In this document: positions 1-64,000 of the stretch, in pieces
How the letters are laid out: the number at the start of each line of letters is the position of its first letter
Position numbering within the stretch: position 1 is the first letter of the stretch
Assembly: GCA_963751455.1 (NCBI GenBank)
Contig: CAVVUN010000015.1
Span: forward strand, 1,632,001-1,696,000
DNA length: 64,000 bases
From: Nitrospirota bacterium
Lineage (GTDB): Bacteria; Nitrospirota; UBA9217
Direction: 5' to 3'
Program-made: the position numbers and the translations under genes
The notes under the pieces: model-generated
Seen by the model: the letters and a program-made list of their open reading frames with translations, nothing else
The model's database searches: none
Told to the model about the DNA's origin: nothing

Positions 1-312
1 GCGGCCGTCTTTCGGCAGCTCCTGCCGATTTTATACTGTATCGAATTTTTACTCATCTCTGCATTAATAGTTTGCTTCCATGAATGGATCAAGATCAAAA
101 GATTTTATTGTTCGCCTGCAATATTCTTCGTGCTTTTAGTCTTCGGAGAATGCTCTATTAACAGTGTAGCATTTTTGAAGTTTTATTCGACATGTGCTGC
201 TATGACTTTGTAATCGCATCGCGGGAAAAACCCACACTCTTCTTTAACCTGCCGTATGTTTTATTACACCTTCTCTCCCTGCAAAGTCAACATGACTCGC
301 TTGGTTCTTTAA

Positions 313-478
313 TCCTAAAAACGGCATTTGAACACGGATGAACACGGAAACAGCGGATCAAAACAATGTGATAGAGCAAAAAGCCATCTCGCCTTTTGGG
401 TGAATCCATTACTGTTCGTAACTTCCTATAAATCCGTGTTGATCGGATTTTATCCGTGTCCAACTGCTTTTTTCAGGT
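313..478. mobile_element. MITE-like element, near-identical to 36128..36293
   Basis: 166 bp with imperfect terminal inverted repeats (tcctaaaaacggcatttgaacacggat / atccgtgtccaactgcttttttcagg), TAA on both flanks, and a twin copy 35.8 kb away. Confidence 0.8.
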
Positions 479-747
479 TAATGAAAAGGACTGCAGTGCA
501 ACGTAAGGCCGATAGCATGGCGTGCAGCAATCATAAGTATCAAAAAATGTCGCGCATTAATCAAATTTGTCGTGTATGGAAATTTAAACGGTCTGTTAAA
601 GGCGGGACTGATTTATTACAGAGAGCAGAACGAACAGAGAAACCAAGAATACGTTTGAAAGGTTTTGATGGCGAAATGAGGAACCTGTTTACCCTGCAAG
701 GGTAAAACGCCAAGATACGGAGGCGAAGGGTCGAGAAAAAAACGAGA

Positions 748-1212
748 TTATGCGTTATATTCCGTGCCGCCGCTTCCGCCGCTTTCGCCGAGGTTTTTTA
801 TCCAGTTATCGATCGTGGATGCATCCTGTTTTGCCAGGACCTCTTCGGCAACAAACACCGGGGCGCCGATTCTGATTGCTACCGCTATCGCGTCGCTTGG
901 CCTGGAATCTATGTGGAACTCCTTATTGTTGTTCAGAAGATACAGCGACGCATAGAACGTATTATCGATAAGGTCGCTTATGACGACCCGGGCAATCTCT
1001 ATTTCAAGCCGGTCAAATATGTTGACGATCAGATCATGTGTAAGCGGTCTCGATGGTTTTACGTTGCTCATTGCCAAAGCGATTGAGTTTCCTTCAGCGG
1101 CTCCTATCCAGATCGGAAGTATTTTTTTTCCTGTTTCATCCTTCAAAACGACGATATAGCTGCTGTTCCTGCTGTCGAACAAAACAGTGTTTACATTCAT
1201 TTGAACCCACAT
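748..1212 (-). CDS. Bifunctional nuclease family protein (DUF151)
   Basis: LPIWIG, RPLTHDL and DSRPSDAIA motifs; ATG at 1212 preceded by an AGGAG RBS. Confidence 0.9.
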   Translation of the reverse strand: MWVQMNVNTVLFDSRNSSYIVVLKDETGKKILPIWIGAAEGNSIALAMSNVKPSRPLTHDLIVNIFDRLEIEIARVVISDLIDNTFYASLYLLNNNKEFHIDSRPSDAIAVAIRIGAPVFVAEEVLAKQDASTIDNWIKNLGESGGSGGTEYNA

Positions 1213-1474
1213 ATTTACTCCTTTTCTCTTCTCAAATAAACATACCACACCGGGCAAATCAAGTAAAGGGATTATTTTATTGACATTTTCGGGAGATAGG
1301 ATATACTTTCACACTTGTAAACTGCGAAAAAAACAGCGAACATAATGTTAATTCCATGAGCTGCGTGCATAAAAGAGCATCGAAATCGGCAATTTTCGTC
1401 CGCCTGTTCATCACCCCCACCTCTGAATTTCTCCGCCGTTCGAGGGGGAGGAGTATTGGAGAAAGGCATTTCGG

Positions 1475-3139
1475 GTGAAACTAACAGTAACGGAAATCCT
1501 GCTCCAAGCCCTCACGCGTGCTAAAGAAAAGGGCGAACTAAAACTCGAAACAAAGCCGGCGATCACGCTCGATACTCCCCGCGAAAAAAGCCACGGCGAT
1601 CTTGCTACTACCCTCGCCATGACCCTTGCCAAGCCGGAGTCAAAGCCCCCGAGGAGGATCGCTGAGATCATTATCGGCAATATCCGCGACGACTCCGGGA
1701 TCCTGGAAAAGACAGAAATAGCGGGGCCCGGCTTCATCAATTTTTTCTTCAAGCAGGAACGATGGAAACAAACGCTCTTTGACATCGAAGCCCTGGGAAC
1801 GCGATACGGGCTGGCGGACATCGGTAAAGGCAAAAAGGTACTGGTGGAGTTTGTAAGTGCCAACCCGACCGGCCCGCTCCACGTCGGCCACGGCAGGGGA
1901 GCAGCCGTCGGAGATGCGCTTTCGAATCTGCTTGCCGCTGTCGGATACGCAGTGTCCCGTGAGTTCTATATCAATGATGCGGGCAGGCAGATCAGGCTGC
2001 TCGCGCTTTCCGTGTACAGCCGGTACCAGCAGGCGCTCGGCAATCAGGTTCCCTTTCCCGAGGATGGATATCACGGCGCCTACATCGAGGAAATTGCGCA
2101 GGCATTCAGCAAAGTGCATGGCACGCATTATCTGAACGTGCCGTTTGACGAGTGCGTTGACCGGTTCGGGGATTTCGGCAAGGAGACAATGCTGGCCGAT
2201 ATTCGGCAGGACCTGGAAGGGTTCGGCGTTCGTTTCGACACCTGGTTCAGCGAGGCCGGTTTGCTCGCGGACGGGTCGGTGAAACGATCAATCGACGAAC
2301 TGATGGAAAGCCGGAACCTCTACGAGCAGGAAGGCGCGCTCTGGCTGCGTTCAACAACGTTCGGAGACGATAAAGACAGGGTAGTTCTGAAAAAGGACGG
2401 CAGCTTTACTTATCTTGCTACCGACATCGCCTATCACCGGAACAAGCTGGCCCGGGGGTTCGAGTCGCTTGTCAACATATGGGGCGCAGATCATCACGGC
2501 TATATTCCACGGGTACAGGCCGTAATTCAGGCTTTCGGGCATCCTCCCGATTCGCTCCACGTGCTGCTGGTTCAGCTCGTTGCAATCCTCAGGCACGGGC
2601 AACCGGTTCCGATGTCCAAGAGGGCGGGAAACTTCGTTACCCTCAGGGACGTGGTCCAGGATGTAGGCAGGGATGCCGCCCGCTTTATCTTTCTCACCCG
2701 GCGCTCAGACAGCCACCTGGACTTCGACCTGGATGTGGCAAAGGAACAGTCCAGGGAAAATCCGGTGTACTACGTGCAGTACGCCCACGCACGGGTGGCA
2801 AGTCTTTTTCGGGAAGCTGAATCACGCGGCATCCCGCAGCCTGCACGGCAATCCGTCGACGTCTCACTCCTGGACCTTGAGGAAGAGCAGAGCATCATCA
2901 AATCGCTTGCAAAATATCCCGAGGTGGTCGAAGACGCGGCGCTGGCGTACGAGCCGCACCGGTTGACGTTCTATCTTCAGGATCTGGCAGGCATGCTCCA
3001 TAACTACTACTTCAAGCACCGCGTGATAACAGAGGATGCGCCAAGGACGGCTGCCCGACTTTTTCTCATGAAGCAGGTGAAAACCGTCATACAGTGCGCG
3101 CTTACTATTCTCGGCGTGAGCGCGCCGGATAGAATGTAG
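1475..3139 (+). CDS. argS: Arginine--tRNA ligase
   Basis: VEFVSANPTGPLHVGHGRGA (HIGH), GADHHGY, MSKRAG, NPVYYVQYAHAR, C-terminal APDRM. Confidence 0.98.
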   Translation: MKLTVTEILLQALTRAKEKGELKLETKPAITLDTPREKSHGDLATTLAMTLAKPESKPPRRIAEIIIGNIRDDSGILEKTEIAGPGFINFFFKQERWKQTLFDIEALGTRYGLADIGKGKKVLVEFVSANPTGPLHVGHGRGAAVGDALSNLLAAVGYAVSREFYINDAGRQIRLLALSVYSRYQQALGNQVPFPEDGYHGAYIEEIAQAFSKVHGTHYLNVPFDECVDRFGDFGKETMLADIRQDLEGFGVRFDTWFSEAGLLADGSVKRSIDELMESRNLYEQEGALWLRSTTFGDDKDRVVLKKDGSFTYLATDIAYHRNKLARGFESLVNIWGADHHGYIPRVQAVIQAFGHPPDSLHVLLVQLVAILRHGQPVPMSKRAGNFVTLRDVVQDVGRDAARFIFLTRRSDSHLDFDLDVAKEQSRENPVYYVQYAHARVASLFREAESRGIPQPARQSVDVSLLDLEEEQSIIKSLAKYPEVVEDAALAYEPHRLTFYLQDLAGMLHNYYFKHRVITEDAPRTAARLFLMKQVKTVIQCALTILGVSAPDRM

Positions 3140-3153
3140 CAATTGCGGATTTC

Positions 3154-3254
3154 ACCCTGCACTCGCGCTGCGCACTGCTTAGACTCATTGTCTTACCATC
3201 TCGCTGAGAAGCGCGAGACGGGAATCAAGGACCTCATAAGCTCTGGGTGCAGGC
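3154..3254 (+). mobile_element. Mini insertion element (A/G)CCCTGC...GGGTGCAGGC, copy 1, inside a TTGCGGA heptamer array
   Basis: Same ends as 39323..39353 and 60967..61009; removing it restores ttgcggatttc|ggattgcggattgcgg. Confidence 0.7.
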
Positions 3255-3303
3255 GGATTGCGGATTGCGGAATAAAAGCACAAAATCATTAATCTGAAAT
3301 TAA

Positions 3304-4416
<1,113 letters not shown>

Positions 4417-4505
4417 TAAGTGCATAATGCAAAGTGCAAATTGTAAATAGCAAATTGTGGGAAAGCTAAACACTTTCCACTTTGCAATTTGAAATTGAAG
4501 AAATT
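4417..4505. repeat. Inverted array of TGCAAA(A/T)-type heptamers
   Basis: tgcataatgcaaagtgcaaattgtaaatagcaaa ... tttgcaatttgaaattg. Confidence 0.7.
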
Positions 4506-4519
4506 TTAAGGAGGACAAC

Positions 4520-4858
4520 ATGTTAACAGCTATAGCGCATGCCATGGGGACGTCGGGAGGCGCAGGCGGTCAGGGAGGCGGCGGAGGTGCTTCCGGCCTC
4601 ATCATGATGGTCGCCATATTCGCGATTTTCTATTTCATCCTCATACGGCCTCAGCAGAAGAAGATGAAAGAACATAAGAAGATGGTGGACGAGCTTAAAA
4701 AAGGCGACGAGATCGTTACTGCCGGCGGGATGTACGCAACGGTGGAAGGCGTGACGCCCGAAACGCTGACGGTCAAGATTGCGGAAGGCACGAAAGTAAA
4801 GATCACGCGCAGCTCGGTTGCCGCGGTTGTGACGGAAAAAGAGAAGCCCAAGGAATAA
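4520..4858 (+). CDS. yajC: Preprotein translocase subunit YajC
   Basis: FYFILIRPQQKK, LKKGDEIVTAGG; located between tgt and secD. Confidence 0.97.
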   Translation: MLTAIAHAMGTSGGAGGQGGGGGASGLIMMVAIFAIFYFILIRPQQKKMKEHKKMVDELKKGDEIVTAGGMYATVEGVTPETLTVKIAEGTKVKITRSSVAAVVTEKEKPKE

Positions 4859-4870
4859 GGCGAAGAAAAA

Positions 4871-4941
4871 ACGAAGGACGAAGGACGAGGGACGATAACA
4901 GAAAAAGCGAAAGCGTATCATCCTTCGTCTCTCGCTCCTCG
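4871..4941. repeat. Inverted array of GGACGA(A/G)-type heptamers
   Basis: acgaaggacgaaggacgagggacga ... tccttcgtctctcgctcctcg; related copy at about 50440-50510. Confidence 0.65.
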
Positions 4942-4983
4942 GGGTTTATCGATATTTCAGATTTACCAGGAGGCCATGGCATT

Positions 4984-6558
4984 ATGAAAAAGAGCATCCA
5001 ATGGAGAGTCGGGCTCATAGCACTCTCAGTCTTTGTAGCGTTGTTTTTATTTCTGCCTTCCACCCCGCTTGAATCGAAATTGCCGGGATGGTGGCACAGG
5101 AGCGTGCCCAAGATATCGCTGGGGCTCGATCTCAGGGGCGGAAGCCATATCGTGATGCAGGTAGAGACGGAAAAGGCGGTTGAGTCATCGGTGGACAACA
5201 TTGTGGCTGATCTGCAGACGACCGCTTCATCGCAGGCGCTCGCTGTGACCTTCGCCAGGACCGGCCAGGATATCAGCGCGAAGTTCGGTGAGGGGCTGGA
5301 CGAAAAGGTAGATAAGCTCGTCAAGGGAAGCTACGCTATCGTGGATTCCAAATCCCAGTCAAAAGGTCAGCTGGTATACAGCCTTAAGACGGCGGAGGTG
5401 AACCGTCTGAAGGAGTGGGCGGTGCAGCAGGCCCTCGAACGGACCAGGCGCCGCATCGACAAATACGGCGTGGCCGAGCCCGCGATATATAAGCAGGAGC
5501 AGGACCAGATAGCGCTCCAGCTACCCGGCGTGAAGAATCCGCAGGAAGCCATCTCGTTCATAAAGACGGCAGGCCGGCTCGAGTTCAAACTGGTGAACAC
5601 GGACCCGGATGCTTTCCAGAAGGCGCAGGCCGGCAAACCGCCCGAGGGTACGGAATTGCTCTTTGAAGAACGCGAGAACGAAAGCGGCAAGATCGTGAAA
5701 CAGCCTGTGCTCGTTTACAGCAAGACGCTTTTAACCGGGGACCGGTTAAAGGAAGCCAAGGTAGGCATCGATCAATACAACAAGCCGGCGGTAAACATCT
5801 CGTTCGACAGCGAAGGAGCGAAGATTTTCGACCGTATTACGGCGGAAAACATCGGGAAACAGCTGGCGATTATCCTGGACGGGGTAATCCATTCAGCTCC
5901 GCGGATCCAGGACAGGATCAGCGGCGGGAGCGCCGAGATCACGGGCAGCTTCACGCATGAAGAGGCGTCAAAGCTTGCCATTGTGCTGCGTGAATCGCTT
6001 CCGGCCCCTGTTAAGATCATCCAGAACGTAACGGTTGGCCCCTCGCTCGGGCAGGACTCGATTACCAAGGGCGTCCATGCAGCGATCATCGGGGGTCTCA
6101 TAGTTATCGTGTTCATGGTAGTCTATTACCGGCTGTCCGGCCTCATTGCGGACTACGCGATCGTGTTAAACCTGGTTCTCCTGCTGGGCGCCATGGCTCT
6201 TTTGAATGCGACGCTCACGCTGCCGGGCATCGCAGGCATCATCCTGACCATGGGTATGGGCGTGGACACCAATGTCCTCATGTTCGAGCGTATACGCGAA
6301 GAAATCCGTACGGGCAAGCAGGCGCGTCCGGCTGTGGATTCGGGGTATGACAAGGCATTTCTTACGATCCTCGACTCGCATGTGACAACCCTTATCACTG
6401 CTGCGGCGCTGTTCATGTTCGGAACCGGGCCCATTAAGGGTTTCGCAGTGACCCTCAGCCTCGGCATCATAATCAACCTGTATTCCGCTTTGGTCGGCAC
6501 CAAGGTGATCTTTGATATCATCAATACGAAGTGGAAGTTGGAGAAGCTCAGTATTTAA
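4984..6558 (+). CDS. secD: Protein translocase subunit SecD
   Basis: LGLDLRGG, VGPSLG, LTLPGIAGIIL, FERIREE. Confidence 0.98.
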   Translation: MKKSIQWRVGLIALSVFVALFLFLPSTPLESKLPGWWHRSVPKISLGLDLRGGSHIVMQVETEKAVESSVDNIVADLQTTASSQALAVTFARTGQDISAKFGEGLDEKVDKLVKGSYAIVDSKSQSKGQLVYSLKTAEVNRLKEWAVQQALERTRRRIDKYGVAEPAIYKQEQDQIALQLPGVKNPQEAISFIKTAGRLEFKLVNTDPDAFQKAQAGKPPEGTELLFEERENESGKIVKQPVLVYSKTLLTGDRLKEAKVGIDQYNKPAVNISFDSEGAKIFDRITAENIGKQLAIILDGVIHSAPRIQDRISGGSAEITGSFTHEEASKLAIVLRESLPAPVKIIQNVTVGPSLGQDSITKGVHAAIIGGLIVIVFMVVYYRLSGLIADYAIVLNLVLLLGAMALLNATLTLPGIAGIILTMGMGVDTNVLMFERIREEIRTGKQARPAVDSGYDKAFLTILDSHVTTLITAAALFMFGTGPIKGFAVTLSLGIIINLYSALVGTKVIFDIINTKWKLEKLSI

Positions 6559-6644
6559 TGCAAAGTGCATATTGCAAACTGTAAAATTCAAATAATTCGT
6601 TAAAGGCATTTCGGGTTCGCTTGTTAAACCCGCGGGAGGGTACA

Positions 6645-7553
6645 ATGCTTCAGCTCTTACATAAGACCAACGTCGACTTCATGGGATGGAAAAATATATC
6701 GTTTGCTATTTCAGGAGTACTGATTGCGCTGGGGATCATAGCCCTGGTGCAGATCGGCCGCGGCAAGGCGAACCTCGGCATAGATTTCATAGGCGGCACA
6801 ACGATTCAGCTCAGCTTCAAACAGCCGATGCCTATCGACAAAGCCCGCCTGGCCATGGAAAAAAGCGGCTTCCCGGGCGCGTCTATCCAGGAAGTCGGCG
6901 AGGGGGAAAACAAGATCCTGATCAGGCTCCGCGAGTCAGAGGGCGCCTCTGACAAGGTGCAGTCGGTGTTTCGCCAGGAATTTTCCGACAACCCCTTCGA
7001 GGTTTACAGCATCATGGAAATAGGACCCGCGATCGGGCAGGCCCTCCAGCGCGATTCGCTGCTGGCCATCACCGTTTCCATCATCGCCATCGTTATTTAC
7101 ATAGCTGTCCGGTTTCAGTTCAGGTTCGGCATTGCCGCCGCCATTGCTACTGTTCATGATGTACTTGCGGTGCTCGGCATCTTTTATATCATGAACAGGG
7201 AGATCAACCTGCTCATCATTACGGCGCTTCTTACGCTTGCGGGGTATTCGCTGACCGATACCGTAGTAATCTTCGACCGGATCCGTGAGAACCTGAAACG
7301 CAATAAGCGCGATCCGCTGCCGAAACTGGTGAATGACAGCATCAACGAAGTTTTATCCCGTACGATCATAACGTCCCTCACCGTTGTTCTCGTGCTTGTC
7401 CCGCTCGTTATCTGGGGCGGCGATGTGCTGCACGATTTCTCGATCGCGCTGCTCATGGGCGTGATTGTCGGCAGCTTGTCCTCGATGTTCGTTGCCAGCC
7501 CCGTGCTGGTCGTATGGCAGCAAATGAGCGGCGGGAAGCTGATCACAAAATAG
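6645..7553 (+). CDS. secF: Protein translocase subunit SecF
   Basis: GIDFIGG, GYSLTDTVVIFDRIRE, LSRTIITS; ATG at 6645 after GGAGG. Confidence 0.97.
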   Translation: MLQLLHKTNVDFMGWKNISFAISGVLIALGIIALVQIGRGKANLGIDFIGGTTIQLSFKQPMPIDKARLAMEKSGFPGASIQEVGEGENKILIRLRESEGASDKVQSVFRQEFSDNPFEVYSIMEIGPAIGQALQRDSLLAITVSIIAIVIYIAVRFQFRFGIAAAIATVHDVLAVLGIFYIMNREINLLIITALLTLAGYSLTDTVVIFDRIRENLKRNKRDPLPKLVNDSINEVLSRTIITSLTVVLVLVPLVIWGGDVLHDFSIALLMGVIVGSLSSMFVASPVLVVWQQMSGGKLITK

Positions 7554-7567
7554 AAACAAAAGAGTTC

Positions 7568-7737
7568 TTATCCGCAGATTTCACAGATTACGCAGAAACA
7601 GCAAGCCCGGAATTCCGGTTTTATAATTCAGCATGCGGGAAATGTTTAAGATTTTCTCAATATTCGTTTTTTTTGTAATGAGAAAATCTAGTAGTCACTA
7701 ATTTCAATCTGCGCACATCTGCGAAATCTGCGGATAA
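7568..7737. repeat. Inverted array of 9-mer CGCAGATT(A/T) repeats
   Basis: ttatccgcagatttcacagattacgcaga ... tctgcgcacatctgcgaaatctgcggataa; siblings at about 28227-28316 and 35209-35271, half copy at about 32011-32040. Confidence 0.8.
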
Positions 7738-7754
7738 TCTTTTCAGGTTTTTTA

Positions 7755-8438
7755 ATGTCGAATGATCCTCTCTCCATTAAAGTCGGCGGCGCCGAAGCCC
7801 GGGTGTATACCGACGCCGATCCGGTTGAGCTGTCCTGCGGTTCTGCGGGCTGCGAATCAAACTGCTGCACCAGGAGCGCGCCTGTCATTCTCAACCCCTA
7901 TGAAATCGCCTTGATCTGCAGGGAAAGCGGCATGAGCTACGAAACGCTGCTCGATGTCGTGGATACCGGCCGGACAAAGAGCTTTCCCCTGGTGATGCTG
8001 CCCCGGGATCCGGCCTGTCATTTCTGGTCTTCAGGCGGGTGCCGCATTTACAGCGCAAGGCCGCTTGCGTGCAGGCTCTATCCGCTCGGCAGGGTCTTCG
8101 AGAACGGGAAATCGTATATCGTCCATCCCGAGCTGAACGTCTGCGGCGGTTTTGTCACTGCAACGGCCCGGCAGAGACTTGAAGGCTATCTCGCGGGTCA
8201 AAGCGTTGATCTGCATATCCGGATGTCGGACATCTGGATAGATTTCGTATCGGAAATAGAACGCCTTCCGCTTCCGGATGCGCCGGTCACCTCCGTAGCC
8301 TTCCATATGCTTGTGTACAGCCCTGATACGCCTCCGGCAAGAGGGCATACCGATTCTGCCTTGTCCCCTGAGGACCGTTTTATGCTGCGTCTGAAGACTG
8401 CCCGTGAACAGCTTCCCCGTTTTCTGCATCTGGTCTAG
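7755..8438 (+). CDS. YkgJ family cysteine-cluster protein (putative Fe-S/Zn)
   Basis: CxxxxCxxxCC, C..F....CRIYSARPLACRLYPL. Confidence 0.85.
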   Translation: MSNDPLSIKVGGAEARVYTDADPVELSCGSAGCESNCCTRSAPVILNPYEIALICRESGMSYETLLDVVDTGRTKSFPLVMLPRDPACHFWSSGGCRIYSARPLACRLYPLGRVFENGKSYIVHPELNVCGGFVTATARQRLEGYLAGQSVDLHIRMSDIWIDFVSEIERLPLPDAPVTSVAFHMLVYSPDTPPARGHTDSALSPEDRFMLRLKTAREQLPRFLHLV

Positions 8439-8441
8439 TGA

Positions 8442-8616
8442 TCCCGGAAAGAGCATTCGGACACGGAAAAATCGGATAACATCGGATAAAGATAAATAAA
8501 AATCAATCTTCTTAATAAAAAACCATCACCCGTTTGGTGATTTTTCGTTTCGATCCAAGTCCTCGATTTAATCCGCCGTTTCTGCGTTTATCTGCGTCCA
8601 ACTGCCGTTTTTGGGT
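8442..8616. repeat. Diverged member of the 313..478 MITE family
   Basis: Ends cccggaaagagcattcggacacgg / ctgcgtccaactgccgtttttggg resemble the MITE termini. Confidence 0.55.
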
Positions 8617-8651
8617 GATAAGAACCAAATCTCGGGTTGATCCGTCATAAC

Positions 8652-8683
8652 AAAAAGGGTGTCGCCTTACGGCGACACCCTTT
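8652..8683 (-). terminator. Intrinsic terminator downstream of typA (possibly bidirectional)
   Basis: Perfect stem aaagggtgtcgcc-ttac-ggcgacaccttt-type hairpin with a T run on the minus strand. Confidence 0.75.
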
Positions 8684-8722
8684 GTATTTTCGGGGGAAAT
8701 TTATCCAAAACGAAGCAGAAGA

Positions 8723-8836
8723 CCACGTGGCGTTAGCCCGTGGTTGAATGCGTCCCTCTTGTTTCCCTCCTCCTTCAGGGGGAGTTAGGAGGGGGTGCTT
8801 CTTTTGAATTCAAGTGCCACGGGCGTAAGCCCGTGG
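8723..8836. repeat. Pair of CCACGGGC.TAAGCCCGTGG hairpins (IS200/IS605/REP-like ends)
   Basis: Two near-identical hairpins at 8723-8743 and 8817-8836 enclosing a CCCTCC...GGAGGG palindrome. Confidence 0.55.
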
Positions 8837-8845
8837 GTATCTACT

Positions 8846-10663
8846 TTAGTCGATCTTATCCCTGTTCTTCGGCCTCTTATTGGACTCGAGTATCCTCTTT
8901 CTCAGCCTGATGGAACCAGGCGTCACTTCAACCAGTTCGTCTTCCTTGATGAACTCGATCGCCTGCTCCAGCGAAAGCTGACGGTGAGGGACGAGCCGAA
9001 GCGCCTCATCAGCGCCTGACGCCCGCATATTCGTGAGCTTCTTTTCCTTGATCACGTTTACATCGATGTCGTTCTCACGCGAGTTCTCCCCGACAATCAT
9101 TCCTTCGTACACCGCGGTGCTTTCCTTGATAAACAATTCGCCGCGGGGCTGGATATGGTACAGGGCATATGTAGTGGTCTTCCCCGGCCGGTCAGCGACA
9201 AGAGCGCCGGTGGCGCGCTTCGCGATCGGCCCCTGCCAGAGCTCATATCCGTCGAAGATGTGGTTCAGCAAGCCGGTTCCCCGGGTATCAGTCAGAAATT
9301 CCGACCTGAAGCCGATCAGGCCCCTCGCGGGGATGCGGAACTCAAGCCTGACGCGTCCGTGGCCGTTGTTCGCCATCTTGGTCATACGGCCCTTGCGGGA
9401 CCCGAGCTTCTGGGTGACCACCCCGATGAACTCTTCCGGGCAGTCGATAACGAGGTTTTCCATGGGCTCGTAGGTCTTCCCTTCGCGCTCCTTGGTAATT
9501 GTTTCCGGCTGGGAGACGGAAAGCTCATATCCCTCGCGTCTCATCATTTCGATCAGGATCGCGAGCTGCAGTTCACCTCTTCCGAGCACCTTGAAACTGT
9601 CGGTAGCCTCTGACTTTTCCACCCTGATCGCGACGTTGTACAGAAGCTCTTTTTCGAGCCGTTCCTTTAAATGGCGGGAAGTCACGAACTTGCCTTCCTT
9701 CCCGGCAAAGGGCGAGGTGTTGATCGAGAAGACCATCGAAATTGTCGGCTCATCCACGGCGATGCGCGGCAGGGCCACCGGATTTTCCGGATCCGTAATC
9801 GTATCCCCGATGTTGACCCCTTCAATGCCGGCCAGCGCGACTATGTCGCCGATGGTGGCATTTTCCGCATCAACCCGTTTGAGGCCCTCGAATTCAAAAA
9901 GCGAAGTTATCTTCGTCTTTATGGTGCCGTTATGGGTAACCACGCCGATGGGAGCGGCCACAGATGCGGTTCCGGAGAAAATCTTTCCGATCGCCAGGCG
10001 TCCTACGTAGTCGTTATAGTCGATGTTCATCACGAGGAGCTGAAGGGGGGCCGTTTCGTCTCCTTCGGCGACGGGGATGGTTTTCAGGATCAGATCAAAG
10101 AGCGGCTTGAGGTCTTTTGCTTCGTCTTCCATCTTCAATTTGGCAAGGCCGTCACGCGCGTTCGTATACACGATCGGGAAATCCAACTGGGCGTCGTTTG
10201 CGTCCAGATCGATGAACAGATCATATACTTCGTTCACGACTTCGCTGATTCTCGCATCGGGCCGGTCGATCTTGTTGATAACGAGAATCGGCGGCAAGCC
10301 GAGTTCCAGGGCCTTCTTGAGGACGAACCGCGTCTGGGGCAGGGGACCTTCCGAGGCATCAACGAGCAGGAGAACGCCGTCCACCATCTTGAGGGTGCGC
10401 TCGACTTCTCCGCCGAAATCGGCATGGCCTGGGGTATCCACAATGTTGATCTTGACGCCGTTGTACCGAACGGACGTGTTTTTTGCCATGATCGTGATCC
10501 CTCGCTCGCGTTCGAGGTCGATGTTGTCCATCACGCGCTCCTGAACGCGCTCGTTATCGCGGAACGTGCCGCTTTGGCGAAGAAGAGTGTCGACAAGTGT
10601 CGTTTTTCCATGGTCGACATGGGCGATTATGGCTATGTTTCGCAGGTCGGTTCTTTTCAGCAT
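8846..10663 (-). CDS. typA: Translational GTPase TypA/BipA
   Basis: [62 protein letters not shown]. Confidence 0.98.
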
Positions 10664-10907
10664 CAATTTTCCTTTACCGAGAAATGAAAGAGGCAAACAG
10701 AGCACAGTTTGCGCTATGCTCCATGCGCCAGGCATGTATTTCACCAGAGCTGGGCTTTATACCACAAGGGAGCATGTGTTGTCAACCGAATAATGTCTTG
10801 TGGTTCTTCGTTCCATCATGAAATTACGTGTTCCCTGCTTGAAATAACACTTTTTTTATGAAATACTTTTACTAATAAAATCGAGAGCCACGCTTGAGAG
10901 GATAATC

Positions 10908-11765
10908 ATGAAAAGGCTGTACGCGCGGAACCGGGACACTATCATCATCAGCATCCTGGCATTAACGGTCCTCAGCTACGGAAGTACTATAGCGCCTTCC
11001 GCAGCGGCAGCCGAAAAGAACTTCTATGCGGCGGCAGAAGATTTTACCTGGGAAGAGTTTGCCGATGACGGGTCCCGGCTGCTGAAAGAGTCCGGCGTGC
11101 TTACCGGCGTCGGCTTCGTATATTGGAATGAGCTGCCGGACAATATCACGATCAAACCGGTTGCGGAGATATTTGCAGGCACCGTAGATTACGACGGGCA
11201 GGCCTGTGATATAAATACCAATATTTGCGTTCCGGCACGAACTGATGTGGATTACTTCGGCTTGAAGCTGCAGGGAGAAATCGGAAAAAGATCACGGACC
11301 GCAGCAGGTTTTTTCATTGAACCGTTCGGCGGAATCGGCTTTCGCGGCTGGTACAGGGAAATCAACAGCGGAACAGCCGCTGATGGAAGGGCCACAGCGG
11401 GGTACACGGAACAATGGACAACGTTCCATGCAAGACTGGGATTGAGGGGCGGCAGGGACCTCTCAGAGAGAAAACAGGTCTTTGTCGAAGCAGGAGTGAA
11501 ATATCCTCTTTTAAACAGGAATACCGCTTACCTGAGCGATGCCGGGCTCGGTGACGATATCACCATGCACCCGGGGAAAAAGTCTTCTTTGTTCGCTGAA
11601 GCCGGAATGAAAATCAAGACGTTATCGGTAAGCTTGTTTTACGACAGCCTCCGGTTTTCAAAATCGAACGTCGTTGAAACCGTCGAGGGTAATTTCATTA
11701 TTCAGCACTGGCAGCCGAAATCTACTATGGATATGTACGGCCTCAAGGTTGGGGTGATTTTTTAA
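10908..11765 (+). CDS. Putative outer-membrane beta-barrel protein
   Basis: N-terminal signal peptide, alternating aromatic beta-strand pattern, terminal YGLKVGVIF. Confidence 0.65.
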   Translation: MKRLYARNRDTIIISILALTVLSYGSTIAPSAAAAEKNFYAAAEDFTWEEFADDGSRLLKESGVLTGVGFVYWNELPDNITIKPVAEIFAGTVDYDGQACDINTNICVPARTDVDYFGLKLQGEIGKRSRTAAGFFIEPFGGIGFRGWYREINSGTAADGRATAGYTEQWTTFHARLGLRGGRDLSERKQVFVEAGVKYPLLNRNTAYLSDAGLGDDITMHPGKKSSLFAEAGMKIKTLSVSLFYDSLRFSKSNVVETVEGNFIIQHWQPKSTMDMYGLKVGVIF

Positions 11766-11819
11766 AAAGCAATAGTACGCAGATGAACGCAGACGTCACA
11801 GATAAACCGACCGATGAAT

Positions 11820-13295
11820 CTATCCCGGTTCATCGAGCTTCCCGAACGCCTTCAGCACCACTTCGGACAAGGCCGGATGTATATGCATGCCCTTTGCGAC
11901 CGCCCAAAGGTTGTTCTCGCCGGCCATAGCATTCACGACCTCCTGGATCAGTATCGACGCCTGGGGGCCGATAATGTGATAGCCCAGGATCTTCCCGCTC
12001 TTCCGGTGCACGACGGCTTTCGTAAAGCCCTCGGTCTCCATCATTGCTTGTCCGCGGGCAACGTCGCTGTACAGGGCTTTTCCAACCAGGATTTCTTTCT
12101 TCCCCATCAATTTGACGGCCTGCTCTTCTGTCAGTCCGACGGACGCGATCTCCGGATAGGAAAAAACAGCGTGCGGAACGGTCACGTAATTCAGCCGGGA
12201 CTTTTTTCCATGGACGACGTTGTGCCAGACCAGTTCAGCCTCGCGGTTGGCCGTATGCCGGAACATTTTCTTGCCGATGGCGTCGCCGAATGCCCAGATG
12301 TCCTTCTTCGATGTTTCGAAGTATTCGTCGACATGGATATAGCCCCGTTCGTCGGTTTTCACTCCTGTGTTTTCAACGCGCAAAAGATCGGCGTTTGATC
12401 TTCTGCCGGCGGCCACCAGGAGATGGCGGGCGCTTAGTTCGAGTTGCTTTCCGTCCCGCTTCCGGGCGCTGACAATCAGGTTTTTCCCCTCAGTGCGGAC
12501 CTCCACGGCTTCGGTATTAGAATGGACGGACATTCGGCGGGAAAGAGCGGTTTCAAGAAGTTTCGAGACTTCGGGCTCCTCATCGGGCACCAGCCGCGCA
12601 TTGCGCTGCAGGATCGTGACCTTTGTGCCTACAGCCTCGAAGAAGTGGGCAAATTCGGCAGCGATGTAGCCCCCGCCGATGATGATCATGCTGTCCGGCC
12701 GTTCCCGGAGTTCGAGGGCGCTTTCGTTCGTGAGGTACTTCACGGCCTCAATCCCTTTCACTGCGGGGATCGCCGGGCGGGCTCCGCTCGCTATCACGAT
12801 GGTCTTGCCTTTAATGGCGACGGGGTTAACGCCGTTAAAGATTCTCTCTTTATTTTCGGACGGCTTTTCGGCAGATCGCGATGTATTGATGCGCTCGTAC
12901 GATTGGTGCGCATCTTTAACCGGGTGAACTTCGAGCGTATAATCCCCGCTAAAATGAGCTTCACCGAGATAAAAATCGAAGTCATCGGCGTCCTGTAAAG
13001 AGCGTTCAATGTGATCACGGCTCGCTGTGACTTCACTCCTCATGCGTTCCATGATCGCTGCAAAATCTATCTCTTGGATTTCGGCGGTAATGCCGAATTT
13101 TTTAGCTTCGCGTATTTCAACGATTCTATCCGCCGGATAGACCAATAGTTTTGTTGGGATTCAGCCGACGTTGAGGCAGGTGCCTCCCAGCGGTCCCTTG
13201 TCCACAAGGGCCGCGGTTTTCCCATGCGCGAGAGCATCTTCGATTAGGCTTGCACCGCTGCCGCTGCCGATTATGATGACATCGTATTCTTTCAT
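11820..13295 (-). CDS. Class I pyridine nucleotide-disulfide oxidoreductase (dihydrolipoamide dehydrogenase/mycothione reductase-like), probable selenoprotein
   Basis: ATG at 13295 gives MKEYDVIIIGSGSG...GGTCLNVG-TGA(13163-13161)-IPTK, in frame with ORF 11820..13145; also GGGYIAAE, GD and HPALSE motifs. Confidence 0.88.
13126..13142 (-). promoter_or_regulatory. Candidate bacterial SECIS hairpin
   Basis: Minus-strand tctatcc-ggc-ggataga, a 7 bp perfect stem with a G-containing loop about 19 nt 3' of the in-frame TGA. Confidence 0.6.
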
Positions 13296-13454
13296 CTGAA
13301 GTTCGCCTTTCTTCTTGCATGCACCGTCTCATAGGGGTGGATGCCGGTCCGGGGAACTCTCTCGCCGGTTTTATCTATTGTATCATCTTCGGAAAGAGAG
13401 TCAACTGGAAGGAGTAGACGATTGGAAAAGAACGGTGACAGGCAGAAGAAGAAA

Positions 13455-14405
13455 TTACCATTTAAAAGTGAAGATCAGCCCCTTGAGGTCTTTTTGAAAT
13501 ACCGGTTTTATGGAGAGTGTCTTCAAACCTGTTTTCGCGGTTTCTTTTTCCTTGTGATGCCGCGCGAAACCGGTTCCTATTACCGTTCCGAGCGTAATGC
13601 CGGCAAAGACATCAGAGAGGTGGTGTTGATTGTCCTGCACGCGCGAAGCGCCTACAAACGCGGTCGTAAGATACAGCGGAATGGCTATTCTCGGGTCCCA
13701 GTCGTACATTTCCGAAATCGATGCCGCGAGCGTGGCTGTGCTCGAGGCATGGCCCGAGGGAAAGGACAAGCGATCACTGCCGTCGGGACGTTTTCTCCCA
13801 ACCGCATATTTAAACCCCTGGGTTGCCGCCATGTTCACAAGCAAGGCCTCGATTGCGACGATGCCCGTGTCTGCAAGTTTCTTGTCGTTTGACAGTTTTC
13901 CGGTTCCGAATAGCGCGGCTCCGATGCCGGCGTGCAGAGAGAATTGCCCGAGTTTACGACCATACGCGGAAACGTTGCCCAGGGGACGCCGATCGCGGGC
14001 GTAGTCTCCAAACTCGGCATCCAGAGTGAGCGACAATGCCGCCAGTCCGGTTCCAAACAAGGCCAACGGGATATTATCTCGGGAATATAGGCTTTTTGTT
14101 CCATCCGTAATATCGCCGAAAAAATCTTTAAAGTAAGCGCTGGCAGGGGGAACATGATCATTCAGGATCTCTCCGGAATGGGGCCCATCGCCCGTACCGG
14201 CCTCGGCAGACGCGATTTTATCTTCAAATGCACTGAGACTGCGGAAGGTGCCCGCTGTTTTATTGACAGCCGGGGCCGAAAGACCGGGAGGCAAGTCGCT
14301 CATTGAAAAAGCAGTGGCCGATCCGGAAAAAAGGAAAAAAACAAGGCTGATGACAGTGACTGAATTTCGGTATGATTTTTTTCGATAGTGCCGAAACAGA
14401 AGCAT
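13455..14405 (-). CDS. PAP2 family phosphatase
   Basis: KYAVGRKRP, SFPSGH, SRVQDNQHHLSDV. Confidence 0.9.
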   Translation of the reverse strand: MLLFRHYRKKSYRNSVTVISLVFFLFSGSATAFSMSDLPPGLSAPAVNKTAGTFRSLSAFEDKIASAEAGTGDGPHSGEILNDHVPPASAYFKDFFGDITDGTKSLYSRDNIPLALFGTGLAALSLTLDAEFGDYARDRRPLGNVSAYGRKLGQFSLHAGIGAALFGTGKLSNDKKLADTGIVAIEALLVNMAATQGFKYAVGRKRPDGSDRLSFPSGHASSTATLAASISEMYDWDPRIAIPLYLTTAFVGASRVQDNQHHLSDVFAGITLGTVIGTGFARHHKEKETAKTGLKTLSIKPVFQKDLKGLIFTFKW

Positions 14406-14638
14406 AACCGGTAATAAACTCCTTTAAAAGATCGCTGAGCCGATCCGGTATTGTTAAAAAAAGTATTACGATACGAATCAAAAAGTGCACCCATAGTACG
14501 GCATTGTTTTGAGATATGCAATAGAGAGTTAAAGCTCGCGAAGTTGTCTAAGACTTATTTATCATTGACAGGGAACACGCAAAAAAGCTATAACCATCGA
14601 AGCGTTACTATTTTCACAAACGAATAGAAAAGACCCAA

Positions 14639-15820
14639 TTGCACGACCATATTATTAAATACACAAAGAAACTGATCCGTGACCGGACGGCTGTTCCCGA
14701 CAGCGTGCGCTTTTACGTCATGGATGATGCGCTGATAACCAACAGGCAGGATGAATGGCTGCCCGTCTTCGCGCGGGTCTTCACCGGTCTGAATATTACA
14801 GCCCTCCTGTTTGCGCGGTCCTCACTTCCCTTTACTGATTTCCTGATCGCGCGGGCTGATCCCGGTATAAACCGGATCATACCGAAGGACACCGAGACGA
14901 AGACCTTTCTGCATGATATTCCGATCGTGAGAAAAACAGAATGGTCAGGGAAAACGAATAACGAAATAGCCGCCATTTTGATGGGCGCTCTCAAGGAGCG
15001 GAAAGCCGTGATGTTGGAGGGACTTGGCGTCGTAGCAGCAGGCGGTGTAACAATCGAACAGGCCTTTAATGTGTACTCGATGATTTTTCACACAACGTTG
15101 ATTAAATACCTGCTCGATCTTCTCCATGACGGCTTCAAACTGCCGGGGGAGCCGGAAGCTTTTAAGGAGTTCAAAAGCACCTGGGTACGTCCAATCCGAA
15201 CGGAAAATCTTCACTTCGCCCCTGGCCGTTTGTCGGAGCCGGGACAGATCGTTGAGGAACTTCATCGTGTAGGAAGATATACGGTAGGGCAGGGATTGGT
15301 CGATTCTTTCTTCGGAAACATCAGTTATTTTGACGGCAAGACGATTTTTATAAGTCAGACCGCTTCTTCTCTGGACGAGTTGGAGGACCATATCGATCCT
15401 GTTCAACTCGACGCTTCTTCCACAGCCGGTATAACAGCTTCATCCGAGCTTCCTGCTCACCGGGCAATTTATCTTTCGACCGGGTGGCGGGCAGTACTGC
15501 ATGGTCATCCGAAATTCAGCGTCATACTCTCAATGCACTGCCGGGAGGAGGACTGCGGCGTCGAGGATTGCGGCAGGGATTGCAAACGCAGACGCTCGGC
15601 GGGAGGCGTGCCAATCGTTTCCGGTGAAATAGGCGCAGGCGGACTGGCCAGGACCGTACCGAAGGCGACCAGCGAGGCGGGCGCCTGCATCGTGTACGGT
15701 CATGGCGTATTTTCGGCCGGAGAGAACGGTTTCCGTGAGGCCTTTATCAGGATGGCCGAGGTCGAGAACCGCTGCCGCGACGAGTATTTCAGGCTTTTTG
15801 AAATAAAGATCACGGCCTGA
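14639..15820 (+). CDS. Class II aldolase/adducin family protein with a degenerate N-terminal repeat domain
   Basis: GNIS, SSELPAHRAIY, VLHGHP and GHGV metal-binding motifs in the C-terminal half. Confidence 0.8.
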   Translation: MHDHIIKYTKKLIRDRTAVPDSVRFYVMDDALITNRQDEWLPVFARVFTGLNITALLFARSSLPFTDFLIARADPGINRIIPKDTETKTFLHDIPIVRKTEWSGKTNNEIAAILMGALKERKAVMLEGLGVVAAGGVTIEQAFNVYSMIFHTTLIKYLLDLLHDGFKLPGEPEAFKEFKSTWVRPIRTENLHFAPGRLSEPGQIVEELHRVGRYTVGQGLVDSFFGNISYFDGKTIFISQTASSLDELEDHIDPVQLDASSTAGITASSELPAHRAIYLSTGWRAVLHGHPKFSVILSMHCREEDCGVEDCGRDCKRRRSAGGVPIVSGEIGAGGLARTVPKATSEAGACIVYGHGVFSAGENGFREAFIRMAEVENRCRDEYFRLFEIKITA

Positions 15821-17249
15821 TCGTTATATAGATAGTTCCTCCATCCCGGTATACAAGGAGCAGTACAGTGTCGCTCTCTTGTATCTTCGACACTGCCTGA
15901 TCGTAGTCATTGAGCGTCCTGATTTCCTGCCTGTTCACTTCGATGATAATATCATTTACCTGGAGAGCGGCCTGAGAGGGGCTGTCCGCGCTGATGTTTG
16001 TGATTATGACTCCTCCGGCATTGGCAGGCAGTTCCAACTGGTCCCGCAGCGCAGGGGTCAACTCCTGTACCGTAATTCCCTTGAGCACGTTGTTGTAGTC
16101 GATCTTTTTCGTCACTTTCCGCTCTTTATATTCCGTGAGCGTTACCCTGGCGCTGTTCTCCTTGTTGTCCCTGATGAACTTCAATTCCACGGCCTTGCCG
16201 GGCGCAGCAGCTGCAACTGTGTTTCTGAGATTGGTGGCGTCCGTGACCGGCTTCCCGTCGAGATGGGTGATAACGTCGCCCCTCTTGAGTCCTGCCTTAG
16301 CGGCCGGGCTGTCTTTTACCACGTCCGCCACGAGCACCCCGGTTTGCTGTTTGATGCCGAGCGACTTGGCAAGTTCGGGCGTCAGGTTCTGAATGCTTAC
16401 GCCGAGCCATCCCCGGATGACCCTGCCATGCTTGATGATGCTGTCCATCACGGTCCGTATCATCTCTGAGGGTATTGCAAAACCAACCCCCATGTAGCCG
16501 CCGCTTGTCGAGAAGATCGCGGTATTTATGCCGATTACCTCGCCGAGCATATTGACGAGAGCGCCGCCGGAGTTGCCCGGATTGACAGCCGCATCCGTCT
16601 GGATAAAGTCTTCCAGGTCCGCGATGCCGACGTTCGATCTTCCGACAGCGCTCACGATGCCCATCGTGATAGATTGATTCAGACCGAAAGGCGTGCCGAT
16701 TGCCAGAACAAAGTCGCCCTCTTTCAGTTTTTTGGAATCTCCCATCTTCGCGGCCGGAAGCCCCTTGGCGTCGATCTTGATTACGGCGAGATCGGTCCTC
16801 GGATCTGTTCCCACGACCTTGCCCTTGAATTCGCGCTTGTCGGACAGGAGAACCTTGATTTCCTCGGCGCCTTTGATTACGTGATTGTTCGTAAGGATAT
16901 AACCGCTCTCGGACACGATTACTCCCGATCCAAGAGAAGCGGACTTGAATTTCCGTTTCGGATTGTCCTGGTCTCCGAAGAAGCGCCGGAAAAACGGGTC
17001 GTTAAAGAGATCCCCATACGGACCTTCTTCCGCGCTTACGGTGCTTGTTGTCGAAATGTTCACGACCGACGGCTTTGCAACATTGGCGACTTCGGCAAGC
17101 GCCGCGCTTAACCGGGAGAGCAGCTGGACCGAGTCGGGAGATATAGTTTTATCCTTTGGTTCAGCGGCTGCGAAGGCAATGCCCGGGCCAAGCATGCTCA
17201 TGGCCAGGAGAAATGACGCGACTGTCGAGTATATAGCAGGTTTTTTCAT
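15810..17249 (-). CDS. Do/DegQ family serine endoprotease with two PDZ domains
   Basis: LGSGVI, TNNHV, DLAVIK, QTDAAVNPGNSGG; signal peptide. Confidence 0.95.
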   Translation of the reverse strand: MKKPAIYSTVASFLLAMSMLGPGIAFAAAEPKDKTISPDSVQLLSRLSAALAEVANVAKPSVVNISTTSTVSAEEGPYGDLFNDPFFRRFFGDQDNPKRKFKSASLGSGVIVSESGYILTNNHVIKGAEEIKVLLSDKREFKGKVVGTDPRTDLAVIKIDAKGLPAAKMGDSKKLKEGDFVLAIGTPFGLNQSITMGIVSAVGRSNVGIADLEDFIQTDAAVNPGNSGGALVNMLGEVIGINTAIFSTSGGYMGVGFAIPSEMIRTVMDSIIKHGRVIRGWLGVSIQNLTPELAKSLGIKQQTGVLVADVVKDSPAAKAGLKRGDVITHLDGKPVTDATNLRNTVAAAAPGKAVELKFIRDNKENSARVTLTEYKERKVTKKIDYNNVLKGITVQELTPALRDQLELPANAGGVIITNISADSPSQAALQVNDIIIEVNRQEIRTLNDYDQAVSKIQESDTVLLLVYRDGGTIYITIRP

Positions 17250-17413
17250 GTGGTCCCTCCTCATCACACGGTTGAAGTGGCACTTTCTTATGATGCGTCG
17301 ATTAGAAGAATGATGGCATGGTGAACACCGTTGAAAGATGTGCGGATCGCGTGCCCATGAAGCGCCTGTTTCTTAGTATACTACGATTTACATTGGGCGG
17401 AACTGAGACGGGA

Positions 17414-20400
17414 TCATTCGATTCTGGCGCAGAGTTGCAGCTTGTTGCTGTCCAGGAACAACAGATAGCCCTCGACTGATTCGAGAGCGAAGATCTGTTT
17501 GGCCGCTTCGCAGTATAAAGATATTTGAGGACGATAGTGGTCGGTCCATGCCGAGAGGGACAGGTCATTCTCAATGCGAATCGCTTTATAGTCTATCACG
17601 AATCCCCTTTGTCCCCGAATAACGACACGGTCCATGATGCCGCTTACAAGGGCGCGGCCTTTCATAAACAGAAAGGGGAGCTCAGAATAGGACCCGGGCC
17701 TGCGCTCGAATAAAAGCGCGTTTTGAGGATCGTTCAAAGCTGTAGTGATGACGGTATGCACCTCGCGAGCGAAAGCGAGGCGCGCCTCATCCGTGAGCCG
17801 ACGGAGTTCAGCGTGCCCCATCATGATCTTGTCCAGAGCATAGCCGCCGGTTGTCGTTACCTCCTCCAGGCAGCGGTGGAGAATGCTGCCGCGCGTCAGC
17901 GGCGATACGGTCCTGTCATCAGCGGGCACAAAATTTTCCACCCGCTCCTCTTTATCCTGATGAATAAAATCCGTGGCTTTTGTCCAAACTGGTGTTACCG
18001 ACCGCTCAACAGGGGCGAGATTTTCGATAGCCCGGTCCATATCAGGCTCTTTCACGGACGTGCGCTCCGATTCGCTCTCGCATTCTTTTTCCCGGGACAA
18101 ACCGGCTTTTTCCTGGTTTTGACCCTGAAATGCCGAAGGCCGGTCCTCGCCCGATTTTTCCGCAGGACAGGAATATACGGATATGCCGGCCGCAATCCGG
18201 ACAGGCGCATCGAACAGGGGTTTCGGCGAAGCGCCGTGGAGATAAGCAAGCCAGGTATCCGGCTTTACCGCTGATTTGCCGTTCGTCAGCGCGCCGATCA
18301 TGATCAGGTGGTCCCGCGCGCGGGTCATCGCGACATAAAGCAGCCGCTGATGCTCCCGCAGCAGTTCCTCCTGCTCGAGCTTCCATAACTCATCATAGAC
18401 CGGGTTTATTCGGTCCTTAACAGCCATTCGGACCCGTCCTCCGGCGTCATCAAGAATTACCAGCGGCCGGGCAGACAGCGACCTGGAATACTGGTTCATG
18501 CCGGGCAGGAACACGATGGGATATTCGAGCCCCTTGGCCTTGTGTACAGTCATGATGCTGATCGCTCCCTCAAAACCCGGGAGGTTGATGTCAGCAGTGG
18601 ACTCGCGCTGCTCGCTCCGGCGGATATTCTTTACCCTTTCGACAAAGTCCTGCAGGTTCGTATAGCCTCTCCGGTCGAACTCCCGGGCCATGTCGAGCAG
18701 CTTGTCGATATTGAATATTGCCTGCGGATTTATGCTGCCGAAGCGGACATATGCCCCGGTCTCACTTACGATTCTGTGGACCAGACCGGAAAGAGGAATA
18801 AGCCCCGAGATTTCCGCCCAGCTCTGGAAGGAGTTTCCGATGTCCGGCCGGAGCCGCTGAAGGGCGGCAAGCATGTTTCCGTCGTCCTGCAGAAGGTCGA
18901 ATATATCCTGTTCTGAAAGCCCGAAGAGCGGAGATTTGAGGGCCGCTGCAAGCGAAAGCCGGTCCTCTCGGTTCCAGAGGAAGAAAAGCACGTTCACGAG
19001 CGACTGCACCTCGTCTTCGTCGTAAAAACCAATGCCGCCCAGCACCCGGTATGGAATGTTTTCCGCCTGGAGGGCGGCTTCATAGTCCTTTAGCTTTGTG
19101 CGCGACTGGATAAGCACTGCGCAGTCTCCGTATGCGGCCTTCCGTTCTATCCATCCGCTGCCGTTATTCGCGCCCGGTTCTCCAGAACGAACGGAGTTCG
19201 TTTGTTTGCTTCCCTCTGCCGCGCCGGGGGATCGAGGCGGCTGTGCCGTGTCTCCGGCGTTCCCGTCCCGCTCATACACAATTGCGCCGGTCGTTATCAT
19301 CGCTTTTATTTCGCGGGCAAGGATCCGGGCCTCGGCCGGGCCCGCTCCCTTCTCTTCCGGCGACGGCTCGAACTCGATCAGCCTGACGCTCCCCGTATGT
19401 TCGCGGCGTTCGGCGTCCGCGGCGGTGTACGCTTCTCCCCAGAGCGACGTGAAGACCTGGTTCACGGTAGCCATGATCTCCGGCGTGGACCGGAAGTTCC
19501 TGTCAAGCGTCAGTATCTCCCGGGAGTCGGCAGGAAGGTTTACTTCCATCTTCCGCCTCACGTCGTGGATCAGGCGGTAATTCGCCTCTCGAAAACGGTA
19601 GATCGACTGCTTTTCGTCGCCCACCACGAACAAGGTCGGCTGCACCCGCTTGTCCGCTCCCCGGCCGGCAAATATCTCCTCGGTCAACTTTCGGATAATA
19701 GCCCACTGGATATCGCTGGTGTCCTGGAACTCATCAAGCAGGAAGTGCAGGATCTTGCGGTCGAGCCAGTAGAGTATATCCATGGATTCGATGTGCTGCA
19801 GCAGCCGGTACGCGCAGATTTCAAGGTCGTCGAAGTCCAGCACTCCCTCTCGCATTTTCGAGTTTTGATATTTCGTTTCGGCGCGATGGAACAGCGTCAG
19901 AAGACTCTCCGCCTCATGTGCGGCCCGGATGCATGAGTCGAAGCTCCGGACCTGGTGAAGCATCGCCTGGATACTGAAGAAATTCTTTTCATAGTCATCG
20001 CGGTCATTGCCTCTGAATCTCCCCTTTGAAATGGCGGCTTTCCTGCAGGGGGACCAGTCCTTATTGAAGTATAGTGAAGCAATCGATTCGGCAGTCCTTA
20101 AAACGGGATCAACGTCACTCTCCCGGGAAAGAAGCGCATGCTGCCTGCCCATGCATTCATCATACAATTCCGGCTGCGACGCCAGGACTCGTTCCATCCC
20201 GCTGAACCGCGATCGCCACTCGCTGCCGGTAATGAGCGCTTTGAGCTCCGCTTCTGCCCGGGAAGCGTCCATACCCGAACGTACGGCTTCGATCAGCCTC
20301 CGAGGCCCGCCGGCGTCTATTTCCATGCGTTTCAGTCTGCTCCTGATGGAGATGAGGAACGTTATCGTGGCCACGAGATCGTCAGCCGTAAAGCGCTTCA

Positions 20401-20836
20401 ACGGGGCAATAAGGACGGGATCCCGATCCGTTTCTTCGAGTGCTTCTTCGACGGCTTTCTCTATCTTCTGAGTCTGGTCGCGGGTATCGAGCACGCCGAA
20501 ATCCGGAGGAATTCCCGCTTCAAGCGGGTAACGCTTCAGCAGGTTCATGCAGAAGGAGTGGATCGTAGAAATGCGCAGGTCCTGCCTGCCCCGGAGGACC
20601 TCTTTAAGCACTGGTTCTGGCAGTTCCCGCATGACGCGTTCCTTGATCTCCGCGGCTGCCTTGTCCGTGAAGGTGATGGCCACTGCCTGGTCGATGTTCA
20701 GGCCCCGTTGGCGCAGCAGGTCAAGGAGCGCCAAATAGCGGTCCTTGAGCGCACGAGTCTTGCCGGACCCTGCCGAGGCTGAGAGGTGTACGCATTTGGC
20801 GGTATCCGTTGTCTTTTTGTCGCTGTTACGGTTCAT
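17414..20836 (-). CDS. addA: AddA/RecB-like UvrD helicase-nuclease
   Basis: ASAGSGKT, LDEFQDTS, VGDEKQSIYRFR, MTVHKAKGLE, YVAMTRA, C-terminal GIMDRV/IDYK nuclease. Confidence 0.9.
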   Translation of the reverse strand: MNRNSDKKTTDTAKCVHLSASAGSGKTRALKDRYLALLDLLRQRGLNIDQAVAITFTDKAAAEIKERVMRELPEPVLKEVLRGRQDLRISTIHSFCMNLLKRYPLEAGIPPDFGVLDTRDQTQKIEKAVEEALEETDRDPVLIAPLKRFTADDLVATITFLISIRSRLKRMEIDAGGPRRLIEAVRSGMDASRAEAELKALITGSEWRSRFSGMERVLASQPELYDECMGRQHALLSRESDVDPVLRTAESIASLYFNKDWSPCRKAAISKGRFRGNDRDDYEKNFFSIQAMLHQVRSFDSCIRAAHEAESLLTLFHRAETKYQNSKMREGVLDFDDLEICAYRLLQHIESMDILYWLDRKILHFLLDEFQDTSDIQWAIIRKLTEEIFAGRGADKRVQPTLFVVGDEKQSIYRFREANYRLIHDVRRKMEVNLPADSREILTLDRNFRSTPEIMATVNQVFTSLWGEAYTAADAERREHTGSVRLIEFEPSPEEKGAGPAEARILAREIKAMITTGAIVYERDGNAGDTAQPPRSPGAAEGSKQTNSVRSGEPGANNGSGWIERKAAYGDCAVLIQSRTKLKDYEAALQAENIPYRVLGGIGFYDEDEVQSLVNVLFFLWNREDRLSLAAALKSPLFGLSEQDIFDLLQDDGNMLAALQRLRPDIGNSFQSWAEISGLIPLSGLVHRIVSETGAYVRFGSINPQAIFNIDKLLDMAREFDRRGYTNLQDFVERVKNIRRSEQRESTADINLPGFEGAISIMTVHKAKGLEYPIVFLPGMNQYSRSLSARPLVILDDAGGRVRMAVKDRINPVYDELWKLEQEELLREHQRLLYVAMTRARDHLIMIGALTNGKSAVKPDTWLAYLHGASPKPLFDAPVRIAAGISVYSCPAEKSGEDRPSAFQGQNQEKAGLSREKECESESERTSVKEPDMDRAIENLAPVERSVTPVWTKATDFIHQDKEERVENFVPADDRTVSPLTRGSILHRCLEEVTTTGGYALDKIMMGHAELRRLTDEARLAFAREVHTVITTALNDPQNALLFERRPGSYSELPFLFMKGRALVSGIMDRVVIRGQRGFVIDYKAIRIENDLSLSAWTDHYRPQISLYCEAAKQIFALESVEGYLLFLDSNKLQLCARIE

Positions 20837-23800
20837 TTTTATCGCACATCATCCCATATGGACAATACCGGCAGGAGTTTTCATCACGGGGCTCGGGCCT
20901 GAAATCGCCGGCCAGTATTCCTTCTATCGCCCCGCGCGCCTTGTTCATGCTCCGCTGCAAAATCGCCTCGAATTCCGCGGCTGTCTTGGAGCTCGCTTTC
21001 GGTTTCGACGACGGATGATCATCGCGTGCTTCTTTATTGAAGAGCACAACGTCCCTCGCAGCCGCGCCTGTCTTCCCGCCCAGGTCGTAATAGGCAAGTC
21101 CGATAGGGTTTCGCAGCAGCGGGCGATGTTCGGCTGGACCTCGCGTCAAAGACCCTGCCAGGACCGCATATACAGGCAACTGAAAAATGTCCTGTTCAGC
21201 GTTCATCTTCGGCAGGGGATAGCCTCCGGTCTTGTAATCCACAATCACGAAGTTCCCTTTTTCATCCGCGTCGATGCGGTCTATCTTTGCGGAAATCGCA
21301 GCTGCCTGTCCGTTCGAGAGGACCATCTCGAAATGCTCAATTTTCTGTTCAAGGTACGCAGGCGTCAGACCCTGAGCCCAGAAAACCTCCTCAGCTGCAA
21401 GGAATCGCTGAGCCATCACGGTGACAAAAAGCTGCTTCTCGCGGCGATTGCGGAACGTATCTGCTTCAGAATCAAACGCTGAATCGGCCAGGTCATTCAG
21501 CAGAGCCTGCGCCTCGGCACGATGTTCCGGGGAAACGGGCCTGTCCGTACCCCAGGAGAGATAGAAGTTCCTGAGGATGGCGTGCACCTTGCTTCCGCGG
21601 TCAAGAGGCGATATATCTTCGGTTACATCCTCGAGAGGCGCTATTCCGAGAACCCTCGCAAGATAGTAATCATACGGACAATTGAGATAGAGATCGAGAT
21701 CGGTGACCGGGAAATCCCGTTTTGCATGGAGCATGGCTGCGGGTCTAATGGAAAGACCCGGTTTCAACTCCGGTCGTGCTGCCCGATACGCGGCAGTTAT
21801 TACATCAATCTCGCGTGTTCGGCCGGGCATGGCGCTTGACAGCCGGGCAAGCCATTCGCTTCTAAGCTCGGCAGCCCCGCTACGCTGTCCATGGGCCTCT
21901 ACGCCAACCGACTTTGCCAGTTCGGAAAGGCTCCTGCTCGTATCCATCCTGAGGCCGGACCGGATGCCTGATGTTTTTTCCATGCCGCGGTTTATCAGTC
22001 CCGCTTTATGGAGCGGGGTGAGCTCCTTGAGAAAGGGCGACGGCATTACCGGCCTTTCCCCTTGATTCTCCGGCCATGTCAAAACCACCCTGTCTGCCGA
22101 CAAAAGCAGGCGATAGAAGTGGAGCGCGGCGTTTAACCGGTCGCGCTGAAGTGTTCGTACTCCCATGGTTTCGAGCATCTCCTCGGGGAGAAAAATATTA
22201 GCGGGTAAACGCCGCGGGAAGACGCCTTCAACCAGGCCGCCGAAATAAATCTCGCTCCACGGATGTCCAGTGCTTTCTTCCAGGCCGAGAACCTGTACCC
22301 CGCCTTCGTCCTCGGGCGGCACCTGGAACCGGTTACGCATCAGAGTCTTTTTTAACAGAAACAGCCATTCGGGAAACGTGTACCGGTAATCGTCAAAGAG
22401 GGTTCCTGCCTGGTTCAGCGACGCCAGGGTATCAGTCAGTTTCCGGTATGCCTGGAGGTTCGTATTCAGCGGCCCCTTGATCAGCTGAACACGGGCGCCG
22501 ACTTCCGCCCAGGAAAGGAGAAAGGACAGACGTTCCATCCACAGAGTGAGAGGGGCAGCGTCGCTGCCGGAAAAGGGCTCCAGCGCTGTGAAAAGATCGT
22601 TCAGGGGACCTGACAGGACGTCGACGGATGAATCCGGAGAGGAGTGGCGGAATGCGGAGATTAATTTCCGTCTACCGCCCGTTATTCTCTGCTTTCGTAA
22701 AAACCGGTCGAGTACCGAAGCGATGTGGCCCTGCGTGCCGAATTTCAGAAACGGCGAGCTGAAGATCCTGAGGAGCGAAGGACCGGAAAAATCATCCCGG
22801 CAGCTTTCGAGAAGCGAGATCAACGCAATGGCAACCGGGGATGTGGACAGTTGCCGGCCGAGCGCCCGGTTATAGGGGATCCCGAAATCCGTGAATATTT
22901 CCTCAACAAGGGGGCCGTATTCATCGAGCCCCGGGAAAGCGACAAGGATTGAATCCGCCGCAGTTCTTTTTTTCAGCGAATTTTTCACTTCGCTTGCGAT
23001 GAACGAAACTTCTTCCCGGCTGTTCAGCGCCGAGATAACCATCAGCTCCTTGGCAAAGGAAGCGGCTTCCGGTGCTTTATTAGCTGATTCCTCGAACGAT
23101 TTGGCCGAAAACAGGGCAGTTGAAATGTAGTCGTCGGCGGCGTTTGCTGTCTCTGCCGGGCGCGAAGGAACGGTGTCCAAAGCCGACAGAAAATCCCTGA
23201 TTATTCTTAGAGGATGGAATTCATGTGCCTGCTCGATCAGGGCAGAGGAAGGCGCCTCGATGATATAAAGGCATTCTGCCAAGCCTGCAACGTGCCGGAT
23301 AATTTCTGTTTCCACCCGATCCAGGCTATGAATGCCGTCTATTACTATTGTACGGTACTTTGCAAACCATGCCGAGTCGAACCGGTCCCGGAGATAGATC
23401 CTCATGCCGGCCGGATCCGTGAGCCTGTTTTGCTGCAGCAACTTCCTGTATCTGCCATACAGGTCAATGAGAAGCCTCACCTGGGGCTTGTCCGATAGAT
23501 CCGAGTCCTTTATCTTAATGGCCAGAGCTGCCGGCTCCACACCCGCACGACCGAGCTGTTCGATCGTCGTTGCCATTGCCGCTGAAAGCGAGGGCGCAAG
23601 CAGGTCCGGGCTCTGATTGAAAAAACTGCCGCCTGACAGGCTTTCCTTCACCAGGCCCTCGAGGAGAACCATGCGGCCGTTTTCATCGATAATGTGAGGA
23701 CCGTTCTTCTGGGCGAATTGTTTTTGGAGCATTTGGTCGAACGTCGCGATATCGGGCTGGGCCAGTGCGGCTGATCCTTTGTGCTGTACGGCTTCGAGAA

Positions 23801-23960
23801 ACAATTTTCCGTAAAGACGCTTCATGCGGGAAGAGGGGACCAGAATTAAAACATCGTTATACAGGTACGGGGGTGATGGCCTTGAAGATAGAATAGTTTC
23901 CACAATGCTGGATCTTTCTATCCAACCCGCTTTTCCAAAGGGTATGAGACGGCATATCAT
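20826..23960 (-). CDS. addB: AddB-like PD-(D/E)XK nuclease subunit
   Basis: CPY, KIDRID, VDYKTG, QLPVY, CRYCPYGMMC Fe-S staple; overlaps addA. Confidence 0.85.
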   Translation of the reverse strand: MICRLIPFGKAGWIERSSIVETILSSRPSPPYLYNDVLILVPSSRMKRLYGKLFLEAVQHKGSAALAQPDIATFDQMLQKQFAQKNGPHIIDENGRMVLLEGLVKESLSGGSFFNQSPDLLAPSLSAAMATTIEQLGRAGVEPAALAIKIKDSDLSDKPQVRLLIDLYGRYRKLLQQNRLTDPAGMRIYLRDRFDSAWFAKYRTIVIDGIHSLDRVETEIIRHVAGLAECLYIIEAPSSALIEQAHEFHPLRIIRDFLSALDTVPSRPAETANAADDYISTALFSAKSFEESANKAPEAASFAKELMVISALNSREEVSFIASEVKNSLKKRTAADSILVAFPGLDEYGPLVEEIFTDFGIPYNRALGRQLSTSPVAIALISLLESCRDDFSGPSLLRIFSSPFLKFGTQGHIASVLDRFLRKQRITGGRRKLISAFRHSSPDSSVDVLSGPLNDLFTALEPFSGSDAAPLTLWMERLSFLLSWAEVGARVQLIKGPLNTNLQAYRKLTDTLASLNQAGTLFDDYRYTFPEWLFLLKKTLMRNRFQVPPEDEGGVQVLGLEESTGHPWSEIYFGGLVEGVFPRRLPANIFLPEEMLETMGVRTLQRDRLNAALHFYRLLLSADRVVLTWPENQGERPVMPSPFLKELTPLHKAGLINRGMEKTSGIRSGLRMDTSRSLSELAKSVGVEAHGQRSGAAELRSEWLARLSSAMPGRTREIDVITAAYRAARPELKPGLSIRPAAMLHAKRDFPVTDLDLYLNCPYDYYLARVLGIAPLEDVTEDISPLDRGSKVHAILRNFYLSWGTDRPVSPEHRAEAQALLNDLADSAFDSEADTFRNRREKQLFVTVMAQRFLAAEEVFWAQGLTPAYLEQKIEHFEMVLSNGQAAAISAKIDRIDADEKGNFVIVDYKTGGYPLPKMNAEQDIFQLPVYAVLAGSLTRGPAEHRPLLRNPIGLAYYDLGGKTGAAARDVVLFNKEARDDHPSSKPKASSKTAAEFEAILQRSMNKARGAIEGILAGDFRPEPRDENSCRYCPYGMMCDKNEP

Positions 23961-24039
23961 GACTCGTTGATTATGCCACAACTAATATTTATTGACAACA
24001 TGTGCCGCTATAGTTTATAATTTTTTTCGTTATCGTGCT

Positions 24040-24243
24040 ATGCAGTTCATTATTACGAAAAATACCTGTACCGGCTGCGGGACCTGCCTGGAGGTTTGCC
24101 CCACAGAAGCGATAAAAATGATAGACGGGCGCGCAAGCATCACGCTTGACTGCATAGATTGCGGTTCCTGTCCGCGTGTCTGTCCCGAAGGCGCTATAAA
24201 ACAGTTGCTTCCTGCCGCGCGTACCGGCGTGGTTCAAAATTGA
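24040..24243 (+). CDS. 2x[4Fe-4S] ferredoxin
   Basis: [12 protein letters not shown] and [12 protein letters not shown]. Confidence 0.93.
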
Positions 24244-24268
24244 TGCTAACAGTGTGAAGGAGGTAGTG

Positions 24269-24592
24269 ATGGCTGAAGCAGTAACGAGCGCAACATGGGA
24301 TCAGGAAGTGCTGAAAGCAAGCAATCTCGTGCTGGTTGATTTCTGGGCGGTATGGTGCGGGCCTTGCAGAATGGTGGCGCCTATCGTAGATGAGATCTCA
24401 AAGGAATACGAGGGTAAACTGAAGGTACTCAAGCTCAATACCGATGAGAACCCTGACGTCGCAGGAAAGTACCGCATTATGGGAATTCCTACCTTGATGT
24501 TCTTTAAAAACGGTCAGACCGTGGACCAGGTGGTAGGCGCGGTCCCGAAGGCGCAGCTGAAATCCAAAGTGGATGCGCTGCTCGCAAAATAA
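24269..24592 (+). CDS. trxA: Thioredoxin
   Basis: [15 protein letters not shown]; AAGGAGG RBS. Confidence 0.96.
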
Positions 24593-24657
24593 AAATTCTA
24601 CTGATTTTTTTAATCTCGTAATTCTGAATTGCCCGTTCACAAACGGGCACATTTATT

Positions 24658-25155
24658 TTGGGGAGATTTTCCTTGTTCAAGAACGGTCTGGCATCCGTCA
24701 TTCTCATACTGGCTCTCTGTTCGGCATGCACCAGGAGCAATCAGTCCGGAGCGGCCGCTCCCAATTTCACGCTTAAGGACCTGAGCGGCAAGACCGTAAA
24801 GCTTTCAGATTTCAAGGGGAAGCCGGTCTTGATAGAGTTTTGGGCAACGTGGTGTCCGCCGTGCCGTTTGTCCGTGCCGGGCATAGAGAAGCTGCACAAA
24901 ACCTACAGCAGCAAAGGACTGGTGGTTCTCGGCATATCGCTCGACCAGGACGATTGGGACTCGGTAAAGGCTTTCGCGGACAAGAACGGCGTTACGTATA
25001 CCGTGCTTAAAGGCGATGACGATGTAATGGCCAAATACCAGGTGAGAACCATCCCGATGATGATCGTCATGAATAAAGAAGGGATGATCTTCAAACGCTA
25101 TCTGGGGTTTGACGGCGAAGACGCCCTCGAAAAAGATATCCAGTCCGTGCTGTAA
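24658..25155 (+). CDS. TlpA/ResA-like redoxin, probable lipoprotein
   Basis: APNFTL, FWATWCPPC, lipobox-like CSAC. Confidence 0.9.
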   Translation: MGRFSLFKNGLASVILILALCSACTRSNQSGAAAPNFTLKDLSGKTVKLSDFKGKPVLIEFWATWCPPCRLSVPGIEKLHKTYSSKGLVVLGISLDQDDWDSVKAFADKNGVTYTVLKGDDDVMAKYQVRTIPMMIVMNKEGMIFKRYLGFDGEDALEKDIQSVL

Positions 25156-25258
25156 GCCGCATTGCATAAACGCAAAGAGTCTCGTTCTTTCCAAACACAT
25201 AGATCCTTCACTTTGTTCAGGATGACGCATTCTTGCCTATGAACGCGTCAGTTTTTAA

Positions 25259-25287
25259 TTGACAATAAAAAGAGCGACCGATATAAT
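25259..25287 (+). promoter_or_regulatory. Consensus sigma70 promoter of tRNA-Gly
   Basis: TTGACA-17 nt-TATAAT. Confidence 0.85.
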
Positions 25288-25299
25288 GATGCGAAAAAA

Positions 25300-25375
25300 G
25301 CGGGCGTAGCTCAGCTGGTAGAGTACAAGCTTCCCAAGCTTGGGGTCGCGGGTTCGAAACCCGTCGCCCGCTCCA
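25300..25375 (+). tRNA. tRNA-Gly (CCC)
   Basis: 76-nt cloverleaf GCGGGCG...CGCCCGC TCCA, anticodon loop TTCCCAA, GGTTCGAAAC T-loop. Confidence 0.97.
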
Positions 25376-25403
25376 TTTTCTTTAGTCCGATGCGCGTAAT
25401 CCG

Positions 25404-25434
25404 ACCCCTTCCTGATCTCAGGGAGGGGTTTTTT
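25404..25434 (+). terminator. Intrinsic terminator after the tRNA
   Basis: accccttcctga-tc-tcagggagggg followed by a T run. Confidence 0.75.
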
Positions 25435-25449
25435 GTCGGGGAGGCAGCC

Positions 25450-26100
25450 ATGCACTCGCTCACCACATTGAAATGCGTATTTCTGTATGTCCTGTTTTTT
25501 GCTGTTCCGGTTCAAGCGCAGGAAAGCCTGGTCATAGCGGATTTCAGCTCAGCCGCGGGATCAGTCCCGGCCGGCTGGGAGCTGAAGGAAAAATCGGGCA
25601 AGGCGGACATGGCAGTGGTCAAAGACGAAGGGGTTTCCGCTGTCAGATTTCGCAGTTCCAACACGTCTTTCTCGCTCCAGAAAGAGGTCCGTGTCGACCT
25701 GAAGCAGTATCCGGTACTGTCCTGGAAATGGAAAGTTACGAAACTGCCGGATGGAGGAGACTTCAGAAAATCGAAAACCGATGACCAGGCCGCTCAGCTG
25801 TTTATCGCTTTTTCCAAGACCAAAGCGATTGTGTATATCTGGGACACCAACGCGCCCCAGGGGCTGATGGAAAGCACCTCTCCGGTGCCATTCATGACCC
25901 TCAAGGTTGTCGTTCTGCAATCAGGGCCGGCCGTGCTGGGCAGGTGGATCACCGAGAGCCGTAATGTATACGACGATTACAAAAAAATGTTCAATGCCGA
26001 GCCGCCGGCCGTGAACGGCATGAGGCTCCAGATCAATTCGCAGCATACAAAGACCTCGGCTGAAAGCTACTTCGCAGACGTGGTTTTTAAAAGGCAATGA
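25450..26100 (+). CDS. DUF3047 family exported protein
   Basis: Signal peptide, LSWKWKV, DD.AA, YIW, W..E.RNV..DY pattern. Confidence 0.75.
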   Translation: MHSLTTLKCVFLYVLFFAVPVQAQESLVIADFSSAAGSVPAGWELKEKSGKADMAVVKDEGVSAVRFRSSNTSFSLQKEVRVDLKQYPVLSWKWKVTKLPDGGDFRKSKTDDQAAQLFIAFSKTKAIVYIWDTNAPQGLMESTSPVPFMTLKVVVLQSGPAVLGRWITESRNVYDDYKKMFNAEPPAVNGMRLQINSQHTKTSAESYFADVVFKRQ

Positions 26101-26140
26101 GGAAGGCAAGTGCAAATTGCAGGTGCCGCGGAAAGCAGAA

Positions 26141-26662
26141 ATGGGCGCGAAAATTATCTTCATAACAGGCGGGGCGCGATCAGGCAAATCCGCCTATGCG
26201 GAAAACCTGGCAAAGAACCTCAGCGGCAGGCGGGCATACGTAGCGACGGCGCAGGCGCTGGACGCTGAGATGACGGCAAAGATCAGGAAGCACCAGCAGG
26301 ACCGTGCCGGCGCATGGGACACGTATGAAGAGCCGCTGGCGGTCGCTGAACTGTTGAGAAAGCTGTCCAGCCGTTATGAAATAGTTCTCCTGGACTGCAT
26401 TACGCTCTGGTTAAGCAATATCATGGCACACAGCGACGCTGACACAGTCGTGGAAGTCCGCTCGCGTGAACTCATCGAAGCAATCAAAGACTTTACTGGG
26501 TGCTGCATCATTGTCTCCAACGAGGTGGGCCTCGGCATTGTTCCCGATAATCCTCTTGCAAGAAAATTCCGGAACCTGGCCGGCATGTTGAACCAGCAGC
26601 TCGCAGCTACGGCAGATGACGTTTACTTTACTGCCGCCGGTATCCCTATGAAAATAAAATGA
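26141..26662 (+). CDS. cobU: Adenosylcobinamide kinase / cobinamide-phosphate guanylyltransferase
   Basis: TGGARSGKS, LDCITLWLSN, SNEVGLGIVP. Confidence 0.95.
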   Translation: MGAKIIFITGGARSGKSAYAENLAKNLSGRRAYVATAQALDAEMTAKIRKHQQDRAGAWDTYEEPLAVAELLRKLSSRYEIVLLDCITLWLSNIMAHSDADTVVEVRSRELIEAIKDFTGCCIIVSNEVGLGIVPDNPLARKFRNLAGMLNQQLAATADDVYFTAAGIPMKIK

Positions 26663-26797
26663 GCATGCAGCGTCTCCCACATTTTCAATTTGCAGCTTAC
26701 TATAATACTGCGGCATTCTTCGAGCCATTGAAAGGATAAAGGCAGGGGACGCGGAATCCGGCAATTCAACCATTTCCCGCACCGTCAGCGAAAAATT

Positions 26798-27565
26798 ATG
26801 ATAAGGAATTTTATTACCGCCACGCAATTCCTGACCGTATTTACGGTCAGCAGGAAGCACAAAGTCAACGAAGCGGACCTTGCGCAGTCAATGGTCTATT
26901 TTCCCGTTGTCGGTTTTTTGATCGGGTTTATCCTGGTAAATGCGGATAAAGCATTGAGCTGGCTGCTTCCCTACAGCATTACGAACGTATTCCTGATCGG
27001 CATTTCGGTGCTTCTCACCCGCGCCCTTCATGTCGACGGGTTTGCCGACACGCTCGACGGCATGATGGGAGGACACGACGCCGCCACACGACTCGAGATC
27101 ATGAAAGACAGCAGGCTTGGTACTGCCGGCGCAACAGGCATATTGCTCCTCCTGCTTATGAAATATCTCTGTTTGAATAATCTCTTTGAGTACGATAAGG
27201 CGGCTGCACTTTTGAGCGCGCCGATGCTTGCGCGCTGGTCCCACGCGCTCATGGCGTTCAAGACGGCTTACGGTCGTAAAAATGGCATGGGGAAATGTTT
27301 TATCGGTCACCTGCGGACCAGCAGCCTGGTCGCCGCATCCGTAGTAGCTGTCGGACTGTCGACGTTTGTCATATTCAGGTTTGATGTCCGCTCCGCAGCC
27401 CTGGTGCTGACCGTTCTGTCCGGAATCGGTTTGACGACCTTCCTCGGAAAGAAGTATCTCCTGAGCAAGCTCGGAGGCATTACCGGAGACAGCGTCGGAG
27501 CCGTGAGCGAGCTGAATGAGGTCGTAGTGCTCCTCATATTCGTGATTTTTTCGAACGGAACTTAA
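26798..27565 (+). CDS. cobS: Adenosylcobinamide-GDP ribazoletransferase
   Basis: LHVDGFADTLDG, IMKDSRLG, GGITGD.VGA. Confidence 0.95.
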   Translation: MIRNFITATQFLTVFTVSRKHKVNEADLAQSMVYFPVVGFLIGFILVNADKALSWLLPYSITNVFLIGISVLLTRALHVDGFADTLDGMMGGHDAATRLEIMKDSRLGTAGATGILLLLLMKYLCLNNLFEYDKAAALLSAPMLARWSHALMAFKTAYGRKNGMGKCFIGHLRTSSLVAASVVAVGLSTFVIFRFDVRSAALVLTVLSGIGLTTFLGKKYLLSKLGGITGDSVGAVSELNEVVVLLIFVIFSNGT

Positions 27566-27566
27566 G

Positions 27567-28166
27567 ATGATGCCTACACGGGTCTATCTGATGCGCCACG
27601 GTGAAGTGGTAAATGGAGGAGAAAAGCGCTACAACGGCCATATCGATATCGATATTACCGCTGCAGGCGTAGAGCAAATGCACAGGCTCGCGGGTCTGCT
27701 GCAGGGGAAAAGCGTGGCAGCAGTATACTCGAGCGATCTTATCAGGTCGGCCCGCGGCGCGGACATTATTTCGAGAAGTTTGGGACTGACCTACACAGCT
27801 TTACCCGTATTGCGGGAGCGAAGCGTCGGCGCATGGGAAGGACTTACCGCGGACGAGATCAGGGGGCAATATCCTCAGGAATACAACACATGGCAGGCGG
27901 ACTTGCTGAACTACCGTCCCCCGAACGGTGAATGCCTGAATGACGTGCGGGACCGGATCATCCCGGCCTTCCGCAAAATTATTGATTCTCATCCGGAGCA
28001 GGAGATTGCGATGCTGCTTCACGGCGGCGTCAACAGGGTCATTCTCGCCGATGCGCTTAAGCTTGAACTCATGAATCTTTTCCGGATCGAACAGTCATTC
28101 GGAGCGCTGAACATTATTGATTACTACGACGACGGCATGGCGGTGGTGAGACTGCTTAACGGATAG
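27567..28166 (+). CDS. cobC: Histidine phosphatase, probable alpha-ribazole phosphatase
   Basis: RHGE, SSDLIR, GAWEG, HGGV; directly follows cobS. Confidence 0.85.
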   Translation: MMPTRVYLMRHGEVVNGGEKRYNGHIDIDITAAGVEQMHRLAGLLQGKSVAAVYSSDLIRSARGADIISRSLGLTYTALPVLRERSVGAWEGLTADEIRGQYPQEYNTWQADLLNYRPPNGECLNDVRDRIIPAFRKIIDSHPEQEIAMLLHGGVNRVILADALKLELMNLFRIEQSFGALNIIDYYDDGMAVVRLLNG

Positions 28167-28205
28167 TGCCTTAAATGATTATTGAAAATTGTAAAATGAA
28201 AAATA

Positions 28206-28372
28206 GTAACTACTCAGCTCATTTTTTTATCCGCAGATCACGCAGATTTCGCAGATAAAAACAAAACCTGAATTCTGGTTTTAAAATCTGCGTCCATCTG
28301 CGAAATCTGCGGATAGAAGGCTTTTTCTCAGATTTGTCTTAATGCCGTTCTGAAAAGAAGCTGAATAGTTAC
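28206..28372. mobile_element. MITE with GTAACTA(C/T)TCAGCT terminal inverted repeats and an 8-bp target duplication
   Basis: GAAAAATA on both flanks (28198-28205 and 28373-28380); related element at 55505..55638. Confidence 0.8.
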
Positions 28373-28414
28373 GAAAAATATAGAAATATAATTTTGAGTT
28401 GAAGGGAGCAAAAC

Positions 28415-29251
28415 ATGCTGAAGAAAACCGCCTCCATGCTATGCACTGGAAGTGTAGTGCTGCTGTTGTCCGTTCCTGCGGTTAATGCCGACGAAGTAAA
28501 ACTGATCGAGGCGGAAGGCCAGATCAGCCTGGGCGACGACACCACGATAGGGCAGGCAAAGGCGGCAGCGCTGAACAACGCACGGCGCGCGGCCCTTGAA
28601 AAGGCCACCGGCATTGTCGTGCACGGCTCTTCAATGGTCTATAACAATCAGCTTGTGAATGATCTTGTTATGGCGGCGACAAAAGGGGTCATTGTCGACG
28701 AAAAGATCCTGGAAAATAAATGCGACGCAAAGGACGGGCACCTCTTCTGCAACGCAAAAATCCAGGCAAAAGTCAAGCCGTTAAGCCTCGAGCGAAGAGG
28801 AAATTTTGCGGTAACCAAGGTAACGGTCCAGAGGCCGGACAGGGAAGATTCGGCAAAGAGCGCTGTGTTTCAGAGCAAGGACGAGATCCGCATCAGAACA
28901 GCGGTTAATGAAGACGCGTATATGAATATATTCAGCGTGGATCAGAACGGAGGCATCTCGAAACTGTACCCGAACACGTACATTGACCAGGAGCGTCTGA
29001 TTGCGGGAAAGGAACTGGTGTTTCCGGATGACAACCAGAGAAAGATCGGGCTGAAACTGAAAGTCAGAACGCCGAAGGGTGTTCGGCGGGCTGTTGAATC
29101 GGTACTTGTGATCGCGACCAGGGAAAAGGTGAAGCTGTTGACCGAGGAAACGGTGGAGAACGCGACTATCACGGACCTCATGAAGCAGCTTTCGGAGATT
29201 GATCCGTCACAGTGGGTCGACAAAACAGAGGGGTATGAAGTGAGGGAGTAG
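28415..29251 (+). CDS. Exported protein with a DUF4384-like C-terminal domain
   Basis: Signal peptide; AK..AL..A.R.ALE N-terminal pattern; AY..IF.VD..G....LYPN pattern. Confidence 0.6.
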   Translation: MLKKTASMLCTGSVVLLLSVPAVNADEVKLIEAEGQISLGDDTTIGQAKAAALNNARRAALEKATGIVVHGSSMVYNNQLVNDLVMAATKGVIVDEKILENKCDAKDGHLFCNAKIQAKVKPLSLERRGNFAVTKVTVQRPDREDSAKSAVFQSKDEIRIRTAVNEDAYMNIFSVDQNGGISKLYPNTYIDQERLIAGKELVFPDDNQRKIGLKLKVRTPKGVRRAVESVLVIATREKVKLLTEETVENATITDLMKQLSEIDPSQWVDKTEGYEVRE

Positions 29252-29693
29252 GGGAAGCCTATTCCAGTTTCAAATCATTGGCCTTCGCTTGAGATACCTG
29301 TCTGTATCGCCGTTCGGCAAAATGAAACCAATATCTATTCTTACATTTTCCGGGGAATAAATAGGGCAGGCCGAAAAAAGGCCTGCCCGCTTGTAGTGGC
29401 TTTTTTTACTCAGAACTTCAACCCCGGATATTATTTACGGCGTATACTTGCCGCCGGTGTTGGGATAATCAGAAGGTTCTATAGTACCGCCCCAGATGAT
29501 CATCTGTGAACCTGTCCATAACCGCACCGCCGCTCTTGCTCATCCTTTTTACAGTATTGCCGAAACGTCAACATTTATGGGAAAAAAGTATTATAGTCAA
29601 ACTTTTTTTGCAGTATTTATAGGCTAAAAATCACCTTATTATTCAAAAATTCATTGACTTTAGATGTATCCTGGCTTATTGTTACACACGAAA

Positions 29694-29783
29694 AGCTGGG
29701 GGAGCCCCGAACCATTGGGCTGAGAGGTCCTTAGAGGACGACCCTTAGAACCTGATCCGGTAGTACCGGCGTAGGGAAGGCGA
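29694..29783 (+). ncRNA. TPP riboswitch
   Basis: GGGG...CTGAGA...ACCCTTAGAACCTGATCCGGTAGTACCGGCGTAGGGAAG upstream of thi genes; promoter TTGACT-17-TATTGT at 29654-29682. Confidence 0.93.
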
Positions 29784-29806
29784 GAAGAGAAACAAGATCA
29801 CTTTTC

Positions 29807-29835
29807 AGCCGTATCCTCCGGATATGGCTTTTTTT
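29807..29835 (+). terminator. Riboswitch expression-platform terminator
   Basis: agccgtatcc-tcc-ggatatggct followed by a T run. Confidence 0.8.
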
Positions 29836-29836
29836 A

Positions 29837-30169
29837 TGGAGCGAGCCGACCGTGTCGGCGTTGAAGTATGGAAGAATATAAAACCTATGCCCATACGCCG
29901 CCTCATTTGTATCGTACGGGCTCAAAATATTTTATTACCGCTATTACCTATGAGAAATCCTACTATGCCAGATTAAATTACCTTTACTATAACCCCGTGA
30001 AGCATGTTACGTCTCGGTGCCTGAGGAGTATCCTAGGGGAAGGTATTTTTTCGCAGCCGTACCGAACAAGACCGTCTCGACAGGCTTTTAAAGGAATACC
30101 CTTTTGATCGCGTAGAGGTTGAGGAACCTTATTGAATAATGAGGACGGCAACATGGTTGCCTCGGTCCA
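29837..30169 (+). mobile_element. Internally deleted RAYT (REP-associated Y1 transposase) pseudogene between two inverted REPs
   Basis: HTPPH..YFITA.TY joined directly to RLNY.YYNPVKH, then frameshifted (G)YV..PEEYP; no HUH core; flanked by tggagcgagccgaccgtgtcggcg and cggcaacatggttgcctcggtcca. Confidence 0.75.
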
Positions 30170-30181
30170 TATAAATAAAAT

Positions 30182-31234
30182 ATGAATATCTCTCTCAATG
30201 GCGAAAAAAAAGAAATTCCCGATAAAGTGACAGTCCTTGGTCTTCTGGAGTTTCTCAAAATCCAGCACCAGAGAGTCGCGGTCGAACTGAACGAGACGAT
30301 CGTCAAGAAAGACCGTTACGGCGACACAATCATTCAAGACGGAGATTTGCTGGAGGTTGTGAGCTTTATGGGTGGAGGGAATTTGGAGCGAGCCGACCGT
30401 GTCGGCGTAAATCACGGCAACATGGTTGCCTTGGTCCATAAAGGAGTAAATAGAATGACAGACGACAAACTGGTCATCGCAGGCATAGAATTCAAGTCCC
30501 GCCTTTGGGTCGGAACGGGCAAGTACAAAGATTTCGCGGAAACGAAAAAGGCGATCGAGATGTCCGGAACTGATGTGGTCACGGTCTCTGTCCGGCGTGT
30601 GAACATCATCGATAAGGGCAAAGAGAACCTTCTCGACTATATCGACCCGAAACTGTACAAGATATTGCCGAATACTGCCGGGTGTTATACTGCCAAGGAT
30701 GCGATCCGCACCGCGATGCTTGCGGCCGAGGCGGGCATCACGAAGCTTGTCAAGCTCGAGGTGATCGGCGACCAGAAGACGCTTTTCCCGGATAACGAGG
30801 CGACACTCGAAGCTGCAAAAATCCTGCTGAAGGAAGGCCTTATTGTCCTGCCCTATACGAGCGACGACCCGATCATGGCCAGAAAACTGGTTGACCTGGG
30901 GTGCCCGGCGATCATGCCGCTCGCTGCACCGATCGGTTCCGGGCTCGGTATCAGGAACCCTTACAATATCATGATCATCATGGAGACCGTAAAAGTGCCG
31001 ATCATCGTCGATGCCGGCGTGGGCACAGCTTCCGATGTTGCGCTTGCTATGGAGCTTGGCTGTGACGCGGTGCTGCTGAACACCGCAATCGCCGGCGCCC
31101 AGGACCCAATCGCAATGGCGGAGGCGATGAAGTACGGCGTGCTCGCGGGTCGGCTGGCATTCAAGGCTGGAAGGATACCGAAGAAACTGTATGCTACTGC
31201 CAGCAGTCCGATCGAGGGAATTATCGGGAGCTGA
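30182..31234 (+). CDS. thiG: ThiS-ThiG single ORF (sulfur carrier plus thiazole synthase); ThiG also has its own RBS and ATG at 30455
   Basis: ThiS VAVELN...EVVSFMGGG, a 25-aa linker, then [34 protein letters not shown]. Confidence 0.93.
30384..30438 (+). repeat. REP doublet (REPIN) inside the thiS-thiG ORF
   Basis: Same two ends as 29837..30169 with a spacer of a few bp. Confidence 0.85.
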
Positions 31235-31244
31235 GAAATGACTT

Positions 31245-31331
31245 ATTTCAAATTGCAAAATTGTAAATTGGAAATTTCAAAATGGAGTAACGCTTCTCGC
31301 AATATGCATTTTGCAATATGCAATTTGCAAT
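31245..31331. repeat. Inverted TGCAAA/TTTGCA heptamer array between thiG and thiE
   Basis: tttcaaattgcaaaattgtaaattggaaatttcaaaat ... tgcattttgcaatatgcaatttgcaat. Confidence 0.75.
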
Positions 31332-31947
31332 GAACTTAGATTTTAACCTCTACCTCATTACCGACCGAAAGCAGACGAAATTACCGCTTATCGAGGCTGT
31401 GACGCTTGCATTGGAGGGCGGTGTACGCGCGATCCAGCTCAGGGAAAAGGACCTGAAGATCCGTGAGCTTCTTGGCCTTGCCCGGGAACTGAGGGAAATC
31501 ACGAAACGCTTCAGCGCCCGGTTGTTCATAAATGACAGGGTAGACGTCGCTGTTGCGGTTGATGCGGATGGAGTACATCTCGGAAAGGATAGCATGCCTC
31601 CTGCTGCTGTCCGCAGAATAGCGGGAAATCGCCTTCTTGTTGGTGTTTCAACGCATACGCTTGAAGAAGCAAAGACAGCACAGACAGCGGGAGCTGATTT
31701 TATTACCTTTGGCCCGGTTTTTTTTACACCTTCCAAAGCACAGTTTGGGGATCCAGTGGGATTGGAATCATTAAATTTGATTAAAAAATCAGTTTCAGTG
31801 CCAATATTTGCCATTGGTGGCATAAAAAGTGGGAACGCGAAGCAAATTATGGATACCGGTGTCGATGGCGTCAGTATGATTTCAGATATTTTCGGATCAA
31901 ACGATATCCGCCAGGCAGCTGAACAAATTATAAACGAAATCACCTGA
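31330..31947 (+). CDS. thiE: Thiamine-phosphate synthase
   Basis: LYLITD, QLREK, INDRVDVA, GVHLG, GVSTH, FAIGGI. Confidence 0.96.
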   Translation: MNLDFNLYLITDRKQTKLPLIEAVTLALEGGVRAIQLREKDLKIRELLGLARELREITKRFSARLFINDRVDVAVAVDADGVHLGKDSMPPAAVRRIAGNRLLVGVSTHTLEEAKTAQTAGADFITFGPVFFTPSKAQFGDPVGLESLNLIKKSVSVPIFAIGGIKSGNAKQIMDTGVDGVSMISDIFGSNDIRQAAEQIINEIT

Positions 31948-32056
31948 TGAAGCATGAAGGACCTCTCACTTCGTTCGAGGTGACAGGCGAGCATGTTTTT
32001 GTCAATTACGTCTCTGAAATCTGCGTAATCTGCGGATAAAATACGCGAGGTAATCT

Positions 32057-33349
32057 ATGACCCAGATTCTTGAAGCACGCAAAGGAAACATTACCCCCGA
32101 AATGGAGGCCGTGGCCCGGGCAGAAGGCGTCAGGCTCGATCATATCGTAGAATGTGTGGAAAACGGCACCATCGTCATTACCCGGAATGCGCTTCATACA
32201 TCGATCAGCCCTCTCGGGATCGGCAGGGGGCTGAGGACCAAGGTAAACGCAAACATAGGCACATCCAAGGAACGTATGTCCGTGGATGACGAGATCCTTA
32301 AGCTCAAGGCCGCGGTTTCCGCCGGCGCCGACGCTGTAATGGACCTTTCAACAGGCGGGCCGATCATCGAGATCCGGAAAAACATCCTGCAGCATTCTAC
32401 AGTCGCCATAGGCACCGTACCGATCTACCAGGCGGCGGTCGAGACGGTGGAGCAGGGGCTTCCGATAGTGCAGATGGACCCCGAGACGCTCTTTCGGGTG
32501 ATCGAGCAGCAGGCGGAAGAGGGCGTGGATTTCGTGACCGTGCACTGCGGTGTGACGATCGGGAGTGTAGAGCGGCTGAAGCGGCAGGGAAGGATCATGG
32601 ACGTTGTCAGCCGTGGGGGAGCATTCCATCTCGAATGGATCATCTTCAATGAAGCCGAAAATCCTCTGTATACCCAGTACGACCGGCTTATCGAGATCGC
32701 AAAAAAATACGACGTTACGCTGTCGCTCGGAGACGGGATGAGGCCCGGCTGTCTTGCCGATGCGACCGACCGGTCCCAGATCGAGGAACTGATTACACTG
32801 GGCGAGCTGCGGGACCAGGCGCACGAGGCTGGCGTACAGGTGATGATCGAGGGTCCGGGCCATGTTCCGATCAACCAGGTGGAAACAAACATCAAGATCC
32901 AGAAAGAACTGTGCAAGGGCGCGCCCTTCTACGTGCTCGGTCCTCTGGTGACCGATGTCGCGCCAGGGTACGACCACATAACCTCGGCAATCGGGGGAGC
33001 TATCGCAGGGGCCGCGGGCGCGGACTTCCTCTGTTACGTGACGCCGTCCGAGCACCTTCGTCTGCCGGACCTCGAGGATGTGCGCGAGGGGGTGATAGCA
33101 TCCCGGATTGCAGCTCACGCCGCGGATATCGCAAAGGGTGTCAAGGGCGCGATGGACTGGGACAGGGAGATGGCCCGGCGACGCAAGGCCCTGGATTGGA
33201 AAGGCCAGATAGAACTGTCGATCAATCCCGAGCGCGCGCGGAAACTGCGAGAGTCAAGCATGCCCAAAGAATCGGACGTCTGCACCATGTGCGGCGAATT
33301 CTGTTCGATGAAGGGCGTGAGCGCCTATCTCAAAAAAGAGGTAAAGTAA
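32057..33349 (+). CDS. thiC: Phosphomethylpyrimidine synthase
   Basis: KVNANIGTS, MDLSTGG, LSLGDGMRPG, EGPGH, CTMCGEFC. Confidence 0.97.
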   Translation: MTQILEARKGNITPEMEAVARAEGVRLDHIVECVENGTIVITRNALHTSISPLGIGRGLRTKVNANIGTSKERMSVDDEILKLKAAVSAGADAVMDLSTGGPIIEIRKNILQHSTVAIGTVPIYQAAVETVEQGLPIVQMDPETLFRVIEQQAEEGVDFVTVHCGVTIGSVERLKRQGRIMDVVSRGGAFHLEWIIFNEAENPLYTQYDRLIEIAKKYDVTLSLGDGMRPGCLADATDRSQIEELITLGELRDQAHEAGVQVMIEGPGHVPINQVETNIKIQKELCKGAPFYVLGPLVTDVAPGYDHITSAIGGAIAGAAGADFLCYVTPSEHLRLPDLEDVREGVIASRIAAHAADIAKGVKGAMDWDREMARRRKALDWKGQIELSINPERARKLRESSMPKESDVCTMCGEFCSMKGVSAYLKKEVK

Positions 33350-33422
33350 CCGGGCATCTGAGCATTTACCAAGTCAAGAAGAACTAATACAAGGATAAGG
33401 AGCAGAAGTGCTGAACAGAAAC

Positions 33423-34271
33423 ATGAAAAAAAGATTGCTATATTGGATTATCGTCATGATCGTCTGCATGCCGTTCATATCGTATGCAAAGACGGCACAG
33501 GAGCCGAAAATCATTATAAAGCCGAACAAGCCCGGTCCCGGCGATATCATGATCGTGACTGTAAAGGGAACACAGGGACCGGTGGAGGGCACGTTTGAGG
33601 GCAGAAAGGTCTATTTTTACCCGGCCCCGGCTTCTTTAAAAGCGATGGTGGGCGTAGATCTTCTGACCGAGCCCGGCATCTATAAACTTGACGTTACAAG
33701 CAACGGCAAAAGACTCAGCCGTGAAATAATTGTAGTTAAGAAGAAATTTGAAGTGCAGAAGCTGACCTTGCCGAAAGACTTGGTTGAACTCTCGCCGGAA
33801 AACGAGGCGCGGGCCGAACGGGAACAGAAGAAAATGGCGGAGATCTGGCCCAATGAGTCGGATCGCAGCTGGGCCGGCAATTTCATGAATCCCCGGCAGG
33901 GAGAGATCTCCACGAAGTTCGGCCTGAGAAGGATCATCAACGATATTCCGAAGAACCCGCACAGCGGGGTCGATGTGGCGGCCGAACTGGGTAAAGAGGT
34001 GTATGCGCCGAACGACGGAAAGGTGGTCCTTGTCGACGATCACTTTTTTTCGGGTAATTCCCTCGTCCTGGATCATGGGCAGGGAATCTACACCATGTTT
34101 TTCCATCTTTCGAAAATACTCGTAACCGGGGGCCAGGCGGTAAAAAAAGGAGACGTTATCGCGCTCGTGGGTTCTACGGGCCGTTCAACGGGTCCGCATC
34201 TTCATTGGGGCGCCCGGATGCAGGGCGCGCGGGTTGATCCTCTGCAGTTGATCAAATTAAAGCTTGAGTAA
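33423..34271 (+). CDS. M23 family metallopeptidase
   Basis: HSGVD and GSTGRSTGPHLHW; signal peptide. Confidence 0.93.
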   Translation: MKKRLLYWIIVMIVCMPFISYAKTAQEPKIIIKPNKPGPGDIMIVTVKGTQGPVEGTFEGRKVYFYPAPASLKAMVGVDLLTEPGIYKLDVTSNGKRLSREIIVVKKKFEVQKLTLPKDLVELSPENEARAEREQKKMAEIWPNESDRSWAGNFMNPRQGEISTKFGLRRIINDIPKNPHSGVDVAAELGKEVYAPNDGKVVLVDDHFFSGNSLVLDHGQGIYTMFFHLSKILVTGGQAVKKGDVIALVGSTGRSTGPHLHWGARMQGARVDPLQLIKLKLE

Positions 34272-34428
34272 TAGAATCAAGAGATAGGAATCAGGAGTAA
34301 TGAATCAGTAGACAGAAGTCAGAATTCAGTAGTCACGAGAAGGCGAAAAAGTCATATTCTGGCTTCTTGCTCCTGTCTCCTGACTTCTCATATTCTGGCT
34401 TCTGACTCCTGTCTCCTGACTCCTGAAT
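34272..34428. repeat. Inverted AGTCAG(A/G) heptamer array
   Basis: gaatcaggag...gacagaagtcagaattcagtag ... ttctggcttctgactcctgtctcctgactcctga. Confidence 0.8.
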
Positions 34429-34434
34429 TTTTTC

Positions 34435-35202
34435 ATGATCAAAGTTCTCTCCATAGCGGGTTCCGATCCTTCATCCGGTGCCGGGATACAGGTCGATCTC
34501 AAGACCTTTCAGGCGCTCGGCGTATTCGGGATGGCAGTGGCGAGTTCGGTAACAGAACAAAACAGCAAAGGAGTCTCGGCGACCGCTTCCATATCGTCAC
34601 GCATGCTCTCAAAGCAGCTCCAAACCCTCTTATCCGACATCAAACCGGACGCAGTCAAGACCGGAATGCTGTTGACACGGGGAAATGTCGAGGCAACAGC
34701 AGCTTCACTGACAAAATTTAAGATCAGGAACGTTATTATCGATCCTGTCATCCGTTCCACCTCGGGCCGTGCTCTTTTAGAACTCGATGCGGTCTCTTCC
34801 CTCAAAAAGCGCCTTTTTCCGTTAGCGATCGTCATAACTCCGAATATCCCGGAGGCTGAAGCGATTACCGGCTTGCCGATAAAGAGCCGGAGGGACATGG
34901 ATTATGCGGCCGGCATGCTTCTCGACACCGGACCTGCGTATGTTCTTATAAAGGGCGGCCATTCAGCAGGCCCCGCAACAGACACGCTGTATGGCGGTAA
35001 AACCGTAATGAGTTTTTCCACACCGAGGCGCAGGGGGCAATTTCACGGCACCGGCTGCGTGCTTTCCTCGGCAATAGCAGTGTTTATTGCCCGGGGATAT
35101 CCTGTGGAAAAGGCCGTGGAAAAAGCGAAACAATTTGTGGATAAGATGTTGAAAACCGCGAAGTATGTCGGAAAAGCAAAAACCAGATACTTTCAATTCT
35201 GA
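34435..35202 (+). CDS. thiD: Hydroxymethylpyrimidine/phosphomethylpyrimidine kinase
   Basis: LSIAGSDPSSGAGIQ.DLK, KTGML, TPNIPEA, KGGH, HGTGC. Confidence 0.95.
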   Translation: MIKVLSIAGSDPSSGAGIQVDLKTFQALGVFGMAVASSVTEQNSKGVSATASISSRMLSKQLQTLLSDIKPDAVKTGMLLTRGNVEATAASLTKFKIRNVIIDPVIRSTSGRALLELDAVSSLKKRLFPLAIVITPNIPEAEAITGLPIKSRRDMDYAAGMLLDTGPAYVLIKGGHSAGPATDTLYGGKTVMSFSTPRRRGQFHGTGCVLSSAIAVFIARGYPVEKAVEKAKQFVDKMLKTAKYVGKAKTRYFQF

Positions 35203-35293
35203 GAAATATATCCACAGATTTCGCCGATTTTCGCAGATTAAAATCTTCGTAATCTGTGTAATCTGCGGATAGACCTTCGAGAAAGAGGACCTC

Positions 35294-36004
35294 ATGCGCA
35301 TAGACGGCCGAAAGGCGGACGAACTCCGCACGGTAAAGATCACGAGGAAGTATATAAAGGCGGCGGAAGGCTCCGTGCTGATCGAAATGGGCGATACGAA
35401 GGTCATCTGCACCGCGACCGTTGATCAATCCGTGCCGCCTTTTCTGAAAGGCAAGGGGAAGGGGTGGGTAACGGCCGAGTACGGCATGCTTCCGCGTTCT
35501 TCGCCCCAGCGCATCGCCCGGGAACGGAGCAAGGTCGGAGGCCGGACACACGAGATCCAGAGGCTCATCGGCAGATCGCTTCGGTCAGTCGTAGACATGA
35601 GAGCTCTCGGCGAGAGGACCGTGCTGATCGACTGCGATGTGGTCCAGGCCGACGGCGGCACCCGAACGGCATCGATCACGGGCGCATATATCGCGCTTGT
35701 TGATGCGCTCCGTCTTGTCCATAAAAGGGGACTAATCGAGACCGTCCCGGTCATTGATTTCCTTGCAGCAATCAGCGTCGGAATAGCGGAAGGAAAACCC
35801 ATGCTGGACCTTTGCTACACTGAAGATTCCGCAGCGGAAGTCGACATGAACCTCGTAATGACCGGCAGCGGAAAACTCGTGGAGGTGCAGGGTACGGCTG
35901 AAGGCGCGCCGTTTACACGGGCGGAGCTTTCAAAACTCCTGACCCTCGGTGAAAAGGGCATCAAAACGCTGATCAGGAAACAGAAAGAGATGCTGGAAAA
36001 ATAG
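35294..36004 (+). CDS. rph: Ribonuclease PH
   Basis: [41 protein letters not shown]. Confidence 0.98.
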
Positions 36005-36127
36005 ATTTGAAATTGAAGAATTAAGTGCTCAGGAATTGAAAAATGCATCCGGTACACTCCTGAATCCGCAAACCGGAAAAGCTTTTTAGCCGCAGAGAAC
36101 ACAGAGGCGATATCGAATCTGGAATAA

Positions 36128-36293
36128 TCCTAAAAACGGCATTTGAACACGGATGAACACGGAAACAGCGGATCAAAACAATGTGATAGAGCAAAAAGCC
36201 ATCTCGCCTTTTGGGTGAATCCATTACTGTTCGTAACTTCCTATAAATCCGTGTTGATCAGATTTTATCCGTGTCCAACTGCTTTTTTCAGGA
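36128..36293. mobile_element. MITE-like element, twin of 313..478
   Basis: Near-identical sequence with TAA on both flanks; sits inside a ccgcagagaacacagag...ctctgtgg palindromic repeat. Confidence 0.8.
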
Positions 36294-36347
36294 TAATTCC
36301 TCTGTGGCACTTTTCTGATTTGTGTTGCAGCTGACTCGATCATTGCT

Positions 36348-36917
36348 ATGTCATTTCTTACTGTCCTCTTCATTTCCTTCGGGTTGATCTTCATTGCCGA
36401 ACTTGGCGACAAGACGCAGCTTATGGTCTTTACGCTTGCGCTCCGGTTCGGCGGAAAGCCGGTGCTCGCAGGTGCTTTTCTCGCATTTGCCCTGCTGTCC
36501 GGCAGCGCGGCCATCATCGGCAAGGGGCTTGGCGGACTCTTTTCTCAGGAACTGATTACCGGCATATCAGCCTGGATATTCATTCTTTTCGGAACATACA
36601 TACTGTTTGCCTCAAAAGAAGAAAGCGGGCAGGAACAGACAAAACCGTCGACAGGGGCAGGCGTGGTCGCAGCATTCAGCCTGATCGCCATTTCCGAAAT
36701 GGGAGACAAAACCCAGATAGCGACTCTTCTTCTGTCGGTAAAATACAGGACCTTTTTTTCCGTGTTTCTAGGCAGCCTTGCAGCACTGACCCTCTCCTCC
36801 CTGATCGGCATCCTGCTTGCCGGCAGGCTCAATAAATATATCCCCGCCAAAGTGGTCGCTCCTGCAGCAGGCATCCTGTTTATTCTGCTTGGCATCGGCA
36901 CGATCATATTTGCCTGA
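36348..36917 (+). CDS. TMEM165/GDT1 (UPF0016) family cation transporter
   Basis: Two E(L/M)GDKTQ motifs and multiple transmembrane segments. Confidence 0.92.
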   Translation: MSFLTVLFISFGLIFIAELGDKTQLMVFTLALRFGGKPVLAGAFLAFALLSGSAAIIGKGLGGLFSQELITGISAWIFILFGTYILFASKEESGQEQTKPSTGAGVVAAFSLIAISEMGDKTQIATLLLSVKYRTFFSVFLGSLAALTLSSLIGILLAGRLNKYIPAKVVAPAAGILFILLGIGTIIFA

Positions 36918-37015
36918 AAATCCCCTCAAAAACCCATAGGTCTATGTTTTTTATTGACAATATTGTGCGCTTGCACTAAAATTAAACAATCGTTTTATAA
37001 TACAGGAGGTTCGAT

Positions 37016-37438
37016 TTGTCGACCAGAGCGAAATTATTTACAGTATTGTTCAGTATCCTTTTCCCTTTGGCAGCGCTGGCCCAGGCGCAATTTCCGCTTA
37101 TCGGCGCAGATGATGTAAAAGTCCACTTAAAGGGAAAGCGGGCGGTTTTGATCGATACCAGGAATCCTGATGAATATCGTTCAGGGCATATACCGGGTGC
37201 CATCAATATCCCGGCGGAGCAGGTGAAACTGCAGGCGAGTCGTCTTCCAAAAGACAAGTCCGTTCCGCTAATTTTTTACTGCAGGGGGGCCGGCTGATCG
37301 CTCAGCAGTATGGCCGCAGGGGCGGCCACAGAGCTGGGATATAAGAAACTGATGATTTACCAGGCAGGTATGCCGGACTGGTTGATGAAGGGCTACCCGG
37401 TGATAAAAGGCGGTCAACCGGGAAAATTCAACAACTAA
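37016..37438 (+). CDS. Secreted rhodanese-domain protein, probable selenoprotein
   Basis: IDTR..EY..GHIPGA, IFYCRGAG-TGA(37295-37297)-SLS...LGY....Y..G..DW...GYPV; the domain is completed only by TGA readthrough. Confidence 0.85.
37311..37328 (+). promoter_or_regulatory. Candidate bacterial SECIS hairpin
   Basis: tggccgc-aggg-gcggcca, 13 nt after the in-frame TGA. Confidence 0.65.
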
Positions 37439-37470
37439 TCCTTACCCGGACAAGCCGGATCAAATCTTTG

Positions 37471-37567
37471 AACCGCAAAGGCGCAAAGGTCGCGAAGGAC
37501 ATCTAAAGATTGTTTGATTTAAAATCAAGGCCAGGATTTTCTTTGCGTTCTTCGCGTTTTCGCGGTA
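37471..37567. repeat. Inverted 9-mer CGCAAAG-type array
   Basis: accgcaaaggcgcaaaggtcgcgaag ... ctttgcgttcttcgcgttttcgcggt. Confidence 0.75.
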
Positions 37568-37580
37568 AAAATTTTGTTTT

Positions 37581-38369
37581 ATGATGAAGAGAGAAAAGAC
37601 AAATTATACAATCCAAGCCGTGTCTCATGCCTTCGATATTCTTGAGTCGTTCACAAAGACCGACCACGAACTCGGCGTTACCGAGCTGTCCAAGCGGCTG
37701 GGACTGCATAAGAACAACGTATTCCGGCTTCTTGCCACGCTTGAACACCGCGGTTATATAGAGCAGAACAAGGCGACCGAAAGCTACCGGCTGGGTCCGA
37801 AGACGCTCCAAATCGGCGTAATATTCATCGAACAGCGCGAATGCCGGCGCCAGGCGCGCCCTATCCTCGAGAACCTTGCGGCTGCCTGCGGAGAAACCGC
37901 CGTAGTCGGTGTTCTCCGCGCCGGCCAGGTAGTCTTCATGGATGGTGTGGAGACCCAAAGAACCGTGCGCGTTGCCTCCCGAATAGGACAAATCCTTCCG
38001 GCGCACTGTACAGCTGTGGGCAAGGTTCAGCTCGCAATGCTTGCTCCTGCCGATATCGAACAGCTTTATACTGAAACGAAGCTTACGGTACTGACCGAAA
38101 AGAGCATCAAAACCCGGGAACTGCTCCTGACGGAACTGAAAGCAATCGCCGAGAAAGGATATGCTCTCGAGAACGAAGAGTGCGACGCCGAGGTCAGGAG
38201 TATTGCCGTTCCGGTCAGGGATTTCTCGAAAAAAGTAATTGCCGCCCTGGCCATCACAGCGCCGGCTGTCAGGCTTACGGACGAGCATCTCGACAAGGCC
38301 GGCATAACTAAGCTTCTCATTGAAGCAGGCCGCAGCCTGTCGCAAAAACTGGGACACTCGTGTCAGTAA
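37581..38369 (+). CDS. IclR family transcriptional regulator
   Basis: HTH LGVTELS..LGLHK..VFRLL.TL; PAHCTAVGK; SIAVPV. Confidence 0.95.
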   Translation: MMKREKTNYTIQAVSHAFDILESFTKTDHELGVTELSKRLGLHKNNVFRLLATLEHRGYIEQNKATESYRLGPKTLQIGVIFIEQRECRRQARPILENLAAACGETAVVGVLRAGQVVFMDGVETQRTVRVASRIGQILPAHCTAVGKVQLAMLAPADIEQLYTETKLTVLTEKSIKTRELLLTELKAIAEKGYALENEECDAEVRSIAVPVRDFSKKVIAALAITAPAVRLTDEHLDKAGITKLLIEAGRSLSQKLGHSCQ

Positions 38370-38476
38370 ATACCCCGGCTTGAGGTGCGGCATTCGGCAG
38401 GTTTGGTCTCCCTGCCCGTGCTAAGTATTCGGTTTTTATAATTTATTGACACTTTTATTTATCCTGTGTTATTATC

Positions 38477-39340
38477 GTGCGGATGATTGAACAAAAATGG
38501 GATCGTCTCAAAGCGCTGCTTCGGGAAATGCAGCATGCGGTGATCGCCTATTCCGGAGGCGTTGACAGTTCCCTTCTTCTCAAAGCCGCATCCGAAGTAC
38601 TAGGTCCTCATTTCATCGCCGTCACCGCGGTTTCAGAAACATACCCGCCGCGTGAACTCGATGCAGCCACGGCGTTCGCCCGTTCCTTGGGCATAACCCA
38701 CCGCGTTATCCGAACCTCAGAACTTTTATCCGAAGATTTTGTTAAAAACCCGCCCGAGAGATGCTATTTCTGCAAAAAGGAATTATTCGCCAGGCTGAGG
38801 CAGATTGCTGACACCGAGGGCATTACCTTTGTCCTTGATGGCGCCAATACGGATGATGTCAAGGATTATCGTCCCGGGTCGAAAGCGGCAGCCGAATTTT
38901 CTGTAAGAAGCCCGCTCAGGGAGGCCGACTTTTCGAAATCGGATGTCCGCGAATGCGCGCGCATGCTGTCCGTCCCCTCGTGGGACAAGCCGTCGCTCGC
39001 CTGCCTCTCTTCCCGGATCCCGTACGGAACCAGAATAACGCCCGGGTTGCTGCATACGATCGACGCGGCCGAGGACCTGCTGCGCGGACTCGGTTTGCGC
39101 CAGGTTCGTGTCCGCCATCACGGAGATACCGCACGAATCGAGGCGGACCCTGCTGATTTTCACGCACTATTCGCAGATGGAGCGGCCTTGAAGATCGTTG
39201 CCCGGTTCAAAGAACTGGGATATACTTACGTCTGCCTTGATCTTGAAGGGTACCGGACCGGGAGTATGAATGAGGGACTTATGGAGCTAGCCGACCGTGT
39301 CGGCGTAAAAAATAACGGCAACACCCTGCTCTTGCGATAA
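38477..39340 (+). CDS. LarE-like ATP-dependent sulfur insertase (PP-loop)
   Basis: IAYSGGVDS, RCYFCK, DYRPG, ACLSSRIPYG, GYRTGSMN. Confidence 0.88.
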   Translation: MRMIEQKWDRLKALLREMQHAVIAYSGGVDSSLLLKAASEVLGPHFIAVTAVSETYPPRELDAATAFARSLGITHRVIRTSELLSEDFVKNPPERCYFCKKELFARLRQIADTEGITFVLDGANTDDVKDYRPGSKAAAEFSVRSPLREADFSKSDVRECARMLSVPSWDKPSLACLSSRIPYGTRITPGLLHTIDAAEDLLRGLGLRQVRVRHHGDTARIEADPADFHALFADGAALKIVARFKELGYTYVCLDLEGYRTGSMNEGLMELADRVGVKNNGNTLLLR

Positions 39341-39370
39341 CGCGGGTGCAGGCACGGTTGCCTCGGTCCA
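39282..39370 (+). repeat. REP doublet carrying nested mini insertion 39323..39353
   Basis: tggagctagccgaccgtgtcggcg...cggcaac[accctgc..gggtgcaggc]acggttgcctcggtcca. Confidence 0.85.
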
Positions 39371-39382
39371 AAAGGGGAAAAA

Positions 39383-40660
39383 ATGAAGATTCTGATCGTT
39401 GGCGGCGGTGGAAGGGAACATGCACTGGCCTGGAAGGTCGCGCAAAGTCCCCGGGTGAAGAAGATTTATGCTGCGCCCGGAAACGCCGGTATCTCTCAGG
39501 TTGCCGAATGCGTGCCGATCCAGGCCGAAGACATACCCCGGCTTCTGGACTTCGCCAAAACTCATGCAGTCGATCTTACGATCGTGGGGCCCGAAGGACC
39601 GCTTTCAATGGGGATTGTCGACGAATTTGAGAAAGCGGGATTGCGGATTTTCGGCCCCAGCGGTAGGGCTGCCTTGATAGAAGCGAGCAAGCAGTTTTCA
39701 AAGGACCTTATGAAAAAATACCGGATACCGACGGCCGGGTATGGCGTATTTTCGGACAAGGCGTCCGCCCAGGCATACATCCGGGAGAAGGGCGCCCCGA
39801 TCGTGGTTAAGGCAGACGGCCTTGCAGCCGGGAAGGGCGTGATAGTTGCGGAGTCCGTTGATGAGGCCATCACAGCACTTGACATGATCATCTCTCAAAG
39901 GGCGTTCGGGTCGGCAGGTGACCGCGTCGTGATCGAGGAGTGCCTGAAGGGAGAGGAAGCGTCGTTTATGGCCTTCACGGACGGCAAAACCGTGGTGCCC
40001 ATGGCTTCTTCCCAGGACCACAAACGAGTCTTCGACGGAGACAAGGGGCCGAATACCGGAGGCATGGGCGCTTATTCGCCCGCGCCGATTGTGACCAGAA
40101 AACTCGAGCGGCAAATCATGGAAAAGATAATGGTTCCCACGGTACGGGCCATGGAAAAAGAAGGACGGTTGTTTAAAGGTATCCTGTATGCCGGCGTCAT
40201 GATATACGAGAATGAGGCCAAAGTGCTCGAGTTTAACGCGCGTTTCGGGGACCCTGAGACCCAGCCGATCATGGCCAGGCTCGACACGGATATTATCACG
40301 ATCATTGATGCGATACTTGACGGCACGCTTTCACGGCTCGACATCGCCTGGAAGCCTGATTCCGCCGTTTGTGTGGTCATGGCTTCGGGCGGTTATCCCG
40401 GCACATACGACAAAGGCGCGGAGATCAGGGGGCTTGAAAAAGCCGGCAGCCATAAGAATGTGACGGTCTTCCACTCAGGGACTTCATTAAACAACGGCAA
40501 GGTCGTGACGGCCGGGGGCCGGGTGCTGGGCGTTACGGGCCGTGGAGCGGTAATAGCTGCGGCAATCGATAACGCGTATGCGGCAGTACGGGACATCGAT
40601 TTCGAAGGGGCGCATTATCGGCGCGACATCGGCGCACGGGCGCTTGAGATCGGAAGCTGA
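39383..40660 (+). CDS. purD: Phosphoribosylamine--glycine ligase
   Basis: GGGGREHAL, VKADGLAAGKGV, GPNTGGMGAY, EFNARFGDPE. Confidence 0.98.
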   Translation: MKILIVGGGGREHALAWKVAQSPRVKKIYAAPGNAGISQVAECVPIQAEDIPRLLDFAKTHAVDLTIVGPEGPLSMGIVDEFEKAGLRIFGPSGRAALIEASKQFSKDLMKKYRIPTAGYGVFSDKASAQAYIREKGAPIVVKADGLAAGKGVIVAESVDEAITALDMIISQRAFGSAGDRVVIEECLKGEEASFMAFTDGKTVVPMASSQDHKRVFDGDKGPNTGGMGAYSPAPIVTRKLERQIMEKIMVPTVRAMEKEGRLFKGILYAGVMIYENEAKVLEFNARFGDPETQPIMARLDTDIITIIDAILDGTLSRLDIAWKPDSAVCVVMASGGYPGTYDKGAEIRGLEKAGSHKNVTVFHSGTSLNNGKVVTAGGRVLGVTGRGAVIAAAIDNAYAAVRDIDFEGAHYRRDIGARALEIGS

Positions 40661-40686
40661 ACGGCCGAAAATAATTGCAAAGTCCC

Positions 40687-41451
40687 ATGAAAAAAGCGAC
40701 CGAAAAGAACATCACCGATTTTTTGAACAAGACCCTTAGCGTCCGGAAAATACGGGATTCCTCGGTGAACGGATTGCAGGTGAGGTCGCGGGCCAGGACA
40801 GAAATCAGGAAGGTCGGTTTTGCAGTTGATGCATGCATGCCGACTTTTGAAAAGGCGAAAAAAGAAGGTGTTGAACTGCTGGTTGTGCACCACGGTATCA
40901 AGTGGAAACCGCAAAAAGACCGTGTTCTGGCAGGCAAGAGAACGGCATACCTCCGGAAAAACACTATCGGGCTTTACGCGGCGCATCTGCCTCTCGATTT
41001 GCACAAGAAATACGGAAATAATATCCGGCTCGCAGAAGCGCTGGAACTCGGGAACAGCAGGAAGTTCGGCCAATATCATGGTGTCAAGATAGGCTTAGCG
41101 GGAACACTGAAAGCTCCGATGAAGCTTTCTTCAATCAGGCAGGCCCTGAGCGGGTATTTACAGTCGCCGTGCAGCATGTTCCGCTTTGGAAAAGAGCCAA
41201 TTCGCACAGTCGGAATCATCTCGGGCGGCGGAGGCAGCATGCTGTCCCAGGCTGTGGAGGAGCACCTCGACTGCTTTGTGGTGGGCGAGATCGACTTGGC
41301 CGTTTATAATGCTGCAAAAGACTACGGCATGAACCTGGTTCTCGGCGGTCACTATGCAACTGAAACGGTAGGTGTGAAGGCGTTGATGCCTCTCGTCGCC
41401 GGCGCCTTCGATGTAGAGACGGTGTTTATCGAGGACAAGAAAAGATTGTAA
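40687..41451 (+). CDS. Nif3/YbgI-like dinuclear metal centre protein
   Basis: NGLQV, VHHG, HLPLD.H...GNN, GHYATE. Confidence 0.92.
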   Translation: MKKATEKNITDFLNKTLSVRKIRDSSVNGLQVRSRARTEIRKVGFAVDACMPTFEKAKKEGVELLVVHHGIKWKPQKDRVLAGKRTAYLRKNTIGLYAAHLPLDLHKKYGNNIRLAEALELGNSRKFGQYHGVKIGLAGTLKAPMKLSSIRQALSGYLQSPCSMFRFGKEPIRTVGIISGGGGSMLSQAVEEHLDCFVVGEIDLAVYNAAKDYGMNLVLGGHYATETVGVKALMPLVAGAFDVETVFIEDKKRL

Positions 41452-41548
41452 GGTTTTCCGTTTTGTCCGGTTTGTCGGGTTTATCTGGTTTATTTGGTTG
41501 ACAGCCAAACCAAACAAACCAAAGAAACTAAATAAACTAAGATAAACA
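41452..41548. repeat. Inverted 9-mer GTTT(A/G)TC(T/C)G array
   Basis: tttgtccggtttgtcgggtttatctggtttatttggtt ... aaccaaacaaaccaaagaaactaaataaac. Confidence 0.75.
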
Positions 41549-41578
41549 ACAATCAGGAATAACGAGAAGGGAGTTGCT

Positions 41579-42217
41579 ATGGGTAAACCAGTTGTAGGGA
41601 TATTGATGGGGAGCGATTCGGACCTGCCCATCATGCAGGAAGCAGCGGCCATGCTGCAGGAATTCAGCATCGAATACGAGATGACGATAGCGTCGGCGCA
41701 CCGGTCGCCGAAAAAAGCGCTCGAGTACAGCCAGAGCGCCGAACGCCGGGGAGTGAAGGTCCTCATCGCGGGGGCCGGCTGGGCCGCGCATCTCGCCGGT
41801 TTTGTAGCGTCGCAGACGACGCTGCCGGTCATTGGCGTGCCGATCGATTCTTCACCTCTGAAGGGCATCGATGCCCTGCTGTCAACCGCCCAGATGCCGG
41901 GCGGGGTGCCGGTGGCCACGATGTCACTCGGCAAGGCGGGGGCCAAGAACGCAGGCGTATTTGCGGCTCAGATCCTTGCGCTCAGCGACGTGAAGATCGC
42001 CAACCGGCTCAAAGTCTTCAAAGTTGAAATGGAGCGGGAGGTCGAGGACAAAGGCAAGAAGCTTGCCGCTATCTCATCCGTCATTACTCCTAAACGCGAG
42101 CCAATCGCTGCGGCCGAGCCCGAAAAGGCGTCACCGGCAGCGAAGAAGAAGCCGCGCCGCAGGCGATGGAAGAAAAAGCCCGGCGGTTCAGCTCCGGCGC
42201 AGGGACCGGCATCTTGA
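41579..42217 (+). CDS. purE: N5-CAIR mutase with a basic C-terminal extension
   Basis: MGSDSD, SAHR, AG.AAHL.G, QMPGGVPVAT. Confidence 0.97.
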   Translation: MGKPVVGILMGSDSDLPIMQEAAAMLQEFSIEYEMTIASAHRSPKKALEYSQSAERRGVKVLIAGAGWAAHLAGFVASQTTLPVIGVPIDSSPLKGIDALLSTAQMPGGVPVATMSLGKAGAKNAGVFAAQILALSDVKIANRLKVFKVEMEREVEDKGKKLAAISSVITPKREPIAAAEPEKASPAAKKKPRRRRWKKKPGGSAPAQGPAS

Positions 42218-43116
42218 AGACCGAGCTCGACTGTCTGCCGTGTTTCTCAAGGCAGATAGAAAGAACGCTGAATTACGCGGGCGTGTCCGGCGACGAAAGC
42301 CGCCGGATAAGGAGCATGGCCCAGAGCGTCATCGACGCAGCTTCTTTCAAAGAAGTGCCGGCCCGCACGACAACGGTCATTCACCGGATATTACGCCAAC
42401 AGACCGGCGTGGATCCGTATCGCGCGCTGAAGCAGCTCTACAACCGGATCGCGCTTGAAAAGCTGTCAATGCTGAGGCAACGGGCAGCCGAAACTCCGGA
42501 TCGCCTTGAAGGCGCCGTCCGCGTAGCTATAGCAGGCAATGTGATCGACTTCGGGATCTATGAAACGATCGATCTCGACCGGGCAATCGATGAATCATTC
42601 CTCCTTCCCCTTTCGGAACCCGATTACCGGGCGTTTGCACGGTCCGTTGAAGATGCGCGAAAGATCCTGTACCTCTGTGACAACGCTGGAGAGATCGTGT
42701 TCGACCGTGTTCTGATCGACACCCTGCGAAGCATGGGCAAGGACGTCATCGCGGCGGTCAAGGGATCGCCGGTCATCAACGACGCGACGCGGGAGGACGC
42801 TTCCGCCGCGGGACTTCAGGAATGCGGGACGGTCATCGACAACGGCAATGACGGGATCGGGACCCTGCTCGAGGCCTGTTCGTCTGAATTCTCGGACGCC
42901 TTCCGGTCTGCTGACATCATTATCAGTAAAGGGCAGGCAAACTACGAAACCCTGGTCGAGACCGCGGATGAGCGCATATTTTTTCTTTTTAAAGTAAAAT
43001 GTTCCGTTGTTGCGCGTGCGCTCAATCGCCGAGACGGAGATATCGTGCTGCTGAGGAATATCGAGTACCGTCATGGGCGGGATCCAGAAAAGTGCCTATT
43101 GAGATCATCAAAATAA
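42214..43116 (+). CDS. DUF89/ARMT1-like damage-control phosphatase
   Basis: DCLPC, DPY, AGNVIDFG, DNAGEIVFD, KGQANYE, KC. Confidence 0.9.
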   Translation: MKTELDCLPCFSRQIERTLNYAGVSGDESRRIRSMAQSVIDAASFKEVPARTTTVIHRILRQQTGVDPYRALKQLYNRIALEKLSMLRQRAAETPDRLEGAVRVAIAGNVIDFGIYETIDLDRAIDESFLLPLSEPDYRAFARSVEDARKILYLCDNAGEIVFDRVLIDTLRSMGKDVIAAVKGSPVINDATREDASAAGLQECGTVIDNGNDGIGTLLEACSSEFSDAFRSADIIISKGQANYETLVETADERIFFLFKVKCSVVARALNRRDGDIVLLRNIEYRHGRDPEKCLLRSSK

Positions 43117-43727
43117 ACAGTGCCGATCCGATCCCGGCCTTTTCCCTGTGCAAGGAAATAATAACGGCAGGAGGGGTGGTTGTCTATCCGACGGACACGT
43201 TTTACGGCCTCGGCGCGGATCCGCGAAACCCGGATGCGGTAAGGAAACTGTTCCGGATCAAAGGGAGAAGTGCGGGTCACCCTATCCTGCTCCTGATAAA
43301 GGATGCTGCAGAAGTCGGGCAGTGGTGTGCCGGGGTCACGCCTCTGGCCGAGCGCCTGATGAAACAATTCTGGCCAGGGCCGCTGACGCTCGTATTCGAG
43401 GCAGGCGTCCGCGTGCTTCCCGAACTGACCGCGGGGACCGGCACGATCGGACTCCGTGTGCCCGGCGGTAAATTAACGCTTCAGTTGCTCGAATTTCTCG
43501 GGTTTCCCCTGACAGGAACAAGCGCGAACATTTCGGGCGCTCCCAGCCCTCGGTCCGCGCAGGAAGCGGCGGAAGCTCTTGGCCCGCTTGTGGACCTTGT
43601 TCTCGACGGAGGCGAAAGCGCCGAAAGCCGGCCTTCCACAGTCGTGAACGTCATGACCGGGCAGGTGATCCGCGAGGGAGCGTTAGAATTGCGGAGTTCA
43701 GAATGCGGAATTCGGAATAAAAAATAG
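43092..43727 (+). CDS. tsaC: L-threonylcarbamoyladenylate synthase (Sua5/YrdC)
   Basis: YPTDTFYGLG, FWPGPLT, TSAN.SG, PSTVV. Confidence 0.93.
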   Translation: MPIEIIKINSADPIPAFSLCKEIITAGGVVVYPTDTFYGLGADPRNPDAVRKLFRIKGRSAGHPILLLIKDAAEVGQWCAGVTPLAERLMKQFWPGPLTLVFEAGVRVLPELTAGTGTIGLRVPGGKLTLQLLEFLGFPLTGTSANISGAPSPRSAQEAAEALGPLVDLVLDGGESAESRPSTVVNVMTGQVIREGALELRSSECGIRNKK

Positions 43728-43760
43728 ACCCTGATAAATTCTTTTTGAAAAGGACGGCTC

Positions 43761-45077
43761 ATGAAAAAAGTATTTGTACTGGATACAAACGTAGTGCTGC
43801 ATGACCCCCGTGCGATCTTTGCATTCGAGGACAATGATGTCGTAATTCCGATTGTCGTGATAGAAGAGCTCGACAAATTCAAGAAGGGAATAGATGAAAT
43901 AGGCAGGAACGCGCGCCAGGTATCAAGGATACTTGACGAATACCGGCAGAAGGGGAAACTGTCCCAGGGCGTCAAACTCGAAGGAGGCGGAAACCTTCGC
44001 GTGGAATTAAACCATCAATCCACTGAGCGCCTGCCCGGCGAACTTATTCCAGAAAAGGCGGACAACCGCATTCTCGCGACAGCCCTGAATCTCAATCATG
44101 AAAACCTCCCGGTCATCCTCGTCACCAAGGACACGAACCTCCGGATAAAAGCGGATGCCGTCGGCCTCCACGCAGAGGACTATGAATCGGACAGCGTAAC
44201 GTTCGACGAACTTTATTCAGGCGAGATGGAGCTCTCGGTCAAACCGGGGGTGATCGAAGAGTTCTATGCCCACGGCGAGTTTGTGCCACCCGATCCGAAA
44301 CCCTACCCGAACGAGTTCGTGCTCCTCAAAAACAGCGCTAACCCGTCGCAGACGGCTTTATCGCGCTTCAGCCTTCAGAAGAAGGCCCTGGTGCCGATCG
44401 TAACCGCAAAGCACGGCGTGTGGGGCATCACGTCGCGGAACAAACAGCAGCAGTTCGCTCTTGATCTGTTGTTGAACGATGATATCCGTCTCGTAACGCT
44501 CGTAGGAAAGGCCGGAACGGGCAAGACCCTTATCGCGCTCGCCGCAGGCCTCGAAAAAACAATCGAAGCACGCTCTTTCCAGCGGCTGGTCGTGTCCCGG
44601 CCCGTTTTCCCCATGGGAAAAGATATCGGATTCCTCCCTGGAGACATCGAGGAAAAGCTGAAGCCGTGGATGCAGCCCGTCCGCGACAATCTCGACTTCC
44701 TGGTAGGCTCATCAGGAGGGCCGGGCAGGGTCAAAGGCAAGAAAGACCTCCAAAGCCTCTTCGATCTCGGCATGATAGAGGTAGAGCCGCTCACCTACAT
44801 TCGCGGCAGGAGCATGCCGAACCAGTACCTTATCGTGGATGAAGCGCAGAATCTTACGCCCCATGAAATAAAGACCATCATCACCCGAGCAGGCGAAGGT
44901 ACCAAAATAATATTGACCGGCGACCCATATCAGATTGACAACCCTTACATTGACGCCTCAAGCAACGGTCTTACCTTCGTCGTCGAGCGGTTCAAGGAAG
45001 AAGCCATCGCAGGCCATATTACACTGGTCAAGGGTGAGCGTTCGGACCTGGCCGAGCTGGCGGCAACCCTGCTGTAA
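43761..45077 (+). CDS. PhoH family protein with N-terminal PIN domain (PhoH2-like)
   Basis: LDTNV PIN motif, GKAGTGKT, YIRGRS, DEAQN, GDPYQID. Confidence 0.93.
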   Translation: MKKVFVLDTNVVLHDPRAIFAFEDNDVVIPIVVIEELDKFKKGIDEIGRNARQVSRILDEYRQKGKLSQGVKLEGGGNLRVELNHQSTERLPGELIPEKADNRILATALNLNHENLPVILVTKDTNLRIKADAVGLHAEDYESDSVTFDELYSGEMELSVKPGVIEEFYAHGEFVPPDPKPYPNEFVLLKNSANPSQTALSRFSLQKKALVPIVTAKHGVWGITSRNKQQQFALDLLLNDDIRLVTLVGKAGTGKTLIALAAGLEKTIEARSFQRLVVSRPVFPMGKDIGFLPGDIEEKLKPWMQPVRDNLDFLVGSSGGPGRVKGKKDLQSLFDLGMIEVEPLTYIRGRSMPNQYLIVDEAQNLTPHEIKTIITRAGEGTKIILTGDPYQIDNPYIDASSNGLTFVVERFKEEAIAGHITLVKGERSDLAELAATLL

Positions 45078-45090
45078 ATTTCATCAGTTA

Positions 45091-45249
45091 CCTGGAAAAG
45101 GCAATTGGACGCAGATGAACGCGGATTTCGCAGATAAACGAAAAAGTTGATACACCCCCCTCCAAAGGGGGGTCGCGATGCGACGTCAGACCCAGGATTA
45201 AAAAGACTCTGCGTTTATCCGATTTTTCTGCATCCGTTCTTTTCAGGAT
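45091..45249. repeat. Diverged MITE/9-mer palindromic element
   Basis: cctggaaaaggcaattggacgcagatgaacgcggat ... ctgcgtttatccgatttttctgcatccgttcttttcagg. Confidence 0.6.
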
Positions 45250-45326
45250 GATTTATCTCACCTCACATCTTTTCTAAACCTCTTTGAAAAAGGGGATTAA
45301 AGGCGATTCTCTGAGCAGGCAGGTCG

Positions 45327-48269
45327 ATGATCGAATCCAGCCGGGTTATTAAAACATTTCCCTATCTTCTTGCAGGCGCTTTCGTAATAAGCGGGCTTTA
45401 CGCCAGCAGCCTGTATAGCTATCTTCTGTTCCATACGCTGGTCGAGCTGTTCAACGTCCTCACGGCCTTTGCCATATTCGCGCTTGCCTGGAACACCCGC
45501 AAGATCAACGACAATCATTACCTGCTGTTCATAGGAATCGCGTCGTTGTTCACCGGCGCGCTTGATCTTCTCCATACCCTGACCTATAAAGGTATGGGAA
45601 TCTTTCCCGCTTACGGCGCGAACCTCGCAACCGAACTCTGGATTGCGTTCCGGTTTCTTTTCGGCATTTCATTCCTGGCGGCTGCGTTCTTCATCGAGAA
45701 AAAGCCTTCAATAAGCAAGATATTCAGCCTGTACGCCGTCGTTTTGCTCTCATTAATAACGGCGATCTTCGCGGACTGGTTTCCTGACTGCTTTATAGAA
45801 GGAGCAGGCCTGACTCAATTCAAGATCGTTAGTGAGTACATTATCTGCCTCATCTTTCTGGCTTCCCTTACGGTTTTGATTTTGAAGCGGCGGGCATTTG
45901 ACCGCAAAGTGCTTTGGCTGATCATCCTCTCGCACATCTTTTCGATTGCGGCTGAACTCAGTTTCACCCAGTACGTGAGCGTCTACGGCTTTTCGAATAT
46001 GCTGGGGCACCTGTTTTTGCTGGCATCGGTAACTTGTATCTACCAGGCCATCATCGTAACAGGACTGACCCAACCTTCGCGACTGCTCTTTCGGAACCTG
46101 AAACAGAGCGAAGAGGCGATCAGGGCGAGCGAAACAAAATACCGCCTGCTGTTCCAGAACATGGCGAACGGCTTTGCCTATCACCGGATTGTGACTGACG
46201 AAAAAAGCCGGCCAATCGATTATATATTTCTCGAAGTTAATGACGCCTTCGAAGCGATAACCGGTTTAAAGAGGGCGGCCATTATCAAAAAAGGCGTTCG
46301 CGAAGTGCTGCCCGGCATCGAGAAGGACCCCGCGGACTGGATTGGCAGGTATGGCACCGTTGCACTGTCCGGACAGGAGATCCGATTCGAACAGTATGCG
46401 GGGCCTCTCGGGAAGTGGTATTCCATATCGGCCTACAGCCCGTTCAAAGAGCATTTTGTAACGATTGTTGAAGACATCACCCAGCGCAAGCTGATTGAAA
46501 AAGAGCTGTCACAGGTCCGTGACGAATTGGAAGCACGAGTTAAAGAACGGACATCCGAACTGGTGCTCGCAAATGAGGAACTGGAGCAGGAAGTAAGAGT
46601 GCGTTGGCTTGCGGAAAAAGAACTGCGCAAGAGTGAGGAGCGGTTCCGGACTTCCATCGAAAGCCTTCTGGACGGCTTTGCCGTTTTTTCGGCTGTCAGG
46701 GATACGGGAAAGATCGTGGACTTCCGCTATGAGTACATTAACGAGGCCGGCTGTCAGCTGAACAACAAGACCCGCGAAGAACAGCTTGGCCGCACCCTCC
46801 TGGAACTGCTGCCTGCACATAGTGATTCCCATTTGTTCAAAGAGTATGTATCTGTAGTGGAAACCGGAAAGCCGTTTGCAAAGAGTCAGGTCTTGGAGGA
46901 AATGTACGGAGACGACCGACAGCTTGGGCGGGCCTTCGATTTCCAGGCGGTAAAATTGGGCGATGGCTTTGCGGTTGTCTGGCGTGACGTAAGTGAGAGA
47001 AGAGAAACGGAGCGCCGGATTACCCTCATGAACCGGCTGCTCAAACTGTACACTCTCAAATTTTCCCGAAAGGAATACCTTGACGTTGCAGTCGAGTTCA
47101 TACGCTCCTGGACCGGATGCCGTCATACCGGTGTGCGCATAGCCGATTCCGAAGGGAATATTCCCTACGAATCGTGCGTTGGATACGACAAGAACTTCCT
47201 GTCCTCGGAGAGCCAGCTCTCAATAAAAGACGATCGTTGCATATGCACACGTGTTGTGGCCGGAAGGCCTGGATCTTCGGAACTCGGCGCCATGACCCCG
47301 AATGGTTCGTTCTACTCCAACGATTCTTTGGCATTCATGGGCAACATAACAGGGAGCGAGCAGGGGCAATATCGCGGGATATGCATGGGGCGTGGTTATA
47401 AGTCGCTTGCCCTGGTCCCGATCAGGCACGGCGATACCATCCTCGGAGCGATCCATGTAGCGGACGAACGCGAAGGAATGGTCCCGCTCAAGAACGTGGA
47501 ATTCATTGAGCAGCTGGCCTTCATAATCGGAGAGGCGTTGTTCCGTTTCGGAATGGAACAGGACCTCATCAGGAAGAGCGAAGAATTATCCCGAATGAAC
47601 GAACAGCTCCGTAATCTTTCAGCCTATGTAGACGGAGTCCGGGAAGAGGAGCGGACGAGCATTGCCCGGGAAATTCATGATGAACTCGGGCAGATCCTCA
47701 CCGCCGTCAAGATGGACGTCTCCTGGATCCGTAGACGCCTCTGGAAACGGCAGAATGCGCTCATGGAGAAGGCAGGAGACATGCTGCAGATAATCGATGG
47801 GGCGATCAAGACGGTAAAACGAATCTCGGCTGAACTGAGACCGGGAATACTGGATGACATCGGTCTGCCTGCCGCGATTGAATGGGCGGTCAAGGACTTC
47901 GAAAAAAGGACAGGCATCACGTGCGCTGTATCGGTCGGTCCTGAGACGGTCATTATTGACAGAACCCGCTCTACGGCCCTTTTTCGCATTTTGCAGGAGT
48001 CACTGACCAATATCATGCGGCATGCGCATGCGTCCCGGGTAAGCGTCTTGCTTGAGGAGAAAAGTGGAACAATCGATTTGACCGTCAACGACAACGGGAA
48101 GGGTATCAGAAAAGAAGAGATGGACGCTCCGCACTCGTTTGGGCTCATCGGCATGCGGGAGCGCGTTCAGTTCCTCGGCGGGGAAGTTTCAATCACGGGT
48201 GCACTGAACAAGGGAACATTTATAAAAGTATCCATGCCAATACAGGCCGCGAAGGAAACCGGGGACTGA
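45327..48269 (+). CDS. Membrane sensor histidine kinase (MASE3-like TM region, 2 PAS, GAF, HisKA_3, HATPase)
   Basis: YLLFHTLVE TM region; EERTSIAREIHDELGQ H-box; QESLTNI..HA, DNGKG, GLIGMRER. Confidence 0.92.
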   Translation: MIESSRVIKTFPYLLAGAFVISGLYASSLYSYLLFHTLVELFNVLTAFAIFALAWNTRKINDNHYLLFIGIASLFTGALDLLHTLTYKGMGIFPAYGANLATELWIAFRFLFGISFLAAAFFIEKKPSISKIFSLYAVVLLSLITAIFADWFPDCFIEGAGLTQFKIVSEYIICLIFLASLTVLILKRRAFDRKVLWLIILSHIFSIAAELSFTQYVSVYGFSNMLGHLFLLASVTCIYQAIIVTGLTQPSRLLFRNLKQSEEAIRASETKYRLLFQNMANGFAYHRIVTDEKSRPIDYIFLEVNDAFEAITGLKRAAIIKKGVREVLPGIEKDPADWIGRYGTVALSGQEIRFEQYAGPLGKWYSISAYSPFKEHFVTIVEDITQRKLIEKELSQVRDELEARVKERTSELVLANEELEQEVRVRWLAEKELRKSEERFRTSIESLLDGFAVFSAVRDTGKIVDFRYEYINEAGCQLNNKTREEQLGRTLLELLPAHSDSHLFKEYVSVVETGKPFAKSQVLEEMYGDDRQLGRAFDFQAVKLGDGFAVVWRDVSERRETERRITLMNRLLKLYTLKFSRKEYLDVAVEFIRSWTGCRHTGVRIADSEGNIPYESCVGYDKNFLSSESQLSIKDDRCICTRVVAGRPGSSELGAMTPNGSFYSNDSLAFMGNITGSEQGQYRGICMGRGYKSLALVPIRHGDTILGAIHVADEREGMVPLKNVEFIEQLAFIIGEALFRFGMEQDLIRKSEELSRMNEQLRNLSAYVDGVREEERTSIAREIHDELGQILTAVKMDVSWIRRRLWKRQNALMEKAGDMLQIIDGAIKTVKRISAELRPGILDDIGLPAAIEWAVKDFEKRTGITCAVSVGPETVIIDRTRSTALFRILQESLTNIMRHAHASRVSVLLEEKSGTIDLTVNDNGKGIRKEEMDAPHSFGLIGMRERVQFLGGEVSITGALNKGTFIKVSMPIQAAKETGD

Positions 48270-48374
48270 CGGCTTGGTCCCGGCGTCAGGGAAGTAACGG
48301 AAAACCTGGCATGAACGCGTAGCTCCCTTAAACGTGGTATATTGTATGGCATGCAGGCACGGAGGAAAAGATCG

Positions 48375-49007
48375 TTGATCAGAGTGCTGGTTGCGGATGA
48401 CCACGCAATTCTTCGGAAAGGGATCAAGCAGATCCTTGCCGAAATTCCCGGAGTAGAGTGCGTGGATGAGGCGGCGAACGGCCAGGAAGCATTATCGAAG
48501 GTCGGGAAAGAACGGTACGATCTCGTTCTGCTCGACATCGCGATGCCCGGCAGGAGCGGCCTTGACATTCTGAAGCAGCTCAAGACGGAAAAGCCGAATC
48601 TTCCCGTCCTTATCCTGAGCATGCACCCCGAGGAGCAGTACGCGGTGCGGGCTCTCAAGGCAGGCGCTTCAGGTTACCTCACTAAAGAGAGCGCTCCGGA
48701 CGAATTGATCGACGCTGTGCAAAAGATCCTCCAGGGCGGGAAGTATGTGACCGAATCGCTTGCCGCATGGTTCGTCTCCGAACTCGGAAAACCCGCAAAT
48801 AAGGCCCCTCATGATACGCTTTCGGACCGGGAGTACGAGATAATGTGCATGATCGCCGCAGGCAAGTCTTTAACGGAGATCGGGGAAGAGCTTGCCCTGA
48901 GCGTCAAGACGGTCAGCACATACAGGAGCAGGGTCCTTTCGAAGATGAACATGAAGAGTAATGCCGATCTCACCCGCTACGCACTGGAAAACTCTTTGCT
49001 TCAATAA
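48375..49007 (+). CDS. NarL/FixJ family response regulator
   Basis: ADDH, LLDIAMP, GYLTK, LSDRE, LSVKTVSTYRSR LuxR-type HTH. Confidence 0.96.
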   Translation: MIRVLVADDHAILRKGIKQILAEIPGVECVDEAANGQEALSKVGKERYDLVLLDIAMPGRSGLDILKQLKTEKPNLPVLILSMHPEEQYAVRALKAGASGYLTKESAPDELIDAVQKILQGGKYVTESLAAWFVSELGKPANKAPHDTLSDREYEIMCMIAAGKSLTEIGEELALSVKTVSTYRSRVLSKMNMKSNADLTRYALENSLLQ

Positions 49008-49240
49008 ACCTTGCCCTTCATTCAAAACAACTTCAGACACTTGTCCATCCAACGCCATTTTCCGTTTAGTGCCGGCCTCTTACTATCTCATATATAACCC
49101 GCTTTTTGTAAGACAATTCCGACACAAAAAAACACCAATTCCTACGCAATATTCAGTTCTCTTCCGATACCGCCAAACGCGAACTTCCGGTACAGTTTTT
49201 ATAAAACAAGCCTGATACGATTGACAAACGAGGTGACACA

Positions 49241-49438
49241 ATGAACTGCCCATACCTTAACCTTTCATTAGCAAGTGTCTGCCTGGCGACTCAAACTCCT
49301 TATCCGCCGAACTCTTTTGAACTGGAAGAATACTGCGGGACTGCCCGCCACAGCATGTGTCCGTTTTATGCGATTAAAGAAAGCGCGACCCCTTTAAAGG
49401 GCTGCGGAGGAAGGCCGATGACTTCACACCGTCTGTAA
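49241..49438 (+). CDS. Small Cys-rich hypothetical protein
   Basis: GAGG RBS; CPY..C..YC...H..CPFY pattern. Confidence 0.6.
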   Translation: MNCPYLNLSLASVCLATQTPYPPNSFELEEYCGTARHSMCPFYAIKESATPLKGCGGRPMTSHRL

Positions 49439-49480
49439 TGTTTTTCCCTGTATTGCATTTTAAAAATGAGGAGGGGAACT

Positions 49481-50434
49481 ATGAAGGTCGCAGAGCAAGT
49501 GATGGATATGGAAATATTCGACGATGAGCTTGAACAGTATCCAACCACGAAAGAAAACGCTGAAGAGACGGAAACCCAAGAGCCTTTTAAGGCATGGAGG
49601 GAGGCAGGGCCTGACGCCATCAAATTCTATCTCAAGGAATTACGCAAATACCCGCTGCTGACCGCACAGGATGAGAAGATATTAGGAAGGCGTGTCCAGA
49701 AGGGTGATGCGGAAGCCAAGGCCCGGATGATAGAATCGAATCTTCGTCTCGTGGTGGCAATGGGGAAGAGATACATCAACAGGGGGCTGCCTTTTTCCGA
49801 CATCATAGAGGAAGGCAACCTCGGACTCATCAGGGCGGTCGAGAAGTTCAGGCCCGAGAAGGGCTTCAGGTTCAGCACGTATGCCTCCTGGTGGATACGG
49901 CAGGCCATAGAGCGGGCCATCATAAACCAGTCTCGAGTAATCCGCCTGCCCGTACATATAGCCGGGGAGGTCGCCACCTATACGCGTACAGCCAGGCGCC
50001 TTAACCAGGAGTTGAGGCGTGAACCTACGGCAGGGGAAATCGCCAAAAAAATGCGGGTTCCGATAGATACGGTCAGGAGCATTTCGCAGGTTGCCCGTGA
50101 CACATACTCGCTCGATATGATTATAGGCGAGCAGGAGGAGGACAGACTCAAGGACGTTATTGCGGACGAGAACGCAGAATCGCCGCTGACCGCCATGGAA
50201 AATAAGAGCAGAAGCGACCAGCTTGCCGGCTGGCTCTCGCGGCTTTCAACGAATGAACGAGACGTTATCGAACTACGGTTTGGGCTAAAGACCGAGGATC
50301 CGGAAACGCTTGACGGGATAGGCAGGAAATACGGGATCACGCGCGAGCGGGTACGACAGATCGAAGCCCAAGCGTTGATCAAACTAAAGGAATTCTGCAG
50401 GAGCGACAGCATGACTCTGGAAGCGCTGATGTAG
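49481..50434 (+). CDS. RpoS-like group 2 sigma70 factor
   Basis: Region 1.2 YL.E....[47 protein letters not shown]; no region 1.1. Confidence 0.9.
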
Positions 50435-50537
50435 AAGAGCCGAAGGATGAGGGGCGTAGGACGCAAAATCGTCATCGTTTTAGCGAGCCTTAGCGGTCGT
50501 CCCTCGTTTATCATGAATTTCCAACCCGGAGATAAAG

Positions 50538-50993
50538 ATGAAAAACATTCTGGTAATAAACGGAAACGATCCGGCGCTCACAATCCTTTCAAGCCTGCTC
50601 ACAAATAGCGGATACAACGTTATCGCGGAACCGGACGGATCTTCCGCGCTTTCGATCCTGGACAGCGAAGAGATCGACGTGATAATCAGCGATTATTGCC
50701 TGCCTGACATGGATGGACCCGCATTTATCGCATCGCTGAAAAGTGCGCTGCCCGGCTTTCCAGCCGTTATTTTCCTGAGCGACCGGGTCGATGTCGAGGA
50801 TTATCTGGCTGCGCTCGGGATGGGCGCCTTCGAGTTCCTCTTCAGACCGTTTCATCCGCGTGAACTGCTGAGAATTGTGAATGTCGCGATCAGGCAAAGC
50901 CCGCGGAATAAAAGAAACGCTTTGGCGAAGCGGGAACAGGACGACCGCTCGTCCGTACACAAAAACTTTCAGCGGTCACTTGTCACCGGCTAG
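50538..50993 (+). CDS. Stand-alone receiver domain protein (atypical)
   Basis: DVIISD..LPDMDG, GA..FL.RPF. Confidence 0.8.
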   Translation: MKNILVINGNDPALTILSSLLTNSGYNVIAEPDGSSALSILDSEEIDVIISDYCLPDMDGPAFIASLKSALPGFPAVIFLSDRVDVEDYLAALGMGAFEFLFRPFHPRELLRIVNVAIRQSPRNKRNALAKREQDDRSSVHKNFQRSLVTG

Positions 50994-51501
50994 TCGGCGA
51001 TTGCGGGCTTCTATGTGTTCATTCAAATGATATAATTGGCTTCGTTAGCGTCTCCCCAACAATCCTTCTGCGTGTGGAGTTTCCGCGCAGAAGGACCCCT
51101 CCCTGCTTTGTAATACCTTGGACCCATTCATAAAAAAATAGTATTCGATGCTATTGCATCCGTAATACTTCTATGCTATAAAAAGATGTTTACCAGTCAT
51201 CTTCTTCTCTTTTTAACCAAGCAAAAAACCTAATTCATTGCCTTTCATGTCCAGGGAATCAGTGATTGACGTCGAGCGCAACATGGGAACCTTAGGTCAA
51301 CATTATTTAAATCCATTTGCGGGGTAAATCTTGGCTGCTAAAAAAAGCGGACATCCTGTTTTACTTGCCGAAGTGTGCTACGCATACTAAGGAAGGCCGA
51401 CGCTGGTAGCCGGAGGTGCGGGATGCTGCAAGACACTTCTCGTATGGAGTTTCTGATGCGACCTCAGGCTTAATTCGGTTAAATTTAGCGGAGCGAACAG
51501 T

Positions 51502-54500
51502 ATGGCGACAAATGACAATCCCGGTAAGAGTTTTTTAATCGCCGGCATCGGCGCTTCAGCGGGAGGCCTTGACGCGCTTCAACGCTTTCTCGCATCGCTC
51601 CCACCGGACTTCGGGTTCGCCCTCGTCTTTATCCAGCACCTTTCCCCTAAACACAAGAGCCTCCTCCAGGAGCTCCTCTCGGCCAGATGGCCGTCTCTCG
51701 TGATCCAGCAAATTTCCGACGGCCTGAAGCTCCAGCCCGGCAGGCTTTACCTGTCCCCGCCGGGCAAGGAGGCCCGCCTGCGAAACGGCCTCTTTCACAC
51801 GACCGTCCATCCCGAGGGGCTCATTCATCTTCCCATTGACGAATTTTTGACCTCGCTCGCCGAGTACGCGGCGGAGCGCTCCATTGCCGTGATCTTCTCC
51901 GGCGCGGGCACGGACGGGGCCCGCGGCTGCCGGGCAATCCGGTCCGTGGGCGGGACCGTGTTCGTGCAGGCCCCGCAGACCGCGGAATTCAACAGCATGC
52001 CGCTCGCGGCCATCGCGACCGGACAGGCGGATGCAGTGCTCTCTCCCGAGGACATAGCCGCGGAGCTCCAAAGGCTCCAGGGGCTCGGCCAGGCCGCTGT
52101 CAGCCGCGAATATCCCATCACGCCGGAAGAGTACGGCGACTTCTTCCGGATACTCCAGGAGAAGACCGGCGGCAGGTTCAATCATTACAAGAAGAGCGTC
52201 GTAGGCCGAAGAATCAGAAGACGCATGTACCTTCACGGGCTCTCCGCAATCAAAGATTACCTGGGCCTCATCTCGACTAATGATTCCGAGGCCGCGCTCC
52301 TCGCGTCCGACCTCATGATCGGCGTCACCTCCTTCTTTCGCGACCGGGTGGCATGGAAAGCCCTGAACTTGGAAGCGATACGGAAGATCGCCACGGAGAA
52401 TACCGGCCTACCGATCCGCATCTGGACTCCTGCGAGCGCAACCGGCGAGGAGGCCTTCTCCATCGCCATGATGTTCCTTCGCGAACTGGAACTCGCCGGG
52501 AAAACACGGGACATCCATGTTTTTGCAACGGACGTGAACGACCGCGCGCTCGAGCGGGCGCGCGAGGGCAAGTATCCCGCGAGCATCACCGCGGACGTGC
52601 CGCAGGAGTACGTCCAGAAGTACTTCACACCAACCGATGACGGCAACTTTCTGGTTATCAACAAGGACGTAAGGGAGCGCGTGGTCTTTGCCAGGCAAGA
52701 TCTTTTGATCGACCCCCCTTTCTCCAGGCTGGATCTCATTATCTGCCGGAACTTCCTCATATACCTGGAGCCCGAGGCGCAGGAAAAAAGCATCACCCTC
52801 TTTCATTACGCTCTCAAAGAAGGCGGCTACCTCTTTCTCGGCAATGCGGAAACCGTGGGCAGAAAGAGCAAACTTTTCCAATCCATCGGCCATAAGCAAT
52901 GCCGCGTCTACCGGAAGCTCGAGGCAAAACCCGCTTCAAGAATGCCCATCTCGGTCCCTTACGCAACGGAACGGCAGGCGTCGCCCGCCAAACAGGCGCA
53001 AGCGACGGAGCGGACCCGGCCTGTCATTGAAATTATCCAGGAAAAACTGCTTGAAGAATACGGGCCCGCTTCCGTGGCCATAGACCAGAACCACGAAATC
53101 GTCTACCACAGCGGCCCCACGAACCGCTATCTTCGCCAGCCCCGGGGCGTGCCGACGCAGAACCTTTTAGATCTCTTGCCCGAGAACCTGCGGAGCAGGA
53201 TACGCGGGGCGCTCTACCGGTCGGGCCGCGAGGAAAGGCCCGTGGTTATCCGCACCAGTGTAGCCGGTGACGACAATAAAAAAAGACAAGTCACCCTCCG
53301 AATCACGAAGGCCGCGGAGAGCCTCTCCATCGTGGTTTTTCATGAGAAAGACGCCCCCTCAAAAGAAGAGGCAGCCGAGCAGGTCGATACCGCCGTCATC
53401 GAAGAGACCGCGATCCACCAGCTCGAAAGCGAATTGTCCGCGACTCGCGCCGACCTTCAGAGCCACATCGAGCAGCTGAAAAGCCTGAACGAAGAGCTCC
53501 AATCCTCGAACGAGGAACTCCAGGCCGCGAACGAGGAGCTTGAAACTTCCCGGGAAGAGCTCCAGTCGTTGAACGAAGAGCTGATCACCGTGAACTCGCA
53601 GCTCCAGGGCAAGATCGAGGAGCAGGATGCAACGAACAACGACCTGAACAACTTCCTCGCGAGCACGAACCTCCCCACGATCTTCCTGGACACGCATTTC
53701 AGGGTAAAGCGTTTCACGCCCGCGATGCTCAAGCTCATCAAGCTCCTTTCCTCCGACGTGGGCCGCCCCATCAAAGACATGTCACAGGAGAACCTCGGCC
53801 TTGACCTCACCTCCGACGCCCAGTCAGTCCTTGAGAGCCTCGTGCCGGCGCGGCAGGAGATGCAGATCAACGGCGCATGGTACGTCCGCACGACGCTTCC
53901 CTACCGGACCGCGGACAACCGCATCGAAGGTATTGTCGTCGCGTACAACGACGTTACCGAACTCAAACGGGCCGAGGAGCGCACGCGGCACCTTGCCTCG
54001 TTCCCTCAGCTCAATCCGAACCCCATCATCGAGGTGGATGCCTCCGGTAAAATCATCTTCGCCAATCCGGGAACGGAATGTATTCTGGAAAGCCTGGGCA
54101 TGGACAAGGGAGACGCAGCGGTTTTCCTTCCAAAGGACCTGGATGTCATCTTACAGGATCTGGCGACGAACAGCGCAGCCTGCGTCTCTCGCGAGGTCAC
54201 GGTCAAGGACAGGATTTTCAGCGAGACCATTCAGCTCATTTCGCAATTCAATGTCGCACGCATTTACGCGTATGACATCACCGAGCGCAAGAAGGCGGAA
54301 GAGGCCGCGCGCAGGCTGGCCGTGGTGCTCCAAACCACAAACGACGCGGTCACGATCCATGACTTCGAGGGCAATATCAAGCTCTGGAACCGCGGGGCGG
54401 AGCGGCTGTTCGGCTGGACAGCAGCCGAGGCCCTTGCAATGAAGCTCAAGGACACGATACCCGGAGCGAAGCTTGCGGAAGCCCTGGTGTACCTGGAAAA

Positions 54501-55191
54501 GCTGCGCCTCGGGGAACCGGTAAACTCTTTCGAGACCCAGCGCTTTACCAGGGATGGACGCATTCTGGACATCTGGCTGACCGCGACCGTGCTTCCCGAC
54601 GAGGCGGGAAAGCCCGCTCTTGTGGCCACGACCGAACGAGATATCACCGACCGCAAGAAGGCGGAAGAGGCGCTGGGCCGTCTGTCGGCCATCGTCGCGA
54701 GCGCGGAAGACGCGATCATCAGCAAGGACCTGAACGGCGTTATTCAGACGTGGAACGTAGGCGCGGAAATGATATTCGGTTATACCGCGGAGGAAGCGAT
54801 AGGCAAGAATATTTCTCTTCTTGTCCCGCCCGATCATGAGGATGAGGTCCCCGATATTCTGAGGCGGCTGTCGCAGGGCGAGCACATAGAGAATTTCGAG
54901 ACCGTGCGCATGCGGAAGGACGGCACGATCATCCCCGTGTCCCTGAACTTCTCCGCCATCAGGGATGCAAACGGAAAGGTGATAGGCGCGTCCAAGATCG
55001 CGCACGACATCACCGCGCGGAAGCGGGCCGAGGAAGAACTGCGCCAAAGTAACGAAGAATTGACCCGCTTCAACCGCGTCATGATCGGCCGGGAGGCGCG
55101 CATAATCGAAATGAAGAAGGAAGTAAACGAACTCTGCGAACAGGCCGGCCTGCCGCCGCGCTATCCGTTGGACTTCGAGGATGAAGCATGA
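51502..55191 (+). CDS. CheB-CheR fusion with coiled coil and multiple PAS domains
   Basis: GASAGG/QH/G.DG CheB triad, VTSFFRD, TGEEA, CRN.LIY CheR motifs, NEELQSSNEEL coil. Confidence 0.92.
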   Translation: MATNDNPGKSFLIAGIGASAGGLDALQRFLASLPPDFGFALVFIQHLSPKHKSLLQELLSARWPSLVIQQISDGLKLQPGRLYLSPPGKEARLRNGLFHTTVHPEGLIHLPIDEFLTSLAEYAAERSIAVIFSGAGTDGARGCRAIRSVGGTVFVQAPQTAEFNSMPLAAIATGQADAVLSPEDIAAELQRLQGLGQAAVSREYPITPEEYGDFFRILQEKTGGRFNHYKKSVVGRRIRRRMYLHGLSAIKDYLGLISTNDSEAALLASDLMIGVTSFFRDRVAWKALNLEAIRKIATENTGLPIRIWTPASATGEEAFSIAMMFLRELELAGKTRDIHVFATDVNDRALERAREGKYPASITADVPQEYVQKYFTPTDDGNFLVINKDVRERVVFARQDLLIDPPFSRLDLIICRNFLIYLEPEAQEKSITLFHYALKEGGYLFLGNAETVGRKSKLFQSIGHKQCRVYRKLEAKPASRMPISVPYATERQASPAKQAQATERTRPVIEIIQEKLLEEYGPASVAIDQNHEIVYHSGPTNRYLRQPRGVPTQNLLDLLPENLRSRIRGALYRSGREERPVVIRTSVAGDDNKKRQVTLRITKAAESLSIVVFHEKDAPSKEEAAEQVDTAVIEETAIHQLESELSATRADLQSHIEQLKSLNEELQSSNEELQAANEELETSREELQSLNEELITVNSQLQGKIEEQDATNNDLNNFLASTNLPTIFLDTHFRVKRFTPAMLKLIKLLSSDVGRPIKDMSQENLGLDLTSDAQSVLESLVPARQEMQINGAWYVRTTLPYRTADNRIEGIVVAYNDVTELKRAEERTRHLASFPQLNPNPIIEVDASGKIIFANPGTECILESLGMDKGDAAVFLPKDLDVILQDLATNSAACVSREVTVKDRIFSETIQLISQFNVARIYAYDITERKKAEEAARRLAVVLQTTNDAVTIHDFEGNIKLWNRGAERLFGWTAAEALAMKLKDTIPGAKLAEALVYLEKLRLGEPVNSFETQRFTRDGRILDIWLTATVLPDEAGKPALVATTERDITDRKKAEEALGRLSAIVASAEDAIISKDLNGVIQTWNVGAEMIFGYTAEEAIGKNISLLVPPDHEDEVPDILRRLSQGEHIENFETVRMRKDGTIIPVSLNFSAIRDANGKVIGASKIAHDITARKRAEEELRQSNEELTRFNRVMIGREARIIEMKKEVNELCEQAGLPPRYPLDFEDEA

Positions 55192-55209
55192 CATTATTGC
55201 GCGAATGTT

Positions 55210-55267
55210 TGGATCAAGGCAACCGTGTTGCCGTTCATTGTAACGCCGACGCGGTCGGCTCGGTCCA
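55210..55267 (-). repeat. REP doublet, reverse orientation
   Basis: tggatcaaggcaaccgtgttgccg...cgccgacgcggtcggctcggtcca. Confidence 0.8.
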
Positions 55268-55504
55268 TAGTTTGGTTGCGGCCGCGGAGGCCGCGCTATG
55301 AAGACAAAAGTATGAGAGAAAAAAAGCCCGTGATTTTTTAAAAGGAGTTTACAATCTCTTGCGTGTGATGATGTTTTTGTGCTATAAATAACCGTTTTTT
55401 GCTCCACTTGTATTCTTCTTAATACAATAAGAAGCTGAACAAATTTGTAACGCCAATTGGTTTAGCGCAGTCTTTAGAAACCCAATCTTTTAAAAAAGCA
55501 AAAA

Positions 55505-55638
55505 GTAACTGCTTAGGATTGCCGCAAAAGATCGCAAAGAACTCAAAGGAAAAGCTTGAAATCATGAATTTTGGTTTTTCATTCCTTCTGCGTTCCTTGC
55601 GTTCCTTCGCGGCTAATTGTTTTGGCCTGAGTAGTTAC
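55505..55638. mobile_element. MITE of the GTAACT...AGTTAC family
   Basis: gtaactgcttagg ... cctgagtagttac enclosing a CGCAAAG 9-mer palindrome; flanks agcaaaaa/tacaaaaa. Confidence 0.65.
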
Positions 55639-55777
55639 TACAAAAAAACAATCATTGAAAAAAACCCGTTAGGACTGCTGTCTCTAATGAGGTGTAATAA
55701 AACTAAACGTACCATCCGTCAATAGACTCTTTTTTCATTCCTCAATGGGCATGGCATTTCACAAACGGAGAAAAACC

Positions 55778-58700
55778 ATGAAGAAGATTGAAAACAGCAA
55801 GCTGTACAGCGTGGACGATCTCAAACAAACGCGCGACGCCATGGACTTCATGGCGAACCTCCTGCAGTCCTCCACGGAGTATTCCATCATCGGCAAGGAC
55901 CTCGACGGAAAGGTCCTGCTCTGGAACGAGGGCGCCCGCCGGATTTACGGGTACGACTCCGAGGAAGTGGTCGGCAAGGCGAACTCCTCCATCCTCCACA
56001 CCGAGGAAGACGTCAAGTCCGGCAAGCCTCACCAGATGATAGATGCGGCCCTGCGCGAGGGTAAATGGGAAGGCACGATCAACCGGCGCAGGAAGAACGG
56101 GGAGCATCTTCAACGCGCGCGTCGTCATCACCCCCCGGCGGGACGAAGCGGGCAAGCCCATAGGCTTTCTGCTCATCTCGAAGGACATCTCGAACGAGAT
56201 GCGCTTTACCGAGCAGCTCAGGAAGGCGAAGCTCTTCGACAGCGCCATCGTGTCGAACGCCCAGGAGGCGGTGGACTTCATCACGAACATCCTCGAGTCC
56301 TCCACCGAGTATTCGGTCATCGGTAAGGACCTGGACGGCAAGATCCTGCTCTGGAACGAAGGCGCCCGGCGTCTCTACGGGTTCGAGCCGGAAGAGGTCG
56401 TGGGCAAGGCCAACTCCTCGATCCTCCATACGGAGGAGGACGTGGCCACGGGAAAACCCCGGGAGATCCTGGACGCGGCCCTGCACAACGGCAAATGGGA
56501 AGGCACGATCACCCGCCGCAGGAAAAACGGCGAGCTCTTCAAGGCCCGGGTCGTCATCACCCCCCGCCGCGACTCGCTCGGCCGGGCCATCGGCTTCCTG
56601 CTCATCTCGAAGGACATCTCGGACGAAATCCGGCTCACCGAACAGTTAAAGTCAACCCAGTTTTATACCCGGTCGCTCATCGAATCGAACATCGACGCTC
56701 TCATGGCCACGGACCCGCTCGGCATCATAAGCGACGTGAACAAGCAGATGGTGACCCTGACCGGCTACACGCGGGACGAACTAATCGGCTCTCCGTTCAA
56801 GAACTATTTCACCGATCCCGAGCGTGCGGAGGAAGGCATCAAGCTGGTGCTGCGCGAGGGCAAGGTCACGAACTACGAACTCACCGCCCTTTCCAAGACC
56901 GGCAAGAAAACGGTGGTCTCCTACAACGCGTCCACGTTCCGCGACGCCGAGGGCAAGCTCCAGGGCGTGTTCGCGGCGGCCCGCGACATTACCGAGCAGA
57001 AAGAGCTGGAGCAGAGGCTCCGCGAGTCCGAAGCTTACAACCGCGGGCTCATTGAGGCCTCGGTGGACGGCCTGATCACGGTCGATCCCACGGGCTCGAT
57101 CTCCGACGTGAACGCGCGCATGTGCCAGATGTCGGGCTATACCCGGGAGGAACTTACCGGCACGCCCTTCATCGATTATTTCGTGGACAGCGAACGTGCG
57201 GACTCGGGCGTCCGTCAGACCTTCGATCAGGGGGTGGTCACGGATTACGCGCTTACCATGGCCACCCGGGACGGCAGGCAGCTGATCGTGTCGTTCAACG
57301 CGTCGGTGTTTAAAGACCCCTCGGGAGAGGTGCGCGGGATCTTCGCCTCCGCGCGCGACATCACCGATCAGGCGAGGCTCCAGACCCAGATCTCTGAAGA
57401 ACGGGCTTACAACCGGGGTCTCATCGAGGCTTCCCTGGACGGCCTGATCACGGTGGATCCCATGCTGAACATCACGGACGTGAACGAGACCATGTGCCGC
57501 ATGGCCGGCTACGCCAGAAAGGAACTCATCGGCTCGCCGTTCCCGGACTATTTCACCGATGCCAGGCGGGCGGCCGAGGGTGTCAGGCTCACCCTCGACA
57601 AGGGGGCCGTGACCAACTACGAGCTTACCCTCCACAGCAAAGACGGAGCGGAGCAACTGGTCTCCTTCAACGCCGCCATATTCAAGGACGAGGCCGGCGC
57701 GGTGCGCGGGATCTTCGCCAGCGCCCGTAACATCACGGAGCAGACGAAATTACAGGCCCAGCTTGCCGAAGAGCGGGCGTACAACCGCGGCCTCATCGAG
57801 GCCTCCGTGGACGGCCTGGTCACGGTCGACGAGGCCATGCTGATCACGGACGTGAACGAGACCATGTGCCGCATGGCCGGCAGGACCAGAAACCAGATCA
57901 TCGGGTCTTCGTTCCCCACTTACTTCTCCGAACGGGACCTGGCGGCCGAGGGCGTGCACCTCACGTTTAAAGAAGGGTCCGTCACCAACTACGTTTTGAC
58001 CCTGCAAGCCGTGAAAGGGCAAAAGGTGCCGGTCTCTTTCAACGCGGCCGTGTTCAAGGACGCCTCCGGCAAGGTGCGCGGCATCTTCGCCTCGGCCCGC
58101 GACATCACCGAGCAGAAGAAGCTCGAAGCCCAGCTCCAGGCCTCGCAGTTCTACACCCGGTCGCTCATCGAATCGAACATCGACGCACTCATGACCACGG
58201 ACCCGGTCGGCATCATCACTGACGTAAACCAGCAGATGGAGGCCCTTACCGGCCATACCCGTGAAGAGCTGATCGGCTCTCCCTTCAAGAACTTCTTCAC
58301 CGAGCCGCAAAGGGCCGAGGAAGGCATCAAAATCGTGGTCCGCGAAGGCAGGGTCACGAACTACGAACTCACGGCCAGGAGCAAACAGGGCAAGAAAACG
58401 GTCGTGTCCTACAACGCCGCCACGTTTGCCGACCGCGATAGGAAGCTTTCGGGTGTGTTCGCCGCAGCCCGCGACATCACCGAACAGAAAAAACTGGAGC
58501 AGCAGTTACGGGATTCCCAGGCGTACAACCGGGGCCTCATCGAGGCCTCCGTTGACGGCCTCATCACCGTGGACCCCGAGGGCATCATCAGCGACGTTAA
58601 CGACCGCATGTGCCAGATGAGCGGCTACACCCGGGGCGAGCTGATCGGCACGCCGTTCTCCGACTATTTCACGGACCCGGCCCTGGCCACCGCGGGCGTC

Positions 58701-60725
58701 AAGGAAACCTTCGAGAAGGGGATCGTGACCGAGTACGCGCTGACCCTGATTTCCCGGACTCGTCGATTCCTGCAGGTGTCGTTCAACGCCTCGGTGTTCA
58801 AGGACCCGTCCGGCAGCGTGCGCGGCATCTTCGCCTCCGCCCGCGACATCACGGATCGCGTCCGCCTTGAAGAGCAGCTTCGTGAGCAGCAGACGTATCT
58901 CCGCGGGCTCATCGAGTCCTCGGTGGACGGCCTCATCACCGTGGACCCCGAAGGGTTCATCACGGACGTAAACGAGCAGATGTGCCGCATGACCGGGTAC
59001 AGCAGAGACGAGTTGATCGGGTCGTCCTTCAGGCAATACTTCACCGAACCCCAGCGGGCCGACGTCGGCGTCAAATCCACCTTCGCCCAGGGCGTGGTCA
59101 CAAACTACGCCCTGGTCCTCAAAACAAAAACCGGCCGGAAGGCCACGGTGTCCTTCAACGCGTCGGTCTTCCGCGCGGGAGACGGAAGGGTGCAGGGCAT
59201 CTTCGCCTCGGCCCGCGACATCAGCGAACAGGCCCGGCTCCAGACCCAGCTCGTGGATCAGCAGGCCTACAACCGGTCGCTGATCGAAGCCTCCGCGGAC
59301 GCGCTCTTCGCCATTGCGCCCGACGGCGCGATCACGGACGTGAACGAGGAAGCGACCCGGCTCACCGGCTACTCGCGGAAACACCTGGTCAACTCCGGGT
59401 TCGCGGGATACTTCACCGAGCCCCTTCGCGCGAGCGAAGGCGTCAGCCAGACGCTCGCGCAGGGCCGCGTGCTCGCGTACGAACTGGTCCTGATCACGCG
59501 CCAGAATAGAAGGATCGCGGTCTCCTTCAACGCGGGCGTATTCTCCGACGCGGCGGGAAAACAGCTCGGCATCCTTGCCGGCGCCCGCGACATCACGGAC
59601 CAGAAGAAACTGGAGCAGCAGCTTCGCGATCAGCAGTTCTACTCCCGGTCCCTGATCGAGTCCAACATCGACGCGCTCATGACCACGGACCCGGTGGGAA
59701 TCATCACGGACGTGAACCAGCAGATGGAGGCCCTGACCGGCTACAACCGGGAGGAGCTCATCGGCGCGCCGTTCAAGACCTACTTCACCGACCCCAAGCT
59801 GGCCGAGGAAGGCATCCGGCTCGTGCTCAGGGAAGGCAACGTTACGAACTACGAGCTCACCGCCAGGAGCAAGCAGGGCAGGGAAACGGTCGTGTCCTAC
59901 AACGCCACCACGTTCGCGGACCGGGACGGAAAACTGCAGGGCGTGTTCGCCGCGGCCCGGGACGTGACGGAACGCAAGCGTTTCGAGCAGACGCTGCAGG
60001 AGAAGAGCGTTGAAATGGAGAACGCCAACCTGTCCAAGGACCGCTTCCTGGCCAGCATGAGCCACGAGCTCCGGACCCCGCTAAACGCCGTCATCGGGTT
60101 CACCGGCACGCTGCTCATGAAGCTCCCCGGGCCTTTGACGAGCGATCAGGAAGGCCAGCTCCAGAACATCTCGACCAGCGCCAAGCATCTGCTTCTGCTC
60201 ATCAATGATCTGCTGGATCTGGCCAAGATCGAGTCGGGCAAGGTCGAGCTCAAGCTCGAACCCATCTCGTGCCAGAGCATTGTGCAGGAAGTGGCTTCGA
60301 CACTCCTGCCCATGGCGGCCAGCAAGGGCCTCAAGCTCACCGTCATCGTGCCGGACAGAGAACTGGTGCTGAATACGGACCGGCGGTCCCTTTCCCAGGT
60401 CCTCTTGAACCTCACCTACAACGCCATTAAATTTACCGAAAAGGGCGAGGTGAAGCTGGAGCTGAGGCACAACCACCACGGCGGGCTCGTGCGGATCGAA
60501 TTCCGCGTGATCGACACGGGCATCGGCATCAAACCCGAGGACCAGGCAATGCTCTTCCAGGCGTTCACGCAGGTGGATTCCTCGAGCGCACGCCGTTACG
60601 AAGGCACCGGCCTGGGCCTGCACCTGAGCCAGAAGCTCGCCGAGCTCCTGAACGGCCGCATCTCCTTCAAGAGCGACTACGGCAAGGGGAGCGAGTTTAT
60701 GATGGTGTTGGAAGAGCAGCGGTGA
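55778..60725 (+). CDS. Cytoplasmic histidine kinase with 11 PAS domains; +1 frameshift near 56100-56107
   Basis: PAS1 starts in ORF 55745 and continues in ORF 56043; ends with SHELRTPL, DTGIG and GTGLGL. Confidence 0.85.
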
Positions 60726-60804
60726 GGCGATTGCGGATTTGCGATTGCGGATTGCGGAATGAACGGCAAAGGACAATTTCGGAATGCAGATTTTCAGCCT
60801 CTAC

Positions 60805-61022
60805 GTCATTCCGGCTTGTCCGGAATCATTTTGCCACACGACATAATGAAAAGATCGATTTCGGGCAAGCCGGAATGACGGTCTGTTGTTCGCCGATTTT
60901 ACAGCCTTTGACGTCATTCCCGCTTGTCGGGAATCTTTTTTCAGAATGACGGGAAGGATTCCGGGCGCCCTGCACTCGCGCTATGCACTCGTAATCGCTG
61001 GGTGCAGGCAAGCCGGAATGAC
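60805..61022. repeat. Two GTCATTCC(C/G)GCTTGTC(C/G)GGAATC inverted doublets; last arm has mini insertion 60967..61009
   Basis: Four arms in alternating orientation; intact arm at 60857-60879. Confidence 0.8.
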
Positions 61023-61037
61023 AGTTAAGGAGTTCTT

Positions 61038-64000
61038 ATGATCATATCAAACTACGAACTGCTCGAAAAGCTCGCCGAGGCGCCGCAGGCCGCGGTCTAC
61101 AGGGCTTTTCACAAGAAGAATCCCGAACGCGTCCTGGCCCTGAAGATTCTGAAGGCTGGGAGCCTGTCCGAACACAAGAAGGCCCAGTTCAGGCAGAAGA
61201 TCGAGCATCTTCGCATCCTGAACGATCCCTTGGTGATCACGCCGATATCCTTCTTCGAGTCGGACGGGATCTGCTGCATAACCCAGGAGTACTTTGAGGC
61301 GATTACCCTGGACAAGCTTCAGGAAACGCATTCGAGGTTGAACCTAAATGATTTTTTCACCATCGCGTGCAAGCTCGCCCGTGCCCTCGAAAAGGTCCAC
61401 GACGCGGGGATCATCCACGGAGGCATCAAGCCGCATAATATACTGGTCGACGTGAGCAAACTCGACATCCGGCTTATCGATTTCATGAGCGCCGTGGACG
61501 TGCGCGACGTCTCCCATTTTATCTACGACCGGGCCTTTGTCCGGGACACGCTGGCCTATACATCCCTGGAGCAGACGGGACGCATCAACCACCGCGTGGT
61601 CTTTTCATCGGACCTCTATTCCCTCGGGATCGTGCTGTACGAGATGCTGACCGGCCGCCTCCCGTTCTATTCAGAGGACCCCCTGGAGCTGATCCACGCC
61701 CACCTTGCGAAGGAAGCGCCCAGGGTCCACGAGCTGAATCCCAACATCCCCGTAGCGCTTTCCAAGATCATAGCCAAGCTCATGCTGAAGCAGCCTGAAA
61801 AGCGTTACCAGTCGAGCGGCGGGCTCTTAGCCGACCTCGCCAGGTGCAGGGATGAGTTTTCAGCCATCGGCACGATCCGCGAGTTTCCGTTAGAAAGCAG
61901 CTTCCTTACCCAGCGGGTCGCCTTCATATCGAAGATGGTGGGCCGCGATAAGGAAGCGGACACCATTTTGGACGAATACGAGCAGGCGGCTAAGGGCGCC
62001 TTCCGCGCCTTGTTCATTTCCGGCCTTTCCGGCATCGGCAAGACCCGCCTGATCCAGGAACTGCAGAAGCCGATCGTAAAGCACCGGGGCTACTTTACCT
62101 CCGGCAAATTCGACGTGTACCAGAAGAACATCCCGTACAGCTCCCTGATCCAGGCCCTTAAAAACCTGATGCGGACCTTCCTGACCGAGAGCGACGAACG
62201 GGTGGCCCTCTGGAAGACCAAGATAGTAAAGGCCGTGGGCAAGAACGGAAAGGTCCTGACGGACGTGATCCCGGAGCTCGAAATACTGATTGGGCCCCAG
62301 CCCGGGGTGAAGCAGCTCCCCCCGGTGGAATCGCTCAACCGCTTCCACGATCTCTTCGACCGTTTCCTCACCTGCCTCGCGAGCGAGGAAAACCCGCTCA
62401 CGCTCTTTATCGACGATTTGCAGTGGTGCGACGTGGCCTCCTTCGACTTCCTGGCCGAACATCTTCGCGAACTACAAGGACCATCCTTATCTGTTTCTTT
62501 TGGGGGCCTACCGCCATAACGAGGTGGATTCAAGCCATCCCCTGTCGAAGCTTATCCGAAACGTCAACGAGGGGAACCAACCGTTGGAGGAGATAAGGCT
62601 GGACCCCCTGAAGCCCCAGCATTGTCACGAGATGGTCTCCTACATACTCGATTCCCCCCGTCAGCAGACGAGGGCCCTGGCGGATTTCATCAATACGCTC
62701 TCCGAGGGGAACCCCCTGTTCGTATCCGAAAGCCTGTCCTACCTTCACAATGAAGACCTTCTCTTTTTAGACAGCGACAGGCAGTGGCGCTGGGACCTGG
62801 ACAAGATCAGGCAGTCCCACATGCCGACCACCGTGGTCGCGCTTTTCTCCTCGAAGATCAGGAAGCTCCCGCAAGATCTCGTAACGCTTCTCGAATACTG
62901 CGCATGCATGGGCAATACCTTTTCGCCGACCGAGATTTCCGAAATCCGGGAAATGAGCCTGATCGAGACGTTCGAGATGCTGAAGCCGGCTTTGGGCCAG
63001 GGCCTGATCATGGAGACCAAGAACCAGCTCCAGTTCATCCACGACCGGGTCCAGGAAGCCGTGTTGTCTGCGATCCCGGCCAAGCGGCGGCGCGAGATCC
63101 ACTGGACCATCGGCAACCACCTCCTGGCCGCGATGCCCCCGGGCGCGGACGTGGAAAAGCTCGAAAACCTGTTCACCATCGTCTCACACCTGAACCTCGG
63201 CAGGGACGAGCACCCGGACTCCGGCTCTTCCTACTCTCTTTCGGAGCTCAACTATCATGCCGGCAACAAGGCCCTTGACTCTCTCGCTACGGAGGCGGCC
63301 AACGAGTACTTCAACCTGAGCCGCGAGCTTCTGCCGGAAGACTGCTGGACCGCGGGCCATTACGAGCGCACGTTCCGCATCTTCAAGAAGGTGGCGAAGA
63401 CCGAGCTCATGTGCGGCAACTACGCCAAATCGGAAAAGCTCCTGGCCCAGCTCCTGGAGCACGCGAAGACGGACCTGGACAAGGCCGAATGCCTGGCTGA
63501 ACAGACGACCTCGCTGTCCTCCATCGGAAACTTCATCAAGGCGATCGAAACCGCCAACCGGGGGCTCGCCTATTTCGACAAGGCCATTCCCGAAAGCCCG
63601 GAAGAGTCCGACAAACGGAGAGCGGATTTGATGGCCGAAATCTCCGCCAGGGGCATCGACGTGTGGGATACGATCCTGAACATGCCCTTTACGAACGATA
63701 GAAAGAGCAAGATCGAGCTTGCCTTTTACAGTGAGCTTATCCCGGACCTTTACATGTCCGGCCTCGTGCCCCAGCTTTATCTCTCCGCTGCACAGTCCAC
63801 CCAACACTGCCTCGCGGGCGGCATGGACGAGTCCGTGATCTACTCTTTCAGCATCATGGGCCTTCAGCTCGGAGAGCAGGAGGAGTTCGAACAGGCCTTC
63901 AAGTACGAAGACCTGGCCCGCGACCTTTCCGCGAAATATCCCAATACCTTCGGCGCCACCCGGGGGATGAACGGGATCGTATGGTGCAACATGCACTCCC
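61038..64000 (+). CDS. Ser/Thr kinase-like plus AAA ATPase multidomain signalling protein; +1 frameshift near 62457; truncated by the window end
   Basis: IIHGGIKPHNIL, SDLYSLG, GLSGIGKT, FIDDLQW; continues in the next frame as GAYRHNEVD, GNPLF, FIHDRVQ. Confidence 0.85.

Follow-up and report, generated by a model that had tools for sequence, protein, structure and literature searches.

Short DNA units that share the same ends and each interrupt a different repeat raise the question of whether a gene-less DNA of a few dozen bases can move, and by what means. The initial annotation had located three such units in the window, which is the whole 64,000-nt stretch analysed here (C15:1632001-1696000 of the source genome, G000). 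All three were present where it had placed them, with the ends described and each in a different repeat family, although their boundaries shift one base to the left (3153-3253, 39322-39352 and 60966-61008). The unit is called element A below. The first copy lies between argS and tgt; the second precedes purD, and the third a kinase/AAA gene.

The three copies in the window

The features at the three sites are as follows.

3140..3272, + strand: host 1, an ATT(G/T)CGG heptamer array split by A, directly 3′ of the argS stop codon
3153..3253, + strand: element A, composite copy, the outer A (3153-3174 and 3233-3253) being split by B
3175..3232, + strand: element B, 58 nt, a 7-9-nt leader and a long imperfect hairpin, inserted in A before the C of its second CTCR motif
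39280..39372, + strand: host 2, a REP doublet (GCCGAC arm and GGCAAC arm), with empty siblings at 30145, 30414 and 55210
39322..39352, + strand: element A, short subfamily, 31 nt, with basal stem, small hairpin and CAGG tail
55210..55234, − strand: empty sibling of the host-2 arm, whose reverse complement is the restored site of copy 2
60857..60879, + strand: empty sibling of the host-3 arm, with one mismatch to the restored site
60911..61022, + strand: host 3, a CGTC-type REP pair (GTCATTCC...GGAATGAC), with A in the loop of the second arm
60966..61008, + strand: element A, typical 43-nt copy, with YRCCC stem, branched hairpin, TC/TC opposition, 4-nt bulge and CAGG tail

Removal of B from the composite copy gave a 43-nt A, and removal of A gave an empty site with 36 matches in the genome. 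The heptamer array of host 1 is unbroken at the orthologous argS-tgt gap of one relative (locus L254). The restored site of the second copy was the reverse complement of the 55210-55234 arm, as had been claimed, and it also matched 30145-30171 and 30414-30440. The REP family of host 2 also flanks a RAYT-like Y1 gene at C15:1722108. The third copy scored 68.7 bits with model R1, and its excision restored the sibling at 60857-60879 except for one base, again in agreement with the earlier reading. A CGTC-type REP family is described in PMC3733652.

The window also contains a 173-nt repeat (310-482 and 36125-36297, 99% identical) built from CACGGATGAA-type units, 372-nt repeats (PAS-like by reading) within a 1560-aa ORF (56043-60725), a TPP riboswitch (29688-29795) and a tRNA gene (25300-25372).

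Copy number, size and ends of element A

In the source genome, 94 simple copies of A matched a sequence-only pattern, whereas two shuffled genomes gave 1 and 0. With iterative excision, by which nested copies are resolved, the count was 191, compared with 2 in one shuffled genome. One of the 191 was discarded as a chance match, leaving a working set of 190. The genome-wide search suggested by the initial annotation thus revealed about 190 copies, far more than three. The sequences of 182 of the 190 copies are distinct.

Element A is a gene-less unit of 26-46 nt, typically 42-44 nt, with no coding capacity. Its short form measures 26-33 nt and the other copies 40-46 nt. The layout is YRCCC...GGGYR followed by a 4-5-nt tail. 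Among the 191 copies, the tail was CAGG in 119, CAAG in 21, CGAG in 6 and other sequences in the rest, and it reads CYYG on the minus strand. The short subfamily (14 copies in 5 host classes) retained the basal stem. The middle of the unit, previously called variable, does vary in length and sequence, but it is structured rather than freely variable, and the 101-nt copy is an A with a nested B.

The first and last bases of the stem formed a C-G pair in 156 and a T-A pair in 26 of the 191 copies. In 152 copies from other genomes, collected with a pattern that did not force this pair, the counts were 131 and 16. Since the first base covaries with the last base of GGGYR, the leading C is A's own first base and the trailing C belongs to the host. 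Each unit had been said to follow a C; that C is part of the element, and the actual rule is insertion before a host C. The host base after A was C in 179/191 copies of the source genome; the tail rule used to call the ends favours C, yet 153/191 have a C directly after a fixed 4-nt tail. The same was true of 145/152 copies from other genomes, and across dereplicated sites this was the only target position that was nearly fixed (225/239).

Insertion sites and host repeats

When the flanks of each copy were joined, the resulting 20-mer was found unbroken elsewhere in the source genome for 130/190 sites (2 mismatches allowed), compared with 31/190 random intergenic control sites before a C. Models with one extra base or one lost base matched at only 18/190 and 14/190 sites. 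The excess of the seamless model over the shifted models and the control indicates that insertion is seamless and biased to repeats. The earlier observation that excision restores the host pattern thus extends to the whole genome, and the duplication of at most 1 bp allowed by it is reduced to zero.

On the basis of sequence patterns, 162 of the 190 copies were assigned to 14 classes of host repeats. These classes include the following.

8-9-mers of the kind flanking GxxExxY genes: 45 copies of A
A itself: 22 copies
ATT(G/T)CGG heptamers: 22 copies
REP doublet flanking the RAYT-like gene: 12 copies
Longer CCCCTGCATCCCG repeat: 12 copies
B: 6 copies

Most of the remaining 28 sites resemble degenerate repeats by eye and a few do not, so the claim that the unit occurs only inside other repeats holds for the great bulk of the copies and fails in its strict form. 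The main subtype used 13 host classes, and the T-type and short subtypes used 5 each. There were 131 distinct 8-nt target contexts, several sites were used per host, and both strands of one host were used.

Empty sites showed slightly more structure than random intergenic sites (43/190 and 22/150, respectively, had z<-2), no pairing signal was seen at the cut, and many hosts are plain tandem 7-9-mers. With so small a difference, a local hairpin is not a general target signal, which disagrees with the hairpin-guided targeting proposed at first. For guide pairing between element and target, no complementary covariation appeared among the top of 480 tests; the top associations reflect host-linked subfamilies. 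The excess of tail-target identity (233 vs 208) was small and is confounded by the same subfamilies.

A copy of A was mostly intergenic (173/190). Sixteen copies lie within 12 called ORFs, in both orientations, and all of these ORFs remain open. Most in-gene copies are inside another repeat in the same loop. Five of the ORFs with in-frame A are cobalamin enzymes according to Pfam. At locus L210 (C9:85919-96417), a single cobalamin operon carries six in-frame copies, spread over five of its genes and both orientations, and their bulge variants are stop-free. Other in-frame copies lie in ORFs whose putative identities, by reading, are a nifE/N fusion, comDE, a deacetylase, a radical SAM protein and a pseudopilin. 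Excision of A restored no tRNA in the source genome, with 53 tRNA calls before and after. A short copy at C15:1034248 stands behind a tRNA-like 5′ stretch, and its excision gave no tRNA call.

The orientation of A was weakly biased with the flanking genes (87:53, p = 0.005) and with the leading strand (92:63, p = 0.02), unlike that of strongly replication-biased single-strand transposons. This weak strand bias, together with hosts that are all repeats able to loop out, would suit template switching, in which repeat DNA that is stalled or nicked would acquire a copy of A while it is replicated or gap-repaired, without a dedicated cutting enzyme. No mobilizer was found in the search for a long copy, among the neighbouring genes or in five of the six gene families described below, which also fits. 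Template switching predicts poorly, however, the base-exact ends and the nearly fixed host C across unrelated hosts. The junctions have no microhomology, since the host CA and the element CA are both retained, and A is present or absent within genera. We consider this explanation unlikely.

Element B and nesting

Element B measures about 58 nt. It is found nested within A and within B, in head-to-tail tandems, and also outside A. In the source genome, 39 copies of B were excised from A. The exact B pattern was present in only 2 of the 64 genomes of the family (G000 and G011). Examples besides the window copy are C14:28614 (−), C15:1002610 (+) and C2:308633. The nesting types were A in A, B in A and A in B, with up to three levels. 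One head-to-tail pair of A was found (L135), and several tandems of B.

A third small family in the source genome, with a CTTCGAC...GCTCAG core, gave 38 matches once A and B were removed. It has a similar TCG/CTC motif, and some of its copies are within REPs and 8-9-mer repeats; one example is upstream of C15:331964.

Fold of element A

The fold of A is a branched hairpin comprising a 5-bp basal stem, one mismatch, 2 bp, a 4-nt bulge and an apical hairpin. In an alignment of 58 copies, 93% of the cells were paired and 67 double changes were counted, and 0/500 shuffles scored as high. This score is inflated, since 32 of the 58 rows come from the source genome, where a pairing filter contributed to their detection and diverse copies were chosen by hand, and kinship among the sequences may exceed the shuffle control without any structure. 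Sets collected by sequence only, without the pairing filter, gave the same covariation. The structure was retained across 15 genera. These covariation data support conservation of A as a folded single strand.

The alternative terminal pairing CCTGCAC/GTGCAGG was rejected, its covariation being no better than in shuffles, although standard DNA folding energies favour it on both strands over the covarying fold. In the apical hairpin, the TC/TC opposition was present in 143/143 parsed copies, which the pattern requires, and a C/A opposition in 136/143. The minus strand is the likelier folded strand by our reading, since on it TC/TC reads as tandem G.A and C/A as a G.T wobble, and the tail turns into a 5′ CCTG tag, which resembles the GTAG of REPs. 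Stem position 2 (A.C 56, A-T 52, G.T 31) favoured neither strand.

Distribution and evidence of mobility

With model R1, A was detected in 41/64 genomes of one family, probably of the Nitrospirota. The distribution was patchy, and A was present or absent within genera. It was found in 0/114 genomes sampled from other families of the phylum. Among the matches listed in a GTDB-wide pattern scan, 77/80 were titled Nitrospirota or a synonym, on which the naming of the family is based, and the three genomes titled otherwise had one, one and 16 copies.

Relatives lacked A at three orthologous sites: none of 5 had it in the argS-tgt gap, none of 5 had it in the gap before purD, and all 12 readable cobJ loops (13 loci fetched) were free of A. 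It was absent even where the same host repeat was present. The precise insertion of a gene-less element with a preference for repeats, as first described, is thus supported by both the empty-site test and these comparisons. The orthologous gaps of the relatives (corresponding to window 3140-3306 and 39340-39382) and the cobJ loop often hold a different repeat family, namely heptamers, 8-9-mers, CGTC hairpins or CCCTCACC hairpins, and these places are hot spots for hosts (L253-L262 and L265-L276).

If A were a non-mobile functional element, such as a protein-binding site or regulatory RNA that arose independently at many places, its structure could be conserved across genera and its position mostly intergenic, as observed. 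Yet A interrupts other repeats and A itself, lies in frame within enzyme loops in both orientations, and is missing at orthologous sites. Such an origin is highly improbable.

The nearest-neighbour copy of A was in the same host class for 75/176 copies, compared with 16 expected after shuffling. Since copies in the same host resemble each other, some composites of host plus A spread with the host, and the spread of hosts with A already inside is part of the copy number. An identical A in the same CGTC host was found in another genus. Two prophage-like IMG/VR records contained 3 and 2 copies, inside the same host repeats, and they are a possible route of A between species. These records (L167-L171) have tail and capsid-type ORFs, with the host-plus-A composites between genes. 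All of this would be expected if A were mostly a passenger, with a rare and ancient entry per host family followed by spread through host mobility. That explanation accounts for part of the count and not for the entries: it conflicts with the many target contexts, the several sites per host, the use of both strands of one host, the three-deep nesting, and the absence of A from orthologous sites where the same host is present. We regard it as improbable.

Search for the mobilizing enzyme

The initial annotation had attributed the insertions to an HUH/Y1-type enzyme and had looked to a long version of the unit enclosing a transposase or nuclease ORF. No such version was found in the source genome: when each unmatched left end was combined with unmatched right ends up to 4 kb away, the results were all chance pairs or nested repeats. 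ORF clusters beside A (the source genome and 156 loci) consisted only of housekeeping and signalling families. The source genome has 33 Y1 matches, and none is bracketed by A ends; Y1 genes were flanked by other repeats, including one host of A. A search for IS91-type Y2 gave no match in the source genome, and the same search gave no match in any control genome.

Six gene families were compared between the A-positive and A-negative genomes of the family; many of these genomes are fragmented, so the misses are weak evidence.

Integron integrase: 26/41 A-positive vs 6/23 A-negative (p = 0.008)
GxxExxY: 36/41 vs 15/23
Four-helix bundle: 33/41 vs 17/23
IS110: 22/41 vs 15/23
Y1: 32/41 vs 22/23
Reverse transcriptase: 19/41 vs 17/23

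Y1/HUH, GxxExxY, the four-helix bundle, reverse transcriptase and IS110 were rejected as required partners, as none tracks A. With no bracketed Y1 gene, no long copy, no tracking, and the C-T cut described below at a single junction, the attribution to HUH/Y1 was not supported. A lost or divergent HUH enzyme would escape these tests, so HUH enzymes are kept among the candidates.

Movement of A through a structured RNA, by reverse splicing or a template jump followed by reverse transcription, would be compatible with the covarying fold, whose G.A and G.T-type pairs suit RNA too, with the slight coding-strand bias, and with six reverse transcriptase matches in the source genome. Reverse transcriptase was nevertheless missing from 22/41 A-positive genomes, some of them rich in A (about 100, 90 and 77 copies), and proportionally commoner among the A-negative genomes. 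Both orientations of A occur inside genes, and Rfam gave no match at any of the three window copies. The RNA route is quite improbable.

The integron integrase was the clearest positive of the six families. It was matched in 25/34 genomes with at least 5 copies of A vs 7/30 others (p = 0.0001; within-genus permutation p = 0.013), with the reservation that six families were tried, that the threshold of at least 5 copies was picked after seeing the data, and that related genomes are not independent. Nine genomes with at least 5 copies had no integrase match, and six had an integrase and no A. The integron integrase is a statistical lead on the mobilizer, not the answer. Integron integrases were present in 32/64 genomes of the family, many of them in open frames of 450-560 codons compared with the 315-position model. 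Those of the source genome are at C1:554479 and C2:447629, and no attC sites were found near them by the patterns used.

Comparison with known elements

The annotation had not recognised A as a named element. No description of the family was found in the literature searched, which covers few subscription papers, although its kind appears to have been described. In its behaviour, A appears closest to the SDR elements of Nostoc. SDR1-8 of Nostoc and its relatives, attributed to Elhai et al. (2008, Genome Res 18:1484), are reportedly very small, gene-less, structure-conserved units of 21-27 nt. Their insertion is said to be precise and to target heptamer repeats, other mini-elements and their own copies, and they are not known to have a mobilizer. 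A is likewise a very small, dispersed, non-coding unit with compensatory changes and precise entry into heptamers, mini-elements and itself. It differs in length (40-46 nt, or 26-33 nt for the short form, against the reported 21-27 nt) and in phylum. It also differs in entering at least 14 classes of host under a host-C rule, in its mutual nesting with B, and in its presence in frame in enzymes and in prophage-like records. Nostoc SDR elements are cited in PMC4390886, PMC3116915 and PMC2884548, the first of which states that SDR5 inserts precisely into HIP1.

REP/REPIN-RAYT systems have a 5′ GTAG/GTGG or CGTC tag and a RAYT gene flanked by the repeat, according to PMC3733652, PMC6006769 and PMC3479197, and the E. 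coli TnpA-REP cuts between C and T (PMC3479197). A resembles REPs in its 4-nt 5′ tag and imperfect hairpin on the minus strand, its size, its high copy number and its mostly intergenic position. Unlike them, it has a CYYG tag, not GTAG or CGTC, occurs as single copies and not doublets, and uses REPs as hosts. Assignment to REP/REPIN-RAYT was rejected, because no RAYT gene is flanked by A and C followed by T is found at 1/190 junctions on either strand.

A shares with IS200/IS605 derivatives the absence of target duplication, the hairpin ends and a likely single-strand intermediate, and differs in having one branched hairpin in place of separate left and right ends and no strong replication bias. 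PATEs are gene-less derivatives of IS200/IS605. A was rejected as an IS200/IS605 or PATE element, since the cut is not preceded on its 5′ side by a fixed target of 4-5 nt and the source genome has no parent IS with A ends around tnpA. It was also rejected as a MITE, the CCTGCAC/GTGCAGG ends showing no covariation and target duplication being absent. The non-autonomous module of IS110 has a fixed target of about 14 nt. This identity was rejected too, given the IS110 counts above and the 131 target contexts of A.

Rickettsia palindromic elements (RPE) reside in frame inside working enzyme genes, as indicated in PMC3733652. A shares this property; its in-gene copies, however, are a minority (16/190) and are mostly inside another repeat in the same loop, and A is much smaller.

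For integron cassettes, the literature gives the R box RYYYAAC/GTTRRRY (PMC7439510), a rule of one-base identity between attC recombination partners (PMC2811028), and an off-site target consensus GWT, that is, AW before the cut and C after it on the cut strand (10.1101/2022.09.11.507474). A is similar to a cassette in being a folded single strand that starts at a C pairing with G, inserts without duplication and co-occurs with the integrase. The cut is likewise just before a C, with A before it in 104/190 sites. The targets of A are repeats and not attG-like sites. C-starting copies precede a C in 154/160 cases and T-starting copies in 21/26, and the latter breaks one-base identity. Assignment as an attC cassette was rejected, since the R box is absent from the alignment and the AW-C consensus fits 16/190 sites.

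Proposed mechanism

We lean, with modest confidence, towards the following mechanism. A would leave and enter DNA as a folded single strand, probably in the form of a tiny closed circle. An enzyme encoded elsewhere would read the structure and cut and rejoin the strand, presumably by phosphotyrosine chemistry. A would then land without duplication just before a host C, at repeats likely to expose single strands. The single-strand intermediate is suggested by compensatory pairs that are kept while the loops vary freely and 182 of the 190 copies differ. The circle is suggested by the joined ends, which close the basal stem over the 4-nt tail, and by the existence of the A-A pair and the B tandems; these tandems fit a circular intermediate without proving it.

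As to the enzyme acting in trans, we would give an unknown or host enzyme and a divergent HUH enzyme about equal shares of this probability, and an integron-type integrase a slightly smaller one. We also speculate, as a doubtful but specific version, that A is a minimal, gene-less DNA circle of about 42 bases using an integron-type tyrosine recombinase, or a related structure-reading one, to enter looped-out repeats. If true, A would be a cassette of which only the hairpin needed for recombination is left, following a target rule of its own, and the enzyme for all SDR-like mini-elements would be in hand.

Significance

To our knowledge, SDR-like elements have not been linked to any enzyme, and no mechanism has been established for the movement of mobile DNAs of less than 50 bases. 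A is a real, well-defined family, although its kind appears to have been described already in the SDR elements. It makes mobility below 50 bases testable, as it offers exact ends, a one-base target rule, a fold supported by covariation and natural compensatory variants. Across the 64 related genomes its presence is cleanly on or off, and the integron integrase provides one statistical lead. A is therefore a clean test case for the spread of the smallest mobile DNAs. In its hosts, it also adds peptide to working enzymes, as the six in-frame copies in one cobalamin operon illustrate.

Follow-up and report, generated by a model that had tools for sequence, protein, structure and literature searches.

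A major question raised by this locus is whether a stop codon within an otherwise intact flavoprotein gene marks a catalytic residue and, if so, what kind of reaction the enzyme may catalyze. The window, the whole 64,000-nucleotide stretch of Nitrospirota DNA analyzed here, carries on its minus strand a frame that runs from an ATG at 13295 to a TAG at 11820 and is interrupted by only one internal stop, a TGA within GGTCLNVG-TGA-IPTK. An earlier note on this DNA had placed this TGA on the second catalytic cysteine of a disulfide reductase whose 491 codons are otherwise intact, and both the frame and an alignment with Cys44 of the mycothione reductase (Mtr) of R. erythropolis bear this out. Its observation that the mechanical open reading frame begins late likewise holds, as that frame starts at TTG 13145 and yields 441 amino acids; the entry in the public protein collection, P0002, is the same truncated form, without the FAD motif and both catalytic residues. 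The complete protein has the GxGxG and HPALSE motifs described in the note, as GSGSG at residues 10-14 and at residues 473-478, respectively, and ends in ...FGKLDEPG, with no second redox center and no C-terminal cysteines. The features of the locus are as follows.

11820 to 13295, minus strand: class I flavoprotein disulfide reductase gene, Mtr/NF004947-like, with predicted selenocysteine (Sec) 45; 491 codons
13377 to 13404, minus strand: sigma70-like promoter match TTGACT-16-TG-TACAAT, 82 nt 5' of the ATG
13254 to 13268, minus strand: GSGSG for FAD binding, residues 10-14, missing from the database protein
13176 to 13178, minus strand: Cys40 (TGC), which aligns with Mtr Cys39 and would, given the role of that residue in PMC10910545, attack the substrate
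13161 to 13163, minus strand: in-frame TGA, codon 45, predicted selenocysteine at the position of the flavin-side Cys44 in R. erythropolis Mtr; relatives have TGA or TGC/TGT here
13125 to 13141, minus strand: predicted bacterial SECIS, a 7-bp stem with a GGC loop within the V-Y-P-A-D-R codons, conserved with the TGA
12822 to 12926, minus strand: insertion of ~33 residues (residues ~124-158), of low model confidence and rare in relatives
12585 to 12677, minus strand: NADPH-type nucleotide site by alignment, G207-x-G209-Y-I-A212 and Q230-R231-N-x-R234
11862 to 11879, minus strand: acid-base pair His473-Pro-Ala-Leu-Ser-Glu478, by alignment
37295 to 37297, plus strand: another predicted Sec codon, within the gene of a rhodanese-domain protein, FYCRGAG-TGA-SLS (UxxS), with Cys in a paralogue and a G-loop hairpin

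The promoter match is within chance, with two such matches found and 2.4 expected.

The machinery for Sec insertion was sought in the genome as selA, selB, selC, and selD, and all four are present. The selA gene (605.8 bits) adjoins selB (373.4 bits) on contig C1, both over cut-off, while one tRNA-Sec(UCA) is found at C1:369631 and another on the small contig C13; the anticodon-UCA tRNAs of this genome (G000) are tRNA-Sec. A Sec-type selD on C2, also over cut-off, carries its own in-frame TGA and hairpin and is frameshifted near C2:130,520 of the assembly (G000:C2:129959-130880; L010, L011). An assembly indel is the likelier cause, because contig C13 is also full of frameshifts; in three other genomes (G006, G002, and G080) selD is a single unbroken match each. 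Contig G000:C13 (9355 bp), possibly a contaminating or low-quality contig, carries, in addition to this divergent tRNA-Sec(UCA), a class I reductase of the Cys type that is broken and, as named by eye, a YedF-like gene and a rhodanese.

A screen for Sec/Cys pairs across the genome returned ~45 raw matches, mostly shadow frames, among which the plausible Sec genes, chosen by eye, are three rhodaneses, a DsbA-like gene, an MvhD-like gene, a methyltransferase-like gene, and the reductase gene. Besides the reductase, likely Sec codons lie at window 37295 on the plus strand and at G000 C15:452431, C2:598852, C1:272019, C3:9907, and C15:1162578; these genes, again assigned by eye (the DsbA-like one as UPYC), resemble catalogued types. 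The candidate in the window, which the earlier note had cited as a second case of Sec usage, proves to be real, as the TGA of the rhodanese gene aligns with the Cys of its paralogue and is accompanied by a G-loop hairpin. Rhodaneses of the UxxS form are a catalogued selenoprotein type (PMC13188914). Among the five class I reductases of the genome, the gene at 13295-11820 is the only one with TGA in its motif.

How the codon varies among relatives was followed with the N-terminal 121 residues of the reductase as query against 64 genomes of the host's Nitrospirota family. Matches occur in 57 of these genomes, with TGA in 27 of the 57 (28 matches) and Cys in the remainder, so that the alternation between TGA and Cys anticipated in the note does occur. 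The TGA is at active-site column 45 in all 28 matches, and neither TAA nor TAG was found at that column among the matches in the 57 genomes. Either selA or selB is present in 23 of the 27 TGA genomes. The four in which both are missing are 96% (G006), 89% (G002), 86% (G019), and 63% (G017) complete; G006 still has tRNA-Sec and a Sec-type selD and G002 a Sec-type selD, while in G019 and G017 none of selA, selB, tRNA-Sec, and Sec-type selD was found. As 25 of the 30 Cys-only genomes of the family keep selA or selB, the Cys form is no consequence of loss of the machinery, and because many close Cys relatives are among these, Sec is not required for function.

A metagenome scan, using a pattern that fixes Cys-x4-TGA and so cannot return Cys forms or provide a Sec:Cys ratio, yielded 59 loci, of which 48 belong to the family of the reductase and 11 are scattered in other class I reductases or out of context. 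Elsewhere in the phylum, 13 of 337 genomes match, and the one flagged as TGA (G348) has TGC at the active site. In the phylum of locus L102 (labelled Chloroflexi), 12 of 301 genomes gave 13 matches, and in that of homologue L112, 301 genomes gave 2 matches; none of these is a TGA form, and no Sec form outside Nitrospirota was found in the genomes searched. One further TGA gene, L078, comes from the same phylum as the window gene. A protein search at the level of 50% clusters gave no clear set of Sec-truncated forms; CxxxxC is present in 102 of its 150 proteins, and two of the 150 appear to start just past position 45. Comparison of 43 Sec with 28 Cys rows reveals no column that cleanly separates them except that of the Sec codon itself; the strongest other, just 3' of the hairpin, has V59 in 28 of 43 Sec rows as opposed to Met in 27 of 28 Cys rows.

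The earlier note had also described a 7-bp hairpin with a G loop about 19 nt past the TGA. This too is confirmed, with the stem TCTATCC/GGATAGA starting 19 nt and the 3-nt GGC loop 26 nt past the stop codon. The bacterial SECIS consensus given in PMC13188914 calls for a loop of 3-9 nt, a stem of 4-16 bp, a G in the first two loop positions, a spacing of 16-37 nt, and an energy at or below -7.5 kcal/mol. The hairpin fits in loop, stem, G, and spacing (7 bp, GGC, 26 nt), and its energy is borderline against this limit, at -6.7 kcal/mol for the 17-mer and -8.0 kcal/mol for a 28-nt stretch with flanks. Folding of the 74 nt around it gives z = -0.70, so that the energy alone is not beyond chance, and when 4000 TGAs were drawn at random from the contig, 4% had an equal stem. 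Taken alone, then, the hairpin is weak, and its significance comes from its conservation with the TGA.

That conservation is evident in 127 distinct 60-nt windows, from which those cut by a contig end were excluded. A stem of at least 7 bp is found in 45 of 48 family TGA windows as opposed to none of 48 family Cys windows, in 1 of 23 other Cys windows, and in none of 8 other TGA windows. When the peptide is held at YPADR, 42 of 43 TGA genes but none of 27 Cys genes have the stem, so the conserved hairpin that the note had proposed to look for exists, but only with TGA. The YPADR codons are frozen in the TGA genes (TAT 43/43, CCG 43/43, GCG 42/43, GAT 42/43, AGR 43/43) while the Cys genes use varied synonymous codons, and in the TGA genes the codons 5' of the hairpin vary freely. 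As a control, the 11 metagenome TGA loci in other class I reductases included 8 that could be scored, none with a stem of even 6 bp. A compensatory change of the outer pair from U-A to C-G occurs in 3 of 53 sequences, a level reached by 9 of 500 shuffles, and RNAalifold recovers only an upper stem of 6-7 bp, with no conserved lower stem.

Trees were inferred from proteins of at least 380 amino acids with scores of at least 850, after deletion of the Sec codon and the 14 residues that follow it. Sec/Cys changes number 15 on a FastTree tree of 119 rows, where strongly supported branches force at least 8 of them; a 50-row quick run of IQ-TREE gives 11, of which at least 6 are forced. These trees do not fix the direction of each change. 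Because kin are not independent, the association of hairpin and codon was also counted over independent pairs on the trees, where the hairpin sides with TGA in 6-7 of 8 and in none with Cys (sign test p 0.016-0.031). Within the family clade the early branches, at weakly supported basal forks, lead to Sec forms, which suggests an old gain of Sec with repeated returns to Cys. The L078 gene lies on a separate branch and has a TGA without the 7-bp hairpin, with a longer alternative fold (L078:5133-5192); its genome has selA, tRNA-Sec, and a Sec-type selD, and it is possibly an independent gain of Sec.

Another type of variation is represented by a second Sec clade. Five genomes have a paralogue, ~54% identical, that shares both the TGA and the hairpin (L219-L223: G013:C21, G052:C418, G002:C2, G051:C209, G053:C321). 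In the three for which the C terminus is available, the catalytic His is replaced by Phe (HAFPTL-A/P-E). In G013 the TGA is found in both main gene and paralogue, while G052 combines a Cys main gene with a Sec paralogue. In both trees the paralogues are placed among Cys rows and not with the main Sec clade, which means either two origins of Sec or an exchange of the segment. One paralogue (L222) directly follows the gene of a PLP enzyme of Cys/Met metabolism.

Two other ways of reading the codon can be judged from these patterns. Were the TGA a nonsense mutation or an assembly error, with the gene dead or really encoding Cys, precedent could be claimed in the indel errors or lesions elsewhere in the assembly (selD and contig C13) and in the scattered hairpin-less TGAs of other class I reductases (11 of the 59 metagenome loci). 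However, this TGA recurs in 27 genomes and 48 metagenome loci, followed each time by a frame of full length and accompanied by the frozen hairpin, and the family scan found no TAA or TAG at column 45; this conservation effectively refutes such a reading, to which scarcely any probability can still be given. The UGA might instead be read as Cys or Trp, or serve as a selenium-dependent on/off switch in which Sec is not catalytic. In keeping with this, Cys versions are common in genomes that retain selA or selB (25 of 30), which makes selenium appear dispensable, and failed read-through would yield a dead product of 44 residues; yet the UGA is confined to the position of a catalytic Cys, a SECIS-type hairpin goes with it at the distance of the consensus in PMC13188914, and the anticodon-UCA tRNAs of the genome are tRNA-Sec, so that the proposal is very improbable. 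The seleno-enzyme proposed in the note is thus supported by the Sec machinery, the TGA/Cys alternation, and a hairpin conserved only with TGA, and these sequence patterns indicate that the UGA of the reductase gene is very likely read as selenocysteine.

What the enzyme does is a more difficult issue. Pfam models PF07992, PF00070, and PF02852, representing the FAD, NAD(P)H Rossmann, and interface domains, are all over cut-off in the reductase, and its predicted model (pLDDT 92.5, pTM 0.90) matches the class I family with TM scores of 0.82-0.86. Residues 130-150, with pLDDT <50, lie inside the ~33-residue insertion, which is lacking at residues ~124-158 in 68 of 71 rows; two of 70 relatives have unrelated insertions there. 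The redox pair of the class is present as CxxxxU, and His473 and Glu478 are invariant in all 71 rows. The best solved relatives, by sequence as well as by fold, are mycothione reductases (8qcj; E 4e-85, TM 0.86). According to PMC10910545, Cys39 of Mtr attacks the substrate while electrons pass from FAD to the proximal cysteine, and position 45 would therefore be the flavin-side residue by elimination.

At the nucleotide site, the motif is GxGxxA in 41 of 43 Sec rows and in all 28 Cys rows, and position 230 is Gln, not Glu, in all 43 Sec rows, as it always is across the 43 Sec and 28 Cys rows together. The NAD-type fingerprint combines GxGxxG with an acidic residue, and the two other lipoamide dehydrogenases (Lpds) of the genome have GxGxxG and Glu. 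Arg231, the counterpart of Mtr Arg199, is present in 43 of 43 Sec rows, while the equivalent of Mtr Arg205 is Pro in 40 of 43, with another Arg at +3 in 41 of 43 (RXXXXXR 2'-phosphate motif). These residues make use of NADPH likely, though not certain, the preference being only partly supported because the second 2'-phosphate arginine (Mtr/GR Arg205) is Pro.

Named families do not accommodate the protein readily, as it passes no cut-off among the best 25 of 41 NCBIfam models. The nearest, NF004947 (PRK06292.2-5), scores 575.6 bits against a cut-off of 592, in two stretches split by the insertion. Mycothione reductase proper was rejected on scores (NF005884, 410.6 < 501; TIGR03452, 376.4 < 635.65) and because mshC is not over cut-off in the host, and dihydrolipoamide dehydrogenase on its score (TIGR01350, 352.3 < 408.8) and on GxGxxA with Gln in place of GxGxxG with an acidic residue. 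The mercuric reductase MerA typically bears a pair of C-terminal cysteines; these are absent here, and its model is also below cut-off (334.8 < 454.45). High-Mr thioredoxin reductase (TIGR01438, 162.7 < 475.85) is excluded by the lack of a C-terminal Cys-Sec center, and the CoADR-type selenoprotein (TIGR03385, UGxP) by the motif CLNVGUIP that stands in its place and a score of 82 < 458 for NF007123. The reductase is a predicted NADPH-type enzyme that most resembles Mtr and is not the lipoamide dehydrogenase of the genome. Of the Mtr/Lpd-like assignment made in the note, then, the Mtr half stands, but the Lpd half does not, as the NADPH fingerprints are unlike those of the two true Lpds. Many homologues (L030, L031, L037, L085, L101, and others) end in His-rich tails; the window protein does not.

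Clues to the substrate come largely from homology and from what the genome lacks. In this genome, scored 100% complete and 5.37% contaminated, GCS2, gshA, and bshC have no match, and the best mshC match scores 293.8 against a cut-off of 485.1 and is probably a CysRS. No ligase for glutathione, mycothiol, or bacillithiol thus turned up, and the enzyme therefore likely acts on a different small disulfide, most likely one such as cystine, CoA disulfide, or the disulfide of an undiscovered thiol.

Gene neighborhoods add little to this assignment. Around the Nitrospirota gene, htrA occurs in 25 of 110 loci (many of them short), typA in 23, and an outer-membrane protein in 21, with a class II aldolase upstream. 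A scan of neighbors (132 of 140 ORFs from 36 of 38 loci) found no conserved redox partner by the Nitrospirota gene, whose chromosomal place is fixed without hinting at a substrate. The aldolase of the window (14639 to 15820, plus strand), kept upstream of the reductase in Nitrospirota, has an N-terminal part of ~200 residues without a Pfam match. In four of the 36 sampled loci, all with distant Cys forms, genes for glutaredoxin, FTR-rubredoxin, MsrA/B, or GPx lie directly downstream; those following Cys homologues L082, L084, L086, and L112 are, in turn, glutaredoxin and FTR-rubredoxin, MsrB-MsrA, glutaredoxin, and a GPx/di-haem peroxidase fusion. In seven loci gcvH lies ~4 kb from the reductase homologue, and gcvT adjoins one archaeal homologue. 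In the host genome, one true Lpd adjoins gcvH on C1, and that gcvH is the sole lipoyl-motif match of a crude pattern scan.

The reading preferred here, held with somewhat more confidence than doubt, is a Sec-containing, NADPH-dependent FAD reductase of the Mtr type whose Cys40-Sec45 pair likely recycles a small disulfide other than those of glutathione, mycothiol, and bacillithiol. A Sec enzyme could instead pass its electrons to a protein partner of the glutaredoxin or rhodanese type, or to an inorganic sulfur, selenium, or metalloid species, and this is a less probable though serious possibility. The absence of the known low-molecular-weight thiol ligases tested would suit such an acceptor, as would the several predicted Sec rhodaneses and the DsbA-like selenoprotein of the genome, the glutaredoxins that follow two archaeal homologues, the reduction of tellurite by R. 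erythropolis Mtr (PMC10910545), and the paralogous Sec clade without the catalytic His. The main clade nevertheless keeps the full GR/Mtr set (Cys40, His473, Glu478), the window protein has neither a C-terminal shuttle motif nor an N-terminal metal-binding domain, and no redox partner is conserved beside the gene in Nitrospirota. That the gene encodes a seleno-form of dihydrolipoamide dehydrogenase is improbable. The best NCBIfam model, NF004947, is named dihydrolipoyl dehydrogenase and comes close to its cut-off (575.6 of 592 bits), many JGI/NCBI names of the Cys orthologues say dihydrolipoamide dehydrogenase, and gcvH and gcvT are occasional neighbors (gcvH ~4 kb away in seven loci, gcvT beside one archaeal homologue); but the TIGR01350 score (352.3 against 408.8) and the missing NAD-type GxGxxG/acidic residue speak against it, as the genome's two other Lpds have both features and one of them adjoins gcvH.

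Under the preferred reading of a small-disulfide reductase, and by analogy with GR and Mtr, SelB would bind the hairpin and Sec would be inserted at codon 45. In the homodimer, NADPH would reduce FAD, and the flavin would give two electrons to the Se-S bond of Cys40-Sec45 by way of Sec45. Cys40, helped by His473'-Glu478', would then attack the substrate disulfide, and the Sec45 selenolate would resolve the mixed disulfide. Selenium should, compared with sulfur, be a better nucleophile and leaving group and resist irreversible oxidation. In this enzyme it probably speeds the flavin-side and resolving steps or guards the site from over-oxidation, while remaining replaceable by Cys. Because Sec and Cys swap often and no other catalytic column differs, the comparisons suggest that selenium tunes the enzyme rather than creates new chemistry. 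A more speculative extension, offered only tentatively, is that a selenolate-flavin intermediate forms; that the enzyme recycles an undiscovered low-molecular-weight thiol of Nitrospirota, and of archaea with the Cys form, in which glutathione, mycothiol, and bacillithiol are missing; that Sec was gained or lost at least 6-8 times; and that in the His-less Sec clade selenium acts as if replacing the His-Glu pair.

Comparison with known systems illustrates how far the parallels extend. With R. erythropolis Mtr (PDB 8qcj; PMC10910545), the reductase shares 36% identity and a TM score of 0.86, with C40/U45 corresponding to C39/C44, H473/E478 to H442/E447, and R231 to R199; it differs in having Sec for Cys44, Pro for the phosphate Arg R205, the 33-residue insertion, and a host without mshC over cut-off. 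The Cys orthologues (NF004947, named "dihydrolipoyl dehydrogenase") are 70-80% identical and at the same locus in Nitrospirota, and the archaeal Cys members of the NF004947 group are 40-58% identical; unlike the Cys orthologues, the window gene has UGA and a predicted SECIS. They probably correspond to what PMC10910545 calls "archaeal DLD", a group found there to cluster with Mtr. High-Mr (animal) thioredoxin reductase is of the same fold family and also a selenoprotein, but it has CVNVGC as flavin-side motif and Sec in a C-terminal center (PMC4275836), a second center that the window reductase lacks. The haloarchaeal bis-gamma-glutamylcystine reductase (GCR), an NADPH-dependent class I small-disulfide reductase with homologues mis-annotated as DHD according to PMC7278568, offers by its description a precedent for the proposed role; the genome studied here has no gshA/GCS2 match.

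The earlier note had further placed selenium directly at the flavin, which is supported, with the qualification that a predicted precedent exists in the catalogued CoADR-type selenoprotein (UGxP). The redox residue of that type would face the flavin. That type is likewise a predicted bacterial flavoprotein disulfide reductase with Sec at the redox residue, and PMC13188914 lists it, with type III SQR (HxxU), among flavoprotein selenoproteins. CoADRs rely on one active-site Cys and make up a clade of their own (PMC10910545), whereas the window reductase (P0001) combines a Cys/Sec pair with a His-Glu pair.

A class I enzyme with CxxxxU is absent from the 119 families of the 2026 selenoprotein catalogue (PMC13188914, Table 1), and no such Sec reductase family appears in the available parts of PMC9312934, PMC13326102 (BSepDB), PMC13745706, PMC12013277, and bioRxiv 2021.03.15.435355. 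Full-text literature, mostly open-access papers, gave no Sec form of dihydrolipoamide dehydrogenase or mycothione reductase. With respect to the catalogues consulted, this is very probably an uncatalogued selenoprotein family within a known enzyme class, and one that gene callers truncate with loss of the FAD motif and both catalytic residues. In this family selenium would occupy the flavin-side position in the GR/Lpd/Mtr redox pair, where no natural Sec example was found in the portions of the print literature covered. The coexistence of Sec and Cys versions 70-80% identical to each other provides natural pairs for testing the benefit of Sec over Cys, with a spectral readout from the flavin. 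The reductase may also point to an undiscovered thiol buffer in Nitrospirota and to the function of the Mtr-like "archaeal DLD" group.

Elsewhere in the window, a histidine kinase of 1560 amino acids with about ten PAS domains is encoded at 56043 to 60725 on the plus strand, 3' of a CheB/CheR-PAS fusion.

Follow-up and report, generated by a model that had tools for sequence, protein, structure and literature searches.

According to the usual teaching, ThiS, the sulfur carrier of thiamine synthesis, has a free Gly-Gly at its end, but in 111 of 152 Nitrospirota genomes a tail is encoded behind it. Adenylation and thiocarboxylation of free ThiS are the established pathway. The locus described here lies in a window of 64,000 nucleotides from a Nitrospirota bacterium (the whole stretch of DNA that was analysed), and it raises the question of how a ThiS that reads without a stop into ThiG can reach that free form, and how such a fusion came about. 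The answer that we hold to be probable is that thiS, having no stop codon, reads through a repeat-filled spacer into thiG, that a JAMM protease likely cuts after Gly66 and frees ThiS, and that the fusion is a tolerated accident. Taken singly, the fusion is a curiosity, and each of its elements has precedent; the part worth testing is the lineage-wide occurrence of ThiS tails together with their link to JAMM.

The fused frame and its repeat-coded linker

The fused frame comprises the following features.

30182-31234, + strand: fused ThiS-linker-ThiG open reading frame, 350 aa, no internal stop
30182-30379, + strand: ThiS sulfur carrier, 66 aa, with a Met-Gly-Gly-Gly end and no stop (TIGR01683, Pfam, invariant columns)
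30380-30454, + strand: former intergenic spacer read in frame as the linker, 75 nt, 25 codons
30384-30438: repeat doublet, two inverted 25-nt hairpin arms with a 5-nt spacer
30441-30446, + strand: AAGGAG ribosome-binding site of thiG, 8 nt 5' of its ATG (30455)
30455-31234, + strand: ThiG thiazole synthase, 259 aa (Pfam PF05690)

Residues 4-66 of the frame match Pfam ThiS (PF02597, 53.1 bits, cut-off 22.5) and residues 99-343 match Pfam ThiG (362.9 bits, cut-off 23); the ThiS part also scores 75.6 bits against TIGR01683 (cut-off 37.45), and ThiG is 86-93% identical to that of family relatives. In the product, the Gly-Gly of the ThiS carrier lies inside the chain, which continues without a break into the partner enzyme ThiG: 284 residues lie beyond the Gly-Gly, which is not encoded as a free C-terminus. 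Because the spacer is 75 nt long, a multiple of three, and is open in this frame, the tail continues into ThiG; the other two frames of the spacer close after 9 and 19 codons. The sequence-only reading, in which ThiS runs without a stop through Met-Gly-Gly-Gly into ThiG, is borne out by the open frame and by two Pfam domains above their cut-offs, and its proposal that thiG keeps an AAGGAG and an ATG at 30455 agrees with the ribosome-binding site listed above. Among the 39 family genomes in which thiG was located (this genome counted), 33 have an AGGAG, GGAGG or GAGGA word 5' of it. ThiS-ThiG fusions occur in many proteobacteria (Iyer, Burroughs and Aravind 2006, PMC1779556), and the present one is like those described in the available part of that paper in its order of N-terminal ThiS, internal Gly-Gly and ThiG. 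Unlike them, it has a 25-aa linker that is mostly repeat-coded, it keeps the thiG start, and it is found in one genome.

The linker had also been read as mostly a REP doublet, and this holds, since 55 of its 75 bases are the doublet. Each of the two arms contains a 6-bp hairpin, and the folds have z of -2.3 and -2.9 relative to shuffled sequence. A genome-wide search that allowed up to 4 mismatches gave 55 arms at 39 sites, and 16 of the sites are doublets. A transposase gene is flanked by arms in three copies, of which the first is intact, the second is interrupted by a stop and the third is a deleted remnant. The intact copy (179 aa, elsewhere on the same contig) scores 96.4 bits against NF047646 (cut-off 80), which makes it a REP-associated tyrosine transposase. 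Given this family and the transposase that its arms flank, the linker doublet is not a chance resemblance. The remnant lies just upstream of thiS, with an arm on either side.

29837-29861, + strand: upstream copy of the left repeat arm, with 0 mismatches to the one in the linker
29868-30135, + strand: REP-associated tyrosine transposase remnant between the two upstream arms, internally deleted and frameshifted, its start and end matching the intact 179-aa copy
30145-30169, - strand: upstream copy of the right repeat arm, with 1 mismatch to the one in the linker; it ends 12 nt 5' of the start of thiS

These form a shrunken transposase element (arm, deleted gene, arm; 29837-30169) between the riboswitch terminator and thiS; a Pfam search of the remnant gave no match. 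With the doublet in the linker, the element leaves thiS bracketed by the repeat, and relatives G004 and G006 likewise carry an arm 5' of their thiS. Short palindromes in many copies, mostly intergenic and often in inverted doublets, fit the description of REPs and REPtrons, and they fit as well the looser "TIRtron" description in the available text of PMC3733652. Both arms begin TGGA, and the GTAG or CGTC end tag of the two described REP super-families was not found in them. In that text, Di Nocera et al. (2013) describe REP dimers inside open reading frames, where they code for 20-30 aa, and repeat ends that often supply stop codons. The family here is like the REPtrons and TIRtrons described there in that short palindromic repeats in dimers flank a tyrosine transposase; it is unlike the REPs described there in its TGGA arms, its low copy number (55 arms) and a dimer that sits between genes read as one. 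A second repeat-coded C-terminal tail is found in larE (TIGR00268, 38477-39340, + strand), which reads 19 codons through an arm of the same family, in the same frame as the thiS linker (MELADRVGV...), and then stops 5' of purD.

Only one contig on record has the 350-aa sequence, and the junction rests on one assembly. One base may be missing at the junction, in which case the true gene would stop after Gly-Gly or have a short out-of-frame tail. A single missing T after Gly-Gly would indeed give a stop right there, none of 40 family relatives is fused, and small deletions do occur in this assembly: with 1460 ORFs from 1.2 Mb of two relatives as queries, we compared 541 orthologous genes (544 kb), of which 21 are broken; of the 32 frame breaks in these, 28 are deletions of one base. 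Against such an error, the 110 genes compared on the contig of the fusion (107 kb) have 2 frame breaks, both in 1 gene, and the 23 genes compared within the window (24 kb) are free of them. In addition, both linker arms match relatives' arms in length, so that only about 25-30 junction bases could hide an indel, for which our own estimate by rate is 0.1-1%. We consider a misassembled junction quite improbable, and the result on lineage-wide tails would stand even then, because the two other frames still yield tails. Elsewhere in the genome, one-base deletions break housekeeping genes on contigs C9, C1 and C8, with about 1 per 17 kb overall, and split genes reported from this genome call for comparison with reads.

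ThiS tails among relatives

The DNA 3' of the ThiS Gly-Gly was read in 152 Nitrospirota genomes, one row each, the relatives being labelled uncultured Nitrospirota. A genome with two ThiS-like genes was counted by one row, and 14 of the 152 rows are not shown beside thiG. Thirteen genomes with thiS unfound, unlisted or unfetched stand outside the set, the JAMM-less G062 and G156 among them, and loci L086-L109, which partly duplicate genomes already counted, were kept out of the counts. Of the 40 relatives from the family, 31 have a ThiS that continues for 1-26 aa beyond Gly-Gly, and in the other 9 it stops there. The tails have no shared sequence, and several are coded by short tandem repeats. 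At the family level compared here, the ThiS-ThiG fusion is not fixed in a clade: it is seen in 0 of the 40 relatives, and this genome is the sole fused one.

The proposal that a mobile repeat created the fusion is not supported by the comparison of junctions. The same fusion is absent from the relatives, and the linker repeat itself is present at several of their junctions: in G004, G006 and G087 it lies directly after Gly-Gly and is read in the two other frames, giving tails of 18, 9 and 10 aa and no fusion, and in L086, which has the closest ThiS (82%), the repeat follows Gly-Gly and the stop is kept. Moreover, 28 of the 31 tailed family relatives are without the repeat. The repeat is therefore rejected as the cause of the lost thiS stop; it supplies linker sequence which, by chance, has no stop in the frame of thiS. 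In four relatives (G015, G017, G025 and G030) the thiS frame likewise crosses the entire spacer and enters thiG, there in another frame, although the split thiG matches of G025 and G030 mean that their sequences may be error-prone. This genome is thus the 1 in-frame case of 5 whole-spacer read-throughs, near the one in three expected.

A gene tree of thiS and thiG for the family (G087 not in the tree) does not place the repeat-bearing junctions in one clade, but with deep support of 35-74, one old repeat insertion and several look alike in it. A metagenome scan for the pattern of Gly-Gly followed by the repeat gave 6 loci, none of them fused; 3 repeat the G004 and G006 junction sequences, in L082 the end of thiS is followed by one arm and the tail is 36 aa long, and the remaining 2 lack ThiS and match by chance. 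Searches of protein sets for further long ThiS forms returned one protein each, neither of them ThiS-ThiG; this is weak evidence of absence, because fusions hide in ThiG clusters, the present one among them.

Other ThiS-ThiG fusions were found in Nitrospirota (G100 and G130, with 0-1 linker residues) and in Bacillota (L134 and L137), and the linkers of these four have 0-3 residues. Such recurrence, like the "many proteobacteria" of PMC1779556, could speak for an adaptive fusion, one that fixes ThiS and ThiG at 1:1 or keeps both together until the JAMM cut, with the repeat-coded linker recruited for it. For the present locus we give this a very slim chance: the fusion is in one genome only, thiG has not lost its ribosome site, the arms in the linker do not differ from free copies of the repeat and bear no sign of protein-level adaptation, and the other four fusions have linkers of only 0-3 residues. 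The fusion is probably neutral here, and not a new protein. The tails as encoded are short, with a median of 10 versus 16.5 and 12 for the two frames of those spacers that are not used (p 0.028). Long ThiS tails, and fusions with them, may thus be under mild counter-selection, which gives assembly error a larger share.

Probable trimming by a JAMM protease

The idea that ThiS is rescued by proteolytic maturation is the best reading of the locus and has comparative support, in that tails go with JAMM; the cut itself is a step that we infer. A search of the genome for JAMM and thiF genes found an intact JAMM/MPN+ gene on contig C6 (35960-36394; PF14464, 74.7 bits, cut-off 25) and three full-length ThiF/MoeB-family genes; Bacillus subtilis, taken as a control, gave no Prok-JAB match. 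The JAMM gene lies in an operon with the order MoeB-like E1, JAMM, CysO-like carrier. Its residues E27, H81, H83, S91 and D94, which make up the catalytic Glu and the His-x-His...Ser..Asp zinc motif, are invariant in 25 homologues, and its nearest named solved structure is JAMM1 (5LDA). Three ThiS-family carriers are encoded: ThiS-ThiG, a MoaD fused to MoaE, and the CysO-like carrier ending GG-R, and the Gly-Gly ends of all three are blocked. A second thiS was looked for and rejected, as the two other PF02597 matches are MoaD-MoaE and the CysO-like carrier, and the genome has one TIGR01683 match. The MoaD-MoaE fusion, with its internal Gly-Gly (contig C15, L031:1492-2166, outside the window), is likely to be another substrate of JAMM. 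The CysO-like carrier next to JAMM ends in tails of varied sequence in 13 of the 13 loci with a readable end (this genome and 12 relatives).

Tailed ThiS and the JAMM gene occur together in two phyla. JAMM is present in 142 of 151 Nitrospirota genomes, and ThiS is tailed in 109 of 145 with JAMM versus 2 of 7 without; four of the five untailed JAMM-less Nitrospirota belong to one family. Among 44 mostly Bacillota genomes, a set that left out 10 Streptomyces loci (all untailed, and outside the JAMM search) and 2 Nitrospirota loci, ThiS is tailed in 21 of 27 with JAMM versus 2 of 17 without (Fisher p 3e-5, phylogenetically uncorrected). When both sets are pooled, tailed ThiS is found in 130 of 172 genomes with JAMM and 4 of 24 without. 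For example, in a well-supported clade of 11 Lachnospiraceae, five are tailed and have JAMM and six are untailed and lack it, the six forming one branch. An independent-pairs test on a 43-row tree gave 3.3-3.4 pairs in the same direction and 0.1-0.2 in the opposite one (p 0.25), from too few pairs.

The tail might be removed by other means, either by another peptidase or by ribosomes that stall, drop off or shift at the hairpins, followed by a carboxypeptidase. Four tailed genomes have no JAMM match (G052, G148, L133 and L142, all drafts), the available part of PMC4326299 leaves the MoaX protease unidentified, the repeat doublet folds better than shuffles, and the genome has two further, weaker Prok-JAB matches. 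We nevertheless judge such a route unlikely, as JAMM is present in 130 of the 134 tailed genomes, 28 of the 31 tailed family relatives are without such a hairpin repeat, and a 284-residue tail needs an endopeptidase. The two weaker Prok-JAB matches each pair with a long ThiF-domain protein (C5:45373-47671 and C11:72484-75143), a layout that makes these loci candidates for E2-E1/JAB defence-type operons.

Under the JAMM reading, the protease, kept for the adjoining CysO-like carrier, would also trim ThiS in trans, and this trimming would have made the thiS stop codon dispensable long ago. With the stop dispensable, ThiS tails would be whatever spacer DNA follows, often repeats. Two forms of ThiG would then arise, one from its own start codon and one by the cut, the latter longer by 25 residues at its N-terminus, and freed ThiS would be adenylated by one of the three ThiF/MoeB-family enzymes and then thiocarboxylated. 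The evolutionary path implied, should JAMM be the trimmer, would run from the protease first to the loss of the stop, then to a repeat in the spacer and to fusion by chance of frame.

Similar logic is found in Mec/CysO, HcyD/HcyS and QbsD/QbsE of cysteine and siderophore pathways, in which a ubiquitin-like carrier with residues past Gly-Gly is trimmed by a JAMM protease. In Mec/CysO-type systems the protease and carrier are neighbours in one pathway. The C6 operon resembles these, with the difference that the same protease would also serve ThiS from another locus; no JAMM gene was found beside thiS in 80 loci of about 3 kb.

Cleavable fusions have been described for molybdopterin. In the MoaD-MoaE (MoaX) fusions of Mycobacterium tuberculosis and Deinococcus radiodurans, a cut at Gly-Gly is required (PMC4326299, PMC8832034, as given in the available parts of both), and the Deinococcus fusion is cut by the JAMM protein DR0402 (PMC8832034). 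The present locus is like MoaX in that a sulfur carrier is fused to its partner enzyme in a genome that has an intact-motif JAMM and a MoaD-MoaE fusion of its own. MoaX is a fixed fusion with demonstrated cleavage; here the pathway is that of thiamine, the cleavage is inferred and the linker is recent spacer DNA. The locus would work like a MoaX-type cleavable fusion and is not a fixed member of that type. For ThiS, Iyer et al. predicted that a JAB domain cleaves off fused ThiS or MoaD and frees the C-terminus, and the available part of their paper reports that JAB genes were not seen in thiamine neighbourhoods (PMC1779556). Our case is unlike the fusions in that part of PMC1779556 in that short random ThiS tails are the rule in a lineage and the JAMM link is in trans. 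Literature searches, in a collection with few subscription papers, gave no report of ThiS tails tracking JAMM, nor of a repeat-coded ThiS-ThiG linker, and they are weakened by the collision of the name "ThiS" with the word "this".

A broader proposition, to which we give even weight for and against, is that one JAMM is the general C-terminus trimmer of all sulfur carriers in most Nitrospirota and some Bacillota. It would free thiS from needing a stop, mobile and tandem repeats would write random tails on an essential protein, and thiamine synthesis would hinge on a deubiquitinase-like enzyme of another operon. This would amount to a neutral, recurrent route to ThiS-ThiG fusions, with the present locus caught at birth, its old ribosome site and repeat still legible. 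If JAMM is indeed the trimmer, thiamine synthesis would depend on a ubiquitin-style maturation that operon-based annotation has missed, the many natural tails would map the low selectivity of JAMM for residues after Gly-Gly, and the 2006 prediction for JAB would gain a concrete enzyme-substrate pair.

The thi operon and the rest of the window

The fused gene belongs to a thi operon with the following further features.

29688-29795, + strand: TPP riboswitch aptamer heading the operon (Rfam RF00059, 64.2 bits, gathering 54.3)
29807-29836, + strand: hairpin and T run resembling a terminator, the likely expression platform of the riboswitch (by match to a consensus alone; 1 found versus 1.4 expected in shuffles)
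31318-31947, + strand: thiE, downstream in the operon
32057-33349, + strand: thiC, downstream in the operon
34435-35202: thiD-like kinase, after thiC

ThiS could be dead, in that the read-through blocks it, it stays uncut, and the cell imports thiazole or thiamine or uses another carrier. This had been offered earlier as a ThiS inactivated by loss of its stop, and the evidence goes against it. ThiS here is the only TIGR01683 match in the genome and keeps all 10 invariant columns, with G65 and G66 invariant in 27 sequences. Its pN/pS is 0.14-0.20 against 8 relatives, in pairwise comparisons with pS near saturation that are blind to very recent loss. By these measures ThiS is under purifying selection. 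The transposase remnant between riboswitch and thiS could be taken as a sign of decay, yet the operon and riboswitch are intact and tails are the family norm. The lack of thiH and thiO points the same way as the remnant, but it is common to 18 of 18 family relatives, which mostly keep thiS-thiG: searches with NCBIfam models, whose controls gave matches, found neither gene in this genome or in those relatives. A dead ThiS is, in our view, highly improbable. With thiH and thiO not found, the thiazole route is incompletely accounted for in the family, which may make dehydroglycine by an unrecognised enzyme.

In two genera (L018, L019, L021, L022, L025 and L026) the spacer between thiS and thiG is 475-646 nt long, and the long spacers that were read (L018, L019, L021 and L026) hold a conserved ORF of about 110 aa beginning MEKK. 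This ORF has no Pfam match and is fused in frame to ThiS in P0018; it may account for the missing thiazole step or be a passenger.

Repeats of other kinds are found elsewhere in the window. A unit of 372 nt (124 codons) is repeated at least eight times at 56613-59888, and there is a 430-nt duplication at 55835-56645; these are probably tandem PAS-type domains of a sensor protein. A direct repeat of 173 nt, 99% identical, is present at 310-482 and 36125-36297, 35.8 kb apart, and short intergenic repeats of other families (TCTGCG-type and TTGCAA-type) are dispersed across the window.

Follow-up and report, generated by a model that had tools for sequence, protein, structure and literature searches.

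A predicted stand-alone rhodanese selenoprotein with a C-x4-U active-site loop in Nitrospirota

Rhodaneses carry sulfane sulfur as a persulfide on a catalytic cysteine, of which the Sud protein has a single one. Among the rhodanese selenoproteins, form 1 is said to be owed to Zhang and Gladyshev, 2005. Five rhodanese selenoprotein forms are listed in a 2026 catalogue (PMC13188914), in whose Table 1 form 1 is given as PF00581 with the motif UxxS and the Geobacter sulfurreducens protein WP_010941598.1 as representative, and the loop of this representative reads FYCGGVT-U-VLS in supplement file 3 of deep-Sep. Sud is a small periplasmic rhodanese carrying polysulfide sulfur in Wolinella succinogenes (PMC3397948). 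A rhodanese gene located in a 64,000-nt stretch of a Nitrospirota genome, G000 (the whole stretch is called the window), was compared with these systems. The original prediction, made from the letters of the window, implied that its C-x4-U loop was new, which did not hold, as the form 1 representative already has this loop and shares the Sec column, U-x-x-S and a signal-peptide-like N-terminus as well. The two differ in build: the representative exceeds 400 aa and is multi-domain, a feature that the catalogue does not name as a defining one, whereas the protein here has 140 aa, one domain and its own gene context.

The gene starts with a TTG codon, and its table-11 ORF ends after YCRGAG at a TGA, yielding a product of 93 aa; past this TGA, 46 codons stay open in the same frame up to a TAA at 37436–37438, with the coordinates just as originally claimed. 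The TGA lies five codons past the canonical Cys, and the loop U-S-L-S fits U-x-x-S. A canonical rhodanese C-terminus had been noticed past the TGA, and the read-through product indeed gave a full match to Pfam Rhodanese (PF00581), spanning residues 31–124 and profile positions 2–101 of 102, with 69.9 bits versus a gathering score of 22.2, the catalytic Cys in place and a rhodanese fold. The AlphaFold model of the 140-aa product (pLDDT 76.5) has a strand at 85–89 and helices at 95–106 and 3–21, and its top Foldseek matches are rhodaneses. Judged by the domain match and the model, a stop at residue 93 would truncate the domain directly past the catalytic loop. The features of the locus and of related genes are collected in Table 1.

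Table 1. Features of the rhodanese locus (window positions) and related genes elsewhere in the genome
Feature	Position	Strand	Basis or remark
Complete gene, signal peptide plus one rhodanese domain, 140 aa if TGA is Sec	37016..37438	+	translation, Pfam, model
Sigma-70-type promoter-like site TTGACA-17-TAAAAT, 11/12	36954..36982	+	sequence; orthologous upstream regions
Palindrome TAAACA-NN-(T/C)GTTTTAA directly 3′ of the −10 box	36983..36998	+	63/73 orthologous upstream regions, ≤3 mismatches
Ribosome-binding site AGGAGG, 6 nt 5′ of the TTG start	37004..37009	+	sequence
Predicted general-secretion-pathway signal peptide, residues 1–24	37016..37087	+	heuristic; helix 3–21 in model
Cys89 (TGC), canonical rhodanese catalytic position	37280..37282	+	invariant in orthologue alignment; matches active-site Cys of solved rhodaneses
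In-frame TGA, predicted Sec94 (C-x4-U, U-x-x-S)	37295..37297	+	TGA/Cys column in orthologues
Bacterial SECIS-type hairpin, 7-bp upper stem 37311–37328	37301..37338	+	folding, orthologue contrast
IclR-family regulator, downstream neighbour	37581..38369	+	profile match; conserved order
Multi-domain C-x4-U paralogue, 468 aa	G000:C15:451652-453058 (L173:3153-4559)	-	signal peptide, CxxCH, three rhodanese domains
NF040886 multiheme genes	G000:C15:1355435-1356709, C7:6495-7718, C1:52374-53594		each with one TGA

A rival reading takes the TGA as a real stop of a truncated gene or pseudogene, as an assembly error, or as a Trp or Gly codon of a changed code, and databases do annotate the short products, of 93–100 residues and some of them named hydroxyacylglutathione hydrolase, while a Trp stands at the Sec column of two database proteins (P0011 and P0410, both known as proteins only). 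Of these, P0410 falls into one 90% cluster together with stumps of 94 residues, which makes it likely that a gene caller had translated TGA as Trp. An alternative genetic code was rejected, because TGA is a normal stop in this genome, where 570 of the 1454 long open stretches end with it. Four public DNA runs, and no RNA run, were listed with a small share of the sequence, and contigs of two of these, both of one study, kept the TGA as well: one contig, a piece of 151 nt, matches the window letter for letter, and the other, of 544 nt, aligned over 37115–37647 with 37 other letters differing. Its presence in these contigs excludes a sequencing slip, and sequencing error was rejected. With the 46 codons past the TGA conserved, the domain cut directly past its catalytic loop by such a stop, and a column that switches with Cys codons only (see below), all these versions of an ordinary TGA are extremely improbable.

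Comparison among homologues supplied the main evidence for selenocysteine. Close orthologues were found in 23 relatives, drawn from 61 genomes searched, with TGA at the Sec column in 22 and TGC in one, and the frame of every TGA form stays open for 38–58 codons past the TGA. Pooling gave 133 loci, namely 78 distinct ones with the motif, 22 duplicates and 33 without the pattern, the last being more distant proteins with Cys at the Sec column. Across the 78 distinct loci the column holds TGA in 58, TGC in 13, TGT in 7 and other codons in none, though the ratio of 58:20 does not reflect how often TGA and Cys occur naturally, because one metagenome search pattern selected Cys forms. An alignment for Cys or TGA at this column had been proposed as a check, with a non-Cys residue counting against Sec, and all 78 DNA loci have Cys or TGA. 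Among the 120 database protein matches listed, 110 are short and each of these ends four residues past the Cys, and the ten long proteins have Cys at the column in eight cases, Trp in one and no motif in one. For 56 TGA forms, amino-acid identity is 63% past the TGA (37 codons) versus 59% before it, with the changes past the TGA mainly at third positions. In a quick tree with SH-aLRT and the Sec column masked, in which many forks are open, the stand-alone C-x4-U rhodanese forms its own clade, and a 68-row group (SH-aLRT 96) comprises 49 Sec rows with 19 Cys rows nested inside. This nesting suggests that Sec may be ancestral and that the Cys forms would be reversions.

A perfect GC hairpin, tggccgc-aggg-gcggcca, had been described 13 nt past the TGA and was found there as stated. 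Its AGGG loop of 4 nt lies 20 nt past the UGA with a G in loop position 2, and together with the lower stem it reaches a folding energy of −24.1 kcal/mol (z −4.62), none of 200 dinucleotide shuffles being as stable. The consensus bacterial SECIS has a loop of 3–9 nt, an upper stem of 4–16 bp, a G in the first two loop positions, a spacing of 16–37 nt and an MFE ≤ −7.5 (PMC13188914), and a search of the SECIS type, as originally proposed, placed the hairpin within all these ranges (4-nt loop, 7 bp, 20 nt, −24.1 kcal/mol). A scan of 36850–37600 against Rfam gave no match up to E 1. When synonymous codons were resampled with the protein kept, 67 of 2000 sequences folded as well as the native hairpin, so the Ala-Ala-Gly-Ala-Ala peptide accounts for part of the stability; since the encoded peptide favours hairpins, the window alone is modest evidence, and the orthologue comparison is the stronger test. 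In that comparison, whose rows are related and not independent, the two synonymous stem-closing bases are Watson–Crick paired in 54 of 58 TGA forms versus 3 of 20 Cys forms, G stands at loop position 2 in 58/58 versus 6/20, and the z-score against synonymous resampling averages −1.29 versus +0.18. With G fixed in the loop, Sec forms are limited at one residue to Gly, Val or Ala.

The presence of selABCD had been named as a further check, lack of the machinery being the outcome that would speak against Sec, and selA, selB, selD and tRNA-Sec (anticodon TCA) were all found in the genome above family cut-offs, with selA adjoining selB and selD having its own in-frame TGA. There are two tRNA-Sec genes (G000:C1:369631-369725 and C13:3951-4041), and the second may not belong to the organism, as its contig measures 9 kb and contamination of the assembly is put at 5.4%. 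Separately, dsrA (C2:327037-328180) and selD (C2:129959-130880) each match in two pieces, likely reflecting frameshift errors of the assembly. A selA match was present in 26 of the 30 TGA-form genomes checked; of those without it, G006 has selD and tRNA-Sec, G074 has selD, and G017 is 63% complete. In a genome that is 86% complete, G019, none of selA, selB, selD and tRNA-Sec was found, which is most simply accounted for by missing contigs; the same genome has two TGA-bearing genes (L025 and L189) with intact hairpins. As selA is retained in seven of the eight genomes with a Cys form, the Cys forms did not arise from loss of the machinery. Taken together, the in-frame UGA, the conserved SECIS-type hairpin and the Sec machinery make a 140-residue selenoprotein very likely, in agreement with the Sec-containing product originally proposed, and by these comparisons the UGA is almost certainly read through as Sec in the cell.

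The protein is also very probably exported to the periplasm, as predicted from its N-terminus. By a signal-peptide heuristic, a hydrophobic stretch was detected in 71 and an AxA-like end in 66 of 73 orthologues, with a lipobox or a twin-arginine (Tat) motif in 0 of 73 each. The signal peptide itself, earlier read as ending ALA-QA, was upheld by the heuristic, with the cleavage site moved: A24-Q25 is invariant in the orthologue alignment, which favours a cut behind AQA (residue 24) over one behind ALA. The predicted mature protein is a stand-alone domain of 116 residues.

Regarding the position that Sec occupies, the C-x4-C rhodaneses, such as Bacillus halodurans BH2092 (PDB 3NHV and 3O3W), are structural matches with the same long loop and two cysteines; they have Cys where Sec stands here, and identity is about 22–25%. 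The C-x4-C loop occurs in 96 of the 150 best representatives, and by alignment the predicted Sec94 is a replacement of the second Cys of this common loop class. The active-site loop is two residues longer than that of classical C-x-x-G-x-R-S rhodaneses, and substrate analogies are therefore loose. Sud (PDB 1QXN), the periplasmic polysulfide-sulfur transferase at rank 49 of the Foldseek matches with 21% identity, serves as the nearest works-like model, with no orthology claimed; it is a dimer by its PDB title and not a selenoprotein.

We consider the 140-residue, predicted exported selenoprotein likely to be a periplasmic sulfane-sulfur carrier or transferase, and for its sulfur-transfer chemistry and role, reasoned from analogy with other rhodaneses, the balance tips slightly in favour of the following scheme. 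Cys89 would accept sulfur from polysulfide or thiosulfate to form a persulfide; Sec94, placed where the helix capping the active-site loop begins, would attack this persulfide, whereby sulfide would be released or the sulfur handed on; and the resulting Cys–Sec bond would be re-reduced in the periplasm. No enzyme data for C-x4-U rhodaneses were found in the literature searched. A plausible partner is the NF040886 periplasmic polysulfide reductase family (MccSep/ExtKL-type), of which three multiheme genes were found in the genome, as were YeeE-type transporters and genes resembling dsrAB. In Geobacter, the NF040886 member reduces polysulfide in the periplasm and, less efficiently, selenite; the authors of that work leave room for additional periplasmic sulfur-transfer components (PMC13510729). 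The rhodanese gene and the NF040886 genes are not neighbours. NF040886 was detected in 26 of 36 same-family genomes versus 2 of 24 other Nitrospirota searched; within the family it was present in 20 of 24 genomes with the rhodanese gene versus 6 of 12 without (Fisher p 0.053, the kin not being independent), and this weak co-occurrence was not taken as support. That an uncatalogued, stand-alone C-x4-U subfamily would be a periplasmic polysulfide carrier feeding an MccSep-type enzyme, with Sec as the resolving residue in an all-selenium sulfur respiration of uncultured Nitrospirota, is put forward as a speculative and rather unlikely extension.

The same selenoprotein might instead have selenium as its cargo, binding or reducing periplasmic selenite or selenide for uptake or detoxification. 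ExtH, a rhodanese-like lipoprotein, is linked to selenite uptake by the title of a paper, and the lesser selenite reduction by the multiheme selenoenzyme (PMC13510729) points the same way; the rhodanese gene, however, adjoins neither sel genes nor a porin, Cys forms persist in the seven of eight genomes that keep selA, C-x4-C rhodaneses are common, and a Sec residue is in itself no evidence for a selenium substrate, so that we regard selenium cargo as improbable. That both loop positions are always Cys or Sec would also suit a general dithiol redox centre or metalloid site engaged in thiol–disulfide exchange or in arsenic or metal handling, for which the Cdc25-type enzymes, sharing the rhodanese fold, and TsoB, in which a U-x4-U rhodanese and a DsbD-like part are fused, offer parallels. 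This is an unlikely function here, given that no conserved arsenic or metal genes lie nearby and that rhodaneses of the sulfurtransferase type are its closest matches in structure and sequence.

Named relatives are mostly Nitrospirota metagenome-assembled genomes, and in a 121-genome sample of the phylum all matches with E < 1e-45 fell within the window's family, two weaker TGA-bearing matches occurring in other families. The neighbouring genes rph, GDT1, IclR, larE and purD form no sulfur operon. The order of rhodanese then IclR was seen in at least 22 of 30 loci, with larE and purD next, and as no plus-strand terminator-like site was found between the two genes, they are likely in one transcript as judged from the DNA. 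Of the 63 orthologous upstream regions with the palindrome, 59 also have a TTGAC[AT] element 22–34 nt 5′ of it, and the palindrome is a candidate operator, perhaps of the downstream IclR. Promoter and palindrome conserved 5′ of the pair, and the conserved order itself, would fit a small module in which the rhodanese senses for, or feeds, the IclR regulator from the periplasm. Such a module is very unlikely all the same: no membrane partner bridges periplasm and cytoplasm, several family genomes are without the rhodanese, the distant TGA forms L085 and L086 are without an adjacent IclR, and a genome scan with the palindrome matrix (28 sites ≥14 bits, genes beside 10 of them examined) yielded no clear regulon. 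In one genome the Sec gene is immediately preceded by a tandem rhodanese paralogue that lacks the catalytic Cys (L027/L064, L064:1556-1930; P0121), and one locus whose record is titled Betaproteobacteria (L072) has the gene order of the Nitrospirota loci and is possibly mislabelled.

A second Sec candidate resides in the window at 11820–13295 on the minus strand, a flavoprotein disulfide reductase with TGA at 13163–13161, the position of the second Cys of its C-x4-C redox motif. It comes near NF004947 (575.6 bits versus a cut-off of 592). Among 19 readable loci of the 20 fetched, the codon is TGA in 10 and TGC in 9, and the 10 TGA forms have one invariant hairpin sequence, present in TGA forms only, so the candidate looks real from these alignments. 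It is absent from Table 1 of the catalogue (PMC13188914) and was not found by term search in the parts of the deep-Sep supplements covered, and it is likely more novel than the rhodanese selenoprotein. The original prediction had remarked that both window candidates share C-x4-U spacing; the second one does exist, but a shared meaning was rejected, since the folds are unrelated and C-x4-C is the flavoprotein family's own motif, which makes the shared spacing a coincidence.

Coming back to the known rhodanese selenoproteins, the rhodanese was held against each catalogued form. TsoB (NF045694, the rhodanese/DsbD fusion-like form 5, UxxxxU) is the best NCBIfam match over the rhodanese part (residues 24–130) and shares the five-residue spacing, but scores only 64.8 bits versus a cut-off of 805 and has U-x4-U with the DsbD-like part, whereas the protein here has Cys at the first position and no such part. 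Rhodanese_LYCAU (NF041203, form 3, CxU) is likewise a rhodanese selenoprotein with one domain, small, of the exported type and similar in length; its Sec, however, lies two residues past the Cys, not five, and the score was 49.2 bits versus a cut-off of 115, with the motif C-x4-U and not C-x-U. Forms 2 and 4 (UxxG), in which Sec replaces the catalytic Cys, do not apply, Cys89 being encoded by TGC. A form-2-type gene was noted elsewhere in the genome (G000:C2:598663-598947, plus strand; L059), with TGA at the catalytic position and fused to a further domain, and in L082 and L089 a form-2-type rhodanese closely precedes the C-x4-U gene. For form 1, a PF00581 domain was found with one Sec in U-x-x-S, five residues past the Cys, without the multi-domain build, and the relatives all stop after 38–58 codons.

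That build is found in the genome's own multi-domain paralogue, which has C-x4-U and a hairpin in its first rhodanese domain and matches form 1; 42 of 107 positions of this domain are identical to the single-domain rhodanese, with Cys aligned on Cys and Sec on Sec. Further C-x4-U sequences in the deep-Sep supplements (covering 15 of 15 'rhodan' places in file 1 and 2 of 5 in file 3) are all longer proteins with more domains. Within the scope of the catalogue and these supplement parts, no single-domain C-x4-U entry was found; the term CxxxxU is absent from the part of the catalogue covered, and the main texts of BSepDB and deep-Sep make no mention of rhodanese.

The analysis corrects a systematic mis-annotation, 110 of the 120 database homologues listed being stumps cut at the UGA. 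The orthologue set provides a clean natural test of SECIS constraints, and having close Sec and Cys orthologues, the family is well suited to studying what the second loop residue does; if it is indeed a polysulfide carrier, the Sec/Cys pairs that it offers in nature would be the smallest model of Sec at a non-canonical rhodanese position. No new kind of system is revealed, the C-x4-U loop being already catalogued in larger rhodanese selenoproteins, and what the predicted selenoprotein family gains is a small single-domain member, mainly in one Nitrospirota family. As WP_010941598.1 has the same loop and Sec column, the rhodanese described here is therefore placed as a stand-alone, single-domain member of form 1.
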